UHGV virus genome: UHGV-0101699
Direction: 5' to 3' (one strand)
DNA from: a virus
Length of the DNA: 64,000 nucleotides
Under the pieces are notes generated by a model. That model did not search any database, was not told the origin of the DNA, and saw nothing but the letters and a program-made list of their open reading frames with translations. This document shows, piece after piece, positions 1 through 64,000 of this stretch (position 1 is the stretch's first letter; each line of letters begins with the position of its first letter). The translations under genes and the position numbers were made by a program.

Positions 1-95
1 TAGCACTTGGACACATCCAACTAAGTTCCAACTTCAATGCATTCCAAATACACAAACCATCAAAAAGTAAAAGATACTGTGGCGTAGGATACTCT

Positions 96-299
96 ATGAA
101 AGTTGATAATGAAGACAATTTGTGGAACCTTATCATTGAATTAAAAAAACATCTACTTTTACCTGCGGGAACCACAGGAAAGCTATCTAGTATCTATTAT
201 CAATCCGGGCTACCTAGACATAGAAACGAAAATAATACAAATGAAAATATATTAGAATATTTTTCTCTTATAGCTTCTGATACAATAGGTCACAAATAG
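96..299 (+). CDS. hypothetical small protein in AT-rich segment
   Basis: ORF of 67 aa in ~33% GC DNA at window edge; no recognisable motifs. Confidence 0.3.
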   Translation: MKVDNEDNLWNLIIELKKHLLLPAGTTGKLSSIYYQSGLPRHRNENNTNENILEYFSLIASDTIGHK

Positions 300-323
300 A
301 GGCAAATTTAGGATATTGCTCAC

Positions 324-680
324 ATGAAACAGGTTAAAATTTCGCTACTAGTAACACTTTTGTCTGTTTTTTCATCTACGACTGCACTTGCGGCTAAACC
401 TATTACGATAGATCAGCAAAATTATATAAAAGCCACTCTTGAGCCAAATTTACTTGATCCTGATTCAGCAAAATATAAATTTCCTGACTACATCGAAAGC
501 GAATCAACATATTGTTTCCAGCTAAATGCTACCAATCTATATGGCGGTTACACAGGCTATCGATGGGTCCAGATCCCCTACAAGAGCATAGTTTCTAAGG
601 AGAAAAATGTTCCGGTAGATATCAATATCCTTCCCAAGGAAGTCTTCGAAGAAAGCTGTAAAGAAATAGGTTACAAATAA
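324..680 (+). CDS. secreted/periplasmic hypothetical protein (N-terminal signal peptide)
   Basis: 118 aa; N-terminus MKQVKISLLVTLLSVFSSTTALAAKP looks like a Sec signal with AxA site; AT-rich codon usage. Confidence 0.45.
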   Translation: MKQVKISLLVTLLSVFSSTTALAAKPITIDQQNYIKATLEPNLLDPDSAKYKFPDYIESESTYCFQLNATNLYGGYTGYRWVQIPYKSIVSKEKNVPVDINILPKEVFEESCKEIGYK

Positions 681-708
681 TCAACAGGTGATGGGTTAAC
701 CCCTCAAC

Positions 709-1260
709 TTGACGAACAAGGCGTATCTTATGCCCAACAATATTACTGATATAACATACGGCATCCCAGCAGAAGTATGGCCTCGTGACTACTCCAGCAT
801 AGAGTCGGCTTTGATGTTCTGGAGAAAGCGAACAGTACCTATTAGGGTTACTGTAGAAAATGGACAAGTGTTCAACATGTACGTACAGGGAACACTATCA
901 TCACGCAATAAAGTCGATCTTTGCCCTACTCCATTCGATAGAGAGAATCGTGTAAGGCTTCCACTGGAGCGAGTAAGCACCATAGAGACAATCATACCTC
1001 CAGATGTGGACAAAGAGTTCACCGGAAGACTGACTGTAAGCAACGAGGACGTGCAAAACCAACCCTCTCGGCGTGACTTTTTCAAAATTTGTCGTAATGC
1101 ACACAATGAACAAAAGTCTATAAGGGTGTACATGGCTGACGGTCGTGAAATAGAGGGGGTATCGTTAGGCGTTGACGCTTGTCAGGTAACTATGAGGGTC
1201 GGGAAACAAACCAGAATGATTATTCTCTTCGATTGGGTCGAGCGCATTTTACCGTTTTAA
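709..1260 (+). CDS. hypothetical protein
   Basis: 183-aa ORF, coding-like composition, followed by hairpin terminator. Confidence 0.45.
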   Translation: MTNKAYLMPNNITDITYGIPAEVWPRDYSSIESALMFWRKRTVPIRVTVENGQVFNMYVQGTLSSRNKVDLCPTPFDRENRVRLPLERVSTIETIIPPDVDKEFTGRLTVSNEDVQNQPSRRDFFKICRNAHNEQKSIRVYMADGREIEGVSLGVDACQVTMRVGKQTRMIILFDWVERILPF

Positions 1261-1271
1261 ATCTATAAGGG

Positions 1272-1303
1272 TAATAACCGGCTATGTCCGGTTATTATTT
1301 TAT
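1272..1303 (+). terminator. rho-independent terminator-like hairpin
   Basis: taataaccgg-ctatgt-ccggttatta stem-loop followed by ttttat. Confidence 0.5.
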
Positions 1304-1476
1304 GGGTCACTTCCCGATAAATTAAATCACTAAAAGCATTGTCAGCGCTAAATATATAAGGGTAATTCGTCGAACAGGGAATTTATTTAGGCAACACCTT
1401 CGAGAAAATGCGATTTATTTCTAAGACTTTGATTTATTTATGAAATAAATTTTTTATCACCTCTTGCGAAAAATGC

Positions 1477-1505
1477 TTGATTTTATTTTTTGTATGTCGA
1501 TAATT
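1477..1505 (+). promoter_or_regulatory. sigma70-like promoter (TTGATT-17-ATAATT / GATAAT)
   Basis: Near-consensus -35 and -10 hexamers with 16-17 bp spacer, ~70 bp upstream of ORF at 1577. Confidence 0.5.
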
Positions 1506-1576
1506 AGTCACATCGAAAGCGAACACGCCAACGATAGAACGAAATAATTTTCTAATTTAAAGTAAGGATTAAAATA

Positions 1577-2227
1577 ATGTCTAACGTAACCATTTCTAAA
1601 AAATCCATCATTGATGCTGCTGTAGTTATCACTGACGAATTACAATTAAAAGCAGATCAAGCTACTCAGACTTACAACGAACATTATCAGAATGGCACGC
1701 ACACCAAAGCAGATAAAGCTAACATGCTTGCAGCGTCTACTAAACTTGCATACTTCGTGAATAACGTTGTAAACGCAGTAAACGACGATAAGCTGTCTGG
1801 TGTTTTCTACTACGCGATTAAAGCAAGCAAGCAAACGCCAGAAGTGTTTTTCCGCGAAGCGATGACAAATAGCTACTCTCTCGAAAAGCTGGTTTATCTG
1901 GTTAAGTCTATCAAGTCTGGTAAATGTGTGTATTCAGTCGCTGATATGTCCGGATCTCGTGTATTCGCTTTAATCGATATGATTAACGATGAGATCGACA
2001 CGTTCACAAATGGCGCTGTTTTCGATTTGATGAATGAAGCGAAAAAAGCGTGCGAAATTAAGTTAGACGCAGGCTATACGCAAGCCAACCAGCTGATCAA
2101 TCTTTGCGAGCGTCTCGGACTGGTCGAGAAAATCAAAGGAATGGGCGCAGCGAAAAACGGATCGCAACAATATCGCTTTATTAAAAATGATTTTTATAAC
2201 TATCTGGCTGATGCTTTCAAAGCGTAA
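1577..2227 (+). CDS. hypothetical protein (216 aa)
   Basis: Clean ORF with upstream AGGA RBS and strong promoter; no recognisable domain. Confidence 0.6.
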   Translation: MSNVTISKKSIIDAAVVITDELQLKADQATQTYNEHYQNGTHTKADKANMLAASTKLAYFVNNVVNAVNDDKLSGVFYYAIKASKQTPEVFFREAMTNSYSLEKLVYLVKSIKSGKCVYSVADMSGSRVFALIDMINDEIDTFTNGAVFDLMNEAKKACEIKLDAGYTQANQLINLCERLGLVEKIKGMGAAKNGSQQYRFIKNDFYNYLADAFKA

Positions 2228-2237
2228 TTAGATGGAT

Positions 2238-2262
2238 ATAGCGCCCAATATGGGCGCTATAA
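2238..2262. promoter_or_regulatory. 25-bp perfect palindrome TATAGCGCCCA-ATA-TGGGCGCTATA
   Basis: 11-bp perfect arms between two plus-strand genes; member of a family of GCGCC(C)A-N3-TGG(G)CGC palindromes at 2238-2640. Confidence 0.4.
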
Positions 2263-2274
2263 AGGAGCTTAATC

Positions 2275-2505
2275 ATGGTAATTTTCATCTCTGGCGTTAA
2301 CATCAATAATGAATATTATATTAATCGCATCGCTGGGATCGCTGGGATCGCTGGGCGCGCAGTCGAGCTTATAGATGAAACGACGCGTAAAATTGACTTA
2401 CTGAGCGACCAGGAGCGAAAAAAAGCAGACGTGAACGACGCTGATATATTTTTAATGTTAAAAGCGTTTGCAGAAATGGGATTTAAAATCAGTTTACACA
2501 AATAA
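2275..2505 (+). CDS. hypothetical small protein (contains IAGIAGIAG triplet repeat)
   Basis: 76-aa ORF; cgctgggat x3 tandem repeat inside; followed by terminator. Confidence 0.45.
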   Translation: MVIFISGVNINNEYYINRIAGIAGIAGRAVELIDETTRKIDLLSDQERKKADVNDADIFLMLKAFAEMGFKISLHK

Positions 2506-2510
2506 AATCG

Positions 2511-2536
2511 AGCGCCCACTATGGGCGCTTTTTTCG
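2511..2536 (+). terminator. rho-independent terminator
   Basis: agcgccca-cta-tgggcgct stem followed by TTTTTT. Confidence 0.6.
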
Positions 2537-2553
2537 TTTCCAATACTCCCACC

Positions 2554-2579
2554 ATAACGCGCCAACAATGGCGCGTTAT
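2554..2579. repeat. palindrome ATAACGCGCCA-ACA-ATGGCGCGTTAT
   Basis: 11-bp perfect inverted repeat, same family as 2238 and 2511. Confidence 0.4.
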
Positions 2580-2994
2580 CTTTTATCTGGCGTTCACTCA
2601 TTCACACCAAAAATAAGCGCCATAAATGCGCCAATTTAACGCGTTTTTACGTGTGGTAGTACATACCCATTACACACAGTAAAAAACACGTTATAGCGCG
2701 TTTAAAAGCGTTTTAGCGCGTGGCTTATTTTGTCGTGTCGTGGGCGTGATCGTCTGGCGTTATCTGGTGACGTGATCCGCGCTATCCTTCGGGGCGTGTT
2801 GGCAATGTTGGCGCTATCCGTGGGCGCTCGCGTATCATTGGCGCGACGTGATCCGCGCTTGCAGTGGTTTACCCACGGATTCACATAATCACATAGCGAA
2901 AGCTATCTGGATGGCTCAGGGGCTGAAACTCCACCAGCGTTACCCCAGCGCCGCTACGCAATTTCTGGCGCGATTCTGGGCTTCTCCCGCTCTG

Positions 2995-3142
2995 TTTTCT
3001 ACATAAAGGCAAACCCAGCCGTTTCCCGAAAATTTCCTGACCGTTTCCCTTCGGTTCCCCTGACAGCCCTCTGGCCGTTTATGAATTTCCCTGCGGGAGC
3101 TGGTGGACGGAAAGAAAGGGGCGTTTCCAGCCCCCTCCCCTC
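2995..3142. repeat. non-coding repeat element copy 1 (shares 21-mer ACCCAGCCGTTTCCCGAAAAT with 6401)
   Basis: Shared 20-21-mer, shared TTCCCCTGCGGG segment and CCCCTCCCCTCTTA end with copy at 6376-6580. Confidence 0.5.
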
Positions 3143-3625
3143 TTACTTGCCAGCCAGTATGTGAATCCGATTGCTGGCGTATACATTCAGCATAAAGTTA
3201 GCGCAAAACAGTTTCCATGAGTCAACGCCAGCGGCATACGTGATGTTTTTGCATTTAATTGCATTGTTGGCGATCCGCATACCCTGCGCTATTGCTTCAT
3301 CATCGCTAAAATCGAAGGACGATTGAGTCTTAATCCAGATAGCGATCTGCGAGGCAAACTCAGTCAGCTTGGACTGGCAGAATCGCCCGGAGCGCACCGG
3401 GAAGACAAATGTTCCAAACCCAGAATTTACCACATACGCTTTCTCAAATACCCGCGTGAATCGACGGTTGCAAATGATGTCTTTGGCGATCTGCTGCTTC
3501 TCTTTCCCGGACAGCTGGATGGTCTCTTCTTCGCGCCAGGCGCCCAGGATGTTCTTTTCAATGTCGGAGTATGTAACAGAGATGGTGCCATGCGCGGGAG
3601 TGTTTACAGTGGCGATATAGTTCAT
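3143..3625 (-). CDS. hypothetical protein (160 aa)
   Basis: ORF preceded by conserved early promoter/leader motif at 3641-3676. Confidence 0.6.
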   Translation of the reverse strand: MNYIATVNTPAHGTISVTYSDIEKNILGAWREEETIQLSGKEKQQIAKDIICNRRFTRVFEKAYVVNSGFGTFVFPVRSGRFCQSKLTEFASQIAIWIKTQSSFDFSDDEAIAQGMRIANNAIKCKNITYAAGVDSWKLFCANFMLNVYASNRIHILAGK

Positions 3626-3640
3626 TGTGATAATCCTTTA

Positions 3641-3700
3641 AACAATTTGTTTTCTAGTTGGTTTAATTATCGCAGTGGGTGTGAGGTGTCCAAGCGTTCT
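3641..3700 (-). promoter_or_regulatory. early-class promoter: TTGGAC-16-GATAAT followed by AACAAATTGTTTA leader palindrome
   Basis: Motif family repeated at least 14 times upstream of minus-strand genes. Confidence 0.5.
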
Positions 3701-3830
3701 GTTTCGGCAGCTGGTGGCCGTCGGGAAGTCGGTGGGTGCTTCGGTAGCCTGGCGGTAAGAGGTGGGTGTTTTTAGCCTGCGGGAAAGCAGGTGGTAATTG
3801 AGGGCCACCAGCATCGGTGGCCCTCCCCTC

Positions 3831-4130
3831 TCAATGAAGTAATCCGATGTCGATGGTGTCGCCTGAATCTGTCACGCGGATCATCAGCATAGCGAAGGCA
3901 TTCAGTGGATAACCGGCGTGCCATTCCGGGAAGCGGTCATCGCGCATGAAATCGGCAATGTCATAAACGCTATCCTGATAATGGAAGAAGCGGGAGCTGG
4001 TTTGTTCGTCCGGTTCGACGTGATCCATTTCTTTCTGCTCGGCCGGCGACAGGTCAAGCCAGGATTCCAGCCATACGTTTTCTGCTTTCGGGGAGATGGT
4101 GAAATCAGTCATATTTACCACCAGGCGCAA
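3831..4130 (-). CDS. hypothetical protein (99 aa)
   Basis: ORF; stop followed by GAGGGCCACC-GATGCTG-GGTGGCCCTC hairpin. Confidence 0.55.
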   Translation of the reverse strand: MRLVVNMTDFTISPKAENVWLESWLDLSPAEQKEMDHVEPDEQTSSRFFHYQDSVYDIADFMRDDRFPEWHAGYPLNAFAMLMIRVTDSGDTIDIGLLH

Positions 4131-4495
4131 AATGTCAGTCTGTTATTGTAGAAGTCGTGATTTTTAATCAGCTCATCCACAAGCTCTTTCAGCTCTTCCA
4201 CGTCATTCCAGTACCCTTCATCGTACTCCTGACTACCGAAGAAAAACCCTTCCTGGGTAGGCAGATACTCTTCACAATTGCTTTCGTTTAGACGAATCAA
4301 ATCAGCCTTGAGAGCACAAATATCATTCATCGTAACTTCTAAAAGTTCACAATTTACAACTTCACCTACGTTACGGTTCATCCACCCAACGAGAGCATTG
4401 AACTTACGGAAGTAGCCAACTTGCTTTCTGGATGCCTCGTTATTCAGATCGTTTTTTGGCTGCGTCTCAATATAGATATCAAGTCCCATGAACAT
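4115..4495 (-). CDS. hypothetical protein (126 aa)
   Basis: ORF preceded by early motif at 4521-4580. Confidence 0.55.
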   Translation of the reverse strand: MFMGLDIYIETQPKNDLNNEASRKQVGYFRKFNALVGWMNRNVGEVVNCELLEVTMNDICALKADLIRLNESNCEEYLPTQEGFFFGSQEYDEGYWNDVEELKELVDELIKNHDFYNNRLTFCAWW

Positions 4496-4617
4496 TTCCT
4501 CAACTTCGTTAATAACTTGTTTTCTTGTTGGTGTTATTATCGCAACTCAGAAAAGGTATAAAACAACTTGTTTACGGGTTGGGGAAAAATGGCGCGGGTT
4601 ACGCGCCATTGGCTGGT

Positions 4618-5025
4618 TTACTGGACGTTGTAGACGGACTCAGGCAGATACTCTTCCAGAGAGCCGCCAGACACAATGGTTATGCCGTATGAACCAACCC
4701 AGGTATTGTTGGCGCCAAGGTTGCCCTCGATCATATCCTGAACCTGTGCCATCAGGTTTTCGAAAATGGTCTTCGGGTCTGTTCGATAATAGGCTTCAAT
4801 GGCGGCCAGCAGAGTGTCCGAACCATTTTTCACTGACTGCTCGCCGACGGCATAAACCTTCGAGCGATCACGCTTAAGAGTTGTGCGGGCCAGCTGGGTG
4901 GTCACATGCGGAACAGCCGATGCATCACGGAACTGAACGGTCAGCTGGGCCAGTTTATTGCCTTCTTCGTCAGTGCTGGATGCGTAGTAAAGGTCAAATA
5001 CTAAATCTTCTTTGGTCAAACTCAT
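4618..5025 (-). CDS. hypothetical protein (start MSLTKEDLV)
   Basis: GGAGG RBS 8 nt upstream of ATG at 5025; the longer ORF-track start lacks an RBS. Confidence 0.55.
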   Translation of the reverse strand: MSLTKEDLVFDLYYASSTDEEGNKLAQLTVQFRDASAVPHVTTQLARTTLKRDRSKVYAVGEQSVKNGSDTLLAAIEAYYRTDPKTIFENLMAQVQDMIEGNLGANNTWVGSYGITIVSGGSLEEYLPESVYNVQ

Positions 5026-5144
5026 TTTTACCTCCATGTAAATGCGTCGTAATACTATCGCCGTAGGTAAGTACTTACAATACAAAAAAGCCCCGAAGGA
5101 TCGACGGGGCTGTCGTAAATTCGACTAATCTGTGTTGCACATGA

Positions 5145-5456
5145 CTATGCTATGGCGAGGGTTGTTGCGCGTTGAATTTCCTGCTGGGCGACCTTGTTAA
5201 CTTCCAGTAAAGCCAACTCCAGATCTGACTCAGGCCAGATAACTTGTTTAGCTACCCATCCTTTCCCACTATGGCGCCGGACGTTCATTACAATGCGCTT
5301 GCGAGAAGTTTCGCCGAAGACGACAACGGTCTCTTTGAAAAGTCGGATGGCTGTGCCGTTGGCCACTATGTCCAGTAAAGTGATCGAACCGAGTACTGCA
5401 GGTTTGTCTTTGCGAGGCTGGAGCTTATCCAGTTTCAAAATCATCTCGGTATTCAT
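5145..5456 (-). CDS. hypothetical protein (start MNTEMILK)
   Basis: ORF with early motif immediately upstream (5466-5500). Confidence 0.5.
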   Translation of the reverse strand: MNTEMILKLDKLQPRKDKPAVLGSITLLDIVANGTAIRLFKETVVVFGETSRKRIVMNVRRHSGKGWVAKQVIWPESDLELALLEVNKVAQQEIQRATTLAIA

Positions 5457-5592
5457 TACACACTCCGTAAACAATTTGTTTTCTTGTTTGTGTAAATAAT
5501 ACCAGTGTGAAAACGGCCACCAAGCGAAGCGTTCCGGCATTCAGCTGGCCGCAGGCCACATTCATTAAAAAGCCACCTGCTGGTGGCCGTGG

Positions 5593-5805
5593 TTAATCTT
5601 CGTCAGGGAACTCCTCTTTCACTGCGGCCACCAGCTCCCGCTTCTCTTCATCAGTCAACAGGTGCCACACGTCCTTCCCTTTTGGTGACTCTCCCTTAGC
5701 TGGTACAAACGACCATAATTTACGGGTCAGTGCTGGCCCTACGCCATCAAGACACTCAGCCAGCGAGTCCACGCTCCATACTTCCACAATCACAGGCATA
5801 TCCAT
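5593..5805 (-). CDS. hypothetical small protein
   Basis: 70-aa ORF in minus-strand early gene array. Confidence 0.5.
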   Translation of the reverse strand: MDMPVIVEVWSVDSLAECLDGVGPALTRKLWSFVPAKGESPKGKDVWHLLTDEEKRELVAAVKEEFPDED

Positions 5806-5817
5806 TGTCTCTCTCCT

Positions 5818-6036
5818 TTATCTGGACTCTGACGTTGTGCAGTTCCACGCGACGGACATTGCGTTGTCCTCGATATGAAAATCAAACGTGCCCTCGCGAT
5901 ACCCTTCGCCAATCAGCGTACCAATGCGCCCAGCGACATCCGCAGAGCGGATAACGTCATCCAGAGAGATCTGGAGTTCGTCAGTACATGTCTCTTCTCC
6001 GCAAAGGGTGATGCTGATGTTCAAATGCTTGTACAT
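5818..6036 (-). CDS. hypothetical small protein
   Basis: 72-aa ORF; early motif at 6057-6125 upstream. Confidence 0.5.
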   Translation of the reverse strand: MYKHLNISITLCGEETCTDELQISLDDVIRSADVAGRIGTLIGEGYREGTFDFHIEDNAMSVAWNCTTSESR

Positions 6037-6375
6037 GTTTTTCTCCTCTGTCTAAACACGTTGTTTTCTTGTTGGTGTTATTATCGCAATAAGACATAGG
6101 CGAAAAAGCATTTTGTATCGGGGAGAACTGGAAAAGCAGTGAGTATCCGGGAGTGTATCGGGAGCGCTTTTTACATTATTCTTCTCAACGCGCACCGCAG
6201 GGCTGGTGGGCAGTATTTTCCTCTTCCCGAAAACCTGCTGAAACAGCTTGTGACCCTCGAACGCTCTGGCAGAATACGAATCAGCAGCTGCGCGCAGCGG
6301 GAAGAAAGCCACCTGCGCACCAAGGGGTGTACCGCCAGAGAATCAGCCGTCCCCGCGGCATTTTGTCTCTATACC

Positions 6376-6580
6376 GGCACGCACCCTTTCCATGACGGGA
6401 ACCCAGCCGTTTCCCGAAAAATCTCCAGCCGTTTCTACTCAGGCAGCCAGCCTTTCCCCTGCGGGGACGCTCCCGATAGATTTTCGCGGTGGCCCTTTCA
6501 CTCGTTCGACCGCAGGGATGTTACGGCCGATAAAATCAGGACTTGAATAAATACGGGAAAGGGAGCGATCCCCCTCCATC
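6376..6580. repeat. non-coding repeat element copy 2
   Basis: See copy 1 at 2995-3142. Confidence 0.5.
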
Positions 6581-7586
6581 CCCTCTCTCTTATATCTGTG
6601 CTCTTTCCTGACTCGAATAACCTCTCTTATGGGGGACTCGTATCTCTCTTATTAGCGCTCTATACGGTGACCATTCGTATGGGAGAAAAGGCAACTTTCT
6701 TCTCTCTGCCGGTAAGTGGTTTTGCAGATGTTGTAGAGGTGGTGGTCTTGTGGTTTTACTCTGGTCTGTATTCTTCGTTTTGGGGATAGTTCTTCTCTGT
6801 GTATGGAGTGATGGCGTGCGCGCTTTTCCTTTCGTTCATCTTGAGAGGTGGAAGTGTGGGTGATGTGGTTTCTGGTCTGTTGTCGTTCTCCGCATGTGAA
6901 GTAATGGCGTTCCCTACTTATCAGGAATTTGCGTTATCTTTCGAGGTAAGAGTGGGTAAACGAGATGGCGCCGGGTACTGTTCTGGCCTGGTCTTGTCTG
7001 GAGTTTCTTCCCGGGTATTCTCTTCCGTGTATTGGGGAATGGCGTTCAGAGAAACTGGCTTTCTCTCGCCGCTTTTTGGTGGTGGTCGAGATTTGCTTCA
7101 TGGGGTCGATAGCCTGGGGCAATGAGGTTGGTCTTTTCGGTAGCCTGGCAGGAAGAGGTGGGTATTGCCTGGGTGTGGGGAAATGGCCGTTCCTTTTCTT
7201 CGTTATCTTGTTTTGTTGTTTTCTTCTTGCCTAAAACAATTTGTTTATATACTCATTAAACGCAACCAGAGCGATTCTGAGCGTGTCTGTTTTGTGGTGG
7301 TATCAGGAGTCGTTTTTGGCGTTTTCGTCGCAGGGTGTTGGTCTCTGGTACGCTGCTTAACGGATATAAGAAGTGACATGGCAAAACGTCAACTTTTGAG
7401 ACCAAATCAGGGTAAAGCGTTGACTTTTCATTGATGTGTTATTTATTTGTTTTCTTGTGGGTGTTATGTGCGTAAAAGCCTTGCCACGCCTGGAGTGTAT
7501 GAGGTTGGAGGGTAGGGGAGAGGGGCGATCAACGAGTTCTTATAGAAATCCTCAATTAGTGACCGCCAATGTCAACGCGTTGCAGG

Positions 7587-7781
7587 CTATGGTTGCGCGT
7601 TAACTATCCGCCAGGCTATCGCATAGACCTGCTCTCTAACTTCCGTATCCATCCACCCCCACTCATTGGCCAGTGCCTTTAACTCAGCAGGTATGTTGTC
7701 AAATACGGTGGCTATGAGGAGATGATCAGGTAGCTTACCCAGCTCCACCAGCACATCATTAATCACGTCTTCTGTCGTCAT
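7587..7781 (-). CDS. hypothetical small protein (start MTTEDVINDV)
   Basis: ORF; ATG at 7781 preceded by purine-rich stretch. Confidence 0.45.
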   Translation of the reverse strand: MTTEDVINDVLVELGKLPDHLLIATVFDNIPAELKALANEWGWMDTEVREQVYAIAWRIVNAQP

Positions 7782-7794
7782 CTTTTTCTCTCTC

Positions 7795-8112
7795 TTACCA
7801 GTCCCATGCTGGCATTCCATCCACCAGCTCGGCATCACGATCAAAGTGAACCACGTCGTAACCGGCATCCAGTATCATCTTGATATTGGCGATCGCCGCT
7901 TCGGAGATGTTGAATGTACGCAGTTCATCTGCCCAGCTATTGTCACGCATTCCGGCACGAACAATCCAACCATATTCTGTGCCGTGTACCCAGTTAAGAC
8001 CGCGATCGGTGATTGGGTCAAAACAGGCAATTGGCAACCGTTCGGAGTCTTCCGCAGTAACGTGCGCAGTGCTGATAACAGCTGTCTTGTAGGCTTCAGT
8101 GATTTTCAACAT
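7795..8112 (-). CDS. hypothetical protein (105 aa)
   Basis: ORF preceded by early motif at 8123-8190. Confidence 0.55.
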   Translation of the reverse strand: MLKITEAYKTAVISTAHVTAEDSERLPIACFDPITDRGLNWVHGTEYGWIVRAGMRDNSWADELRTFNISEAAIANIKMILDAGYDVVHFDRDAELVDGMPAWDW

Positions 8113-8233
8113 TACTCAACTCTTTTAACTAATTGTTTCCTTGTGTTAGTTATTATCAGCGATAAGAAAAGGTAGAAAACATTTTGTTTGAGGCAGTGCG
8201 GCTGTCTCGATACTGTCATGCGATAAGCAGTGG

Positions 8234-8506
8234 TTACGTTAAATTGAAGTCATCGAAATCGACGAACTCCATGTGTCTGGCTTCCACCTTTGCAAGAGTG
8301 AGCAGAAACAACATCCCCTCTCTAAGAGAGGTTGGTTGTTCGAGCAGGAACTCAAAACCGTCCACATGTGTCTTGCCCAACCAATAGCCGCCACCATACT
8401 GTCTCTCTCGCTGGAAAAAGACGCACTGGCCAGGTTTGAAATGTTTAAGTGTCTCGCCTCTGTAGACGATCTGATAACTGGTGTCTTTTCCGCCCATTTT
8501 AACCAC
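8234..8506 (-). CDS. hypothetical protein (90 aa)
   Basis: ORF in early array. Confidence 0.5.
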   Translation of the reverse strand: MVKMGGKDTSYQIVYRGETLKHFKPGQCVFFQRERQYGGGYWLGKTHVDGFEFLLEQPTSLREGMLFLLTLAKVEARHMEFVDFDDFNLT

Positions 8507-8628
8507 CTCAGAACACTGTATATTTAAACAGTAGTTCTTTGATGAAATGCGGTCAAGTTTGACAGTGGGGGTAATAACTTGTTGGTGAAAACAAATTATT
8601 TAAGGCCATAATAATGGCCTTATCACTG

Positions 8629-8886
8629 TTAATCTTTCAAGAAAACAGCTGCCGATGGATACTCATAAAGTACTCGTGTGAGCTCCCCTCTGGATTTTGC
8701 ATTCTCGAAGGCTTTCTCAGAGCATTGCACCCAAGTATTGCCGCCAACATTGACTTCGATGATCTCATCAGGCTCGTTGTCCATTGCGGCCAACAATACA
8801 ATAGCCATTCGATGAGCAATGTGATGCTTTCCGTATGTGGCAATCACTTCGTTAAGCTCATCTCTGGTTATGCTTGATTTGGTCAT
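8629..8886 (-). CDS. hypothetical protein (85 aa)
   Basis: ORF; 4-nt overlap with upstream gene suggests translational coupling. Confidence 0.5.
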   Translation of the reverse strand: MTKSSITRDELNEVIATYGKHHIAHRMAIVLLAAMDNEPDEIIEVNVGGNTWVQCSEKAFENAKSRGELTRVLYEYPSAAVFLKD

Positions 8887-9179
8887 GGTTGGCTCCAGCT
8901 ATCTTCAATTGCTACACCCAAGCGATGCAGCCAGTCGGCAAGTTTTAACATCGATTCACGATCACTAAGGCCTTCCGGGAAGTCTTTCATTTCGATAGTT
9001 GGCATAAAGCGCCCGAAACTATCGCGCTCCACGGTAAGAAATTGCTCCAGTATAGTCTTCTGAGCGTTGCTGCTATGTCGCACCAGATAAACGAATTTGG
9101 AGTCTTTGGCTTTAGGGTCGTAGCGATACTCAGTCAGTATCATCTGGCTTCTGCTGCGATCGGTTCCTCTCCACATCAC
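8883..9179 (-). CDS. hypothetical protein (98 aa)
   Basis: ORF, coupled overlaps on both sides. Confidence 0.5.
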   Translation of the reverse strand: MMWRGTDRSRSQMILTEYRYDPKAKDSKFVYLVRHSSNAQKTILEQFLTVERDSFGRFMPTIEMKDFPEGLSDRESMLKLADWLHRLGVAIEDSWSQP

Positions 9180-9505
9180 TCAGCCTTCACCTTGATGCCA
9201 GCGGCGGCAGCTGTACGCGCATAAACGAGCACTCCGTCCTCGGGGCGCTTGCGCTGCAAAAAGATACCAGGGCGCGGCCACAGAGCAATAAAGCGGCATT
9301 CGCTGTTTTCAAGACGATGAAATGCTTTCTCGCTCATTACACCTACCGGGCGAAGTTGCTCTTGTTCGCGCTCCAGCTCGGCGATGCGCTTCTCGGCGGC
9401 TTCCAACGCTGTGATTGCATCATTAGAAATGCTCGTCATTTGCATACCATTATCATGAGACGCATCTTCGAAACGATCCCACAGTCGTGATGAATTACTC
9501 ACCAT
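9176..9505 (-). CDS. hypothetical protein (109 aa)
   Basis: ORF in coupled chain 8629-10911. Confidence 0.5.
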   Translation of the reverse strand: MVSNSSRLWDRFEDASHDNGMQMTSISNDAITALEAAEKRIAELEREQEQLRPVGVMSEKAFHRLENSECRFIALWPRPGIFLQRKRPEDGVLVYARTAAAAGIKVKAE

Positions 9506-9728
9506 TGGCCCCCCTTATTTTCATAGCCTGAAACTCGAAATAATCCCCGGCAGAATCCATATATGACATCAATTCAGCATATTCACCGGCTATTGCCTGC
9601 GCCTTCTCCAGCGCCTCTAGCAGTGCCAGAACGTCATCGGCTTTTATGAAGAACAGGCCTTCGCCAAACTCATTTGCTGAAGCAGCTCGCCGTCTCAGGC
9701 TCTGCGCCAGTTCGGTGATATCAGTCAT
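9495..9728 (-). CDS. hypothetical protein (77 aa)
   Basis: ORF in coupled chain. Confidence 0.5.
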   Translation of the reverse strand: MTDITELAQSLRRRAASANEFGEGLFFIKADDVLALLEALEKAQAIAGEYAELMSYMDSAGDYFEFQAMKIRGANGE

Positions 9729-10282
9729 GCTGCACGCTCCATTTCTACCAGCCCGACACGAACCGCATTCACGATGCGATCGAGGTATTGATAATTCGGG
9801 TTAGGCACAGAAGGCCATCGTGCGTAACATGGGTCGTCGCCAAAAAGCTCCAAAAGTTCATTACCAATGCCGTAGTCGCAGCAACATGCCTTAACGTCAT
9901 CAGCATTTTCGGCTTCATCCCACATTTCGCGAGCTTTCTCAGCATCAAGTTCCCGTTCGCGACGAAGCTTAATGATATGGGCCTTAACGAACGCTAGATT
10001 CGCTTCGTTGTCGTCGTCAACCGAGCTTTCAAGTTGAGGATCTAAGCAACCAATCAGATAGTCATTGCTAACGCGCTTAATAAAAGCCTGAACAGAATCA
10101 CCACCCATGGCGAACCAGGCAGCTGTCCATGCCTTGCCGAAGCAGGTGATTGTGATACGGCCCTTTCCGGGCTCGTAGTTTTCAATCATCACCCTGATTG
10201 GGTCGAGGCGATCGACGTTGGTAATAGTGAAAGCCATAACGTCCATTCGTTCTACTTTCATGCGCTCTCCCATGCGCCCCAA
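9725..10282 (-). CDS. hypothetical protein (185 aa, Cys cluster CCCDYG)
   Basis: ORF overlapping the HD-hydrolase gene end by 25 nt. Confidence 0.55.
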   Translation of the reverse strand: MGRMGERMKVERMDVMAFTITNVDRLDPIRVMIENYEPGKGRITITCFGKAWTAAWFAMGGDSVQAFIKRVSNDYLIGCLDPQLESSVDDDNEANLAFVKAHIIKLRRERELDAEKAREMWDEAENADDVKACCCDYGIGNELLELFGDDPCYARWPSVPNPNYQYLDRIVNAVRVGLVEMERAA

Positions 10283-10911
10283 ATCAGCGCCTTGTGCTTT
10301 TCAAAACGTTTCATGTGTACCGGCTGAAGACTGGCTATACCTTCCACTACCACATCACGAGCTTTAATCAGTAATGCATGCTCGATACCTTTTTTCTCCA
10401 GAAGGTCAACGACACGCTCGTCGGCGCCAATTTCCTTATTCTCAAATAGGACCTTGAGCATTAACTCTTTTTCAGCGAGATAGATGGCCGAAAACTCAGG
10501 ATCGCGGTCGACGATAAACGACGTGTTATCCAGCAGATCGGCCAGCTTTATCATGCGTGTCTGCATATCAAGGCTTTGTGACAGCTCCAGAACGTTAATA
10601 ACGAAACGTTGCACCCTATTTCCGTCTTCTGGCTTGGCTATATTGGTGAGGGCCAGCACCATTTCAGCGACACGCTCACCGAAGTGTTCCCGAACCATCT
10701 CAATGGTTACATGGGTATCTTCCACTACGTCATGCAGTAATGCTGCAATCTGCATCTCAACAGTACCGCCATACCAGGCAACTATTGATCGGACTGAGTC
10801 TGGGTGGTGGATGTAATCCTCACCTGTATATTTCCGTTTCTGACCAACACCGCCATGAGCGCCGGCAGCAAACATGAAAGCTTTAGATACACTCGACATT
10901 CTTATCTCCAT
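10258..10911 (-). CDS. HD-domain hydrolase, Mesh1/SpoT-like (putative alarmone/nucleotide pyrophosphohydrolase)
   Basis: Motifs HHPDSVRSIV ... AALLHDVVEDT match the RelA/SpoT HD hydrolase signature (H..HD..ED). Confidence 0.7.
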   Translation of the reverse strand: MEIRMSSVSKAFMFAAGAHGGVGQKRKYTGEDYIHHPDSVRSIVAWYGGTVEMQIAALLHDVVEDTHVTIEMVREHFGERVAEMVLALTNIAKPEDGNRVQRFVINVLELSQSLDMQTRMIKLADLLDNTSFIVDRDPEFSAIYLAEKELMLKVLFENKEIGADERVVDLLEKKGIEHALLIKARDVVVEGIASLQPVHMKRFEKHKALIWGAWESA

Positions 10912-11014
10912 TGTTTACTTAACTTATTTATTTTCACAGATAAGAAAAGGCAGAAAACAAGTTGTTTAAGGCTATTGATATAGCCTTAAATTGGTGAAAC
11001 CAGTTACGACCCCA

Positions 11015-11743
11015 TCATGATGCGGTGGCGTGTAGGTTTTGCCGCTGCAGTGTCTTGACCTGTTCTTCAAGCTCACGCACATACTCAACAAGAGATCCGC
11101 CTGGCGGTATTTGGCACTCTTCCATGAGTTGAAAGTAAACGTCGGCTGCCGCGCGAATGTTTGAGCCTTTGGTTAGCTGATCACTGAGCAGTTCGTCGCG
11201 CTCTTTCATAAGCCGTACGCATTCTCCATTGCGTTGGTTGACTACAGCCTCCAGCTCTGCGATGCGATCGCCTGGCGTTTTGCACCCCTTACGTTGAGTC
11301 GTAACCGTGAAATATCCAAGCTCAGGAACGTCGTAGCTCAATTCCAGATAGTTTTTTGCACCGTGTCGAACAAATTCGCCGGCGAACATGGTGGCGAACA
11401 TGGCAGAGGCCAGCTCTCCGTTAAACAACGATTCCAGATCTACAGGAGTGCCAGCAGCAAGAGCGGCACGCGCAGCCTCTATGACATTCATAAACTCATC
11501 ATAATGTCTGGCGCGTTTCTCCAGCTCTGCCCACTGCTGACTAGTTCGACGCACCAGGTACTCAATAAAAATCAGCGCTGATTCGTCGGCGTCGCCTTCA
11601 AATGAGACCTTACCTTTATCGACAATAATCGTGCCCACAGCGGTTGGGTTGTTGCCCTGAAGACAAAATCTGAAAGGAGTGTCCGTGCTCATCGGTGATA
11701 CAGCCTGTATATCCATAGAAGTGGCTTTATTCCTGCTTTCCAT
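11015..11743 (-). CDS. hypothetical protein (242 aa)
   Basis: ORF between MTase and HD hydrolase. Confidence 0.55.
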   Translation of the reverse strand: MESRNKATSMDIQAVSPMSTDTPFRFCLQGNNPTAVGTIIVDKGKVSFEGDADESALIFIEYLVRRTSQQWAELEKRARHYDEFMNVIEAARAALAAGTPVDLESLFNGELASAMFATMFAGEFVRHGAKNYLELSYDVPELGYFTVTTQRKGCKTPGDRIAELEAVVNQRNGECVRLMKERDELLSDQLTKGSNIRAAADVYFQLMEECQIPPGGSLVEYVRELEEQVKTLQRQNLHATAS

Positions 11744-11804
11744 GTGTGTTTCCCTCTTAATTTCGCGTCATCATTTTTACACATAATAAGTATGTAGTTA
11801 CCTA

Positions 11805-13490
11805 TTATTTTGTTCGTTTGAAGACATACACACTGACAGTTATCCCCGTGTCATCAAACTCGCCTGTGTACGACTTACCTTTGGCGTAGACGAAATTATC
11901 CAGCATCATCCAGCTCAGTGTTGGTGAGTCCCCCGGCAAAACAGCAACAAGGCGCCCACCGACTTTCAGATGTCCCAGCCCAGCCAGCGTGTGTTCTTTG
12001 TGGCGCCCGAGAGAGTAGGGTGGATTCATGACTATCTTGTCGAAGAGGTAGCCTTCATTGTCAGCAGACCACTTCATGAAGTCACAGCAGACTGTGTTCA
12101 CGTAGCCTTTACCAAGAAGGATGTCAGCAAATAGCGGCGCAACCTCAACACAGGTCACGTCCTCAGGATTCGCCTCAATAAACGTAAGCAGATCTCCGCG
12201 ACCAGCTTCCGGCTCCAGCAATGTTTCGCCAGATTTCAAGTCAACGACCTTGGCCACGTACTCCGCGATTACACGAGGGGTAGGGTAGAACTGATGTGAT
12301 TTTGCATCCGGCATCAAACCTGTCGCCACAATCGTATTGAGTGTTTGACCGATCTCATACGGGAACTGCCAGTGCTTTTTATCCTGTACGCCGCCAATGA
12401 AGCTCAATGTGCGCTCCAACTCTTCAACCTGCGACTTCTGGAGACTGGAATCAGAGAAGTACCAAACCCCCTTGTCTTTGCTGAATCGCCCGTCACGTAA
12501 AGTGGATCGAACGGGCTCAGAGATGGTCTTTTGAATGAGGCCAAACTCCTCAGGCGCTCTGGTTTTTGGGGCTGTTCGGCAGGGGGCAGGTATAGCGGCC
12601 GGCATACTGTACGCCAGCACCTCATTAAGCTTCCAGGCAACATCTGGGTGGATCTCAAAATGCACATTACCGTTCTTGAACATTTTCACGCGCATGAGGT
12701 TACCATCCACGTTGATCCAATCACCCGTCTGGCAATCATTTGCCCGGTACGCAGCCGATAGCATCTCTGTTGTGCGGTTAATGGTGATGAACTCCTTATG
12801 CGCAAAGAAATGCAGCATTACACGCAGGTCATCGATGTAATCCTCTTTCCGATAGTTCACGCTGACACTATCCCGCCAGAACTCTGAAATGCAGCTGGCG
12901 ATGATCAGACGCTCGCTAAAGCCGTTCGTTTTATTGGTCTTATGCGCAGGGCTTAGCGCCTTAAACAAACCGTAAACGCGCTCAGAGAGATATTTATGCC
13001 TGTCATTCAGCAGATTGACCATCGTGGGGATGACCGTCTCTGCTTTGAACTCAGGTACGCCAACGAACTCCTTAACCTTCATCTGGTAGCCGGTTCTGTC
13101 AGTCTTGATGGTTTCCTGCTTGCCTTCTATGAACTGTTCGCGCCATTCATCTCGGCGGGAAGCTGGCATGATCAGCAGAACGTTTGTCATATCCGTGACC
13201 TTCTTCCAGTATTCGGCCCAGATATTCTGCTTCACCCACTCAAGATCGACCTTATCCAGCCAAGCTCTGTTGAAGCGTGTGCGTTCGTCATCCGGCCGGT
13301 GGTTGAGTCGAAGCAGGCGGTTAATCATGTTGTGACGCTCATCGCCATAAACGAAGTCGTGAACCTGGTGCATGAACGCGATCTCTTTCTCGCACTCGGC
13401 AACGATGTCATGGATGACGTTCATCTCTTTGCTATGGTCGATACCGGTGTTCGAAGCAAGAGACTCAAGGACAGAAAGCGCTGTACTCAT
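11805..13490 (-). CDS. DNA methyltransferase with large N-terminal domain of unknown function (probable N6-adenine, NPPY motif)
   Basis: C-terminal EPEAGRGDL (SAM-binding motif I) ... VMNPPYS (motif IV); about 360 aa N-terminal extension. Confidence 0.7.
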   Translation of the reverse strand: MSTALSVLESLASNTGIDHSKEMNVIHDIVAECEKEIAFMHQVHDFVYGDERHNMINRLLRLNHRPDDERTRFNRAWLDKVDLEWVKQNIWAEYWKKVTDMTNVLLIMPASRRDEWREQFIEGKQETIKTDRTGYQMKVKEFVGVPEFKAETVIPTMVNLLNDRHKYLSERVYGLFKALSPAHKTNKTNGFSERLIIASCISEFWRDSVSVNYRKEDYIDDLRVMLHFFAHKEFITINRTTEMLSAAYRANDCQTGDWINVDGNLMRVKMFKNGNVHFEIHPDVAWKLNEVLAYSMPAAIPAPCRTAPKTRAPEEFGLIQKTISEPVRSTLRDGRFSKDKGVWYFSDSSLQKSQVEELERTLSFIGGVQDKKHWQFPYEIGQTLNTIVATGLMPDAKSHQFYPTPRVIAEYVAKVVDLKSGETLLEPEAGRGDLLTFIEANPEDVTCVEVAPLFADILLGKGYVNTVCCDFMKWSADNEGYLFDKIVMNPPYSLGRHKEHTLAGLGHLKVGGRLVAVLPGDSPTLSWMMLDNFVYAKGKSYTGEFDDTGITVSVYVFKRTK

Positions 13491-13618
13491 AATTTCACCA
13501 TATAAACAATTTGTTTTCTTATTGGTTTTATTATCTCAGACAAGAAAAGGCATAAAAGATCTATACAGAGGGCTACGGAGGAGGGGAAGGGGGCTCTCGC
13601 CCCCTTGCTATTTCAGGT

Positions 13619-14197
13619 TCAGTGGCTGACTTGCTGCATCTTGTGCGGCTGGTCATTTAGATCGTGGCGATGGGCAAGTTCTCGCATCATGTCTTCAATA
13701 CGACTCTTCGCTTCATCCATATTATCCGCCATCGCACCAAGCAGCTGGCGAATAGCAGCGGGATGTTCATCGCCGGTTAGCTCTGGCATTTTGAACCCGT
13801 TATGGGTTGCCATTAGTTTAAAGGCGGTAATTAACATGCCTAAAGAAGACTTAAGGCTGGCGATCTCCCGCTCTTTGCTTTCAATGCCGATATTGTCTCC
13901 GGAGAGATCAGGCGCCGGCGAGCATTTTGGTTCGCTCATCATGTCCAGAGTTGCCTGCAGTTTATTGGCACGTTCATGCTCTTCCACATACGCCCCGCCA
14001 AAGTGACGAGCAAGCATCAGGATTTTCATTGGTTCATCAAATAAGTCCATGACCTGGACGATGGCCATGATGCGTTCCAGCGGATGAGCGTCACCATGAC
14101 CAGTTATAGAATCAAGCATCCCTACGAGTTTTTTAGCCCCGACTTCATTAATGATCTTCTTTACTTCAGCGTTAGCGGCGGTGCATTTATCACACAT
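13619..14197 (-). CDS. hypothetical protein (192 aa)
   Basis: ORF with conserved AGGAAAAACACATG start context. Confidence 0.55.
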   Translation of the reverse strand: MCDKCTAANAEVKKIINEVGAKKLVGMLDSITGHGDAHPLERIMAIVQVMDLFDEPMKILMLARHFGGAYVEEHERANKLQATLDMMSEPKCSPAPDLSGDNIGIESKEREIASLKSSLGMLITAFKLMATHNGFKMPELTGDEHPAAIRQLLGAMADNMDEAKSRIEDMMRELAHRHDLNDQPHKMQQVSH

Positions 14198-14479
14198 GTG
14201 TTTTTCCTTAATTGTTAAAATAATTTGTTTTCTTGGTGGCTTTATTCTGACAATTCAGAAGAGGGGGGCAAACGCGTCATAACGGTTAAACCAGAAGAAT
14301 CGAGGGCCAGGTGGCCCTCGGCGATCACTTCGATTTTTTAAGTAGAGGTTGGGCAAAGTAGATAGCCAATCCAACCAACACGCCATCTGCCGCGATAGAC
14401 ATCAGTTTGCCAGTGAAGTCCACCAGCACGACCAGCACGAGAAGAATGGCGACGACGGCCAGCCTTAATTTCTCTGCCA

Positions 14480-14905
14480 TTAGATGTACGCATCCAGAGA
14501 TAACTGCAGCGCCTGAGCAATTTTCTTCAGCACAACCTCTTCTTCTTCGCCGATGCCATCCTGATCGGCAATATCCAGACAGAGACACAACACATCAACG
14601 GCTTCTGGAGTGCCGGCGACATCAGCCAGCTCCCGAAGAGCCTGTGCGTTGGCGGAACGAGGAGAAGCTTCATAGCGAGCACGAATATTGCTGCTCATCT
14701 GGGCGATCTCACCCGCGAACGGTGAGAAAGCTGGCAGTGCGGAGATGGTCTTCTCCAGAATAGCGATTTCTTTTGCATCACAGTTGCCGTCTGCATAAGC
14801 GATCATGTATGCGCCCCAGACAGTAGCTTCGACCGCATCGCGGTTCTCCATTTTTTTAACTTCAATAACCGCTTTACGAGTTTTCTTTTTGAAGAAACCT
14901 AACAT
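14480..14905 (-). CDS. TerB-like domain protein
   Basis: Pattern IAYADGNCDAKEIAILEKTIS ... DQDGIGEEEEVVLKKIAQAL resembles tellurite-resistance TerB fold; start MLGFFKKK with conserved ACACATG context. Confidence 0.45.
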   Translation of the reverse strand: MLGFFKKKTRKAVIEVKKMENRDAVEATVWGAYMIAYADGNCDAKEIAILEKTISALPAFSPFAGEIAQMSSNIRARYEASPRSANAQALRELADVAGTPEAVDVLCLCLDIADQDGIGEEEEVVLKKIAQALQLSLDAYI

Positions 14906-15007
14906 GTGTTTTTCCCTATATGTTATGCGCTTAAACAAATTGTTTTCGTATACAAATAAACATTAAGGCAGCAAAGAGAGCCTCCAAGGCTTCTACCCCT
15001 ACGCCCA

Positions 15008-15196
15008 TTAACAGAACCCGAGAACAGAGCCGATCGGTGGGACAAAAATCCCCACAACACGAGCGATCGTCATACCTGAGTGAAGAAATAAATCACCGTG
15101 TAGTGCCAGCTTAACGATGTTTGAGATCCAGCCACCCACCGCCAAAAGCAGAATGGCTATCCAAATGAATGACCAGTTTTTGAGTAAGAAGATCAC
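15008..15196 (-). CDS. small membrane protein (2 predicted TM helices)
   Basis: 62-aa hydrophobic ORF. Confidence 0.35.
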   Translation of the reverse strand: MIFLLKNWSFIWIAILLLAVGGWISNIVKLALHGDLFLHSGMTIARVVGIFVPPIGSVLGFC

Positions 15197-15205
15197 GCCA
15201 TCACC

Positions 15206-15760
15206 TCAGTCGCAGCAGGAGGAAGATCCGGAGTCGCAGGACGAACTTGAGGAATCGAATCCAACCGCATCCCATCCAGAGTGGCAGACCGAGGCATGGT
15301 GGTGATGCTGGTTGTGCTTTCCGTGACTGGTGCCGGCGTCTGCTGCGAAACCGTTTTGCATGAGTCCGGCATCAGCAACGCCTGAGTCGACGGTATTGCT
15401 ACGGCTGCCAGACAAATCGTGATCAGCCCGTAGGCCATTGGAAGTAGTCTTTTTCGTTGAAATTGATCCATCTGAGCTCTCCATGCGCGTTTGATTGGCT
15501 CGCACGCCCCAGGTGTCTCGCAGGATTTTTGCGGTTCGGGTCTTCATCACTTCCCCCATTGCCACACGAGCCCCCAGGTTAGAGATGGCCACCGCATGGT
15601 CATCCAGACGATGCTCCATTTGACCTACTTTCTCTTCCAGTTCGGACAGGCGTGCAGACACACGGCCGGAGAATAACTCCGCCAGGATGAGTCGTAGCGA
15701 ACGGGGGTGTTTCTTAAGAGAAGAGGAAGGCGTTTGATGTGCCATTTGAAATCCTTTCAA
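15206..15760 (-). CDS. hypothetical coiled-coil protein; C-terminal third low-complexity and overlapped by alternate-frame ORF 15193-15471
   Basis: Two long ORFs overlapping in different frames; the alternate frame encodes a signal-peptide and Pro/Thr-rich protein. Confidence 0.4.
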   Translation of the reverse strand: MKGFQMAHQTPSSSLKKHPRSLRLILAELFSGRVSARLSELEEKVGQMEHRLDDHAVAISNLGARVAMGEVMKTRTAKILRDTWGVRANQTRMESSDGSISTKKTTSNGLRADHDLSGSRSNTVDSGVADAGLMQNGFAADAGTSHGKHNQHHHHASVCHSGWDAVGFDSSSSSCDSGSSSCCD

Positions 15761-15902
15761 TGTCAGAAAGAGTTGCGGCTGGAATGTCCAGCCGCCGTTT
15801 TTTGCGTTCCATCCTTGGAACCGTGCCTAACCAGCACGTTGTCATCCTGACGATGGGTAAGATACATGATACATAATGATAGGTAAATACTTACTTATCA
15901 TT

Positions 15903-16502
15903 TTATACCAAAAAACCAGCATCTTTTTTGTGTGGAGTATCCGCTGCCGCATATGCTGCGATCTTGGCCAGCCTGTCGCATATTTCGTTTTCTCGATGCC
16001 CGGCGTGGCCCTTTACCCAGTTCCACCTGACATTGTGGCGACTGGCGGCTAAATCGAGTCGTTTCCAGAGGTCGACATTCTTAACAGGCTTCTTGTCAGC
16101 AGTGATCCAACCATTTTGTTTCCACCCCTTCATCCAGAGGGTCATACCATTTTTGAGATACTGGCTATCTGAGTGCAGGATCACGTTGCAGGAGAATTTA
16201 AGGCGTTCCAAAGCTATCAGGGCGCCCATCATCTCCATGCGATTGTTTGTGGTGCTGTGGAAGCCGTCGGAAAACTCGCGTTCTTCGCCGCGGAACTGAA
16301 AGACGATGCCATATCCACCGGGCCCGCCTGGGTTTCTGAGACAAGAGCCATCACTGAAAACTTTGACCGTCTTAAACCGGGGATTAAATTCGACAACTGG
16401 CGTTTTGAAGTTTTTGCGGGGGTGTTTTTGATACTGGTGCTGCGCACGGCCGGCTGCCGTTTTTCGTCTGGCGTGTGTGCTTGTCGTCATCTCTAACTCC
16501 AA
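15903..16502 (-). CDS. rnhA: ribonuclease HI
   Basis: [18 protein letters not shown] ... [16 protein letters not shown] ... [17 protein letters not shown] ... WVKGHAGH is near-identical in motifs to E. coli RnhA; basic N-terminal extension. Confidence 0.85.
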
Positions 16503-17069
16503 AGCGTGCGCCGCCGCCCGTTTTTCCTCGCGCGTGTGCGCACGCGTATTTATACATATTTATTTTCAATAAATTACTTCCCAGATCGGGTTTATTTTTA
16601 CCTGAACTGAGCGAACGAAGTGAGTGAAGTTCACCTCGAACGAAGTGAGAGGTTGTCTTTTCAGGTAATACTCTCCCAGGGAGGTGAGTAAAAAAATCCT
16701 CACCAACCTGGTCGTTTCATAACCTGAAAAGTTATGACCTAAGTCTACTGCCAGCTTAGGCTTGGGAAGTTATGGATGACAGCACCCCAGAACCGAGATC
16801 TTCCCACACTTCATGAAGGGGAGTACTGGATTCAACCTCTCAAAATACCCAGACTCGACAATCATAAAGTGACCCTTCTCTCTGCCCACTTTGGTTCCCC
16901 CTTCCCCAGACCCCAAAAGGGCTGGTTCTGCGCTGGTTGTGGGCTTTTTTAAGTCTGGTGCCAGTGACGCTATCCTCCACCCACCAGACCGAGATTTCGA
17001 TTCAGGTCGAAATCGACATCATTCTACAACCACTATGATACATCGTAAACGGTAACTACTTACTTACTT

Positions 17070-17321
17070 TTATGACTGATCATTTTGTCTACCATGAAGC
17101 TGAACTTGCAGGGCAAAAACCTCGTTGATTAGCTCGCCAAGGAGCTGCTCAATCAGGTCTTTGTGTTCGCCAGTGTGCAAACATTTCAGTGACCACTCGT
17201 AAAGACTGAATGCCTTTTCACGATCCTTCATGAGTTCGCGAGCGTTAGCCAAAAAATCGCTCTCAACGAGCGCTACAACGTTGGTCGGGTATGCCATGAT
17301 GGTTTCCTTACTTGTCTTCAC
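17070..17321 (-). CDS. hypothetical small protein
   Basis: 83-aa ORF flanked by two copies of the GGTAAGTACTTACC-type motif. Confidence 0.45.
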   Translation of the reverse strand: MKTSKETIMAYPTNVVALVESDFLANARELMKDREKAFSLYEWSLKCLHTGEHKDLIEQLLGELINEVFALQVQLHGRQNDQS

Positions 17322-17494
17322 AAAAACGATTCTATAGCGTCTGGAAAGGGGTTCCAGAGTGGTCTGGGCGTCTTGTTTCGGTCTGGGAGTGGTCTGGAAT
17401 CGACAAGGAAAAGCCTGCTTTCGTATATGTTTATAATTAGTACTTAGTTATTTATATATACGAAAGCAGGTTATGAAACGCTCCCAGACTCGGA

Positions 17495-18088
17495 TTAAGC
17501 AGCCTGTTTCCGTGGTCTTTTTTTCCTGATCACTTTGGCAGGATCGTAACCACCCAGACTTTTCATCACTGTCAGCGGGACTTTATTCATGAAGTGACCA
17601 GCGTTCTGACAGAATCCGCGGAAGACCACCAGCATACTTCCGCCTGGGTTGATATTGACTTCAACCAAACCCAATGTGACGTCTGGTTCCATGAACGCTA
17701 CGCGGCCGCCAGAAAGAACTACCGTCTGGTTTGCGCACTCGGTGGCGCGCTCATACCACATCGTGTCGAGCGATTGCGGAATGAGCATAACGGTGGTTAC
17801 ACCACGCGCTTGCTCTCGGATAGCCGCCTCTATCCAGGGGGTTATTTTGGAGTAGGGCGGGTTGAGAAAAGCCACCGTTCCAGGATCACCCCAGCTGGAC
17901 TTAAGAGCATCTCGTTCCACACCTATGTAGCTTGGAAGAAGCGCGTTTTCTTTGTTACAGGCGACATCAACATCAAACGTAATGCCGAGATATCGCTGAA
18001 TGGCGACAAACAACCATTTCGGTGTGCGCCAAAGGTCTCGAAGAGAGGCATCTCGCTCTCGCTTTTTGATTTTTTCGGCTGCTATCAT
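17495..18088 (-). CDS. phage-type DNA N6-adenine methyltransferase (Dam-like)
   Basis: WRTPKWLF ... FDVDVACN ... LNPPYS motifs typical of the phage Dam_N6 family; ATG at 18088 (the ORF-track TTG at 18100 is less likely). Confidence 0.75.
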   Translation of the reverse strand: MIAAEKIKKRERDASLRDLWRTPKWLFVAIQRYLGITFDVDVACNKENALLPSYIGVERDALKSSWGDPGTVAFLNPPYSKITPWIEAAIREQARGVTTVMLIPQSLDTMWYERATECANQTVVLSGGRVAFMEPDVTLGLVEVNINPGGSMLVVFRGFCQNAGHFMNKVPLTVMKSLGGYDPAKVIRKKRPRKQAA

Positions 18089-18272
18089 TTTACAATCCAA
18101 TAGGTAAGTACTTACCTATTTTTTCATGTCATCTTACGAATGGCAAATAAAGAAAAAACACGCCAGATTGCTTAACGGGAGACGCTCTGGCGTGTTTTTT
18201 ACTGTTGGGGCATACGAATAACTGTCCAACGCTCTAAAACTATCAGGGGGCTTCAGAGCGCGAAACGGATCG

Positions 18273-19106
18273 TCAGCCAATGGAATACTCCGCGATAAAT
18301 TTCCTTACGATCGGGGACTCTTCATTAAGAAGCAATCTTCCACCATCCCTCGTAGCGATTCCCGTGACTGGGAAAACAGCCATCATCTGGCCAGCCTGAG
18401 TCGACGCGGTGCTGAGTGGATATGGCTTTTCCGGATAGCTCATTAACGCCAGCTTAATGCTATTGCTGCTTGCCTCTTTTGTGTCAATAAGATGCCGCAA
18501 TGCAATCACCGTGTAGATGCTGATATCCGGTCCGCCATTGAACCAATTTAGCAGGTTAGAGATCTTGTCTTTTGCCTTAACCGGCGCCGAATTCAGAGCT
18601 TCGATGAAGACCTCACGTTTCAGACCAGCCGCAGCATAAAAATCATCGCCCTTATCGTTCAGGCTGAATCGAGGCTTGGGTGCTGCGCGCTCTTTTTTCG
18701 CCGCCTTCGACTCTTTTGGCTGAGCCGCAACTGACGATTCTTTGGCGTGTTTCTCCTTTTTTTCATCAGTCTGAGGTTTATCACCCTGTGTCGAGTCGAT
18801 CTCAGGAAGAGGGGAGATCGACTCGACTTGAGGTATCTCAACATCAACCACCTTCAGCGACTCATGTTCGTTTTCCAACTCTTCAAACACATCGGTGAGA
18901 TCGCCGCCGTCTTTCGCTTCCATTACAGTTTCAGCAACAGCCGGCACCGGCACGATCGTCTCATCGTTAAGATCTGCCAGCAGGTCGTCTATTTCGTCCC
19001 CTACAACGGCCTCCGAAGCCAGTTTTTCAGGCTCATCGAGCAGTTGCAGCATGGCGGTCAGCTCATCCAGATCATCTTTTTTGACTGTATTGTTGAGGTT
19101 GCTCAT
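18273..19106 (-). CDS. acidic hypothetical protein (277 aa)
   Basis: Asp/Glu-rich N-terminal half, KE-rich linker, structured C-terminal domain. Confidence 0.5.
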   Translation of the reverse strand: MSNLNNTVKKDDLDELTAMLQLLDEPEKLASEAVVGDEIDDLLADLNDETIVPVPAVAETVMEAKDGGDLTDVFEELENEHESLKVVDVEIPQVESISPLPEIDSTQGDKPQTDEKKEKHAKESSVAAQPKESKAAKKERAAPKPRFSLNDKGDDFYAAAGLKREVFIEALNSAPVKAKDKISNLLNWFNGGPDISIYTVIALRHLIDTKEASSNSIKLALMSYPEKPYPLSTASTQAGQMMAVFPVTGIATRDGGRLLLNEESPIVRKFIAEYSIG

Positions 19107-19231
19107 GTCTCTCTCCTTTACGTTGTGTGAGCGTTTATACGTTTTTGGGTTGAGAGCATTTTGTCAAAACCTATTAGGTGGAAAAGAAGTAAATACAGGC
19201 AGTTGGGATAATGAGAGGGGCGAAAGCGCCG

Positions 19232-19780
19232 TCAGGCGCTTTCGAATGGGAGCTTATAGAAGCCGTATTTTTCCCGTGCTTTGAAAAAGCAGTGCATCAT
19301 CAGATCGGTATCATAGAGCGCGCTGTGCGCCTTAGCCTTGTCATAGACAAAACCCAATGAGAAGGCGAGTTCCTCCAGTCGCGGCCGTTTGCCGTCTTCT
19401 GTGGCCCACAGGGAAAATAGAGTGTCAATCAATGGGACGTCTGGAAGCGAAAAACCGTAACTTTTCAGCTCATGCCTAATAAACGGAATGTCGAATGCTT
19501 CGCCATTGTGGGCTATCCAAATATCGGAAGAAGAGAGGAATGAAGCGACAGATGAAGCGTGATCGGCTAGTAACGGCTCAGCGGCTAAATCTTCAAGACA
19601 GATACCGTGTACAGCTTGCGCTTTAGGATCGATACTGCGACGCGGGTTGAACCGCATTACAAAACTATCAACCATTGCCTGGGTCTCAATTTCGTACTTC
19701 ACCATTGCGATTTCAATGATCTTATGGCCTGAGAGAAAATCAATACCTGTAGATTCGATGTCCACCCCTGTAGCAATCAC
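19232..19780 (-). CDS. DnaQ-like 3'-5' exonuclease (DEDDh)
   Basis: N-terminal GVDIESTG (Exo I), HNGEAFDIPF (Exo II), later H..YD (Exo III) pattern. Confidence 0.7.
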   Translation of the reverse strand: MIATGVDIESTGIDFLSGHKIIEIAMVKYEIETQAMVDSFVMRFNPRRSIDPKAQAVHGICLEDLAAEPLLADHASSVASFLSSSDIWIAHNGEAFDIPFIRHELKSYGFSLPDVPLIDTLFSLWATEDGKRPRLEELAFSLGFVYDKAKAHSALYDTDLMMHCFFKAREKYGFYKLPFESA

Positions 19781-20571
19781 TTTTTATCTCCTTTTACTGG
19801 TCGTTTGGATGGTGTGAAAATGGCAGCTTCAACATCCCATCCCCTCAAAATTCGCTGCGAGATAATGGTCGCAGTCAAGCCAACCTCTCTTGCCCATTCG
19901 GTAATCCGCTGAGTTCTGCCACGACACTCGATCAGACGCTTACTATCTCGGTTGGCATATGTGTCGACGCTGGCGTTAAGCGCGCGATCTAATGGCCACC
20001 CCTTCTTGATTCGATAGTGAAGAGTAGATGCCTGAATCCCAGCTCTTTTAGCCCATTGTGAGAGAGTCAGCTTTTCCCCCATATGCTCCAAAATTAAGTT
20101 TGAACGCGTGTTATTGGCCTGCTCTTCAAAAGTCGCCCATCTGCAATTTTCAGGTTCGTAGTCACCATTCACATCTTTGCGATCAAGAGACATCCCTTCT
20201 GGTCGCTCTCCCATGTCAGCATAAAAATTTTCAAAGATTTGCCACCGCTCACAGACTTTGATACCTCGGCCGCCATACCACTTATAGGCGTGATGGGTTG
20301 TTTTTTCACATCGTTCCCGCATACCCAGCCATATACGATAAATTGGCGTTTTACTCATACCATGAGGCTTTATGCTACGACGATGTGCGTTGTAGACACA
20401 GCCACACGATATTGTCGCCCTGTGATTTAGCTTCCCGTAACTAACTTGGCAGGTGTTACCGCAATCGCAGATGCAATCCCAAAGTCGCCCCTGTTTGTTT
20501 GAAATACCGGAATATTTAAGTGCAACCAACTTTCCAAAACGTTTGCCTGCTATATTTACTGGTTGTCCCAT
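19777..20571 (-). CDS. homing-endonuclease-like protein (HNH/AP2-type DNA-binding domain with C-terminal HTH repeats)
   Basis: TPIYRIWLGMRERC ... YKWYGGRGIKVCERW ... SLDRKDVNGDYEPENCRWAT pattern common to phage proteins annotated as HNH endonucleases. Confidence 0.5.
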   Translation of the reverse strand: MGQPVNIAGKRFGKLVALKYSGISNKQGRLWDCICDCGNTCQVSYGKLNHRATISCGCVYNAHRRSIKPHGMSKTPIYRIWLGMRERCEKTTHHAYKWYGGRGIKVCERWQIFENFYADMGERPEGMSLDRKDVNGDYEPENCRWATFEEQANNTRSNLILEHMGEKLTLSQWAKRAGIQASTLHYRIKKGWPLDRALNASVDTYANRDSKRLIECRGRTQRITEWAREVGLTATIISQRILRGWDVEAAIFTPSKRPVKGDKK

Positions 20572-20580
20572 TACTACTCC

Positions 20581-21000
20581 TTACAGCTTTTTGGCACCTT
20601 TAAGCAGTGCGCTACGCACGAATTGAGCTGCTTTTTTGATGGTCTCCTCCTGCGATTCGCACACTACCGGCGCATGCCACTCACCAGTGGTGACGTTGAG
20701 AATGCGAATTTCATTTGTATCCAGACAAATCGACACATACAGAACCGTGCCGGCAGCCATTTTGATATGCATGGGGAAGATAGGTCGCTTGCCGCGTTCG
20801 CTGAACTGGGACATTGCCACATTCAGAACCTCTCCCACATCATCGCCTACCAATCCCTGAACGGACTCAAAAACAGCTCTGATAGCCAGCCTGGCCTCTC
20901 GTTCTGTCATCAGCGATCGGGACTGCTCGTCTGCGATGCGTGTCAGCGCCTCTATCGTTTTACGATCTAACTCATCAGCCAGAGATATTTCGCCTAACAC
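20581..21000 (-). CDS. hypothetical protein (139 aa)
   Basis: ORF. Confidence 0.5.
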   Translation of the reverse strand: MLGEISLADELDRKTIEALTRIADEQSRSLMTEREARLAIRAVFESVQGLVGDDVGEVLNVAMSQFSERGKRPIFPMHIKMAAGTVLYVSICLDTNEIRILNVTTGEWHAPVVCESQEETIKKAAQFVRSALLKGAKKL

Positions 21001-21063
21001 TCTGTTTTCCTGAAACTATTTTTGGTGACGTTATTCTGGCATTCCTTCACAGGGGAACAAGAA

Positions 21064-21714
21064 TCAGTGGAAGGTGACGCGATTTGAGATACGGCTCTCT
21101 ATACGTTCCACATGGAGGTCTATTACTCGCATGATCGAGCGTGCTCTTGCGTCAACGGATCTGCAGGTTTCCGACAGGACGAAAACCTGCAGATCTCCGG
21201 ATTTGGCCAGAGAGTTAATTTTTGTCAGCTCGCCACACATCAACGAGTCGATACGAGCGACATAAAGGCGATCAAGCGAACCTCTCTGGGCACGTTCATA
21301 ATCTTCTGCTCTCAAATTCACGCCCGGGCGCAGCCCCGCAATGGCATTAAAATTGGACAACGCGGTCTTGTGGCAAAAACGCTCAATTTCCAGCGCCAGA
21401 TCAATACATCGTTGGTCATTGGTCTGGCCTACCAAATCGAGCGTATAAGCCATCACATCAGCAGGCGTACGGTCTATTACAAAACCTTCCGCTCCGCGTG
21501 TTACCAGCTCAATATGGCGGGCAACTTCCATCTGCACCTGCAGACGCTCAAAGAGCGGCATTGGATCGCCTACGTTGACTCCAAGCCTTGTCATCAGTGC
21601 GCCGACGCCAGCATCCACATACGGAATGCCGTAATGCTCGTCGATAAACTTTGCCAGGGTTGTTTTTCCACTGCCCTGAGCGCCAGTGATCCCAATTCGG
21701 TAATCCATTACCAC
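21064..21714 (-). CDS. P-loop kinase (possible dNMP kinase)
   Basis: Walker A GITGAQGSGKTT at N-terminus; located in nucleotide-metabolism operon. Confidence 0.55.
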   Translation of the reverse strand: MVMDYRIGITGAQGSGKTTLAKFIDEHYGIPYVDAGVGALMTRLGVNVGDPMPLFERLQVQMEVARHIELVTRGAEGFVIDRTPADVMAYTLDLVGQTNDQRCIDLALEIERFCHKTALSNFNAIAGLRPGVNLRAEDYERAQRGSLDRLYVARIDSLMCGELTKINSLAKSGDLQVFVLSETCRSVDARARSIMRVIDLHVERIESRISNRVTFH

Positions 21715-22184
21715 CTTCTGTAAACAATCTGTTGGAAGCCGGGCTCATCCTCCGTTCCCCGTTGTGTATGAGCCGTTAACACAGGAAAGAAGCCGAGATT
21801 ACGCATCATTTGCCGCGGAAAATGAGCATCACTGTCAGGAACGTCTACGCCCATATGCGATAGCCAGAGTTCCTCGACGTGAGGCAGAAACAGAGAATAG
21901 ATCTGCGCACCGCCGATAACCCAAACGGGACCATCAAGCTGCATTACATCGTCCATAGTGGCAGGGTAAAAACCATTGGGCATGAACCCAGATGAGCGCG
22001 TTAGAACGACGTTATGGCGCTCCGGAAGCGGGCGCTTAAGACTTTCCATTGTCTTTCTGCCCATGACAACTGTGGCGTTTGTGGTGAGCTCTCTGAACAG
22101 TTTTAAGTCTGAGGGGCAGCGCCAGGGGAGTTCGTTTCCTCTACCGATCTCATAATTGCGACCGACAGCTGCAATCATCTTCAT
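21708..22184 (-). CDS. folA: dihydrofolate reductase
   Basis: MIAAVGRNYEIGRGNELPW ... LPERHNVVLTR ... VWVIGGAQIY matches DHFR signature. Confidence 0.85.
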   Translation of the reverse strand: MKMIAAVGRNYEIGRGNELPWRCPSDLKLFRELTTNATVVMGRKTMESLKRPLPERHNVVLTRSSGFMPNGFYPATMDDVMQLDGPVWVIGGAQIYSLFLPHVEELWLSHMGVDVPDSDAHFPRQMMRNLGFFPVLTAHTQRGTEDEPGFQQIVYRRW

Positions 22185-22594
22185 TGAGACACCTCATACA
22201 TTACCGGGCGCTGGTGAAAACCAGACAGAGCAGCTCGTAGACGCGACGAACTCACCAGTGCCGCGATCATCAGATCATCTTTATGCGCGGCAAGCGTGCG
22301 CTTTATATGGGTTTCGTAATTGACTCCACGTGGTGCCAGGTGCAGCCAGTCATAATCAATGCCGAAATCTCTCAGCCATTTCTTGGTTGCGCTTTCGAGC
22401 GCTTCCGGACGGTGGCTGATAAGCACCACTTCAGCACCAGAGCGAGCAAAGCCACGCAACATGCGGCTGGTAGGGAATATGAGCTCATCACCTGCAACGA
22501 GAGTGTCTGCGTTTTCATCAGCAGCGGCTTTACGATGGCCGGCTCTCGCCAGCACATCTTCAATTTCACATAACACATACATGCCTCTGGCCAT
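22181..22594 (-). CDS. hypothetical protein (start MARGMYVLC)
   Basis: Internal ATG 1 nt after thyA stop; the longer ORF-track version overlaps thyA completely. Confidence 0.4.
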   Translation of the reverse strand: MARGMYVLCEIEDVLARAGHRKAAADENADTLVAGDELIFPTSRMLRGFARSGAEVVLISHRPEALESATKKWLRDFGIDYDWLHLAPRGVNYETHIKRTLAAHKDDLMIAALVSSSRLRAALSGFHQRPVMYEVSQ

Positions 22595-22595
22595 A

Positions 22596-23699
22596 TCACA
22601 CCGCCACTGGAGCCTTAATCCATGGAAGTGGTTCGTAGCCGAAGATCTGCACGCCGTCCCATTTGAAGTCATCCAACTCTTCCCATTCGTGCGGGAAGAC
22701 GACGATGGGGTCGGACGACTCCGGATGTTCGCGAGCCAGTAGCTCTTCAACCTGCTCCAAGTGGTGGTTGTAAATGTGAACATCAAAGCCGAAATGGACG
22801 AAGGCGCCAGCCATGTGACCCGTAATCTTCGCAATGAACTGCGTGAGGATGCCGTAACCGGCAATATTGAATGGCATACCAAGGAAAGTATCGACACTCC
22901 GCTGCACCAGGCAGGAGTTCAGGATACGTTTAGGGATACCAAGCTCATCCAGCATTGGCTCAGAGATACTGCCTCGCTGCTCTATCAGGCAAAGCATCTG
23001 GGTATAGATCGATTCATAGCCATGCCGGTTATGCTGGATGCCAATATCGGTGGCCATAGACAAACGGGTCTGGAAATCGAGCTCACGACTCCATACGGAT
23101 AACACAAAGTGGCAAGGTGGAAGCTTCATGTCCTCCAGCTCACCAACATTCCAAGCATTAAGCAGGATGCGGCGATCGGTCGGGTCGTTGCGCAACTGAT
23201 CAACCATACGTTGTAACTGATCGATTTCACGGGTGATAACGACGCGGTCTTCATTCAGCCCAATGTAACCTTCAACGCGATAACCACGTTCCAGGAAGAT
23301 GTCCTCCTTAAGGCGATACTCGCTGTAAGGGACAATTCTGGTGTCCTCCCATCGGCGCCACTGCTTGCCATATACAGGCCCTAAATCGCCATTATCGTCG
23401 GCCCAAGCATCCCAGATCTTCACACCATGCTCTTTAAGGAACCCAATGTTGCCTGAACCTTGTAAATACCATTCAAGCTCAACCAGTAGCGGTTTCAGGT
23501 TTACCTGTTTTGAAGAAATGAGCGGAACAGCCCCGCCGGTAAGCATGTAGTAGGAAGGCACATAAGAAACGCCAAGCGTACCGGTGCCGGTGCGATCTTC
23601 GGAAGGAACGCCGGTATCAACAACGGTCTGAATGACACGGCCATAAGAGCTCGAAGCCAGCTGACCGTTACTGAATTCTCGATTAAGTAAAAAAGACAA
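22596..23699 (-). CDS. thyA: thymidylate synthase (TTG start, N-terminal extension)
   Basis: DRTGTGTL ... LPPCH ... motifs; GAGG RBS 7 nt upstream of TTG. Confidence 0.85.
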   Translation of the reverse strand: MSFLLNREFSNGQLASSSYGRVIQTVVDTGVPSEDRTGTGTLGVSYVPSYYMLTGGAVPLISSKQVNLKPLLVELEWYLQGSGNIGFLKEHGVKIWDAWADDNGDLGPVYGKQWRRWEDTRIVPYSEYRLKEDIFLERGYRVEGYIGLNEDRVVITREIDQLQRMVDQLRNDPTDRRILLNAWNVGELEDMKLPPCHFVLSVWSRELDFQTRLSMATDIGIQHNRHGYESIYTQMLCLIEQRGSISEPMLDELGIPKRILNSCLVQRSVDTFLGMPFNIAGYGILTQFIAKITGHMAGAFVHFGFDVHIYNHHLEQVEELLAREHPESSDPIVVFPHEWEELDDFKWDGVQIFGYEPLPWIKAPVAV

Positions 23700-23892
23700 G
23701 ATGACCTCAAATGATAAGTATGTACATACCTATCATTTTAAACACAGAGAAGACATCCAGGCTAGAAATTAAGTAAAAAAATGGTGGCCACGGGGCCACC
23801 AACGCTCAACTTTATCGAAAATAAAGATTGATAAGGATAGAAATAGACAATAGATCACACGTCCATTTCAATATATATTGATAAGTTAGTAC

Positions 23893-24768
23893 TTACAAGG
23901 TGTTTTTAACCACTTCATACAGCGAAGATGCCTGTGCTTGCTCAAGGAAACGAGACAGATCGACATCGCTATATGTCGGCGATTTAAGGATTTTTCCATC
24001 AGACAGGCGATAGCCGATCATCATGTCAGTGCCGTCAGCATGGCGGAATCCGAGGTCATTCTTATCATATTTACATCTCTCAACGGCAAGACGACGCGCT
24101 TCAGCATCCGCCGGCCACAGCTTTGTCATATTAGAACGGTGGATCTCCGCCACCAGCTCCACGACGTCGACGCCAAGGAATTCAGCCAGGCGATACACCA
24201 TCATGCACGCCACATAGATTTTGTTCATCACGCGGCGCAGATCCTGAATCAGCTCAGCATCACCTACCTTGTTATGTTCAAGTTTATCGGCCAGCGCGGC
24301 CAACATAAGCGCAGCTTCTTCTGCTTCATTGAAGGGGATGGCCATATCGTCGAAGACGGTATTTCCAGGCACCATAATGGTATGAATAAAGCGATCGACG
24401 CTTTGCTCCTGAGTGTAGTAGCTCATGCCAGTTGATAGCCCACCTTTGATGGCTACCATCGTCCCGACACCCACATACAGGAAATCAGCCATTGCATCCA
24501 GCAATCCCTGCATATCCCCCTTTTTCGCTGCAGGCAGCCCTTCTTCTACCGCCTCTTCATGGATCAGCTTAGCGCGCAGGCGCAGCAGCTCCGGAGTGGG
24601 CATTACACGACGCGGGTGCTGAAACAGCTCGTGGAACTGGTCAACCATCTTGTAAATACTCTCTGTCGCTTCTCCAAAACCGGGGTTCAGCTCATATGGC
24701 TCTGGTTTGAAGCCCACCAGTTTATCGGTGGCCAGCTTGAGATGGTCGGTCAGTTTCGTTAATTTCAT
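23893..24768 (-). CDS. putative all-alpha NTP pyrophosphohydrolase (MazG/dimeric dUTPase-like), tentative
   Basis: Acidic helix motifs EEAVEEG ... DAMADFLYV; position next to thyA/nrd genes. Confidence 0.4.
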   Translation of the reverse strand: MKLTKLTDHLKLATDKLVGFKPEPYELNPGFGEATESIYKMVDQFHELFQHPRRVMPTPELLRLRAKLIHEEAVEEGLPAAKKGDMQGLLDAMADFLYVGVGTMVAIKGGLSTGMSYYTQEQSVDRFIHTIMVPGNTVFDDMAIPFNEAEEAALMLAALADKLEHNKVGDAELIQDLRRVMNKIYVACMMVYRLAEFLGVDVVELVAEIHRSNMTKLWPADAEARRLAVERCKYDKNDLGFRHADGTDMMIGYRLSDGKILKSPTYSDVDLSRFLEQAQASSLYEVVKNTL

Positions 24769-24845
24769 GCTTTATCTTTCCTTAGTGCTTTTTTTCGCGT
24801 TCATTGTGGCCCAGAGCGACCAGGCCACAAAATCTTTATCCAGGC

Positions 24846-25988
24846 TTACAAATCGGCAAACTGGCTTAGGCCAGCGCGATCAACAGCGGAGTCAATCTGG
24901 CCAACGAGATAAGTGCTTTGCTCAGCTTCCTGCGGTGCAATCTGCAAGGTGTCGGACAACAGCCATTTGTTCATCCACACCAGCGGGTCATCTTTTATCT
25001 CCGGGTACAGTGGTTTCAGGCCAAGACGGCGCATCGCAAGATTGGTTCGGTATTTAACATAGCTTTTCAGGATATCGGCGTTTAAACCAATCATTGAGCC
25101 GTCTTTAAACAGATAATCTGCCCAGCGCATTTCCTGTTCGGCAACGTCCATCATGGTCTGATAGATGAATGGTTCCTCATCCGCAGCGATCTGGGCCCAT
25201 AGCAAGCCTTCGCGGCCTGTACGCATAAACCGGAGCATTCGTTCTGTGCCTTCGCAATGAAGCGCCTCATCGCGCGCAATGAAACGCATGATTTTGGTGT
25301 TGCCCTCAAGTAATTTCCTTTCTCCAAAAGCAAACGTACAGGCGAAGCTAACGTAAAAACGAATGGCCTCCAGCGCGTTGATGGATACCAAAGTACGGAA
25401 CAGCTGGCGCTGGAGAGGGTAGGGCTTTCCGTCAAATTCGGAGACGTAGAGCCGTTCGAATTCATCTTCTCCCAGATGCTGGCGCGCGCAGGTCATCTCA
25501 TAGAGCTTGTCGTACTCTGTAGAGATACTGATAGCCCGGCTGATAATTTCCTCGTCGGTCACAATGCCATCGAAGACAATGCTCGGATCATCCACCATGC
25601 CGCGAATAATATGGGTGTAGCTGCGGCTGTGAATGGTTTCAGAAAACGACCATGTTTCCACCCACGTTTCGAGCTCTGGAATTGAAATAAGCGGCAGCAG
25701 CGTTGCGTTTGGGCTGCGTCCCTGAACGGAATCCAGCAGAGTCTGGTAACGGAGGTTGCTCAGGAAAATGTGTCGCTCATGCTCTTGCAGCTTAGTATTG
25801 AAATCGATGCGATCGGTGGTTATGTCGACTTCTTCCGGGCGCCAGAAGAAGGAGAGTTGTTTTTCGATCAGCTTTTCGAAATCGCGGTACTTCTGCTGAT
25901 CGTAGCGCGCAACGTTGACAGACTGCCCGAGGAACATAGGCTCTTTGGTTGCGTCGTTAGCGCCCAAACGGAAAGTGGAGTAACTCAT
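24846..25988 (-). CDS. nrdB: ribonucleotide reductase class Ia beta subunit
   Basis: Diiron/tyrosyl-radical motifs ([31 protein letters not shown]). Confidence 0.85.
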
Positions 25989-26118
25989 GTGTTTCCCTTT
26001 GAATGTTATCGGTATTATTAAACAATTTGATTAGATGCACTTCTAAACAAATTATTATCTTATTGGTTAAAATGAGGCATTCAATGAAGTGAAAGGTGGG
26101 GATATCTCCCCACGCTTA

Positions 26119-28422
26119 TTAGATTTTGCATGCGCCATCGCACTCATCTTCTGGCTCAACCAACGCAACAGAGGCCAGATCATCGTCTTCACGCTTACCG
26201 GCACCATCTCGTGTGTTGTGGTAATAAAGCGTCTTCACGCCTTGCTGATAAGCGAAGAGCAGATCTTCAAGCAACTTCATCATTGGAACCTTGTCGCCCG
26301 GGAAGCGAGTAGGGTCATAGTTGGTGTTGGCTGAAATAGCCTGGTCAAAGAACTTCTGAATGATCGCAACTTTGGTCAGATAGCCGCGGTTATCCGGCAT
26401 ATCCCAAAGGTACTCGTACTGATCTTTCAGCTCAGCAAAGTCCGGAACCACCATTTTCACAATGCCGTCTTTGGATGATTTCACGGAAACAGGACCACGC
26501 GGCGGTTCGATACCATTTGTGGAGTTGGTGATTTGGCTGGACGTTTCGCACGGCATCTGAGCTGTCAGGGTAGAGTTACGCAGACCATATTCGCGTATGC
26601 GGCCACGCAGCTCTTCCCAAGGCATTTTCAGCTCAAAAGACGTATCAGGGTTGGCATCAAGCGACTTGCGGTAATGGTCAATCGGCAGCTGTCCCTGGGC
26701 ATATTTAGTTTGGGAAAACCAATCACAGGCACCTTTGGCTTCCGCCAGCCGGCAACTTGCATCAAGCAGGTAATACTGGATCGCTTCAAACGTTTCATGC
26801 ACCAGCTGGTTGCCGGCCGGATCAGAGTAGTTAAATCCGTTCTTCGCCAGATAGTACGCAAGATTGGTAACGCCGACGCCCAAACTACGACGTGCTTTTG
26901 CCGGAATTTCCGCTGCGGCCATCGGGTAATCCTGATAGTCGAGTAGGGAATCGAGCGCAGCCACCGCATAGAATGCGACCTCTTTCAGCGTGTCCAGTGA
27001 GCGTAATGCCCCCAGATTAAACGCAGACAGCGTGCAAAGGGCGATCTCACCATCGGGGTCATCGGTAAACGCCAGCGGTTTAGTTGGCAGCGTAATCTCC
27101 ATGCATAAGTTTGACTGGTGAACTGGAGCGACTTTCGGCTCGAAGGCGCCGTGTTCGTTCATATGGTCAACGTTCGCAATATACACGCGGCCGGTAGAGG
27201 CTCGTTCCTGCATCAGGGTTGAGAACAGATCAACAGCAGGAACGGATTTCTTGCGGATGCTCTCGTCAGCTTCATATTGCAGGTACAGCGCTTCGAATTT
27301 GTCCTGATCGACAAAGAAAGCATCATAGAGCCCCGGTACATCATGCGGGCTGAACAGCGTAATATTCTCGTTGCGTACCAGGCGGCGATACATCAGGCGG
27401 TTGATCATTACGCCATAGTCCAGATGACGAACACGGTTCTCCTCGATGCCGCGGTTATTCTTCAATACCAGCAGACTTTCAACTTCCAGATGCCAAATAG
27501 GGTAGAAAGCCGTCGCTGCGCCACCTCGAACGCCACCCTGCGAGCATGATTTCACAGCGGTCTGGAAGTGTTTCAGAAAGGGGATTACGCCAGTGTGGGT
27601 GGCTTCTCCATTGCGGATCTCACTCCCCAATGCACGCAGTCGGCCAAAACCAATCCCAATGCCAGCACGACGCGACACGTAATCGATAATGGCAGAGGAC
27701 GCAGCGCTGATCCCTTTCAAACTGTCTTCGGACTCAATCAGAACGCAGCTGGAGAACTGGCGCGTCGGGGTACGGACGCCGGCCATGATTGGGGTGGGCA
27801 GAGACAATTTGAATGTACTGGTGACGTCATAGAACCCCTTCACCATTTCCAGACGTGTTTTGCCGGCACAACCATCTTCCCAATTCTGGAAAAGACACAT
27901 ACCCACCAGCATATACAGCTGCTGCGGGGCTTCGTAGATTTCGCCGGTGACTCGGTTCTGGACGAGGTACTTACTCGCCAGCTGAACAGTCGCGGCATAA
28001 CCAAAGAGTTCGTCACGCATGGGTTTGATATACACGCCAAGTTCTGCGATCTCTTCGCGGGAGTAAAACTTAAGCAAATCCTCATCGTAAACGCCGCGGC
28101 TGACGTTGCTGACGATATGATGATAGAAACTTGGGTAAGCGTATTCGCCGAAGGCATCTTTGCGAATTTTGAACATGTTCAGGCGTGCTGCGACCTGGGA
28201 GTAGTTCGGAGTTTCAGGCGAAATAAGATCTGCAGCCGACTTAACCAATGCCTCATGAAGCTGCGAAGTTGTCATGCCGTCAAAAATGCTCGCGGCGGCG
28301 CCCATGGCTACGGCAGAGGCGCTTACGTTACGTATACCTTCTACCCCCCACATCACGACGCGGTTGTACTTCTCTTCGGATAGCGGCTCTGTGGAGCCAT
28401 TACGTTTGACAATCCTTATCAT
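26119..28422 (-). CDS. nrdA: ribonucleotide reductase class Ia alpha subunit
   Basis: ATP-cone N-terminus (VKRNGSTEPL), catalytic NLCMEI and C-terminal Cys pair (ECDGACKI). Confidence 0.9.
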   Translation of the reverse strand: MIRIVKRNGSTEPLSEEKYNRVVMWGVEGIRNVSASAVAMGAAASIFDGMTTSQLHEALVKSAADLISPETPNYSQVAARLNMFKIRKDAFGEYAYPSFYHHIVSNVSRGVYDEDLLKFYSREEIAELGVYIKPMRDELFGYAATVQLASKYLVQNRVTGEIYEAPQQLYMLVGMCLFQNWEDGCAGKTRLEMVKGFYDVTSTFKLSLPTPIMAGVRTPTRQFSSCVLIESEDSLKGISAASSAIIDYVSRRAGIGIGFGRLRALGSEIRNGEATHTGVIPFLKHFQTAVKSCSQGGVRGGAATAFYPIWHLEVESLLVLKNNRGIEENRVRHLDYGVMINRLMYRRLVRNENITLFSPHDVPGLYDAFFVDQDKFEALYLQYEADESIRKKSVPAVDLFSTLMQERASTGRVYIANVDHMNEHGAFEPKVAPVHQSNLCMEITLPTKPLAFTDDPDGEIALCTLSAFNLGALRSLDTLKEVAFYAVAALDSLLDYQDYPMAAAEIPAKARRSLGVGVTNLAYYLAKNGFNYSDPAGNQLVHETFEAIQYYLLDASCRLAEAKGACDWFSQTKYAQGQLPIDHYRKSLDANPDTSFELKMPWEELRGRIREYGLRNSTLTAQMPCETSSQITNSTNGIEPPRGPVSVKSSKDGIVKMVVPDFAELKDQYEYLWDMPDNRGYLTKVAIIQKFFDQAISANTNYDPTRFPGDKVPMMKLLEDLLFAYQQGVKTLYYHNTRDGAGKREDDDLASVALVEPEDECDGACKI

Positions 28423-28497
28423 GTATCACCCATCAAAAAAGGCCACTAAATGTAGTGGCCTATAGTATTAAATAAGTACTTACCTATCAATTGAGGA

Positions 28498-29067
28498 TTA
28501 TAAAATCCCTTTAAGAACGTCGCGCACTTGTCGGAACTGGTCTGTCTGCATTCCAGAATATATCGAAGCTATGGCATCAGCCAGGTGCTCATTCTTGGCA
28601 ACGAGTACGTCTTTTCCCGCTTGTTTCCGACGCAACCAAGGGGCATCAGGCTGTTTTGCAATCGCCCACTGGATGATCTCTTCTTTAGATGTGGTCAGTT
28701 TATTCCCGACGTAGTGCTTAATTTCATTTGGCGTAACCTGGATAAGTGGCTTATCAACGCAAGCAAGAACACCGATACACACACCGTAAGAAGTCTGCGC
28801 GCGAGAGCTTTGACTACCTACCGGCAGTTCACAAAACACTATGTGGGCCTGTTCAATGATGGGCCTGGCGGTGCGCCAGATCTCTTTGGCCCGGCGCAGA
28901 TCATCGCTGTTTACTCTGACGGTTTTCTTCGTTCCGCCGGCTTTGGTTTCAACCAGTTCAAGACCGTGGATTTCAAGTTTGTCTGTATCCAGATCCAGCG
29001 TACCAATGGCCAGCCCGAAGTTGCTCATTGAAGGGTCGACGCCAACTACTTTGATCACTTTACTCAT
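28498..29067 (-). CDS. RuvC-like Holliday junction resolvase
   Basis: N-terminal VVGVDPSMSNFGLAIG and downstream acidic residues typical of phage RuvC/A22 resolvases. Confidence 0.6.
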   Translation of the reverse strand: MSKVIKVVGVDPSMSNFGLAIGTLDLDTDKLEIHGLELVETKAGGTKKTVRVNSDDLRRAKEIWRTARPIIEQAHIVFCELPVGSQSSRAQTSYGVCIGVLACVDKPLIQVTPNEIKHYVGNKLTTSKEEIIQWAIAKQPDAPWLRRKQAGKDVLVAKNEHLADAIASIYSGMQTDQFRQVRDVLKGIL

Positions 29068-29076
29068 AGAGTTTCC

Positions 29077-29823
29077 TTACCATGTTGCCCATACCGGGCA
29101 TTCCATTAATTTCTCTTCCAGGGTTTTAACTGGAGACTTGCGAACGGGCTCTGGAATGCGGCTCACCACATGTATGTTGTCACTGGTCAGCACACCATTT
29201 TCTATGTCTGCGTCGATCATGCTCTGCCCGATGAAGTAGGACATGATATCTATCAGCTTACGCGCAACCATCCCGTTAAAACGAAGTACATAGGGGACAG
29301 AGAGCTCAACCATTGCCTTATCGCCATCTTCAGTCTCAAAGCTTAATTTGCCTCTTCCTGGAAATGTCTCAAGTGTATCGTAATTGAAATCGATGCCAGC
29401 AAATGCCTTGCCTGGCATTGCAACCTGCCCAGCACGTGCATTTGCCAGTCGAGTCAGGTTAGTAAACGCGCTGCTGGTATGCGCCTCTATAGCCCCGTAC
29501 TGCGCATCATCTTTGATAACCATCTCAGGTGATTCCGGGATCACCACGAACCCAGGCCCAGTGTGTGGAAGATAGCCACCTTCCGAAAATGGGTTGATCA
29601 GAATGGGCGCTGTACTTCCTGACGGCATCGATTTCAGACTTGGCATCAACGGGGTCTTGAAAAGTAGATCTTTCAGAGCCGTAAACTGCTCCGTCTCAAT
29701 ATTGAGATTTTGCCAACCGACACCAGGAGCCGCCCCAGCAGCGGTATAGCTGTTAATCAGCCTGAATGACTGCATCACAGCAAACATTTGCAAAAACTGC
29801 GTGCGGCTAAGATTAAACGACAT
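29077..29823 (-). CDS. hypothetical protein (248 aa)
   Basis: ORF coupled to SbcC-like gene. Confidence 0.55.
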   Translation of the reverse strand: MSFNLSRTQFLQMFAVMQSFRLINSYTAAGAAPGVGWQNLNIETEQFTALKDLLFKTPLMPSLKSMPSGSTAPILINPFSEGGYLPHTGPGFVVIPESPEMVIKDDAQYGAIEAHTSSAFTNLTRLANARAGQVAMPGKAFAGIDFNYDTLETFPGRGKLSFETEDGDKAMVELSVPYVLRFNGMVARKLIDIMSYFIGQSMIDADIENGVLTSDNIHVVSRIPEPVRKSPVKTLEEKLMECPVWATW

Positions 29824-31729
29824 AGCTGCGACCCTCTTTCACTTCCACTGTGATGGTTTCCCGGAACCATGACTTCATTTCTTTGTGAGAGATGATCATC
29901 ACCGTGCCGCGCTCGCGCGCTTTTGCTTCCAGAATACCCATCAGACGCTCCAGCCCGGCAGTATCCAGCGCATCGTCAATTTCATCACCGATAAACAGCT
30001 CGATGTTCTTGCTCGCGCGGCTGGCCACCAGATCCTGCAGAGCCAGGGAGCACGCAATGCGCACTTTGCGTTTTTCGCCACCTGACAATGTCTGGAAGGT
30101 TTTGCTGGCGCCGATCTTGCGCACGCTGATATTGAACTTATCGCGCCATTCGCCCTTCTTGGTTGATTCCATCGTTGACCATTCCGCCACAATGTTTCCG
30201 TCCGACAGTGTATTGAGATATTCCGCTGTCTGGGCATTCAGGAAAGGCGTCACGGAGGTCAGGATGTGCGAGCGAACGCCGGCAGGAGAGTAGACCTGGC
30301 GCGCTTTATCAAGCAGCAGAGCCTGCTCCTGTATATTCTTTAACTCAGTTTTAAGTACACCATAGTTAGATTTATTGGCAGCCAGGCTTTCTTCATGGCG
30401 TTTGATGACAGCCAGAAATGGGTTAGTTTCTTTGGTAATGCGATCTACTTCGCTCCGCGCCCGGGCAACCAAAGCTTCTACAGCTACGACTTCTTTTTCC
30501 CGATGACGAAGCGTTCCCAGCTCTTTAGTCAGTTGTTCGATTCGGGAAATAATGGCAGACACATCTGGTGTACTGGCGACAAGTGATGATTCAATTTTGA
30601 GCGCCTTCTCAAGATGCTCTTGGTATTTAGCCACTGACGTTGCAGATGCCTGCGCTTGGCTGATCTCACTGCGCGCCTGTTCAACAAAACTCTCCTTCAC
30701 GATGGACAGATCTTCAACGCAATAAGCCTTGCCACAGGTAGGGCACGGCTCTCCGACTTTGGTATTTACTTCTTCCGCTTTCACCTTGAGTGCGCGAGCA
30801 CGTTGCATCGCTTCCTTCTGGATGTTTTCGGTAATGCGGATGCTGGCACGTATATCAGTGATCGCTCCACGAACCTTAACCAGCTTGGCGTCATGTTCTT
30901 CTTTGGACGCAAGTTTTTCCCGCTCTTTACCGATGGCATTTTCAGTATCGCGGATCTGCTCTGGCAGACTGCGCAACTCCATTTCGACCTCAGTGAGCGT
31001 GACTTCCGCCCCAACCAGATCGGCACGGGCGACATCAAGCCGTTTGCTGCGGTCTCGCTCCCAGGCTTCAGAAGAGGTTTTGGCAGACTCCAGCTCATTC
31101 TGGGCCGATTCGACCAGAGACAAGCAGGCGTCCATCTTGGTTTTAGTGGTCTCCATGCGTGCGGCAGCTGCGTTGGCTCGTTCGCGAGCAATCGCGTAGG
31201 CTTTGGTGAGACGATCGACGCCGGCAGCCTCTTCTACGATGGTTTTGAGGTTTTTATCCGACATGCCAGGCAAATCAGGCATCGCCTCCTGACTGGCGTA
31301 GATCGATGCCATAAATACTTCTTTTGACGCACCGATCAGTCGCTCTACAAACTCCTGGGTGAGCGAATCTTTACCCTTTGTCATGTCGCCGTCTTCGCCA
31401 CGGACAATAAGCCGGTTTTTAAATTCCTTATGCTTGCGGTGACGGATAATGGCGTAGCGTTTACCTTCGTCTTCAATGGTGACTTTTACTCGACAGTTCT
31501 TCTCATGGCCCGTAGAGAGAACGTCGTCACCTTTAACGCCATGGGATGTCTCGCCATAAATACACCACATCAAACTATTCATGAGGGTTGATTTGCCAGC
31601 GCCATTGCTGGCGGCCGATGAGTCCCCGGCATTAACACCCTGGATGAGCACCAGCCCACGCTGATCAAGCTCGACCTTGGCGTTTGCCAGCGCCATGAAG
31701 TTTTCCACTTCGAGCGTTAAAAATTTCAT
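29813..31729 (-). CDS. SbcC/Rad50-like ATPase (recombination nuclease subunit)
   Basis: Walker A NGAGKST at N-terminus, long coiled-coil with CPTC zinc hook, C-terminal signature/Walker B. Confidence 0.8.
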   Translation of the reverse strand: MKFLTLEVENFMALANAKVELDQRGLVLIQGVNAGDSSAASNGAGKSTLMNSLMWCIYGETSHGVKGDDVLSTGHEKNCRVKVTIEDEGKRYAIIRHRKHKEFKNRLIVRGEDGDMTKGKDSLTQEFVERLIGASKEVFMASIYASQEAMPDLPGMSDKNLKTIVEEAAGVDRLTKAYAIARERANAAAARMETTKTKMDACLSLVESAQNELESAKTSSEAWERDRSKRLDVARADLVGAEVTLTEVEMELRSLPEQIRDTENAIGKEREKLASKEEHDAKLVKVRGAITDIRASIRITENIQKEAMQRARALKVKAEEVNTKVGEPCPTCGKAYCVEDLSIVKESFVEQARSEISQAQASATSVAKYQEHLEKALKIESSLVASTPDVSAIISRIEQLTKELGTLRHREKEVVAVEALVARARSEVDRITKETNPFLAVIKRHEESLAANKSNYGVLKTELKNIQEQALLLDKARQVYSPAGVRSHILTSVTPFLNAQTAEYLNTLSDGNIVAEWSTMESTKKGEWRDKFNISVRKIGASKTFQTLSGGEKRKVRIACSLALQDLVASRASKNIELFIGDEIDDALDTAGLERLMGILEAKARERGTVMIISHKEMKSWFRETITVEVKEGRSYVV

Positions 31730-32004
31730 GCTTTGCCTCGAATTGCTTTAGTCAATTTCTGCCCTTTGCGAAGGCGGTATTCCGTATGTGCCGGGAAGGA
31801 GTTGCGTGACAGGAGGCCACGTTTCGTTAGTTGACCAAGGTAAAACGCCTGTGGGTTTCCTTCTGGCGGATAGGGCTTCTGGAATAAAACGGGCTTCCCG
31901 CTTTCAAGCCGTTTAATCATCTGGATGAAATCCCAGAAATTATTGTGGGAGGAAGTCACTACACCGCCTCCGCACTTTCCGCTTCGGTGAGGATCTCCTG
32001 ACAC
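31726..32004 (-). CDS. hypothetical small protein
   Basis: 92-aa ORF overlapping the SbcD-like gene end. Confidence 0.4.
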   Translation of the reverse strand: MSGDPHRSGKCGGGVVTSSHNNFWDFIQMIKRLESGKPVLFQKPYPPEGNPQAFYLGQLTKRGLLSRNSFPAHTEYRLRKGQKLTKAIRGKA

Positions 32005-33044
32005 AAGGCATTCAGTTTGGTCAGGTCAAATCCACCGTCTGTGTCATGAACGATTTTGCAGTAAGCAGAAACAGACTCGCCAAGGCTGTCGATTTTGCTG
32101 GTCTCTGAGGTGCTGGCAGTACCCTCCATCATTGAGCCCTTGCGGATGAAGTTGCATACAACACCTTTCGCTCCCATGGACTTCAGGACGTTCTGCAGCT
32201 TGATGCCTTCCTCATCGTTTTCGACGACGGCCCGGAAGCGCACGTAATTGCCGCGTATCTGCTTGTCATCCACATCGTCTTCCAGGTTTACGAATTTCGG
32301 CGCCGAGGTTTCGAAATGACTGAACGAGCCGTCAGGGTTCACAATCATGTATCCCGCCAGCGAACCTACGTCCCCCCAGTTTTGGTGCGTCAGCGCGCCG
32401 ACACTGATAACTCCGGGGATCACCTCCTTGTGGTTGTGGTAATGGCCGGACAGTACCAGGCGAAAGCCTATGTCTTTCAGCTCCTGCGCATCGATGCCAA
32501 CATCAGGCATTGTGGGGATAGCTTTGTTGATGGCGGTATGAATCACGACGTCGTGCAGATCCCCGTCAAGCCGCGCACGAAGTGCTTTCAGGTCGCTAAT
32601 TAACTCGGCATGGTTGTTTCGCCAGCTCACCATATGGACTGTGACATCACCCAATTTGATGCTGTGTGGCTTACGGCCGCAGACGATCTGTACACCAATC
32701 GACTTCAGCGCCGCTGCGGCGTTAGCGCTGTAGACAGAGTCGTTTGTTTCCAGGTCATGGTTGCCGGCCAGCATAGCAACGCTGAGCCCCAGATCTTTGA
32801 CGATCCACTCATAGGCATCGGAGACGTAGTTGAGTACGGTAGGGGATACGGTTCCGCGGACGTGGAATGTGTCGCCGGCCACCAGCATGTGGCTGCAGCC
32901 CGCTTTTTTCATAGCTATGGCCGCTTCTTTTGTGGCCTCCAGCTGAATGGCTAGCCGAGAATTGAGACCATCTGCATCGGTCGTCGAGAATGAATCCCAT
33001 TTGTGGTAATGGGGATCGGAGATCACCCCATATGGCAACGTCAT
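31959..33044 (-). CDS. SbcD/Mre11-like nuclease
   Basis: Calcineurin-like phosphoesterase motifs (ISDPHYH, VAGDTFH, GNHD, GHYH). Confidence 0.8.
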   Translation of the reverse strand: MTLPYGVISDPHYHKWDSFSTTDADGLNSRLAIQLEATKEAAIAMKKAGCSHMLVAGDTFHVRGTVSPTVLNYVSDAYEWIVKDLGLSVAMLAGNHDLETNDSVYSANAAAALKSIGVQIVCGRKPHSIKLGDVTVHMVSWRNNHAELISDLKALRARLDGDLHDVVIHTAINKAIPTMPDVGIDAQELKDIGFRLVLSGHYHNHKEVIPGVISVGALTHQNWGDVGSLAGYMIVNPDGSFSHFETSAPKFVNLEDDVDDKQIRGNYVRFRAVVENDEEGIKLQNVLKSMGAKGVVCNFIRKGSMMEGTASTSETSKIDSLGESVSAYCKIVHDTDGGFDLTKLNALCQEILTEAESAEAV

Positions 33045-33231
33045 GTGTATTTTCCTTTGTGGTTATTTTGATATAGATTATAAGCATGTAAAACAGGCCA
33101 ACAACCAAGTAAACACGGCACATTAGAAAATCTACAGGCTGGATATTATGGCAAAATAGATAAGTAAGTACATACCTATTTTATAAGGTAGAGCTAGACA
33201 CTTAAGTAAGATCTAGACTCTGGGTGTGGTC

Positions 33232-33726
33232 TCAGCGTGGGTTGCGGAAAAGCAGTTGTGTGCCAGTGGGGCTGGTATCAACAAGATGAAAGCCACGGCG
33301 CTTAAGCATTTCAGCCATTTTTGTCGATTTGACGTAACACTTTGCCATCATTGGTAGTGGTGCGTTTGAGTCAATCATATCCGACAGGAACATCGAACCA
33401 TATCCTTTACCCTGCATAGATTTGGTGATACAGAAGGTACGGAGTTCAAGACGTTGATATCCAGCCGGATCAATCTCAGGAGTAAACCAGATCAGGCCAA
33501 TTTTTTTATCGTCTGAACGACGAAGCAGGATGAAGATGAAATGGCCTGACTCACCATTAGCGTCGCGAATCTTAATGGCTTCACGCATTTGTTTTTCAAA
33601 CTTCTTCCCACCGGCTTGCGTGATGATCTCATTTGTAAAGTGACCAAGACGTGCTCCTTCCTCGAATTCATGCATCAGAAAGGGCATATCAGCCAGAGTA
33701 ATCTCTCTTGAGTAAAAATCGTCCAT
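33232..33726 (-). CDS. GNAT family N-acetyltransferase
   Basis: Acetyl-CoA-binding motif QGKGYGSMFL and beta-strand pattern typical of GNAT. Confidence 0.6.
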   Translation of the reverse strand: MDDFYSREITLADMPFLMHEFEEGARLGHFTNEIITQAGGKKFEKQMREAIKIRDANGESGHFIFILLRRSDDKKIGLIWFTPEIDPAGYQRLELRTFCITKSMQGKGYGSMFLSDMIDSNAPLPMMAKCYVKSTKMAEMLKRRGFHLVDTSPTGTQLLFRNPR

Positions 33727-33801
33727 ATATCACTCCCTTGGCTTCTCAGATGCATTCTAAGCTACGCTATTTTGTATTCGCGTAAAGACCCCTTTGTTCG
33801 C

Positions 33802-34446
33802 TTAGGGTTCGTCAGAGAGCTTCTGACGCGCATTTGCGATGCTAAAAACTTCTGCTTTTGGCCGAGGGTCGACTAAATCGAGTTCTGCTTCGCTGTGATA
33901 CTCGATATCAAAGTCCCGTTTGATGTGTCTGATGTAAATCGCTGTGAGCAGGCTGTCTTCTTTCAGGAAGTGGCCATAGGATCGGCGGATCACTTCACCT
34001 ACTTTTTCGATCTTCTCTCCGCCCATACAGAGGTGATTGAATCGACTGTGCTTTCTCAGCATTTCATCAACTGGCCCAGAGTAAACCTTATCCACGACAC
34101 CGAATCGAAGGATCTTCGCAGTATCAGCTTCAACCAGGCAGACAATCTTCCCCTCGGTCAATCTGTCACGCCAGGTAACGCCTGAACGCATAGTGTTGAA
34201 GTAGGGGGTATCCAGACCGATGATCGGTTTTCGAAATGCCAGCAGCGGTACGTATCTGGCACAGCTGTTCAGGTGGAAGTTAACGCCGGCGTCACGCAAC
34301 TTGAGTCGGGTCTCGTTGATGTTGCACTTCGAGGCTATGCCACACAGGCTGCAGAGAACCTTCTCGTTGCTCAGTGTGGAGTTTGATTCTATGGTGTAGG
34401 TTCCGTCTTCCAGACGGCGTACCCAACGTGTGCGTTTTAAGTCCAT
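33802..34446 (-). CDS. hypothetical protein (214 aa)
   Basis: ORF. Confidence 0.55.
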   Translation of the reverse strand: MDLKRTRWVRRLEDGTYTIESNSTLSNEKVLCSLCGIASKCNINETRLKLRDAGVNFHLNSCARYVPLLAFRKPIIGLDTPYFNTMRSGVTWRDRLTEGKIVCLVEADTAKILRFGVVDKVYSGPVDEMLRKHSRFNHLCMGGEKIEKVGEVIRRSYGHFLKEDSLLTAIYIRHIKRDFDIEYHSEAELDLVDPRPKAEVFSIANARQKLSDEP

Positions 34447-34523
34447 GTTCTCGTTTTAGTGATTGTTGACCGGAACCACGATAGCTTACTAGGCACACCT
34501 GTAATCGCAAATGCCTGTTTTAC

Positions 34524-34540
34524 TTATCCACTTATCCACT
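34524..34540 (+). promoter_or_regulatory. two tandem DnaA boxes (TTATCCACT x2)
   Basis: 8/9 match to TTATCCACA consensus, overlapping tandem. Confidence 0.6.
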
Positions 34541-34545
34541 GGTTA

Positions 34546-34604
34546 GATCCCAATAATAAGATCCCTATACAGATCCCTATATAGATCCAAAGAGATCCCC
34601 GATC
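34546..34604. repeat. cluster of six GATC sites in AGATCCC(T)ATA-type repeats (Dam-methylation-dependent origin element)
   Basis: GATC at 34546, 34560, 34572, 34584, 34594, 34601. Confidence 0.6.
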
Positions 34605-34645
34605 GCCGCAGGCCGCGCCACGCCTGGGCTAAGGACTGATCCGTG

Positions 34646-34746
34646 TATGCTGTCAGCGGTAAACGATATGCTGTCAGCGGTACGGTATATGCTGCCAACG
34701 GTTTTGTGTATGCTATCAGCGGTAATTGACGTATGCTGTCAGCGGT
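34646..34746. repeat. five 15-bp iterons (TATGCTGTCAGCGGT, about 21-bp spacing), origin/incC-like
   Basis: Copies at 34646, 34667, 34687 (variant), 34709 (variant), 34732. Confidence 0.8.
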
Positions 34747-34766
34747 TAGAACCAAAAGGTATCCAC

Positions 34767-35864
34767 ATGTCCACAAGAAAGAAAAAAGAGAGCGATATCA
34801 AAGAAATACCTGAAGATAACGAAATTCTTGAGGAAGAAGCTCTCACTTTGTACACAGGTGACTTAGTTCCTAACAGCAACAATACGGTGCAGCCAATCGC
34901 TTTAATGCGTCTTGGCCTCTTTGTGCCGACACTCAAAGGAACGAAAAATAGCTCTCGCAACAAGTCCAACATGATCGACGCATCCAGAGAGCTTGTCCAG
35001 CTGGAAGTCGCGCGGTCAGAGGGTTATTCAAACATTAAAATCACCGGTCCGCGACTGGATATGGATCATGATTTCAAAACCTGGGTTGGTGTTGTTCGCT
35101 CTCTGGCTGAATACGGCGAGCCAACCGGGCGCGTAGAGCTGAGCATAACGAAGTTCGCCAAGTTCTGCGGCTACCCGTCCTCGCAGATCCGCAAAACCCT
35201 GCGAGACCGCCTGACAAACAGCCTGCTCAAGATCATGCGCACGACGCTGTCGTTCCAGCGCACTCATGAAGAGAAGAACGTCGACGACACCAACAAGATA
35301 TCCCTGTTGATGGTTCACCTCATAAACAGCGTTGATTACAACGAGAAGAAAGACTCTATTGTCTTTTATGCTGAACCTAAGCTGTCTGAGCTCTATCGCT
35401 TTGACCACAAAGTTCTGCTGCAGTTAAAGGTCATCAACAAGCTCCCGCGCAAGGAGACGGCCCAGGCGCTGTATACTTTCATCGAAAGTCTTCCTCCTAA
35501 GCCGGCACCGGTATCTCTTGCCCGGCTGCGCGCCAGGCTCAATCTGAGCACGCGCAACGTCAGCTCGCAAAACCAGACTATCAGGAACGGATTGAAGTCA
35601 CTGCAAGAGCTGGGCTATCTCGAATATAGCGAGGTTAAGCGTGGCCGTTCTGTCTACATCCAGATCCACAGTCGTAACCCAAAACTGAAAGTAACATCGA
35701 GCAAACCCGAGAAGCCAGAGGCGCCTAAGCAGGCAGAAGAAGCGAAGGGTGAAATTGATGCGAAACAGAACCTCAAAAACAAAATTTCTGAGCTGTCGCA
35801 GAACCTGACGCCAGAGAATATCAAGCTGATCGAGATACTCACCAATAGCCTCAAGTTGCTTTGA
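34767..35864 (+). CDS. repA: plasmid-type replication initiator (iteron-binding RepA-like)
   Basis: 365-aa plus-strand gene bracketed by iteron arrays, after DnaA boxes and GATC cluster; basic protein. Confidence 0.7.
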   Translation: MSTRKKKESDIKEIPEDNEILEEEALTLYTGDLVPNSNNTVQPIALMRLGLFVPTLKGTKNSSRNKSNMIDASRELVQLEVARSEGYSNIKITGPRLDMDHDFKTWVGVVRSLAEYGEPTGRVELSITKFAKFCGYPSSQIRKTLRDRLTNSLLKIMRTTLSFQRTHEEKNVDDTNKISLLMVHLINSVDYNEKKDSIVFYAEPKLSELYRFDHKVLLQLKVINKLPRKETAQALYTFIESLPPKPAPVSLARLRARLNLSTRNVSSQNQTIRNGLKSLQELGYLEYSEVKRGRSVYIQIHSRNPKLKVTSSKPEKPEAPKQAEEAKGEIDAKQNLKNKISELSQNLTPENIKLIEILTNSLKLL

Positions 35865-36131
35865 TACGCTGTCAGCGGTTCAACATATGCTGTCAGCGGT
35901 TCTTTTGTCTCAATGTATGCTGTCAGCGGTAAAACGTATGCTGTCAGCGGTACATTTCCACTATCTGCGGTCTTTATAAATCGACATGGCTAACGTCTAA
36001 GGGCAACTGCTGCCCTATGAATGTATGCTGTCAGCGGTGAAAGATATGCTGTCAGCGGTAAAACGTATGCTGTGAACGGCACAAGGTATGCTGCCAGCGG
36101 TAATTCACTGTCAACGTATGCTGTGAGCGGT
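35865..36131. repeat. nine to ten iterons in two sub-clusters (incA-like copy-control array)
   Basis: TATGCTGTCAGCGGT and variants at 35865, 35886, 35916, 35937, 35959 (degenerate), 36024, 36045, 36066, 36087, 36117. Confidence 0.8.
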
Positions 36132-36315
36132 AATACAGCGCTGGATTAGATATCCTGAAAACGGGCGACGCAGTCGTTGCTTTGCGTCAGGCCCGTGTAG
36201 ATAACAATATGGCTTCCCCAGTGGTCACTAACCGGCTAACCCGCATGAATGCTAGGTTAGTGGTTACTAACAAATGTTATTCCATCACGCTTAAAACGCG
36301 CTGCAGAAACATCGG

Positions 36316-36528
36316 TTAGTGGATCTGCTTGAGCAAACCCCAAAGCGTTTGTGCTTTCGATGTGAGTTTCCCGGTTTCAGGATCAAACATGCGCCATTCC
36401 CTACGCTGGTGGATGATGTAACCGTCTTCGCGTTCCAGACGCTCCAGCATGTCCGGTTTTCGGAAGCCTTTCGCTCTCCAGTAGCCGCTTGTTTTCTCAA
36501 TCTCAAGACCAGTCATTGTGAGAGCCAT
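36316..36528 (-). CDS. hypothetical small protein
   Basis: 70-aa ORF. Confidence 0.4.
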   Translation of the reverse strand: MALTMTGLEIEKTSGYWRAKGFRKPDMLERLEREDGYIIHQRREWRMFDPETGKLTSKAQTLWGLLKQIH

Positions 36529-36864
36529 TAACCAACCTCCTTACATCCGTCAAAAAAGAAACTTTGGTCTTTGCTATGAACGCCGTAGACGTCGTGGGAT
36601 TTGTTGTAGATAAGCTTATCCTCGCCAACGCCAACCAGTTTACCGTTTCGTTTAGCCAGATATGGAGATGAGAGAACCTCATCGCCGCGGACGACATAGA
36701 ACTGCTCTCCGCTATCAACGACCAGCGCGCCGAAGTCAGCTTTAGTAGGTCTGCTGATTTGATCATTTTTCACCTGCGATACGGTCATATCGCATTGGTA
36801 AATTCGGGTATCCGCCAGCAGAGAGAAGGAGAGGGCGGCCAGCAGTAGCGTTATTTTTCTCATA
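36528..36864 (-). CDS. small secreted protein (signal peptide MRKITLLLAALSFSLLA)
   Basis: Internal ATG with signal peptide; the longer ORF-track form has an unlikely N-terminus. Confidence 0.5.
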
Positions 36865-37398
36865 CCACTATCCCTGTGTAGACCTGTGCTGTAGAGGTGA
36901 CGACCAGCACCAGTGCGAGCATGTTCACAGTGGTTCCGTTGACAGGAGACAGAGCTTTCTTGAGTGTCCCGATCATCAGGCAGTCCAACATAAACAGTAT
37001 TGAAAAGATGAGTAACAGGATATCTATGTATATCTTCATAATAGGTAAATACTAACTTATATATTTTGAGCTGTAAATGGCTACGGAAGAGCGCCAAGGC
37101 CTGGAATTCCCTAAGGATGGCGAGTCCAGAGCCATTCACCATAAGCAGTGGCTAAGCATCACTTTCAGTACTGGCAGATATCCAAACTAATATTCTCATG
37201 TGCTTCTCCTTTGTGGTTTATGTACTTACTTATTATTCTGATCGAGAGAAGGGGAGCAATCGTCCTGTTCAGGTGATGGCTCATCTATTAGAGCAATGAC
37301 CTCGCGCAGCTGAGCGGCCCATTCAGGCTCAGGTAAGCCTTGGGCGATTTCTGCGTCGATAACATCGAGCGCGGCATTGGCCGCATCCCAGAGCCTCT

Positions 37399-38133
37399 TC
37401 ACTTTGATTCTCCCTTCTCTAGCAAACTTTTAATGTCAATCTGTAGGTTGTCTGGCCCTTCGATCACGTCGGACATCCCAGCTCTCATTGCGGCGCCAGA
37501 TACGTATGCCTCAATTTCCGCCTTGCCTGACGATACGATTTTATCCATCGACTCCTGCATCAACCTGGTGGAGAAAGAAAGATTAGATGGCAAATTGGCC
37601 GTAGCTGCGCGCAAAGATGCATACACATCCTCCAGCTCACGCTTCCCTGCTCTGCCCTTCTTAACCAGCTCTCCTAAACGAGCAACTTCGTCCATAATCC
37701 GTTCAATTTCTTTAGATGCCGTTGCCTCAATTTGAGACTCGAACTTGTCACGAATGCTCTTCTGTTCTGCAATATCAGGGAGACGTTCTGCATCTCCTGA
37801 ACTGCGGTAAGAAATTGTGCAAGGCACCCCATCGCCAACGCCGAAGCTGCTGACCATTGCTGCCCACTGGGCCTGGCTGAGTCGAATTTCTACGATCGGT
37901 CTGCGCTTATAGGTGCTTCTTCTAGGGGTCGGATGCTCACGATCCATCGTCATTTCTGCTTCGTATACACCGATCTCAATGTATTCGTGGTGTTTCAGCT
38001 CCGAATCGAATAGACGAATGCCGGTTGTATGTACCCGGCTGGTTTTGACAAGACCGAATGCCGGGTGCGACTGGATGGTTTCGCCATGTTTGTTTGTGCT
38101 AGTTATCGGATTTTCAATTCTACGATTGCTCAT
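37399..38133 (-). CDS. hypothetical protein (244 aa)
   Basis: ORF. Confidence 0.55.
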   Translation of the reverse strand: MSNRRIENPITSTNKHGETIQSHPAFGLVKTSRVHTTGIRLFDSELKHHEYIEIGVYEAEMTMDREHPTPRRSTYKRRPIVEIRLSQAQWAAMVSSFGVGDGVPCTISYRSSGDAERLPDIAEQKSIRDKFESQIEATASKEIERIMDEVARLGELVKKGRAGKRELEDVYASLRAATANLPSNLSFSTRLMQESMDKIVSSGKAEIEAYVSGAAMRAGMSDVIEGPDNLQIDIKSLLEKGESK

Positions 38134-38134
38134 A

Positions 38135-38380
38135 TCATCCTCTGTATTCGATAAACGCTAGGGGAAGCTGTTCAACGCTGTAACCGTTTTGCAGCTCGTT
38201 GGTAAAGACACGCTCAACCACTCGTCTGTCTGGGTTGAACATGTAATTTCCGGGATACTTCGTTTTGAATACATTTCCGTCTTTCACCAGCCACCAGGCG
38301 TCCACGATGGCTACCCGGTAACTACGTGGCACTGTCACATTTGACGTTGGGATTGGGATTAATTCCATATTAGTAACCAA
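38135..38380 (-). CDS. hypothetical small protein
   Basis: 81-aa ORF preceded by early-class motif at 38381-38405. Confidence 0.5.
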   Translation of the reverse strand: MVTNMELIPIPTSNVTVPRSYRVAIVDAWWLVKDGNVFKTKYPGNYMFNPDRRVVERVFTNELQNGYSVEQLPLAFIEYRG

Positions 38381-38450
38381 GTTGTTTTCTTATTGGTGAT
38401 AATACCCATAAAAAAACGGCGTCCAATGGACGCCGTAACTTTGTTGAGGG

Positions 38451-39281
38451 CTATTTAATAGTAATGAAAGGAGTGTTTGCGCCCTGTGTCATGTATTGAG
38501 GCAACTGACCATTCCACTTATTGATAGCTTCAAGTTCCATGACATTAGGGTTCTGGCGTAGTGCTTCACCGCGTAATTTAATCGCATCAGCTTCTGCTTG
38601 AGCGCGTTTGCGGATAGCATCAGCTTCACCTTCCGCTTGTTCGCGTAGCATGTTTGCTTCAGCTTTACGTTGCTCGACTTCCTGCTGGCGCTGGAGAGTC
38701 TTCTGGTTCGCGGTAACTTTGGCATTGATGGATTCAATGACAGTGTCAGGGTAGTCAGGTTTCCCTACCCACGACAGACTCAAGACTTCTATGCCTACCG
38801 GTGTCATTTCTTTCTGAATATCTTTGAGTGCATTATCGAGTAGTGCAGCTTTTCCACCGTCAATGAAAGCATCCGTGGTCATGCGGCTAGCAAGTCTGTT
38901 TAAAGAGTCGGCAATCTTCTGGCGAAGATCAGTGTCGGTAATATCATCAACACCTTTCCGATAAGTTTGGAAAACCGTGGTTACCTTGTCGCGATTGACC
39001 AGGTACGCAACACCGATTTTGTGGCCAATTGCAGTACCGTCACTCATTTGAAAAGTGAAAGGTTCATCGTATGTTTTCATCTGCTTAAATGTGGGGAATA
39101 CGTAGAGTTCGGTATTGATGCCCGTCCACTGACGGCCCACGCCAACAACCTCCCCAATTCCCTTGTCTTCGCCTAGTTTGTTGACCTTAATGCCAACGTA
39201 ACCTGGCTCTACACGATCACAACCACTAAGGCCCATCGTACAAATCGCAGCCAGTACTATCGCCAATATACCTTTCTTCAT
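38451..39281 (-). CDS. SPFH/band-7 (prohibitin-like) lipoprotein
   Basis: Lipobox LSGC after signal peptide; SPFH core followed by Ala/Glu-rich coiled-coil (EQRKAEANMLREQAEGEADAIRKRAQAEADAIK). Confidence 0.7.
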   Translation of the reverse strand: MKKGILAIVLAAICTMGLSGCDRVEPGYVGIKVNKLGEDKGIGEVVGVGRQWTGINTELYVFPTFKQMKTYDEPFTFQMSDGTAIGHKIGVAYLVNRDKVTTVFQTYRKGVDDITDTDLRQKIADSLNRLASRMTTDAFIDGGKAALLDNALKDIQKEMTPVGIEVLSLSWVGKPDYPDTVIESINAKVTANQKTLQRQQEVEQRKAEANMLREQAEGEADAIRKRAQAEADAIKLRGEALRQNPNVMELEAINKWNGQLPQYMTQGANTPFITIK

Positions 39282-39484
39282 TACTTATTCTCCTGAGATT
39301 TTTTGAGTGAGTTGATATACCGGCGTCCTGCGATGAGACCTACAACTGGGAACCCAAAAGCCATAAAAAGGCCGATTAACAGAGCCACATCGCTTTTAGC
39401 CGAAACAAGCGAAGGGACCAGCAATCCGTAAACAAAAGCGACTGATAACACAGTCAAAACCGCCATCAGATAACCTTTAATCAT
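39281..39484 (-). CDS. small membrane protein (2 TM) coupled upstream of the SPFH gene
   Basis: 67-aa hydrophobic ORF; stop/start overlap with the SPFH gene. Confidence 0.5.
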   Translation of the reverse strand: MIKGYLMAVLTVLSVAFVYGLLVPSLVSAKSDVALLIGLFMAFGFPVVGLIAGRRYINSLKKSQENK

Positions 39485-39575
39485 GTGTGTCCTTACGTTG
39501 TTTTGTTTTCAAATGATAAGTAAGTACTTATATATTTTCAAGTATCAAAATAGGCGTCCAATGGACGCCTTTACG

Positions 39576-41921
39576 TTACTCGATGGTTTCTGTAGTGCCA
39601 GAAGACAGGTCTTTAGCTCGACGTTCGTCGATGGCCTGTAGCGCCGCAATGATCTCAGGAAGGGGCTTATCACGATACATGTCGACTATCTGCGATTTGG
39701 TGTACTTCTTGTCGCCAATCTCTACGCGGCCGCTGGCATTCTTTGGCAGGTATCCTTCTTCGAGCATGTGCTCAACCAGTGACTCGATAACGTCCAGACC
39801 GCGGGTCGGGTCGAAGTAGAATTTCCATGAGCATTTGCCGAATGGCGGTGCCACTTTGTTTTTGATGCACTCGGCGCCAACGTCCTGACCGATCTTATCT
39901 TTGCCATCCTTCATGACAGAAGCGCCAAGACGAATACGTACTGAGGCGTAGAACTTCGGAGAATCACCACCAGGGGAGGTGGTCGGATCGCCAAACATCA
40001 CGCCGATTTTTGTACGAACCTGGTTAAGGAAAATAATGCAGGCATTGTACTTGCGCGCCCATAGCGCCAGCGTTGGAAAGTTGGCGCTCGTGGCGCGAGC
40101 CAGGGCCGTATTATCGTTCATGTTTAGCTGATCTTTATCCTTCGCTGTACCTTCCGCCATTTTGTCGAACTTCTCGGCTTTGGAGTTTGGCACCATTGAC
40201 GCAAGGGAGTCGGCTACGATGCAAATAGGGGCGTCTGCGGGGATCAGCTCTTCGTCTCGCACCAGTTTCAGGATGGTGCCGATCAGCTCAACCGATTCTT
40301 CGAATGTGTCCGGCTGCTTATAGACCCACTGGCCGTCATCCTCATCCGCATTCAGCCCGTTTGCCACCGCCAGACCAACGTCAAAGCTGTTTTCGTGGTC
40401 GAGGAATACAGCCAGACCCTCCTGTTTCTGAGCGGAGACCATGGCGGCCGTCGCCAGGAATGTGTTGTGGCTGATAATCCCGTTAGACCAGAAAGAGTGT
40501 GTTTCCGGCATCGCTACGTCGAACGTTGGTGCTTCACCTTCCTCAATAGCCACGACTTCGTCGTAGAACAAGTTAGAGTCAATTACCGCTGCCAGTTGTG
40601 CAAACAGATGCTCGTTAAAACGATTCTTTCTGCCAATGAAGGAGACATAGATTTCTCGCAGTTTGTCTATTCCGACACGATCGCCGCGGCCAATAACGTG
40701 ATCTACCAGAACGTAGTCTTTACGAGAGGTCTTGGTGAGTGACTCGTAGAGTGATTTCACTAAGCCGCTGATGTGCGGAACGTAGCCTAAATAAGTGCGG
40801 TCAAAACTAATGTCCCGTTTGGTTGCCACTGCTAAACGAGCCGGAGACTCGAACCCAATCGTTGACAGGAAAAGGTCGTAGTTAGAGCCACTGAATGACA
40901 GCCGGTAATATATGTTTTTATAACCTGCGACGTGTTTTTCAGAGATAGTTGACGTAATCCCCAGATTCAGGAGCATGAGGCGAATTTGCTGTAGCAGCAG
41001 CCCACTCGCGCTCACAACCTCAATGCAGCGACCATCATTGACGTGGCATTCCAGCTCAAAGTAGCCGCGAAGGAATGCAATTTGAGCCTCGCTATTGGCG
41101 CGACGCACACTCAACGGAACCTGCTTGCCAGCAGCTTTCTCATACTCCAGACCATATTCTTTAAAAAGCAGCGAACGCACCTCTTTGCTAAACAGCACAT
41201 GGTCTTCCGAGCCGTTATGTTTTCTCGTAACTGGCATCTTGTCTGATACCAGCGAAATGAGGCGGTAGTACTCATCCTTGATGAATGGATCTGTGTTAGA
41301 AAAATGCACAGAATTTTCAGAGGCCACGTATCCGTCAGCAATTAAATAGCCCATCAGTTTTGCGATATTGGCATCCAAGTGCTGATCGCCGAATTGATGT
41401 GTGCCAACCATTGAAGGAATCGTGTCGCCTACACTGATTTTTTCAGCATACCGCCAGACGATATTGCCTAAGTCGTCAACCACACGAATTGGGTGACGGA
41501 ACGTAGCCTCGATGTAACCCCCTGATGCCAGCTTAATGCGCTTGAATTTGCGACGGTTGTTCCATGTCAGGTGTGAGGTCTTCTCTATCACGCCATTTTC
41601 ATTGATGAGTCCAACGTTATGCTCTACATCGCGAGTAGTGCATGTTGCTTTGTGCCCCTCAATCTCAAACAGTTCTTTCACTGTTACCATTCCACGCTCC
41701 GTCAGCAGCATGGTGTCTGCGGTAACACATTTCCCCGCACTTGGCGGCCCAAAGATCTCAACGATACGTCCGCTTGGGAAACCGCCGTCATAGCGCCCGG
41801 AGATGGCTTTATTCAGCGGAGGGAAGCCGGAATCAATCCAGTGTGAAACCTTTTGGATCTCGTCATTGCTGCCGATTTTCTTTTTTAATGCCATTGCCAG
41901 TGCTGATTTTCCTTTTGCCAT
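39576..41921 (-). CDS. recA: RecA-like recombinase interrupted by a 422-aa intein
   Basis: N-extein RIVEIFGPPSAGK and C-extein TFLATA ... LFINQVRTKIGVMFGDPTTSPGG ... KFYASVRI ... KNKVAPPF collinear with E. coli RecA (359 aa when joined). Confidence 0.85.
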   Translation of the reverse strand: MAKGKSALAMALKKKIGSNDEIQKVSHWIDSGFPPLNKAISGRYDGGFPSGRIVEIFGPPSAGKCVTADTMLLTERGMVTVKELFEIEGHKATCTTRDVEHNVGLINENGVIEKTSHLTWNNRRKFKRIKLASGGYIEATFRHPIRVVDDLGNIVWRYAEKISVGDTIPSMVGTHQFGDQHLDANIAKLMGYLIADGYVASENSVHFSNTDPFIKDEYYRLISLVSDKMPVTRKHNGSEDHVLFSKEVRSLLFKEYGLEYEKAAGKQVPLSVRRANSEAQIAFLRGYFELECHVNDGRCIEVVSASGLLLQQIRLMLLNLGITSTISEKHVAGYKNIYYRLSFSGSNYDLFLSTIGFESPARLAVATKRDISFDRTYLGYVPHISGLVKSLYESLTKTSRKDYVLVDHVIGRGDRVGIDKLREIYVSFIGRKNRFNEHLFAQLAAVIDSNLFYDEVVAIEEGEAPTFDVAMPETHSFWSNGIISHNTFLATAAMVSAQKQEGLAVFLDHENSFDVGLAVANGLNADEDDGQWVYKQPDTFEESVELIGTILKLVRDEELIPADAPICIVADSLASMVPNSKAEKFDKMAEGTAKDKDQLNMNDNTALARATSANFPTLALWARKYNACIIFLNQVRTKIGVMFGDPTTSPGGDSPKFYASVRIRLGASVMKDGKDKIGQDVGAECIKNKVAPPFGKCSWKFYFDPTRGLDVIESLVEHMLEEGYLPKNASGRVEIGDKKYTKSQIVDMYRDKPLPEIIAALQAIDERRAKDLSSGTTETIE
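40464..41729 (-). mobile_element. intein with LAGLIDADG homing-endonuclease domain inserted in the RecA Walker A motif
   Basis: Starts with Cys (CVTADTML), ends SHN followed by Thr; LMGYLIADGYV and LRGYFELECHV dodecapeptide motifs. Confidence 0.8.
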
Positions 41922-41923
41922 TC

Positions 41924-42190
41924 TTAGGCTCCTTTTGTCTCGTTGATGCGTTTGGAAGCGGCGGCTTCATCAAACTTTATTGCGTCGTGGTTGAGGTGTT
42001 TGGCCATGCGGGAGAGGATCTTGACGACCTGTTCGCTAATCAGCCCGTACTCTCGTTCTGTCACGCTCATGCCGGCCGCGCCGAGAATGCGCGGTAGTGC
42101 AACAACGGCATGTTCTCCATGGAAGAAGACAATCTCCTTAGCCAGCATCGTAGGCGTGGTCGTATTGCCGTTGATGAGTGATTTCAACAT
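41924..42190 (-). CDS. hypothetical small protein
   Basis: 88-aa ORF. Confidence 0.45.
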   Translation of the reverse strand: MLKSLINGNTTTPTMLAKEIVFFHGEHAVVALPRILGAAGMSVTEREYGLISEQVVKILSRMAKHLNHDAIKFDEAAASKRINETKGA

Positions 42191-43185
42191 CAGCAGTACC
42201 TCTCAAAAGGCAAAACGAACACATCCAGATCTTCCAGGAATGACCGGAAGTTCAGCTCATGGCAGAGCAGTTCGAAGGCTTTCAAATCACGTGCGCCTTT
42301 TATCTTTTCAATTTCGCTGGGTGGGAACTTGGTATCGATGAGGTTCATCAGCGTCATGTTGCGTTTGAAGGCTTCCAGCATCCGGCAGCCGGTCTTCTCG
42401 TTGAAGGCATTTTTGGCCAGTTTGTTGAATGCCGTTTTGTATCGGCCTTTATTGATGACGATCGAGCCGTCGTTAATGCCGCGCACCATAGCGGCGACGC
42501 TTCCCCATTCGTGCAGCAGCTCCTTGGCGCCACCGTCACCAATCCCGCCTACACCTTTGATGTTGTCGGAGGTATCCCCCTGCAGAGCTTTGGCTTCGAG
42601 GAAAGCACGAGGAGTAGGCAGACCGATCAGCTCTGGGAACTGCTCAAAGTTCACCTGCTTGTGTTTGGCGTCTTCACGAAGGCTCACCCAGCTGACTTTT
42701 TCTCGAACCAGCTGCAGCCAGTCGCCGTCGCCGGTGAGCAGGTAGATATGATCGACCGTTGGTTGTGGCGCAAGACGACCAACCAGCATCCCCGCCAGGT
42801 CATCGGCCTCGGCGTCTTTGGCGATCAGCTGGTTGACGCCAAGGGCGGCCATCATTTTCAGGATATAAGGCTTCTGGACTGCAAAGCCTTCTTTCATCTT
42901 CTTCATTTCCGGATCTTCATCGCGATTTGCTTTGTATTCCGGGTAATAGTCGCGACGCTTGTCGCTAAAGCCGTCCCACAGGATCATGGGGCGAGCGTGA
43001 AGAATGGACGCATAGCGACGAACGTTTTTGACGAAGCCAAACACCGCCTGAACTTCCATTTCGCCGTTATGTAATTTGTCAGATTGCTGGTGGTAATAGC
43101 CCAGGCTGTTACCGTCCACAAAGAGATAATTCACCGGAAAACTCCTTCCAAAAAGTAAGGCGTCCGTAGACGCCTTAACAGTCAT
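42190..43185 (-). CDS. 5'-3' exonuclease / flap endonuclease (T4 RNase H / T5 D15-like)
   Basis: LFVDGNSLGY N-terminal motif, acidic metal-binding clusters, H3TH region. Confidence 0.75.
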   Translation of the reverse strand: MTVKASTDALLFGRSFPVNYLFVDGNSLGYYHQQSDKLHNGEMEVQAVFGFVKNVRRYASILHARPMILWDGFSDKRRDYYPEYKANRDEDPEMKKMKEGFAVQKPYILKMMAALGVNQLIAKDAEADDLAGMLVGRLAPQPTVDHIYLLTGDGDWLQLVREKVSWVSLREDAKHKQVNFEQFPELIGLPTPRAFLEAKALQGDTSDNIKGVGGIGDGGAKELLHEWGSVAAMVRGINDGSIVINKGRYKTAFNKLAKNAFNEKTGCRMLEAFKRNMTLMNLIDTKFPPSEIEKIKGARDLKAFELLCHELNFRSFLEDLDVFVLPFERYC

Positions 43186-43194
43186 GGCCTGTGA

Positions 43195-44202
43195 TTAAAG
43201 CGATTCTAATTCCGCCAGCAGATCGTCAAGACCCTCATCGTCATTAGAAGTGCTGGTCGCGGCTGCAGTGGTAGTGGCGGCAGCAGCTGATGCTTTAACT
43301 TCTTCCGGCTCTGGTACGAACTCAGCTTCTGCGGCACGTAAGATCTCTTCGTCTACCAGAGATGTTTTTGCTGGTTCCGGGGTAGAGGTCGTGGCTACAG
43401 CGGCTGCACCTTCCGTATGGCCAGTGATGGTGCCAAAACCAGGCAGAGTAGCTGCGCTGGCAGCAGCTGGTGAGGAAATAGCAGCGGTGGCGGCGGCAGG
43501 TGCAGCAATACCAATGAGACGCCCCATGGTGCGAACGGTGGACAGCAGACGAGTTTCATCAGCCTGATTGGCGTAAGCGATCAGGTCATGCTGGGTCGAC
43601 CACAGTTTTTCAGGGATATCGCCCTTGTAGACTTTACGTTTTGGGGATACGTCGTACTTGGTATCGCGACCGGAGCCGGTGCGTTTGATCAGGAACGCAT
43701 AGCCTTCTTCTTTGCTTAACGGGTTGCCGATATCATCTGCGATATCCTCAGACATCACTTTGCAGATATCGTCGAACACAGTGGACGGGAGCTCAATCAG
43801 CTGACATTTTTCTGCGTCGCCAAAGTCTTCACGAGCTGAAAGTACGCCATTGACCAGGTAGCGTGGAGTAGCGCGCATTTGACCGATACGCTCTTCCATT
43901 GCCTTGTTGCCTTTGTAGCGAGCGCGACCTTCCATCACCATCTCACACAGCTGGCACGCACGATTGTGGGTGTGCTGTTCGCAGATATAGGCAGTGGTAA
44001 CTTCTTTGCCCTCCTCATTCTGATGCTTAACGTAGTGCATACCGAAAGTCTGGAAGAACACACCGTTCTGATCCTCCTTGTTGGGGAAGATGCGCAGATA
44101 GTTATTACCGTCTTTCAGACGGGTTAGGTCGACGTTGTTGCCTCGTTTGGAAGCAATATCGCCGCGGGTCTTGTTAAGCAGATCAAGTAATGACTTAGAC
44201 AT
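43195..44202 (-). CDS. single-stranded DNA-binding protein, T4 gp32-like
   Basis: Zn-site-like CEQHTHNRACQLC, Ala/Thr-rich linker, acidic C-terminal tail DDEGLDDLLAELESL; GGAG RBS before ATG at 44202. Confidence 0.65.
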   Translation of the reverse strand: MSKSLLDLLNKTRGDIASKRGNNVDLTRLKDGNNYLRIFPNKEDQNGVFFQTFGMHYVKHQNEEGKEVTTAYICEQHTHNRACQLCEMVMEGRARYKGNKAMEERIGQMRATPRYLVNGVLSAREDFGDAEKCQLIELPSTVFDDICKVMSEDIADDIGNPLSKEEGYAFLIKRTGSGRDTKYDVSPKRKVYKGDIPEKLWSTQHDLIAYANQADETRLLSTVRTMGRLIGIAAPAAATAAISSPAAASAATLPGFGTITGHTEGAAAVATTSTPEPAKTSLVDEEILRAAEAEFVPEPEEVKASAAAATTTAAATSTSNDDEGLDDLLAELESL

Positions 44203-44321
44203 GTATTTCTCCTTGTTGTGATTATGGCCATGGGCGCTTTTCGCTTGGGGCATTCGCTTGTTCGTGGCTCTTAAAAGCGTACATAATAATAGATCAGTAC
44301 TTACTTACTATCTATCAAAAA

Positions 44322-44753
44322 TTATCGGGTGGGTGTGAAGCGTTCGGCACCCAGTCGTTCAATCTCTACGATGGCCATTTTCGAGGCCTGCACGATCATG
44401 TCTCTACGGTGAGAGAAGGCGGTGACAGCGTGCTTATAGATGTCAGCGATCAGACGTGCGTCATCCAGTTTTTGGCGCTTCGCAAGGTATTGTGGGCTTG
44501 TGCGAACCTTAGCTTCCAGTACTGATTCATTGAACTTTATTCCGTTCATACTCAAGTTCTTACGTTCAATGTCGTAAATTTTTGCCTCTATGGCATCGAG
44601 GGATAGTTTAGCATCTGCAACCTCTCGTTCCGCGCGCGCTAGTCTTGCGCCGTACTCCATCAACAGCCTCGGTTGCTGCCGCCAAACCTCTTCCAGATTG
44701 TCGCGATCGAACTCCAGATCGGTCATGATTTTTTCGTAAATTTCGGTGCTCAT
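44322..44753 (-). CDS. hypothetical protein (143 aa)
   Basis: ORF. Confidence 0.5.
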   Translation of the reverse strand: MSTEIYEKIMTDLEFDRDNLEEVWRQQPRLLMEYGARLARAEREVADAKLSLDAIEAKIYDIERKNLSMNGIKFNESVLEAKVRTSPQYLAKRQKLDDARLIADIYKHAVTAFSHRRDMIVQASKMAIVEIERLGAERFTPTR

Positions 44754-45102
44754 TTTGTTATGTATCCGCTTACTAATTTATATCAATAGTACCATGAAGA
44801 AATCAGCTGGTGGAGCATGTGTCGTGAAGATGAGAGGGGGTAGGTTGGGTAGAGACGTTTATGTGGCGACGCTGTGAAAAGGAAAATAAATGTTGCACAA
44901 ACAGAAAGGCCATGCGTTAATGATTGCGTCGGTTTGCAAGACAGACCTTATGAAAGCAGTTTTAGTAAAGCAGTCCGAAGTTCAGGTGTTATCCAAAGAT
45001 TACCCTTCTCCGTGAGTCTCCTCCTAAGTGCCCAAGTAAGTACCAATCTCTCAGACCAATTTCGCCGCGTTGTGTGGCTCTCAAATAATGAAGGTAATCT
45101 CT

Positions 45103-45318
45103 ATGTCTAACAAAATGACTGGTTTAGTAAAATGGTTTAACGCTGATAAAGGCTTCGGTTTTATTACCCCAGCAGACGGCAGCAAAGACGTGTTCGTACA
45201 TTTCTCTGCCATCCAGAGCAACAACTTCCGTACCCTGGAAGAAGGCCAAAAAGTTGAGTTCTCTATTGAGAACGGTGCTAAAGGCCCTGCTGCTTCAAAC
45301 GTAGTTACGTTGAGCTAA
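45103..45318 (+). CDS. cspA: cold-shock protein CspA family
   Basis: [38 protein letters not shown] ... near-identical to E. coli CspA; AAGG RBS; about 230-nt upstream leader. Confidence 0.9.
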
Positions 45319-45440
45319 TTTCATTTCGGTAATCTATCCGCTGCGATAACGATGACGGCCTGAGCCTGAGTAGTCAGTTTGGAAGGATTATTGGAAGGAG
45401 TTAAAGGTCGTTAGATCTGGACGGCTTCTCTACTAACTCC

Positions 45441-45472
45441 ATGAGAAAACCCGCCATATGGCGGGGTTCTTT
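45441..45472. terminator. bidirectional terminator hairpin AAAACCCGCCATATGGCGGGTTCTTT
   Basis: Perfect CCCGCCA/TGGCGGG stem with A-run and T-run on either side, between convergent genes. Confidence 0.6.
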
Positions 45473-45914
45473 ATGCTACTTTTCTACCGAAAATGTTTGA
45501 TAGAGTGACTCTGGTCTGCCTCTTAAGCCGGTATCTTCTGACGTCGCCTATCTTGCTCACCTCCATGAACTCCTTGGCCACCTTCAGGACAAGACGGGCA
45601 CGGAACGCTTTAAATGAAGCCAGCTCTTCTTCTGGTTTGTCAGATTCATAAATCTCCAGAAGATATTGGCACGCCTTTGGATCTTGCGTTTTTAAAGCCA
45701 GCGCACGCGCGCATTTCCGTAATCGACAAATAGGGTCGGCGCCATCCTGCTTTGCAAACGCCAATGCCAGATCGAGCGTGACAGGGCAGTCAATGATTTC
45801 CCAGAACTGGGATCGCAGAGTGGCTTCAATCGCCTTCTCCTGAAACTCCTGTGGTATTGCTGTGAGCTCTTGAGCAATTTTATCCGCTGCGCTCATGTGT
45901 TTTCCTTTACTCAT
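45471..45914 (-). CDS. hypothetical protein (147 aa)
   Basis: ORF coupled downstream of the DnaE C-terminal fragment. Confidence 0.5.
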   Translation of the reverse strand: MSKGKHMSAADKIAQELTAIPQEFQEKAIEATLRSQFWEIIDCPVTLDLALAFAKQDGADPICRLRKCARALALKTQDPKACQYLLEIYESDKPEEELASFKAFRARLVLKVAKEFMEVSKIGDVRRYRLKRQTRVTLSNIFGRKVA

Positions 45915-47080
45915 TTGTTAATAGTCTCCGCAACCTCTGCCAGAATGGCTTCCAGCTTTTCTCCTTCCTCTGGACGGAAGTACAAAATATTCGGGTTAAA
46001 TCCATAGAACACGGTCACGTCCAGGTCTGGCAGATATTCTTTGCGCCCAACAAGATCGGATGGCTTGCTCTTGTTATTAAACAGCGATGTCGCCCGGCTG
46101 CCGCACGTCAGCACGTAAGTTGGACGAACCAGATTTATCTCTTCCCGCATAAAGTCGATAAACTGGCCGATCTCATCTTTGGTGTAGTCTTTTTCCTTAT
46201 CCTTTACCTTTTTACACACGCCTGTGACATACAAATCACCCATACGCAGGTCACCAGAAACCAGCAACTTGGCTTTGAAGTCATCGTAGCCGTTCTCCAT
46301 GAAGTAGCCGGTACGTGCATCATTGCCATTGGCGTTGTCGAGTATGACCATAATTTTTGGCTTAATGCCGATGCTTGGTCGTATCAACTCATCGCCCAGA
46401 CCCATTTCTGCGGCCATGCGAGTCATCAGCACATTGACCTCTGCAGAGCGTTTTGGGTTCATTTCAAATGGGCGTGAAGCTTTCACCGCATCGATCACCA
46501 GATTGCCCATCAGCTCTGCCTGATCGCGCAGACGTTCCGGATCGGTCGCCGGCATACTGCCAGGTTCAATAGAGGCGAATGCACCAACCTTTTGTAGAGA
46601 CTCACGTACTCGGCTGTTACAGGCTCGCTTCTCGACCGCTTCCTCAAATTGCTCAAGTGACTCGAATTTGCCGCCAACTTTCTCACGCGCTCTCATGATG
46701 GCCTGGCAACCATTCTCAGAGCAGCCTTTCACAGCAGAGAATGGCGCATACAGAACCTGGCTGCCGTCTTCCAGCGTGCGGATCTCAATTCGGTTAGATG
46801 ACACGTTAACGTCTGGTGGCAATACGCGAATGCCATAGGTCAGCGCATCCTTAACCAGCCCCTGGTGCTTATCCTCGCCCAGAATGGTGAGAGCAGCAGC
46901 GAAGAACTCAGCAGGGTAATGTGTCTTTAACCACATAGACTGATAGCTGATCAGCGAGTAGGCAACGGAGTGTGATTTGTTGAAGGCATATCCACCGAAC
47001 TTCTCAAAGGCGTCCCATACTTCTTGGGCTTTCTCAGGGCTAAGACCTTCCTGCTCGGAAATAACTTTGGCAATTTTCAT
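45911..47080 (-). CDS. dnaE: DNA polymerase III alpha (DnaE-type) C-terminal fragment
   Basis: FGGYAFNKSHSVAYSLISYQSMWLKTHYPAEF matches the DnaE motif region around residue 800 onward; OB-fold tail. Confidence 0.85.
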   Translation of the reverse strand: MKIAKVISEQEGLSPEKAQEVWDAFEKFGGYAFNKSHSVAYSLISYQSMWLKTHYPAEFFAAALTILGEDKHQGLVKDALTYGIRVLPPDVNVSSNRIEIRTLEDGSQVLYAPFSAVKGCSENGCQAIMRAREKVGGKFESLEQFEEAVEKRACNSRVRESLQKVGAFASIEPGSMPATDPERLRDQAELMGNLVIDAVKASRPFEMNPKRSAEVNVLMTRMAAEMGLGDELIRPSIGIKPKIMVILDNANGNDARTGYFMENGYDDFKAKLLVSGDLRMGDLYVTGVCKKVKDKEKDYTKDEIGQFIDFMREEINLVRPTYVLTCGSRATSLFNNKSKPSDLVGRKEYLPDLDVTVFYGFNPNILYFRPEEGEKLEAILAEVAETINK

Positions 47081-47802
47081 GTGTTTTTCCCGTCATTAGC
47101 TTCAAACGCTAGCTTTTTTAAGATATTTGCGATTTGAGTGTTAGAGATGCCGAATTTTTCTCGCAACTTTTCATAGGTTGCGCCAGCCTTGCGCAAGGCG
47201 ACCACCTCAGCTCTTGCTTCAGCATCCAGTTTTTTGGATGCTCTTGAGACAACGATCGGCCCACCAACTCGTGCCCATTTCTTCCCGGTGACGATATGGT
47301 GAATGTAAAGCTCAGTTAAACCATATTCGGCCGCGAGGTCTTTGTTCAGAGCGCCTTCTGACTTTTTAATGCGAATAGCAATGACGACTTCGTTGGTTAG
47401 CTTGGCGTTGTAGCGCCTCTCACCAAACTCAACGGTATCGTGTGCAATGGCGTCAGCCATGTTGTCGACTTGAGTGCCATACGCGAGATTGGAGGGCGCA
47501 TTGTTTGATGGTCTTCCGTCAAGATGACGAATAAGTAAGCCTTCTGGTCGTTCTCCGTGGAATGCAGTTGCTACCAGATAATGGACTGTGCGGTCGCATT
47601 TGACGCCGTTGACGCTTAGTTTCACGCCCAGATGTCCAAAATCATTGATTACGCGAGGTTTGAGGATTTGCCCCTTCTTCACCCATTCGCCCCCATTGGG
47701 GGCTGTTCGTATAACATCTAAAGAGCGAATGCGACCTAAACTGGATGCTTCGTAATAACCTTCAAACTCAGGAATGGATTTCCAAATTTCTTCCACCGTC
47801 AA
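47077..47802 (-). CDS. HNH homing endonuclease (NUMOD4/HNH_3 type) inserted within dnaE
   Basis: EFEGYYEASSLGRIRSL N-terminal module; HYLVATAFHG ... RHLDGRPSNN HNH motif; ATGA start/stop overlaps with both dnaE fragments. Confidence 0.8.
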   Translation of the reverse strand: MTVEEIWKSIPEFEGYYEASSLGRIRSLDVIRTAPNGGEWVKKGQILKPRVINDFGHLGVKLSVNGVKCDRTVHYLVATAFHGERPEGLLIRHLDGRPSNNAPSNLAYGTQVDNMADAIAHDTVEFGERRYNAKLTNEVVIAIRIKKSEGALNKDLAAEYGLTELYIHHIVTGKKWARVGGPIVVSRASKKLDAEARAEVVALRKAGATYEKLREKFGISNTQIANILKKLAFEANDGKNT

Positions 47803-50162
47803 ACTCCAAAATCAACAATATCAGCGTTATCACCAATCGCTTCGTCATAGGTTCTGCGTTTGCCGTCAGAGCACATCAGCTTGGCCTTTTTGTGGACTTC
47901 TACTGTGCTTCCGTTTTCAAGTGACAGTGTCACCCAACCTGCTTGCGCTCGTTCTACAAAATCGCTGCCGATCGCTTTCATCTTATCCATGTTCTTTTTA
48001 CCGATAGCGGAACGCAGAGCGTCAGCCTCAGCCATAGAGAATCCAGCGAGTACGCGAGAGCTTTTCATGATCTGCTCTTGATAGAGTAAAACGCCGTTGG
48101 TTTCTTTAGTTGCTTCCTCAAGACGCGGATGAATTGAATGTGGAGCCATAAAACCTTTTGCCACGGAGACATAGTCGTCCAACATGCCTGACTGAATTGG
48201 ACCTGGTCTGAAAAGCGCAGTTGTGGCCACAATGGTTTTGAAGCTCATTGGCTCGATACCACCACCCAGATCTTTGAGTAGCTTCCTCATGGGGCCGGAC
48301 TCAAGCTGGAACACACCTTGCGTATACCCCGCGGCGAATCCATCAAGTACTTTGCGATCATCCAGTGGGATGGCATCGAGGTTGACGTCCTTACCGGTGC
48401 TCTCTTTGATGTAACGTTTTGCGCTATCCAGCAGATCGAGAGTGGCCAGGCCCAGAACGTCCAGTTTGATCAGCCCCATGGCCTCGCAGTATCGTTTATC
48501 GAATGCGATGCAACGCGCGTCTCCACGTCGCTCTACAGGGGTACGTTCCGTCAGAGGTACGCCAGCAACAATCATCCCTGCAGCATGGCGGCCGAAGCCA
48601 CGCATCAGGTTTTGCAACTTGCTCGCCGCCTTAAATGCGTCCGGATGTTTGGTGGCGTACTTGTCCAGGCTGGCCAGCTGCTCGCGCAGCTCCGACAGAG
48701 ATAAACTGTCATCCTCCAGGGTCTTTAGCTCCTTGGAAACAGCCATATCCGCCGCATCAACTCCATAAATACGCGCTGTGTCGCGCAGTGCGGAAGCGGC
48801 GCCCAGATAAGTGAAGTTCGGAATGCCTGCAACATACTCTTCGCCATATCGGGCATTCAGATACTCGATCACCTCATGGCGCCGCGCCTGGCTAAAGTCC
48901 AAATCCGCATCCGGCAAGTCGAGACGTTCAGGGTTAATGAAACGTTCGAACAGAAGACCATGACGGATTGGGTCAACGTTAGTAATGCCGATGCACCATG
49001 CCACCAGAGAGCCGGCGGATGAACCACGACCTGGCCCGACAGGAATACCAGTCTCGCGACTATGATTCATCAGATCGCGAACCATCAGGAAATAACCGCA
49101 GAATCCCAGGCGAGTGAGCGTTTCCATTTCATACTTGAGGCGATCGACGTAAATGCGGTGCTCGGAAGCTGGTGGCGTGTAGCCAAATTCTTTGTTGCTG
49201 AGACGTTTTCGAAGCCCTGCGACAGCCAGTTTCATCAACGTTGCAGGCTCATCGTCTGCCATTTTTGGCAGCGCCGGCGCCATCTCGTGCCAGCGCCATT
49301 CGCACGCCTTAACAATGGAGTCCTGCGTTGTAGAAGCCATGGCGGCAGACACAGATACGCCCATCCGGACAGAAAACTCTTTCAGAGCCTGCAGCAGATG
49401 ACGGCGACCATTTATTGCATTGTCGCGCTGGTGGGGGATACGCAGCCGGTGTGGCTGATCGACTTTGATATTGTTCATCACCATGTGGGCGATGTCTTTG
49501 ATGTCAGCGTCATCAACCCCTTCGTAATAAGCTGGGTAAAACGCAACGGGCTCGATTTTCAGTGCGCTTGCCACTTTCATGGCTCGCACGTTGATCTGGT
49601 CATAGAATGGCGTAGGGTGTGGATATACGACGCTGTAGAAATTATCGCGTCCACCGGCAGTAATCAGCGCACTAATAATTTTAGCGAAGTCCGGGCGCTG
49701 GAATACGCTGCCGATATCCGAAGTCAGTAACAGTATATTGCCTTTAGCGTATGTAGCCGCCAACTGGTCGAGCGCCAGGCGTGGCACGAAGTAAAACTGC
49801 TCGCGGGTATTGGCTAAAGTCATTAGTTCGCAAATGTCGCGATAACCTTGCTCGTTTTTAATCAGTGCGGTGAAGCAGTAGTTACGTCCACGCTCCAATG
49901 ATTCCATACATCCATTAGACTCTTTAGCCAGTTTAGCCCGGTACTCGTATGTTGGATCGTCGACAACATTCAGCTTAACACCACAGATCACCGCCATCTC
50001 ATCGCCAGCTGCTCGTTGCAGGGGGATAACGCTGGCGATATTCATCGTGTCAGCAGAGATAACCGCGGTATAGCCAGCCTCCTTTGCCACCTTTACTGCG
50101 TGCTCTGCTTTCAGTGCTGATTCTCCCAGGGAAAAATCAGTCCTGACCATCAGTGCTTTCAT
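47799..50162 (-). CDS. dnaE: DNA polymerase III alpha (DnaE-type) N-terminal fragment (PHP + polymerase core)
   Basis: PHP-domain N-terminus; GPGRGSSAGSLVAWCIGIT polymerase motif; ends with a 40-aa tail with no counterpart in E. coli DnaE. Confidence 0.85.
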   Translation of the reverse strand: MKALMVRTDFSLGESALKAEHAVKVAKEAGYTAVISADTMNIASVIPLQRAAGDEMAVICGVKLNVVDDPTYEYRAKLAKESNGCMESLERGRNYCFTALIKNEQGYRDICELMTLANTREQFYFVPRLALDQLAATYAKGNILLLTSDIGSVFQRPDFAKIISALITAGGRDNFYSVVYPHPTPFYDQINVRAMKVASALKIEPVAFYPAYYEGVDDADIKDIAHMVMNNIKVDQPHRLRIPHQRDNAINGRRHLLQALKEFSVRMGVSVSAAMASTTQDSIVKACEWRWHEMAPALPKMADDEPATLMKLAVAGLRKRLSNKEFGYTPPASEHRIYVDRLKYEMETLTRLGFCGYFLMVRDLMNHSRETGIPVGPGRGSSAGSLVAWCIGITNVDPIRHGLLFERFINPERLDLPDADLDFSQARRHEVIEYLNARYGEEYVAGIPNFTYLGAASALRDTARIYGVDAADMAVSKELKTLEDDSLSLSELREQLASLDKYATKHPDAFKAASKLQNLMRGFGRHAAGMIVAGVPLTERTPVERRGDARCIAFDKRYCEAMGLIKLDVLGLATLDLLDSAKRYIKESTGKDVNLDAIPLDDRKVLDGFAAGYTQGVFQLESGPMRKLLKDLGGGIEPMSFKTIVATTALFRPGPIQSGMLDDYVSVAKGFMAPHSIHPRLEEATKETNGVLLYQEQIMKSSRVLAGFSMAEADALRSAIGKKNMDKMKAIGSDFVERAQAGWVTLSLENGSTVEVHKKAKLMCSDGKRRTYDEAIGDNADIVDFGV

Positions 50163-50342
50163 GTGTTTTTACCTTCTGTTTTTTCTTAATTTTGTCGTTG
50201 GGGAAGCCGACGAACTTCCCGTATATCGAAATCGCAACTCCTTTGGCTGCCTGGTGGCAGTCAGGCCTGTGAGCGCATGACAAACAGGCCGCGCCAGTTT
50301 CAGAAGCTGCGATAAGAGATCCAAAACAACCTTTACGCACGA

Positions 50343-51575
50343 TTAACCGAAGATTTTCTGAACCACTTCACGCGCCGCTTGCGCAGAGGTGGAGGGGAGT
50401 TTATTGATGAATGACTTCTCGATGCCGGCTGCGAAATCACCTCGCATCATTCCGATTTTTGCGGACAGAAGCAGCTCACGCGGGCCGATTGGTTGGCTGA
50501 TCAGGTGTTGCTCATACCCGTCTCGTACCAGATTGGCGAACTTAACCATTTTTTCGGCGTATTCACGGATGATTCCCGCTTCAACCAGCATGTTCACCTC
50601 AGCACCAGGCTTCATGTACTTGACGTGAGATACGATGCCAAAGCGAGAGAAGTTAGCCGCGTTCTGGATGTTCGTTCCTTGATAAAGCCCCGTTTCATCC
50701 CCTGAACCATTAGTGTTGCCTGTACCGATGAAGGCGAAGCGCTTATGCGGCGCCACGCGACGCCAGTCAGGTGTCGCTTCTTTGATTACGAGTGGTTCGC
50801 CTTCCAGAACTGGCTGGTAGATCCCCAGAATCTGCGGGAATGCAAAATCGTATTCGTCTGCCAGATAGACCCAACCGTTCTTCATCGCCAGCGACAGAAG
50901 CCCAGGTTCAAAGTAGGTTGTGCCTTCTCGCGCCAGAATCTGGCCCGTAATATGGGCTTCCTCAGTTGATGCCGTATGCTGTGAGCGGATAACCGGGCGA
51001 TTCAGGAGCGCGCAAAGCTGGGTTGGCAGAGAGGTTTTCCCCGTACCAGCATGACCCCACAGATAACCAGGAATGCCGATCTCCAGCATCATGAAGATGT
51101 CTTTAATCAGATCGAAGTCGCCGTATACATAGCCGGCTTTCACTTCTGGCACGAACTCCGGATATGGCGTGTTGATGTTGACCGTCACCTGAAGGGGTTT
51201 GCCTCGGGGCGTGCCAAGTTCCTTGATAGTCAGGCCAAGCAGCTCGTGCGCGGCGACAAGCTCAGTTTTGTATTCGACTGTCCCTGCATAGCCAGGGTGG
51301 GAACTGATATCCGCGATTTTGCCGTCTGCGCCAGCCTTCTCAGAGCGTTTATTCTTTAACGCTTCAATGGCCTTTGGAGACAGCGTTGGTTCCCCGGGGA
51401 ATGCTGTGGTGTACATTTTCACTACGTCATCCACACCAAGCCCTTTGGCTTCTTCCGGAATTCCTTCGCACCGACCCATCGAAATGTGGGATTTGAGGTG
51501 ATGGAAGGATTTTCCGCACCATTTGCAGGTGACGGCATCAGAGTGGGCGTTTTGTGGTAGCGCAGTCGCGGTCAT
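50343..51575 (-). CDS. AAA+ ATPase, CobS/MoxR-like, with N-terminal zinc ribbon
   Basis: CKWCGKSFHHLKSH; Walker A GHAGTGKTS; Walker B YLADEYDF. Confidence 0.7.
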   Translation of the reverse strand: MTATALPQNAHSDAVTCKWCGKSFHHLKSHISMGRCEGIPEEAKGLGVDDVVKMYTTAFPGEPTLSPKAIEALKNKRSEKAGADGKIADISSHPGYAGTVEYKTELVAAHELLGLTIKELGTPRGKPLQVTVNINTPYPEFVPEVKAGYVYGDFDLIKDIFMMLEIGIPGYLWGHAGTGKTSLPTQLCALLNRPVIRSQHTASTEEAHITGQILAREGTTYFEPGLLSLAMKNGWVYLADEYDFAFPQILGIYQPVLEGEPLVIKEATPDWRRVAPHKRFAFIGTGNTNGSGDETGLYQGTNIQNAANFSRFGIVSHVKYMKPGAEVNMLVEAGIIREYAEKMVKFANLVRDGYEQHLISQPIGPRELLLSAKIGMMRGDFAAGIEKSFINKLPSTSAQAAREVVQKIFG

Positions 51576-51671
51576 GTGTTTTTCCTTACTTGTTGTCGTT
51601 TCTGGGCTCTATTCTATACAAATGTATCAGGCTTTATAGTAACTAGTTACTTATTTTATAGGGCGCAAGGT

Positions 51672-53951
51672 TTACTCTAAAATGATACGAGATAACTCGC
51701 TGACAACTGACGTACCCAACTCTTCGACCTTATTCACTAGCGCATAGTTTTTGTAATACCGGCGCGGCGCGTCCGTAAGAATGCCAATGGCCAACAGGTT
51801 GATGTCACTTGTGTTTTCGATGTCATTCGTTACAGAGCGCAGATGGTTACTAAAGCCATCCCCCGCAGCGCATGGGGCGCCGTCGCTCTGCACAATCATG
51901 ATCTTCTTGTCTTCCATACGCCCTGCAAACAGAGAAGCCAGCTGTGCGATGCTCTCGCCATCCACGTTGTTTAGCAGGGGGAAAGTCTCCGCCACACAGC
52001 CCATACGAGCACGTATCTCTGGGGAGTTCGCTTTTTCATGCCAGTTTTTAATAATCGGCAGCATAAGCGCTTCAAAGCGGCTAAACCCACGTTTCGACAT
52101 AGTTGCTACATCCGGATTGCCATACGTAGTGAAGCCGGTAATGACGTTCGGAACGTGGATACGATCTAGGGCGTCAGCCAGTGTGTATGCGGATGCCAGC
52201 GCGAGCTCGATTTTTCGGCCGCCCATTGAACCTGACAAATCGATGACCTGTTGAACGCACGCGTTCACGGCCTTGTGGTCTTCTTTTCTCCGGAATACCC
52301 GATCGTCATTCATCGACAGTCGGTAAAGACTCGCCCCATGTACGCGTCCACGACGCTGGCCAGGGATGAACTGAACACGGTTACGACTGGCGATCGCGCG
52401 CTCCAGGTCTTTGGCCAAGGTAGATGACACCGAGGAAGACAGATGTCTCTCCACCTTCATCACAAACAGTTTTCTGCCCTCTGGAACAATGCGGTAGCGA
52501 TCTACGGGAGAATACATAGGGATTGCGCCAAAAGCTTTTCTGGCGCGCTTAATATGCTCTTCTGCCTCGTCAATTGGCCCCAGAAAGTCGTAGGAGCGAT
52601 TGTATGGCCGGTAATCAGATAGTGACGCGCTGGCCAGCTCCGACTTGATCGCCGACGCCAGCGCATCTTCGGTTGAAGAACCTATCTCTTCATCGACGTT
52701 TTCTAATGCCTTGAGAGCATCATCAAGAGACATATCGTCAGCGTGTGGGGCAAAGCCGGCATCGCTTTCATCCGAGGTGTCCCGACCCCCTTCATCCTTC
52801 TCCTTGCCACCGTCTTTATCTGCCTTGCCTTCACCGTCTTCGACAGCTTCGCTGTCATCAGAGGAGCTGCCATGCCTGTCCTCTGAGCCATCATCCGTGG
52901 ACGGACTGTAATCCCCTTCATCATCTACTTCTTCCCCTACATCCGAGCCCAGAGATGTAACAGGATCATCAGCTGTCGTTTCTTCGCTGTCAGGCAAGTC
53001 GTCAACATTTTCATGGCCTAAATCGCCATCTTCAGGTTTACTTTCTGTATCATTTATTACTTCATCACTGTTAGGTATGTGCTTACTTATCGATTTGTCT
53101 GATTTTTCATCATCTTCATCGTCAGAGCTAAACCCATCAGGAGTGCTTTCGAGCCCCTCTTCGTCACAAACCTCAGTATCGTCTCCAGCAGCCGGCTCAT
53201 CCGAACTGTCTTCTTCTGGTTCGGTCTTTTTGGTTACAGAGGATTCAAGCTCAGGTAACGGGCCTTCTGGCATCTCAGTCATTTCACGCAGGATCTTCGC
53301 CATTGCTGCAGCAACCTTGACGCAATCCTCAGTGCTATCCATACGACGAACAGCTTCATCGACGCCAAACTCTTTCAGTACGGCAATAGGTTTATCGATG
53401 AGGTGCCAGTGCTCCTCCATGAAATCAACAAAAGTTGGTTGGCCATCCCACGCCCGTAGAACCGGACAGAGGAAGAACTTTAGAAACAACTCGCGTTGAT
53501 CCCCGCGGCACATCGCTACCGCCTTTTTAATGTGGGGATTAAAATATTTATCAATCATTAGGTTACGTGTGGACAATAGGTTCCGCCGGCTGCCGGTGAA
53601 CACTTCACTCATGCGACGTTCGATGTAGACGTCTTCCAGGGCGTTCCAGAGTCCGAATGCCTTTGTGTTGCGCATTTTCTTGACGACTTTTTCGTCTGTG
53701 AAAAGGAGATGGCCAACCTCGTGATCAAGGAATCCACGTATGGCATTCATAAGCGCAGGGCTTGCGTCATCTGGTATGGATGGGATGTTAACCATGACTG
53801 GCTCACCCTTTTTATTGTAGCGAACGTATGCTGTGTCTCCGCATTCAGCTACAGGAATATTCTTGCCCGAAAGAAGACCAACGACGCGTTTTACGGAATC
53901 GCGGAAGTCCTGTACCTCTTTGAGTACAGTTTTGCTGGGTTTGGTTGCCAT
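51672..53951 (-). CDS. CobT-like protein with central acidic/Ser-rich low-complexity region and C-terminal von Willebrand A domain
   Basis: MIDAS-like DLSGSMGG ... vWA fold; start MATKPSKT with ACACATG context. Confidence 0.65.
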   Translation of the reverse strand: MATKPSKTVLKEVQDFRDSVKRVVGLLSGKNIPVAECGDTAYVRYNKKGEPVMVNIPSIPDDASPALMNAIRGFLDHEVGHLLFTDEKVVKKMRNTKAFGLWNALEDVYIERRMSEVFTGSRRNLLSTRNLMIDKYFNPHIKKAVAMCRGDQRELFLKFFLCPVLRAWDGQPTFVDFMEEHWHLIDKPIAVLKEFGVDEAVRRMDSTEDCVKVAAAMAKILREMTEMPEGPLPELESSVTKKTEPEEDSSDEPAAGDDTEVCDEEGLESTPDGFSSDDEDDEKSDKSISKHIPNSDEVINDTESKPEDGDLGHENVDDLPDSEETTADDPVTSLGSDVGEEVDDEGDYSPSTDDGSEDRHGSSSDDSEAVEDGEGKADKDGGKEKDEGGRDTSDESDAGFAPHADDMSLDDALKALENVDEEIGSSTEDALASAIKSELASASLSDYRPYNRSYDFLGPIDEAEEHIKRARKAFGAIPMYSPVDRYRIVPEGRKLFVMKVERHLSSSVSSTLAKDLERAIASRNRVQFIPGQRRGRVHGASLYRLSMNDDRVFRRKEDHKAVNACVQQVIDLSGSMGGRKIELALASAYTLADALDRIHVPNVITGFTTYGNPDVATMSKRGFSRFEALMLPIIKNWHEKANSPEIRARMGCVAETFPLLNNVDGESIAQLASLFAGRMEDKKIMIVQSDGAPCAAGDGFSNHLRSVTNDIENTSDINLLAIGILTDAPRRYYKNYALVNKVEELGTSVVSELSRIILE

Positions 53952-54068
53952 GTGTTTTTCCTTATCGAGTAAACAAATTGTTTTCAGATATAAGAAAATA
54001 ACACTGCGCGAACAGGGGAGGAAGCAATTCGCGCAGGGGATCAATGAGTTATAGGCGGGTTATAAATT

Positions 54069-54299
54069 TTAGTTGATTCGAACCGCGAAAGAGAGGTCGC
54101 CAGTATTGATCAGCGTGAAAGAGCCATTTTCCAGGGAAAACCGGAAAACAGTAGCGTCGCGCGCTCTAACGTTTACCTGGTGATTTGGTAACTCAGATAG
54201 TACTTCTGCAGCCTCCAGGTGTGTCAGCGCGAAAACATTGCCTACATTCAGAGCAAGTAAATTAGATGACAATTTTTCCATTAATAGCATCCTAATCAA
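54069..54299 (-). CDS. hypothetical small protein
   Basis: 76-aa ORF at edge of AT-rich island. Confidence 0.4.
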   Translation of the reverse strand: MIRMLLMEKLSSNLLALNVGNVFALTHLEAAEVLSELPNHQVNVRARDATVFRFSLENGSFTLINTGDLSFAVRIN

Positions 54300-54554
54300 C
54301 AGGTTTCATTTGGAGGTGATGGTACTACCTATTGATATAAAAGTTAATAAAAATGTATCGTAATGTCTTAAACAAAAATAATCAAAAAAATCAACAGAAG
54401 TACCGGATTTTACTAATTTATACCTTATTTCGTGTGATTTATGTGCGATAATTGCCTACAAATAGCCGGATGTAAGACTTTACAATAATAACCGTTGCTG
54501 TAATATCGGTAAGTACTTACCATACAATAAGATCACACGAGGATAGTAACTACA

Positions 54555-54935
54555 ATGACAATGGCCGATGAGAAGACCGCTCGTTACGTCGCCTACATCG
54601 ATTCTTTAATCACTGTTTCGCCGAAAAGTCAGTCGGCGATCTCCCGTGAGATTGGTTACAAGAATCCCAACATTTTGTCCCTGATAAAAAAGGGAAGAAT
54701 TCCGCTGCCGGTAGAGAAAGTGCTACCACTGGCAGAAGCACTGAATGCAGACCCAGTACGTCTCATGATGATGGTTCTTGAAGACCGTCAGCCTGAGCTG
54801 GCAGATTTTTTACGAGACCAGGGCATAGCGCCGCTGACTCCGGAAGAACGTGAGGTTCTCGCAGCTTTCCGCAACCGCTTTCCGGCTCAAACTGATGGTG
54901 TTGAGCAGGTTGTGGAAGCAATTAAAAAGCTATGA
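54555..54935 (+). CDS. HTH DNA-binding protein (XRE/Cro-like)
   Basis: SQSAISREIGYKNPNILSLIKKGR helix-turn-helix; plus strand, convergent with recombinase. Confidence 0.55.
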   Translation: MTMADEKTARYVAYIDSLITVSPKSQSAISREIGYKNPNILSLIKKGRIPLPVEKVLPLAEALNADPVRLMMMVLEDRQPELADFLRDQGIAPLTPEEREVLAAFRNRFPAQTDGVEQVVEAIKKL

Positions 54936-56030
54936 GAAGTTTACTCTGATCAGCTCGGTGGATAGGCGATCTCCCTTCATTTTGTGGTCAATTTCTTCTA
55001 AATCTGGTTGCTCAACAATCGACGAGATGTACGATGAGAAGCTCTCAAGGGCTTCTCGCATCTGATCCATGTAGTCATATCGGTCGTATACACGGTCGAT
55101 ACCTTCCAGACTATGATTCATGATCTTACGTGATACTTCCTGAGAAATATTAAGGGCTGGAAAGTAGCTGCGTGCCGTTCTACGCAGATCACGTGGGGTA
55201 AACGACTCCACTTCCCCAAGCTCTGGTCGCTCTAGAATCCGCCTCAACGCCTGGGCTATTGCAACCTTTGACATTGGCGTATCAGCTTTCTTTTTGTTCG
55301 ACGGGACGAGCCACTGGCTGCCGGCGCCATAAGCAATCAATTCTTCTACGCACTTCCGCATCAGTGAGCTCATCGGAAGGGTGTGCGACCGGGCCGATTT
55401 GTTGCGAGACCCTTGATTCCATACATTTAGCTTAAGGTCGAACTCGCTTACTCTGGCCCGCAGCACTTCATCTGGACGTCTGGCAGCTACGAGGCAAAGC
55501 CTTGCCGCCCATTTCGTGCCTGGACATACGTCGAAATAGTCCCAGACATTCCAGAATACCCAAACCTCTGCGTCCGTCAGGCATCGTTCCCGCGGGGCCG
55601 TCTTCGCGCCGCCGGCAACTTTGTTCAGCGACATATCATTCAGGGGCGATGTTTCGATAATTCCCTGGAAGGCACACCATCCCAGGAACTGCTTCATGAT
55701 GGAAAAAACACGGCGACCCATCACGATCTTCCCTTCAAGGATCAGCGGGTTGACCAGCTGATTCACCATTATTCTATTCAGGTTACTTACTTTTTCCTGA
55801 GCGATATGCGGGAGAACATGTATCAAAACACAATGGACAGCTATCTCGGGCCGGCGGCGAGTTATCAATAATGATAAGCGAGTGAATAACATGAATGCGT
55901 CGGCGAAAGTCAGATCGGCTCCCTGCATCGAGACCGATCTGGCATCCATCTGCGATGCCCGATCCAGATAGGTGATCGCTTCCTGTGACGTGTTTTCCGC
56001 TGCGCGTGCTCTGTCAAACGTGTTTTTCAT
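54930..56030 (-). CDS. tyrosine site-specific recombinase
   Basis: C-terminal catalytic domain with R ... HxxR ... Y pattern (ARRPDEVL, SHTLPMS, RDLRRTARSY ... Y). Confidence 0.8.
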   Translation of the reverse strand: MKNTFDRARAAENTSQEAITYLDRASQMDARSVSMQGADLTFADAFMLFTRLSLLITRRRPEIAVHCVLIHVLPHIAQEKVSNLNRIMVNQLVNPLILEGKIVMGRRVFSIMKQFLGWCAFQGIIETSPLNDMSLNKVAGGAKTAPRERCLTDAEVWVFWNVWDYFDVCPGTKWAARLCLVAARRPDEVLRARVSEFDLKLNVWNQGSRNKSARSHTLPMSSLMRKCVEELIAYGAGSQWLVPSNKKKADTPMSKVAIAQALRRILERPELGEVESFTPRDLRRTARSYFPALNISQEVSRKIMNHSLEGIDRVYDRYDYMDQMREALESFSSYISSIVEQPDLEEIDHKMKGDRLSTELIRVNFS

Positions 56031-56050
56031 AATCTGGCCACTGTATGACG

Positions 56051-56084
56051 CTTTTTATACTGTGTTTATATACAGTATATTAGG
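56051..56084. promoter_or_regulatory. lox-like recombination site candidate: 13-bp imperfect inverted arms around an 8-bp asymmetric spacer (TATACTGT-GTTTATAT-ACAGTATA core)
   Basis: Perfect 8-bp inverted core, 10/13 arm matches, 20 bp upstream of recombinase start. Confidence 0.4.
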
Positions 56085-56379
56085 CATTGTTTTTATTGAG
56101 ATCAACCTAAAATACCCTCTTTTGTCTAATGATTCCATACCTACCAAGTATGGAATCATAGAAAGGCCTTTTTTTGAAAATTAGTCATCAGGGCCGTGCA
56201 TTTCCCGCTTGTTTGTTTGCGACATCACCCTTGTCTTTGCGTTATGTCCCATCGTTGTCCGGTGCCAGTTTAGTCATGTTTGCGTCTATGGCTGTCTCGA
56301 TGCCGCCTGGTCTCGAAGGGGGGACTTCGTCAATTCATGATATGATAGCTTTAATGGTATAGCTATGAAGGAATCATAG

Positions 56380-56739
56380 ATGATGACCTTAAAATATTAT
56401 TTACGGCACTGCTTATGGGGATGGTGTGGTTATGGCTATCTGATCTATTTTATAGTGCGCGATATGAATGACGGACTAATTTTTCCTGCCTATGTTCCTT
56501 ATATGCCATTTGTGGTTACATATCTTGTTTTAAGCGCCGTCCTGTACCCATTCTCATATTATACTTCGGAGAAACTAGCCCTTAAGATAATGACCAAACC
56601 CTTTTGGGATCGTCACATTGGCGTGAATAGCGGTGTGTATGGCATGTTCATTATTTTGTGGTTATTTTGCCTGCCGCTTTCGGTACCGTTATTTCTCGTA
56701 TATTTATGCATACGCGCAAAGACTAGATTAAGTGCCTAA
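56380..56739 (+). CDS. integral membrane protein (3-4 TM) in AT-rich DNA
   Basis: 119-aa hydrophobic ORF, low GC. Confidence 0.5.
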   Translation: MMTLKYYLRHCLWGWCGYGYLIYFIVRDMNDGLIFPAYVPYMPFVVTYLVLSAVLYPFSYYTSEKLALKIMTKPFWDRHIGVNSGVYGMFIILWLFCLPLSVPLFLVYLCIRAKTRLSA

Positions 56740-56803
56740 AAAATATGAAAATTATCGCAATATAACCACGCTACGAATGAGAAAGGCATGGAGCTGCAGG
56801 TAA

Positions 56804-57214
56804 CTACGGGTTTGTTAATTTCTGGAAGGCTGCCGCGTATTTGGCGATGTCGCTCATTTTGGCTGGATCACTGGCTGTTTTGTGTGCCTCTTTCGGGAAG
56901 ATGGCCAGCAGACTATACACGTCCTGAAACTTGGCGTGCTGGGTATAAACGAGGGCGCGGTCGCTTGTACAGTTGAACCTGTTTCGGTGACTATTTCGTT
57001 CTTGCTTGGTGAATAAGAGATGAACGTGGTAAACACGAGAGGAAACTACAGAACCAGGTTCGGTATAGGGGCCATCTTTGCCAAAAACGGCCGGATAAAA
57101 GCCGTTTTTAAAACTCACAAAGTCAGCAAGTAAGGAGGTCTTCAGATCAGGCATTACTCTGAAGACCGGCTCCAAAAATTGGGCGTAACTATCACTGTTC
57201 CATGTGACTTTCAT
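56804..57214 (-). CDS. YafO-like toxin (ribosome-dependent mRNA interferase family)
   Basis: FGKDGPY ... VYHVHLLF ... LVYTQHAKFQDVYSLLAIFPKEAH ... MSDIAKYAAAFQ collinear with E. coli YafO motifs (FGRD, AHIHL, LVYCQG, LLIAIL.PEPH, MAEAF). Confidence 0.6.
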   Translation of the reverse strand: MKVTWNSDSYAQFLEPVFRVMPDLKTSLLADFVSFKNGFYPAVFGKDGPYTEPGSVVSSRVYHVHLLFTKQERNSHRNRFNCTSDRALVYTQHAKFQDVYSLLAIFPKEAHKTASDPAKMSDIAKYAAAFQKLTNP

Positions 57215-57223
57215 CGATCAGCC

Positions 57224-57841
57224 TTAATGGAAGGAGAAGTTTGCGAAGACGTCCTCATCAATGAGACCTGTCTGCGATTCGATAACCTCAACTTCGTTAA
57301 AGCACTGATTTAAAATCATCAGGAGGTCAGAAACCGCCAGACGGTACTCAGTGATAGCATCACTCAAACGTTTCAGGTACGGATGTGGCAGTTCGGCGTC
57401 ACGGATGAACTTGTTAACGAAGCCTTCTAAACCGCGTATGGACAGGTCAACGTTCTTCAAGTCCTCGTAACGGCTTTCACCGAAAGTATCGCGGATCTGT
57501 TCCGCACTGTAACCTGAAATGTTATGGGTCAACTGGACGTGTTTCGCCGTCAGCTCTGCGAGCCTTTGTTCAATATCCGCAAGTTGAGCTGCGGTGTCAC
57601 TCTCAGCAACCGGAATACCTTCCGTTTGCGGCAGTCTGAACTCATGGGAATCTGCAAAACCGGGCCTCGTCGACCTTGTGATGCCGCCGAAACGAGGACG
57701 CATCTTAAATTTTGTGTGTACACGCTTCGGGAATGCTTTCGGAGTGCTATTTGCATTCGAAAAGCGTGAAGCGTTAGAAGTCACGGTAGCAAGAGCATTG
57801 CTAATGACATTCATATCTTCCAAGCAATTTTCTAAATGCAT
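57224..57841 (-). CDS. hypothetical protein, candidate cognate antitoxin/partner of the YafO-like gene
   Basis: 205-aa ORF 9 nt upstream, same strand; not YafN-like. Confidence 0.4.
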   Translation of the reverse strand: MHLENCLEDMNVISNALATVTSNASRFSNANSTPKAFPKRVHTKFKMRPRFGGITRSTRPGFADSHEFRLPQTEGIPVAESDTAAQLADIEQRLAELTAKHVQLTHNISGYSAEQIRDTFGESRYEDLKNVDLSIRGLEGFVNKFIRDAELPHPYLKRLSDAITEYRLAVSDLLMILNQCFNEVEVIESQTGLIDEDVFANFSFH

Positions 57842-57935
57842 AAAACCTCTTTACAGCTAAATGGCTCGTACCTAAGTGTACGCTCTGTTATCAAAAGCGA
57901 CAAATCAAAACGGCCCCAAACGGAGCCGTATTGTA

Positions 57936-58181
57936 TTACAGAGTGCTTGCGAAAGCAGCAAATTCTGTGTAACCGCCGATTGGAACATCGTCCAAAAACA
58001 CCTGGGGAATGGTTTCTACCGGCTTCCCAACCATGCCACTCAGCTTTTGCTTATCGATCCCGGCAGCGACAATATCGATGTACTGATATTCGCCATATCC
58101 ATGCCCCTGCAGCTGCTTCGCCAGCTCAACTGCCCGCTTACAGAAGGAGCAATTATCTCGGCCATAAATCACACACTTCAT
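57936..58181 (-). CDS. glutaredoxin (NrdC/GrxA-like)
   Basis: CSFC active site in N-terminal CVIYGRDNCSFCKRA; thioredoxin fold length. Confidence 0.7.
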   Translation of the reverse strand: MKCVIYGRDNCSFCKRAVELAKQLQGHGYGEYQYIDIVAAGIDKQKLSGMVGKPVETIPQVFLDDVPIGGYTEFAAFASTL

Positions 58182-58564
58182 TGTTTTGCCTCGTTAAATC
58201 TTTGTTTTAAGAGATATCCTTCAAGTGGCCAGATTTTAGCGACTGCGTTCTGGCGCGCAATCTTACGACCGATCTCCGGATCAAAGTTTTCCGGGCTTGC
58301 ACAAGCTGATTCACCGGTAACGATGAATCCGTTCTCCAACACCAGTACACAAAACGTCAGTAATTTAAGCGACTCAAGATCAGCGTCGCCAGCAACTGGC
58401 ACCTCTTTGCCGGCATAGGTCCCACTTGCCAGGGCGCCAGATCTGCCATCAAAGGCCGTAAAATAATGTTCGGCGCGGATAACGCTTTGGATACGTTCTG
58501 GGGTTACTCGCGCGGCCGTTTTTCCCTTGGCCACGATTTCTTTTTCGATTTCCATGTCAGTCAT
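58178..58564 (-). CDS. hypothetical protein (128 aa)
   Basis: ORF coupled to glutaredoxin. Confidence 0.5.
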   Translation of the reverse strand: MTDMEIEKEIVAKGKTAARVTPERIQSVIRAEHYFTAFDGRSGALASGTYAGKEVPVAGDADLESLKLLTFCVLVLENGFIVTGESACASPENFDPEIGRKIARQNAVAKIWPLEGYLLKQRFNEAKQ

Positions 58565-58573
58565 TTTGTTTCC

Positions 58574-59350
58574 TTACAGATAAGCTTGAAGCGCCACTTT
58601 GCATAGCTCAGAGCGCACGCAATCTTCGGCCGTGAACTCAATGAGCCCTACTTGGCGAGATGGCTGGAACCGCTGCAGGGCGTCCTCAAGACCAGATTTA
58701 ACATTACCCGGCAGGTCGCATTGCGTTACATCACCATTCACGATGACTGTTACGTTCTCACCCATCCGAGTTAGGAACATCTTCATTTGTGACGCCGTCA
58801 CGTTCTGGGCCTCATCGAGGATGACCACAGCATTTTCGAACGTGCGACCGCGCATATATGCGAAAGGTGCGATCTCGACTTTGGCCACTTCTGGTTTGAG
58901 GCAGTATTCGAGAAATGAAGCGCCCAGGCGCTTCTGGAGCACATCGTAGACGGGACGAAAGAACGGAGCGAACTTCTCGGCCATATCGCCAGGCAGGAAG
59001 CCCAAATCCTCCTCTGCCTGCAGTACGGGGCGCGTAACGATAATTCGCTCTACTTCCTTATCGAGTAATCGCTGTGCCGCGACTGCCGTCGCCAGGAAGG
59101 TTTTACCGCAGCCGGCTTCGCCAGTGGCGAACGTCAGTGCTTTGCTATCAAGGGAGATAAGATAGTGGGCCTGGGCCTCATTGCGTGCCTCTATGGGGGA
59201 AGTGTCACGCTTCGGTTTTGGGGGCAGAGCAGGGGCGGCGGTGGCCAGCTCGTCTACGATAATAGTGTCGATCTCGTATCCGAGAATACGCGATTTTGAC
59301 TTAAGCGCCTGGCGAGCTGCACGTCGCGCCTGTTTACGTTTGTTTCCCAT
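58574..59350 (-). CDS. phoH: PhoH-like ATPase
   Basis: Walker A GEAGCGKTFLA and PhoH signature; start MGNKRKQ after ACACATG-like context. Confidence 0.8.
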   Translation of the reverse strand: MGNKRKQARRAARQALKSKSRILGYEIDTIIVDELATAAPALPPKPKRDTSPIEARNEAQAHYLISLDSKALTFATGEAGCGKTFLATAVAAQRLLDKEVERIIVTRPVLQAEEDLGFLPGDMAEKFAPFFRPVYDVLQKRLGASFLEYCLKPEVAKVEIAPFAYMRGRTFENAVVILDEAQNVTASQMKMFLTRMGENVTVIVNGDVTQCDLPGNVKSGLEDALQRFQPSRQVGLIEFTAEDCVRSELCKVALQAYL

Positions 59351-59444
59351 ATTGAGTCCTTTCAAGTGAGTAACCAGACGAACTATACCTAAAAGAGAAC
59401 GCAAAAGTAAGTAAGTAGTTACATAACAACAAGAGCGCTTATGC

Positions 59445-59470
59445 AAGAAAAGGGGCCGAAGCCCCTTTGG
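59445..59470 (-). terminator. rho-independent terminator (AGGGGC-CGAA-GCCCCT then T-run on minus strand)
   Basis: Hairpin downstream of the tRNA region, upstream of phoH. Confidence 0.55.
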
Positions 59471-59621
59471 ATTTTGCGCTGAAAAAGTGTTGCTAAGATG
59501 CTAGAAGCTATGGTTAAAGAACGTCTGCCGTAATGTCTATCACAGCGTTGAGCGGTCTGGCCATGGTGACAGGCGGAGTCTTTTCGATAAGAAAAACAAA
59601 ACCAAACCGCTCAACGCTGTG

Positions 59622-59708
59622 TTGGCGGAGGATAATGGAATCGAACCATCATCGCTTTCGCAATGGGACGGTTTTCAAGACCGCTTGGGCGCCATGCCCT
59701 CTATCCTC
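59622..59708 (-). tRNA. tRNA-Ser (anticodon UGA), CCA encoded
   Basis: GGAGGAT acceptor, anticodon arm GCGGTCTTGAAAACCGT identical to E. coli tRNA-Ser(UGA), long variable arm, T-arm GGTTCGATTCC. Confidence 0.75.
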
Positions 59709-59856
59709 CGTTCGTTGTGACGCCAGATGCTTATCTTCTGGTTGCTTCAACGAGCTGCAATTCATCACAACGGTAAGGGCATTCAGGGAATCAGATCCGT
59801 CGCGAACAGCCAAAGAGCGCGCCTTCCTTGCTGTCGTCCAAATACCCTTACCGTTG

Positions 59857-59931
59857 TGGCGATGGTGGGTGGATTCGAACCACCGACCAGTTGATTAACA
59901 GTCAACCGCTCTACCACTGAGCTACACCATC
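59857..59931 (-). tRNA. tRNA-Asn (anticodon GUU), CCA encoded
   Basis: GATGGTGTAGCTCAGTGGTAGAGC D-arm, anticodon loop CTGTTAA, T-arm GGTGGTTCGAATCCACC, 7-bp acceptor. Confidence 0.85.
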
Positions 59932-60860
59932 TAAGGTTGACACCGTCAGCCTCTGTCGATTCACGGACTTGTGGGGCTGTATCGCCGATTCACCGGTGTC
60001 GTTCGCAGCAGTCCTACCGCTTTCTGCCACTTGTGCTTTACGTATTCACCAAACGCTTACAAGCCAAGATCTTCAAATACTCTCCGAGGGTTGAGGAGGG
60101 CTTTCTTTCAGATCTAATTGGATGTATGGAATCATTTAATCGTTGTGGCCACGGGGCAGTGACAACAATGGCTATAACCAGAAGGATAATGAATCCGTGA
60201 CCACAACGTTGAGACCACTGGACGGATTAATGTACTTGGCCCTACATGTCTGCCGGTTCTGCCTCTGTGATGCAAAAACCAGTGGTCTCAACGTTGCGTG
60301 CTGGCTCACCTAACCAGCCGGGTTACGTCGCCATTTTTAACCCAAAACTAAACGACATAAGTAACAGAAATGACGTAACAGGATAGACGGTCGGGCCTTT
60401 GGGAGCCGGGATGTGTTGGACATAAAACCCAACCGCCCATTCTGTTACCTCATCGGTAAGGGCACTGGTTAACCAGATGCCCTACCTGCGTTTTGCAATC
60501 ACACTCGCTTAGTGTGTCCCATTTCGGTGACGAGGCTGGAAACTGACCTCGCTGGTGTTTAGCTTTTTAGGCTACTGCCAGGTACTGATTGTCGTTTGCA
60601 GTTATCTTTAAACGTTCAAACAGTCGCGTTTCAACGAAAACAAGCCAATCATAGTTGTATCAATTTAATAAGTAAATACTTACCTATTATTTCATACGTC
60701 AGTTTGATCATTTTTTGATCAGTACTGGCTTCTCATCCTGCGTCCGTTGGATTGTGGCCGTTAAACGTTTGACTCTGATCAATCGCACTTTCTTAGATCT
60801 GTAGCAGTCACCTGTTCTACGTTGTTAATACATTTTGTCGTCTATGAACGTATAAGTGAT

Positions 60861-61277
60861 TCACACAATTTTACTTATCCATCCTTCGATAACATCATAG
60901 GCCACATAGCTTTTCGCGATAACAGTTGTCGCTATTACAAAGAACCATTTATGCTTTCCCACAAATCTTTTCACCTTTTCATATTTACTCAGTGATCCCT
61001 CGTAATACTCAATCAGAGTAATCCACTGCTGAATTTGCTCTTTATAATGATTACAAAGATTTTTATTTATTTGGGCTTGCTGCAACGACCGACTCCTAGA
61101 CAACCAACCACCAGTAACTGGTGGCTTAATTTCAGGCAGTTCAGTATCAAATTTAGTACGTTGTTGGTTAAGCCGATCAACAACAACACGAAGTTCATCT
61201 GCGGTGAGATCATTACGAGCATAAATATCTTTCAGTTGAGCTAGTGTCATATGAAGCACTCTTTTGGTTGATGACAT
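60861..61277 (-). CDS. hypothetical protein with C-terminal transmembrane anchor, in AT-rich DNA
   Basis: 138-aa ORF, low GC (about 35%). Confidence 0.45.
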   Translation of the reverse strand: MSSTKRVLHMTLAQLKDIYARNDLTADELRVVVDRLNQQRTKFDTELPEIKPPVTGGWLSRSRSLQQAQINKNLCNHYKEQIQQWITLIEYYEGSLSKYEKVKRFVGKHKWFFVIATTVIAKSYVAYDVIEGWISKIV

Positions 61278-61424
61278 TAATTATACCATCTTCAGATATG
61301 CTCTGTAGGAGTCGCCCCGTGGAGCTACAGAAATGTAAGTTACGGGCAAACTTCTTAATCAAGTCATGACAGATGATGAAGCCAAGGGCGACGCCTCCAA
61401 AAAAAGACAATACGATGTATGGAA

Positions 61425-61640
61425 TCATGAGTATTCTCCTGCTTCAATCAGTTGCTCAAGCAGCTCTCGCCCCTTATTCGTTAACTGGTAGTTCTCTGCC
61501 TTTCCTTCCGGTTCGACATTGGCCACCAGGTTCATCTGTTCGAGCTTGGCTCGTGTCTTGGGTTTCCAGTTAGCGTAGAAACATGACCATTGGCTGATTT
61601 CACGCAGGGTTTCCTTCTCTCGCTTACTCAGGACGATCAT
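61425..61640 (-). CDS. hypothetical small protein
   Basis: 71-aa ORF. Confidence 0.45.
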   Translation of the reverse strand: MIVLSKREKETLREISQWSCFYANWKPKTRAKLEQMNLVANVEPEGKAENYQLTNKGRELLEQLIEAGEYS

Positions 61641-61742
61641 CGCCAGTCTCCTTTAGCGTGTCAGTAATGTCGATGATGCGGTATACGCGGCCACGTCTTT
61701 CCATCAGCCCGCGCTTCACGTAATCGTTGATGCAGCTGAGCA

Positions 61743-63065
61743 TCATTCTTTATCTCCGACACGTTCTTCGGTATCGCGAAGGCATTTGGGCCACTTAAGC
61801 CGCGGATGACGCAGACTGCCATCTGGCGTGTACTCGTGAAAATTCACCTTAACAATACGGCCCATGTACTTGTCCTGGTTATGCCAGATCTCATCGAGGT
61901 AGCGATGTTTGATTCCAGAAGCGCGAACCTCGGTTCCATCTTCGAGGCGAATAACGATTTTGCCGAGCGTATGAGCAAAGCCGGCATCCGGATCTCCGGG
62001 TAGAAAGCCGATAATCTCCCCATCAGCTTCGTTTTCATCTTTTAGTTTCCACCAGCTGCGGGTGCGCTTGAACTCGTATACAGAATCCGGGTCTTTGCCC
62101 ATCTCTCCTTCTTCGTTATCGTCCAGACGCTTCATAAACCGCTCTACAAAGTCTTCATGGCTATAGATGATGTAGAAGGGGTGCATATGAATGTCAGTCG
62201 CGTAATCCTGGCCGCGTGTATTTCTGAACCAGGCCACCAACAGTGAAAGGCGCTGTTTCAGCTTCATACCGTTCTTCTGGTATTCGACTGTTTTAGCCTG
62301 TACGCGCCACTCTGGTAGGAAGAAATCGAAGATATGATAGGTTGCGCCAACCGCCTTCACGTTCTTCTTGCGTAGCGCTGAGACTGAATTGTTAAAAGAA
62401 CCTGCAGTACCTTCACCATCGAAAAAGATGTGTTTGTAGCCGGAGAGTTTGCCCAGCTCCAGCATGGCAGGTTTCAGGTGATCGAGAGATGTAATCGGGT
62501 TTCCGGTACGCGACAGAAAGTTAACCTCTTCCTCGTCCACGATCACTTCACAAATAACCCGAAGACCATCCAGTTTGAGGCTGCCTATCATTGGCCATCT
62601 GGCTTTGGGATTCGCCTTAAATGGGTACTTGTCGCCTTTTTCTTTATAGGCGGTGGACAGCTGCACCTCAAACTTTGGGATCGGGTTGGCGAATACCTTA
62701 TTGCATAGACTTATGCCGACGCCGGCTTTCGGGTCTTTCAGCAGGAACCGGCGAAATACGTCCTGACCGTCTGCACACATCGAAGCAACCAAAGACTCGA
62801 CCGCAGTAATGGCTGCGTTCCCCGTAAGCTCCCGGGCAGCCAGTTTCTCCAGCAGCTCTATCGCTTTCTGATCACTGGGTACGGACTTGCTAAGTGGATC
62901 GGCCACTTTGTATTTCTTCACCCCGAAACGAACAAATGGGTTCAGCATGAGTGACACCATTCTTTGTTCGAAGTCATCCATACTGGCCAACGCCTCTTTC
63001 TTGGCGTTCGTTCCCATTGTTTTAATGGCGTCCAGCTTATGTTTAAGCGCGATCAGCTTCTCCAT
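61743..63065 (-). CDS. ATP-dependent DNA ligase
   Basis: KLDGLRV adenylation motif I; downstream nucleotidyltransferase and OB-fold motifs. Confidence 0.85.
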   Translation of the reverse strand: MEKLIALKHKLDAIKTMGTNAKKEALASMDDFEQRMVSLMLNPFVRFGVKKYKVADPLSKSVPSDQKAIELLEKLAARELTGNAAITAVESLVASMCADGQDVFRRFLLKDPKAGVGISLCNKVFANPIPKFEVQLSTAYKEKGDKYPFKANPKARWPMIGSLKLDGLRVICEVIVDEEEVNFLSRTGNPITSLDHLKPAMLELGKLSGYKHIFFDGEGTAGSFNNSVSALRKKNVKAVGATYHIFDFFLPEWRVQAKTVEYQKNGMKLKQRLSLLVAWFRNTRGQDYATDIHMHPFYIIYSHEDFVERFMKRLDDNEEGEMGKDPDSVYEFKRTRSWWKLKDENEADGEIIGFLPGDPDAGFAHTLGKIVIRLEDGTEVRASGIKHRYLDEIWHNQDKYMGRIVKVNFHEYTPDGSLRHPRLKWPKCLRDTEERVGDKE

Positions 63066-63532
63066 TAGTCGGTCTTCTCCTTTAAGGTTTCTTTGATAAG
63101 TTCTGAATAAATCTCGCTGGCATCCGGCAGTCTGCCAGTTTCAGCAACGGTCGAAGATTGGCGCTTCCCTTTAATTCCACTGTAGATAGATGCACTGCCT
63201 CTCTTCGGCTGCAGAGTTCTTGCTGTTCGGTTTCTTTCCTCCACCTCTTCAATGAGCGCCGGCATATCGACGAAATACAGCGACTCACCTTGCCGGATTT
63301 CCTCCACCATCATTTTCAGCGCCTGGCATTTTCCGGCCGAAATGGCGTTCGCACAGGAGGTGAACGATGACGCCGGCAGTCGCTTCTCTTTGAAGGCAAG
63401 GATCGTGTGCTGACAGACGGTGTAGCTGCAGTACGAGGCATGTCCGTTAAGCTTCACTTCCGGGCAACGCAGCGAGTAGCCGTTGAGTCCAGAGATCGAA
63501 GGGATTTTTGATAAGTCAGTTTTGGTAGCCAT
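63065..63532 (-). CDS. hypothetical protein (155 aa)
   Basis: ORF coupled to ligase. Confidence 0.5.
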   Translation of the reverse strand: MATKTDLSKIPSISGLNGYSLRCPEVKLNGHASYCSYTVCQHTILAFKEKRLPASSFTSCANAISAGKCQALKMMVEEIRQGESLYFVDMPALIEEVEERNRTARTLQPKRGSASIYSGIKGKRQSSTVAETGRLPDASEIYSELIKETLKEKTD

Positions 63533-63607
63533 TTCTCTAAACGATAATCTTGTACTTACTAATCAGTTTAAATAACTCTGTACGGGGACACAGTACATAG
63601 TCACGGC

Positions 63608-63967
63608 TTACCAGGTGGCCCAGCCGGTCATCTTGTCACTTGCGGCTTCGTATCGATAAGGGGTTAGCAGGTCGTTTGCAGCATGAACGGCGTGGGATTT
63701 TGCTTCCTGAATCAGCATAGGCATTTCATTGGCCAAACGACTGATCTTACTTGCGTATTGCGCTAAAACCCCATCACAGACGCGGCCAGCCTCAACGATC
63801 ACGTTGATTAAATCCAGATCACTACGACACAAGTCGCAGATACGCCCATAGTCCAGCTCACGAACACGCGCTATAGCCTTGTTATAATCTCCAGACATAA
63901 TCATTTCCAACAAGCCTGGTGGTGCCACCAGATCTACATGGCGCTTTTCAACATCGGGAGAGGTCAT
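63608..63967 (-). CDS. hypothetical protein (119 aa)
   Basis: ORF. Confidence 0.5.
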   Translation of the reverse strand: MTSPDVEKRHVDLVAPPGLLEMIMSGDYNKAIARVRELDYGRICDLCRSDLDLINVIVEAGRVCDGVLAQYASKISRLANEMPMLIQEAKSHAVHAANDLLTPYRYEAASDKMTGWATW

Positions 63968-64000
63968 GACGCTGACGAAAGCCTCTCCTACTGTTTCGCA

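Follow-up and report, generated by a model that had tools for sequence, protein, structure and literature searches.

A YafO-family toxin gene and a partner from a new protein family form a probable toxin-antitoxin module on an SSU5-like Klebsiella phage-plasmid

[quoted passage not shown] Comparative genomic data support the view that A and T are one conserved, mobile and translationally coupled unit, as is characteristic of type II TA pairs. A belongs to a new, undescribed protein family. Partners of its type are unannotated, although pairs related to A-T are common on clinical enterobacterial plasmids. The module was found in a virus genome (UHGV-0101699), of which a stretch of 64,000 nucleotides, here called the window, was analysed. 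Its features are as follows.

57938-57936: stop codon of grxA, upstream of the module
57929-57910, minus strand: terminator-like hairpin with T-run, just past the grxA stop codon (consensus match)
57903-57898 and 57880-57875, minus strand: candidate own promoter, with -35 TTGTCG, a 17-nt spacer and -10 TACACT (read from the sequence)
57882-57867: imperfect palindrome CGTAC-ACTTAG-GTACG, overlapping the candidate -10 (sequence)
57851-57846, minus strand: Shine-Dalgarno sequence AAGAGG, 4 nt (57845-57842) ahead of the A start codon
57841-57224, minus strand: gene A, candidate antitoxin of 205 aa (ORF, ATG start)
57223-57215, minus strand: A-T intergenic spacer of 9 nt (sequence)
57214-56804, minus strand: gene T, YafO-family toxin candidate of 136 aa (ORF, ATG start)

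The two ORFs, their coordinates and the 9-nt gap were exactly as described in an earlier, sequence-only reading of this DNA, and both are real genes by their dN/dS values and intact homologues. A 3-kb region around them was 100% identical to the Klebsiella pneumoniae IncFIB plasmid pKPN20-2 (108 kb). Its identity to three Klebsiella phage records of ~110-120 kb, among them vB_KpnS_p4727 and pJN2-26, was 97.5-98.2%. These matches identify the window as an SSU5-like Klebsiella phage-plasmid and confirm the setting that the earlier reading had assumed. The gene order was phoH, a gp49-family gene, grxA, A, T, a convergent ORF resembling colicin-E1/microcin immunity genes, and an integrase gene. 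In RefSeq, T is labelled 'type II toxin-antitoxin system YafO family toxin' and A 'hypothetical protein'.

T had been proposed to be YafO-like, and the searches agreed. It matched the Pfam family YafO_toxin (PF13957) with 78.7 bits (cut-off 25, E=3.8e-22), over profile positions 4-101 of 101, and shared 36% identity with YafO of Escherichia coli K-12 over 110 aa (E=1e-17). Residues invariant in an alignment of T with its relatives and with E. coli YafO, and thus kept in T, were D31, F32, K36, G38, R60, H63, H65, T83, Y90 and H111, among others. The score against the NCBIfam YafO equivalog (NF007377) was 60.9 bits, under the cut-off of 153, which makes T a YafO family member of a separate clade and no orthologue of E. 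coli YafO. The dN/dS of T against three to four diverged copies was 0.08-0.15. By homology, T would be a ribosome-dependent mRNA interferase. The T half of the module is of a known kind and nothing new, since RefSeq already names it as a YafO family toxin. The E. coli yafNO locus is an experimentally proven TA locus, in which YafO cleaves only translated mRNA and is toxic when expressed alone, while YafN autoregulates and depends on Lon; a RelE-like fold was proposed for YafO (PMC2814082). A sequence search of the PDB returned no YafO structure and no match for A or T, and an AF2 model of T, based on 18 of its close homologues, had a pLDDT of 46 and was unusable.

The junction between the genes implies translational coupling, because the stop codon of A (TAA, 57226-57224), followed by GG, lies inside the Shine-Dalgarno-like TAAGG for T. 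The T[AG]AGG pattern and the 9-nt spacing were kept across all diverged copies, chromosomal ones included. Apparent A-T gaps of 18 nt were tblastn alignments that stopped short of the A stop codon; the gene calls gave 9 nt. The AAGAGG ahead of A was also kept in the aligned phage-plasmid copies.

The two genes travel together. By tblastn against plasmids, A was found in 317 records and T in 314, almost one-to-one, and the breakdown by genus was identical save for Klebsiella (273 records with A versus 270 with T). A spread sample of the T matches on plasmids was full-length and in a single piece in 59 of 60 cases. Having T intact in ~98% of the sampled plasmids fits an addiction role and a defence role alike. 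When loci were fetched via A alone, both genes were intact and separated by the 9-nt junction in 29 of 31; one of the remaining two held A only (L029), and the other remnants of both genes (L011). The pair was also present in the chromosomes of Brenneria goodwinii and Erwinia sp. JUb26, flanked in Erwinia by metabolic genes on one side and an HNH gene on the other, and on a 108-kb contig of Samsonia erythrinae. The copies from all three genera kept the 9-nt junction, with the A stop codon inside the Shine-Dalgarno sequence.

Both A and T were under strong purifying selection (dN/dS ~0.1). Some loci showed mosaic combinations, such as L027, where the identity was 77% for A and 97% for T, which points to recombination within the module. 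The charges of the two proteins were complementary, A being acidic (pI 5.5 overall, 4.1 in its tail) and T basic (pI 9.4). The acidity of A, its long segment of predicted disorder and its conserved C-terminus would be typical of antitoxins. Co-divergence with T was high for every region of A (r = 0.85-0.97 throughout, confounded by phylogeny), so these data cannot pick the binding region of A.

A model of A was built with AF2 on 19 sequences and divided the protein into four parts.

Residues 6-31: N-terminal helix (AF2)
Residues ~31-78: basic disordered linker, pI 11.7, pLDDT <50 (AF2), mean identity 0.37
Residues 78-181: three-helix bundle, pLDDT 85-95 (AF2)
Residues 182-205: acidic, conserved C-terminal tail, pI 4.1, pLDDT 52-58 (AF2)

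The linker (residues 31-78) was thus both of low pLDDT and fast-evolving, and the best-conserved region was formed by the C-terminal 50 residues (mean identity 0.82 versus 0.37 in the linker). Invariant positions in the family alignment clustered at N130-E139, which includes an RGLEG motif, and at E165-F181, plus D195 and F199. Residues 79-205 had a dN/dS of 0.09-0.16 against three to four diverged copies. Intact homologues occurred at 40-99% identity, and those of A reached down to 39%, with indels confined to the linker. A secreted or signal-peptide nature of A was considered and rejected, based on its N-terminal hydrophobicity of 1.0-1.6.

A was assigned to PHROG 13546 (phrog_13546), a group of unknown function, and had no significant Pfam, NCBIfam or PADLOC match. 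Its family is tiny, with 30 clusters in a collection of 5.8 billion proteins, and all members bearing organism names were from Enterobacterales. A search of 1.84 billion representative proteins with the family profile returned 11 matches, each an evident member of the family or a fragment, and nothing that would link it to a known one. The earlier statement that the partner is unlike YafN/Phd antitoxins was upheld: BLASTP of A against YafN gave E=3, that is, no similarity, and the Pfam search gave no match to PF02604 (Phd/YefM). In size, too, A differs (205 aa versus ~80-100 aa for YafN and Phd/YefM antitoxins). Foldseek of the A model against the PDB and BFVD found generic helical bundles only, with E values of 0.03 or worse. 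The idea of a fused regulator-antitoxin, raised in the sequence-only reading, gained no support: Pfam, NCBIfam, structure prediction and Foldseek revealed in A neither a domain of the HTH, RHH, Phd or AbrB type nor any other domain of a regulatory or DNA-binding kind. Classical autoregulation is therefore unsupported for A. A DNA-binding domain is common among type II antitoxins, but not obligatory. The other idea in that reading, a possible new antitoxin type, gained ground, since a conserved, mobile and coupled two-gene module is the comparative-genomic signature of such a TA pair. Searches of the literature turned up no paper that deals with an A-type partner, or with a YafO gene of SSU5-like phage-plasmids, and no experiment on the A-T pair or on any A-family member.

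Degraded variants of the module occurred in both directions. In the locus with A only (L029), A is intact and the homology extends across the spacer as far as the second codon of T, beyond which T gives way to a 1.36-kb insert. Several T alleles were frameshifted (P0059, P0060, P0064, P0067 and P0054); P0060 was present in 23 contigs, with A intact in the contexts examined. Conversely, A was broken by two stop codons and T was intact by sequence in CP059990, a plasmid of E. coli, as well as in three other contigs, and in a cluster of 35 members the N-terminal 30 residues of A were frameshifted off, again with an intact T. The natural variant L050 is without the N-terminal helix of A. A disrupted A beside an intact T suggests either that T is tolerated without full-length A or that it is poorly expressed once the coupling is lost. 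These cases could reflect lost translational coupling, residual C-terminal fragments of A, or a low toxicity of T. They are the chief evidence against A being an absolutely essential antitoxin.

The module is probably set apart from the upstream phoH-gp49-grxA genes by a predicted terminator, the hairpin and T-run past grxA, which was found as a consensus match in a scan of the window. The aligned phage-plasmid copies carried the hairpin-forming sequence too, differing from it in minor ways. The ~70 nt past the hairpin hold the sequence TTGTCG-17 nt-TACACT and the imperfect palindrome. A sigma-70 scan upstream of A gave no promoter above the threshold; TTGTCG-17-TACACT, at 8/12 under that threshold and picked out by its conservation only, may be the module's own promoter. 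The Erwinia sp. JUb26 chromosomal copy (L007) keeps TTGTCG-17-TAAACT (the joint pattern being TTGTCG-17-TA[CA]ACT), which suggests that the promoter region is part of the mobile unit. The palindrome was only partly conserved, reading CGTACACTTAGTTACG in the other phage-plasmid clade, and its position at the candidate -10 weakly suggests a possible operator. Apart from a tRNA, Rfam identified no RNA element within the module or near it, and the base composition was unremarkable.

A plasmid search with E. coli YafO retrieved several more clades of YafO (30-35% identity). In every inspected clade with an intact locus, the gene immediately upstream of the toxin gene encodes a helical protein of 174-182 aa that is unannotated, at junctions with either a 10-nt overlap or 8 nt between the genes; these loci lie on Enterobacterales plasmids. 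None of these partners had a Pfam domain, and all of their toxins matched PF13957. One partner of 178 aa (pSW25HRG type) was found on 43 Klebsiella plasmids, including CP033758, which was named the closest relative of pKpnU95 (PMC8151138). Another group, the B family, was found on 257 plasmids, with the B gene overlapping the toxin gene by 10 nt. In SSU5-like sister phage-plasmids from Klebsiella, Enterobacter and Citrobacter, B-type pairs, whose toxins are ~30% identical to T, occupy the same slot between grxA and the integrase gene. B resembles A in lying directly upstream of a PF13957 toxin, in its similar size and in having no Pfam domain, and the same applies to the 178-aa protein. Unlike A, B proteins have a hydrophobic, signal-like N-terminus, and their junction is the 10-nt overlap instead of a 9-nt gap.

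Profile comparisons linked A with the 178-aa protein (E=1.4e-4, 100 columns; both have an RGLEG motif), and also the latter with B (E=3.4e-5, 114 columns). The direct comparison of A with B was not significant (E=0.04, 39 columns), and reversed-sequence controls gave E ~0.1. The links among the three groups were colinear and weak, and in their merged alignment Q179 and S189 were invariant. It is plausible that A, the 178-aa protein and the B family are remote homologues; with the A-B comparison not significant, a shared origin is no more than suggested. Neither the B-type nor the 178-aa partner turned up when viral contigs were scanned. In metagenomes, a scan with E. coli YafO yielded E. coli-like copies only, and no YafN diversity was therefore obtained.

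A wider proposal, tentative and on balance doubtful, is that the three groups form one fast-evolving superfamily of helical antitoxins dedicated to YafO toxins, which would be the usual partners on enterobacterial plasmids and phage-plasmids instead of Phd/YafN. The grxA-integrase slot would then be a site of allelic exchange at which diverged specificities are swapped, driven by competition between elements (addiction and anti-addiction) or by phage defence, and some of the antitoxins (B) might be membrane-tethered.

For the A-T module, the proposed mechanism is the following. T would act, by homology, as an endoribonuclease that cuts mRNA only during translation. A would be made just ahead of T through the translational coupling, and would neutralise T by binding it directly. 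The last helix of the bundle and the acidic C-terminal tail (~residues 155-205), the most conserved part of A, would be the binding part, covering the basic RNA-binding face of T. The fast-evolving basic linker might confer lability or have another function. The module would penalise the loss of the phage-plasmid by post-segregational killing, compete with related elements and phages, or both. We infer the toxicity of T, its direct neutralisation, the binding part of A and the biological role of the module.

The biological role is also where a second reading differs in emphasis. According to it, A-T is primarily an abortive-infection or exclusion system, in which A holds T inactive and frees it on sensing an invading phage or a rival phage-plasmid, with the helical body of A as the sensor. 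We regard this as unlikely, though far from negligible, as the primary function. The content of the grxA-integrase slot varies among sister SSU5-like phage-plasmids, with deeply diverged YafO-type pairs; AbiH (L050) and the R subunit of a type I restriction system (L046) are encoded nearby in relatives; A is far larger than simple neutralisation needs; and the mosaic L027 locus indicates recombination inside the module. All this would suit a defence system, but no trigger is known, the Erwinia chromosomal copy lies among metabolic genes and not in a defence island, and PADLOC-DB 2.0 gave no significant match (none for A; for T the best was PDC-M55B, E=0.013, 13.4 bits). Such a role in defence or competition is compatible with a TA module, so the likelihoods that we attach to the two are not those of exclusive alternatives.

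Two further readings deny A the part of an antitoxin. In one, A is an accessory factor (an adaptor, a localisation factor or a regulator) and T is the element's own RNase, used for host shut-off or lytic mRNA turnover and tolerated alone. This is improbable, and it keeps the little weight it has because of the lineage that carries two stops in A and an intact T. It would also agree with the lack of an antitoxin-type domain in A, with the position of the module within a phage-type accessory block (phoH, gp49, grxA), and with the signal-peptide-like N-terminus of the possibly related B partners, which is unexpected for a cytosolic antitoxin. It is harder to reconcile with the near-perfect co-occurrence and the conserved coupling junction, with loci that kept A where T was deleted or frameshifted, and with the presence of the module alone in bacterial chromosomes, without phage genes. 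The acid/base complementarity fits a binding pair, and the toxicity of E. coli YafO expressed alone (PMC2814082) is a further point against this reading. In the other reading, A is a chance or mis-called ORF next to an orphan toxin. A plasmid study did list a YafO-like gene as a lone, computationally predicted toxin, with no complete TA system (PMC8151138), and A is annotated merely as a hypothetical protein. The conservation data refute this reading, which we give practically no chance: A has a dN/dS of 0.09-0.16 and intact homologues down to 39% identity, with indels in the linker only, its helical domain is confidently predicted (pLDDT 85-95), and a good Shine-Dalgarno sequence precedes its start codon.

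If A and T are the TA module that we favour, a new antitoxin fold or family would join the combinatorial TA network, and SSU5-like phage-plasmids, which spread resistance genes, would have a concrete candidate for a maintenance or competition module. Type II TA systems with a swapped antitoxin are a well-established concept, and A-T would therefore extend known biology and overturn none of it. TA-finding pipelines based on known antitoxin models will miss modules of this kind. YafO-like genes on clinical Klebsiella and Enterobacter plasmids are now annotated or discussed as orphan toxins, as in the Klebsiella plasmid paper that treats such a gene as a lone predicted toxin (PMC8151138). If the upstream helical proteins are the cognate partners, the TA inventory would be completed for more than 600 plasmid records (~315 with A, 257 with B and 43 with the third type).

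Partners of YafO other than YafN have been noticed before. Leplae et al. (2011) reported Phd antitoxins and, through guilt by association, unclassified upstream 'AG' sequences as partners of YafO toxins, and their YafO super-family had 25 members, none of them on plasmids or phages (PMC3141249). A is a non-Phd upstream partner of that general sort. The AG partners were neither described nor validated, whereas the A-T pair is now known from more than 300 plasmids and phage-plasmids. The phd-doc addiction module of the phage-plasmid P1, a type II TA system that PMC7969092 mentions, is analogous to A-T in its setting; both of its proteins are unrelated to A and T, which limits the analogy to a possible one of role.

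Among the closest known systems is yafN-yafO of E. coli K-12. Its toxin is homologous to T, belongs to the same Pfam family and shares the invariant Arg, His, Thr and Tyr residues, and its gene order is the same, the antitoxin gene lying upstream with just 2 nt to the toxin gene, compared with 9 nt between A and T. In contrast, YafN is a 97-aa protein of the Phd/YefM type, to which A, helical and 205 aa long, shows no detectable similarity. The E. coli genes lie within the SOS-regulated dinB operon (PMC2814082), whereas A-T appears to be its own terminator-bounded unit on a phage-plasmid. A possible resemblance of the C-terminus of YafN (DDDFNDFKE) to that of A (DEDVFANFSFH) is short and of low complexity, and was given no weight.

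In two relatives, a defence gene was found just upstream of the block formed by grxA, the partner gene and the YafO-type gene: AbiH in L050 (1-614) and a type I restriction R subunit in L046 (1-718). These two neighbors suggest an accessory or defence hotspot between phoH and the integrase gene in SSU5-like phage-plasmids. Features of the window itself were as follows.

59623-59709 and 59857-59931, minus strand: two tRNA genes, downstream of phoH
56380-56739, plus strand: membrane-like ORF of 119 aa, convergent with the YafO-like gene
51672-54044, minus strand: ORF of 790 aa, annotated in relatives as 'porphyrin biosynthesis protein' (CobT-like)

In the window, ARAGORN called tRNA-Asn(gtt) and tRNA-Ser(tga). 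Rfam also found tRNA-Asn(gtt), at 77.5 bits, but tRNA-Ser(tga) fell below its gathering score. The 119-aa ORF scored 26.9 bits (cut-off 25; E=4.3e-6) against the Pfam family of colicin E1/microcin immunity proteins, and its RefSeq name on sister plasmids is 'colicin E1 family microcin immunity protein'. A very long region of the 790-aa ORF was acidic and of low complexity, with many D, E and S residues.

Disrupted or rearranged modules were present at three loci. In the E. coli plasmid CP059990 (L048:2001-2606), the gene for the 205-aa candidate antitoxin (A) had a nonsense codon at Y125, as well as two deletions, of 2 nt and 1 nt, within ~50 nt, and the adjoining toxin gene was intact. The same truncated protein was found in 4 contigs, and therefore an assembly error is unlikely. 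In a viral contig (L029:4606-5980, corresponding to window positions 57209-56236), A was intact, and a 1.36-kb insert replaced the toxin and the microcin-immunity-like genes, starting at the third codon of the toxin. The insert encoded a 300-aa ORF, for which the only match was a weak one by PADLOC, to an oligonucleotide cyclase (E=5.5e-4). On plasmid pSB89A_IMI-2 (L042:1381-2360), a partner gene of the B type (one group of unannotated partners of other YafO-clade toxins) was fused to the N-terminus of an IS-family transposase (P0121, PF01527). The neighboring YafO-type gene was cut at its N-terminus to 119 aa. This module has decayed through IS insertion.

B-family partners were compared at five loci (L041, L044, L045, L046 and L047), in each of which the gene lies just upstream of a YafO-type toxin. 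Their N-termini were strongly hydrophobic and signal-peptide-like (e.g., MKESITKIAMVLALALSGITHESCA), which is unexpected in a cytosolic antitoxin. The maximum 12-aa Kyte-Doolittle score at the N-terminus was 2.1-2.6 for the B-family partners, compared with 1.0-1.6 for the A family, whose N-terminus was only amphipathic.

At the other end of the protein, the C-terminus of A (window 57224-57300) bore a possible resemblance to that of E. coli YafN (L003:1506-1799). Both have an acidic C-terminal stretch with F-x-[ND]-F, YafN ending in ...DMTDDDFNDFKE and A in ...LIDEDVFANFSFH. F-x-[ND]-F is a short, low-complexity motif. It is a lead to a possible toxin-binding element common to A and YafN.
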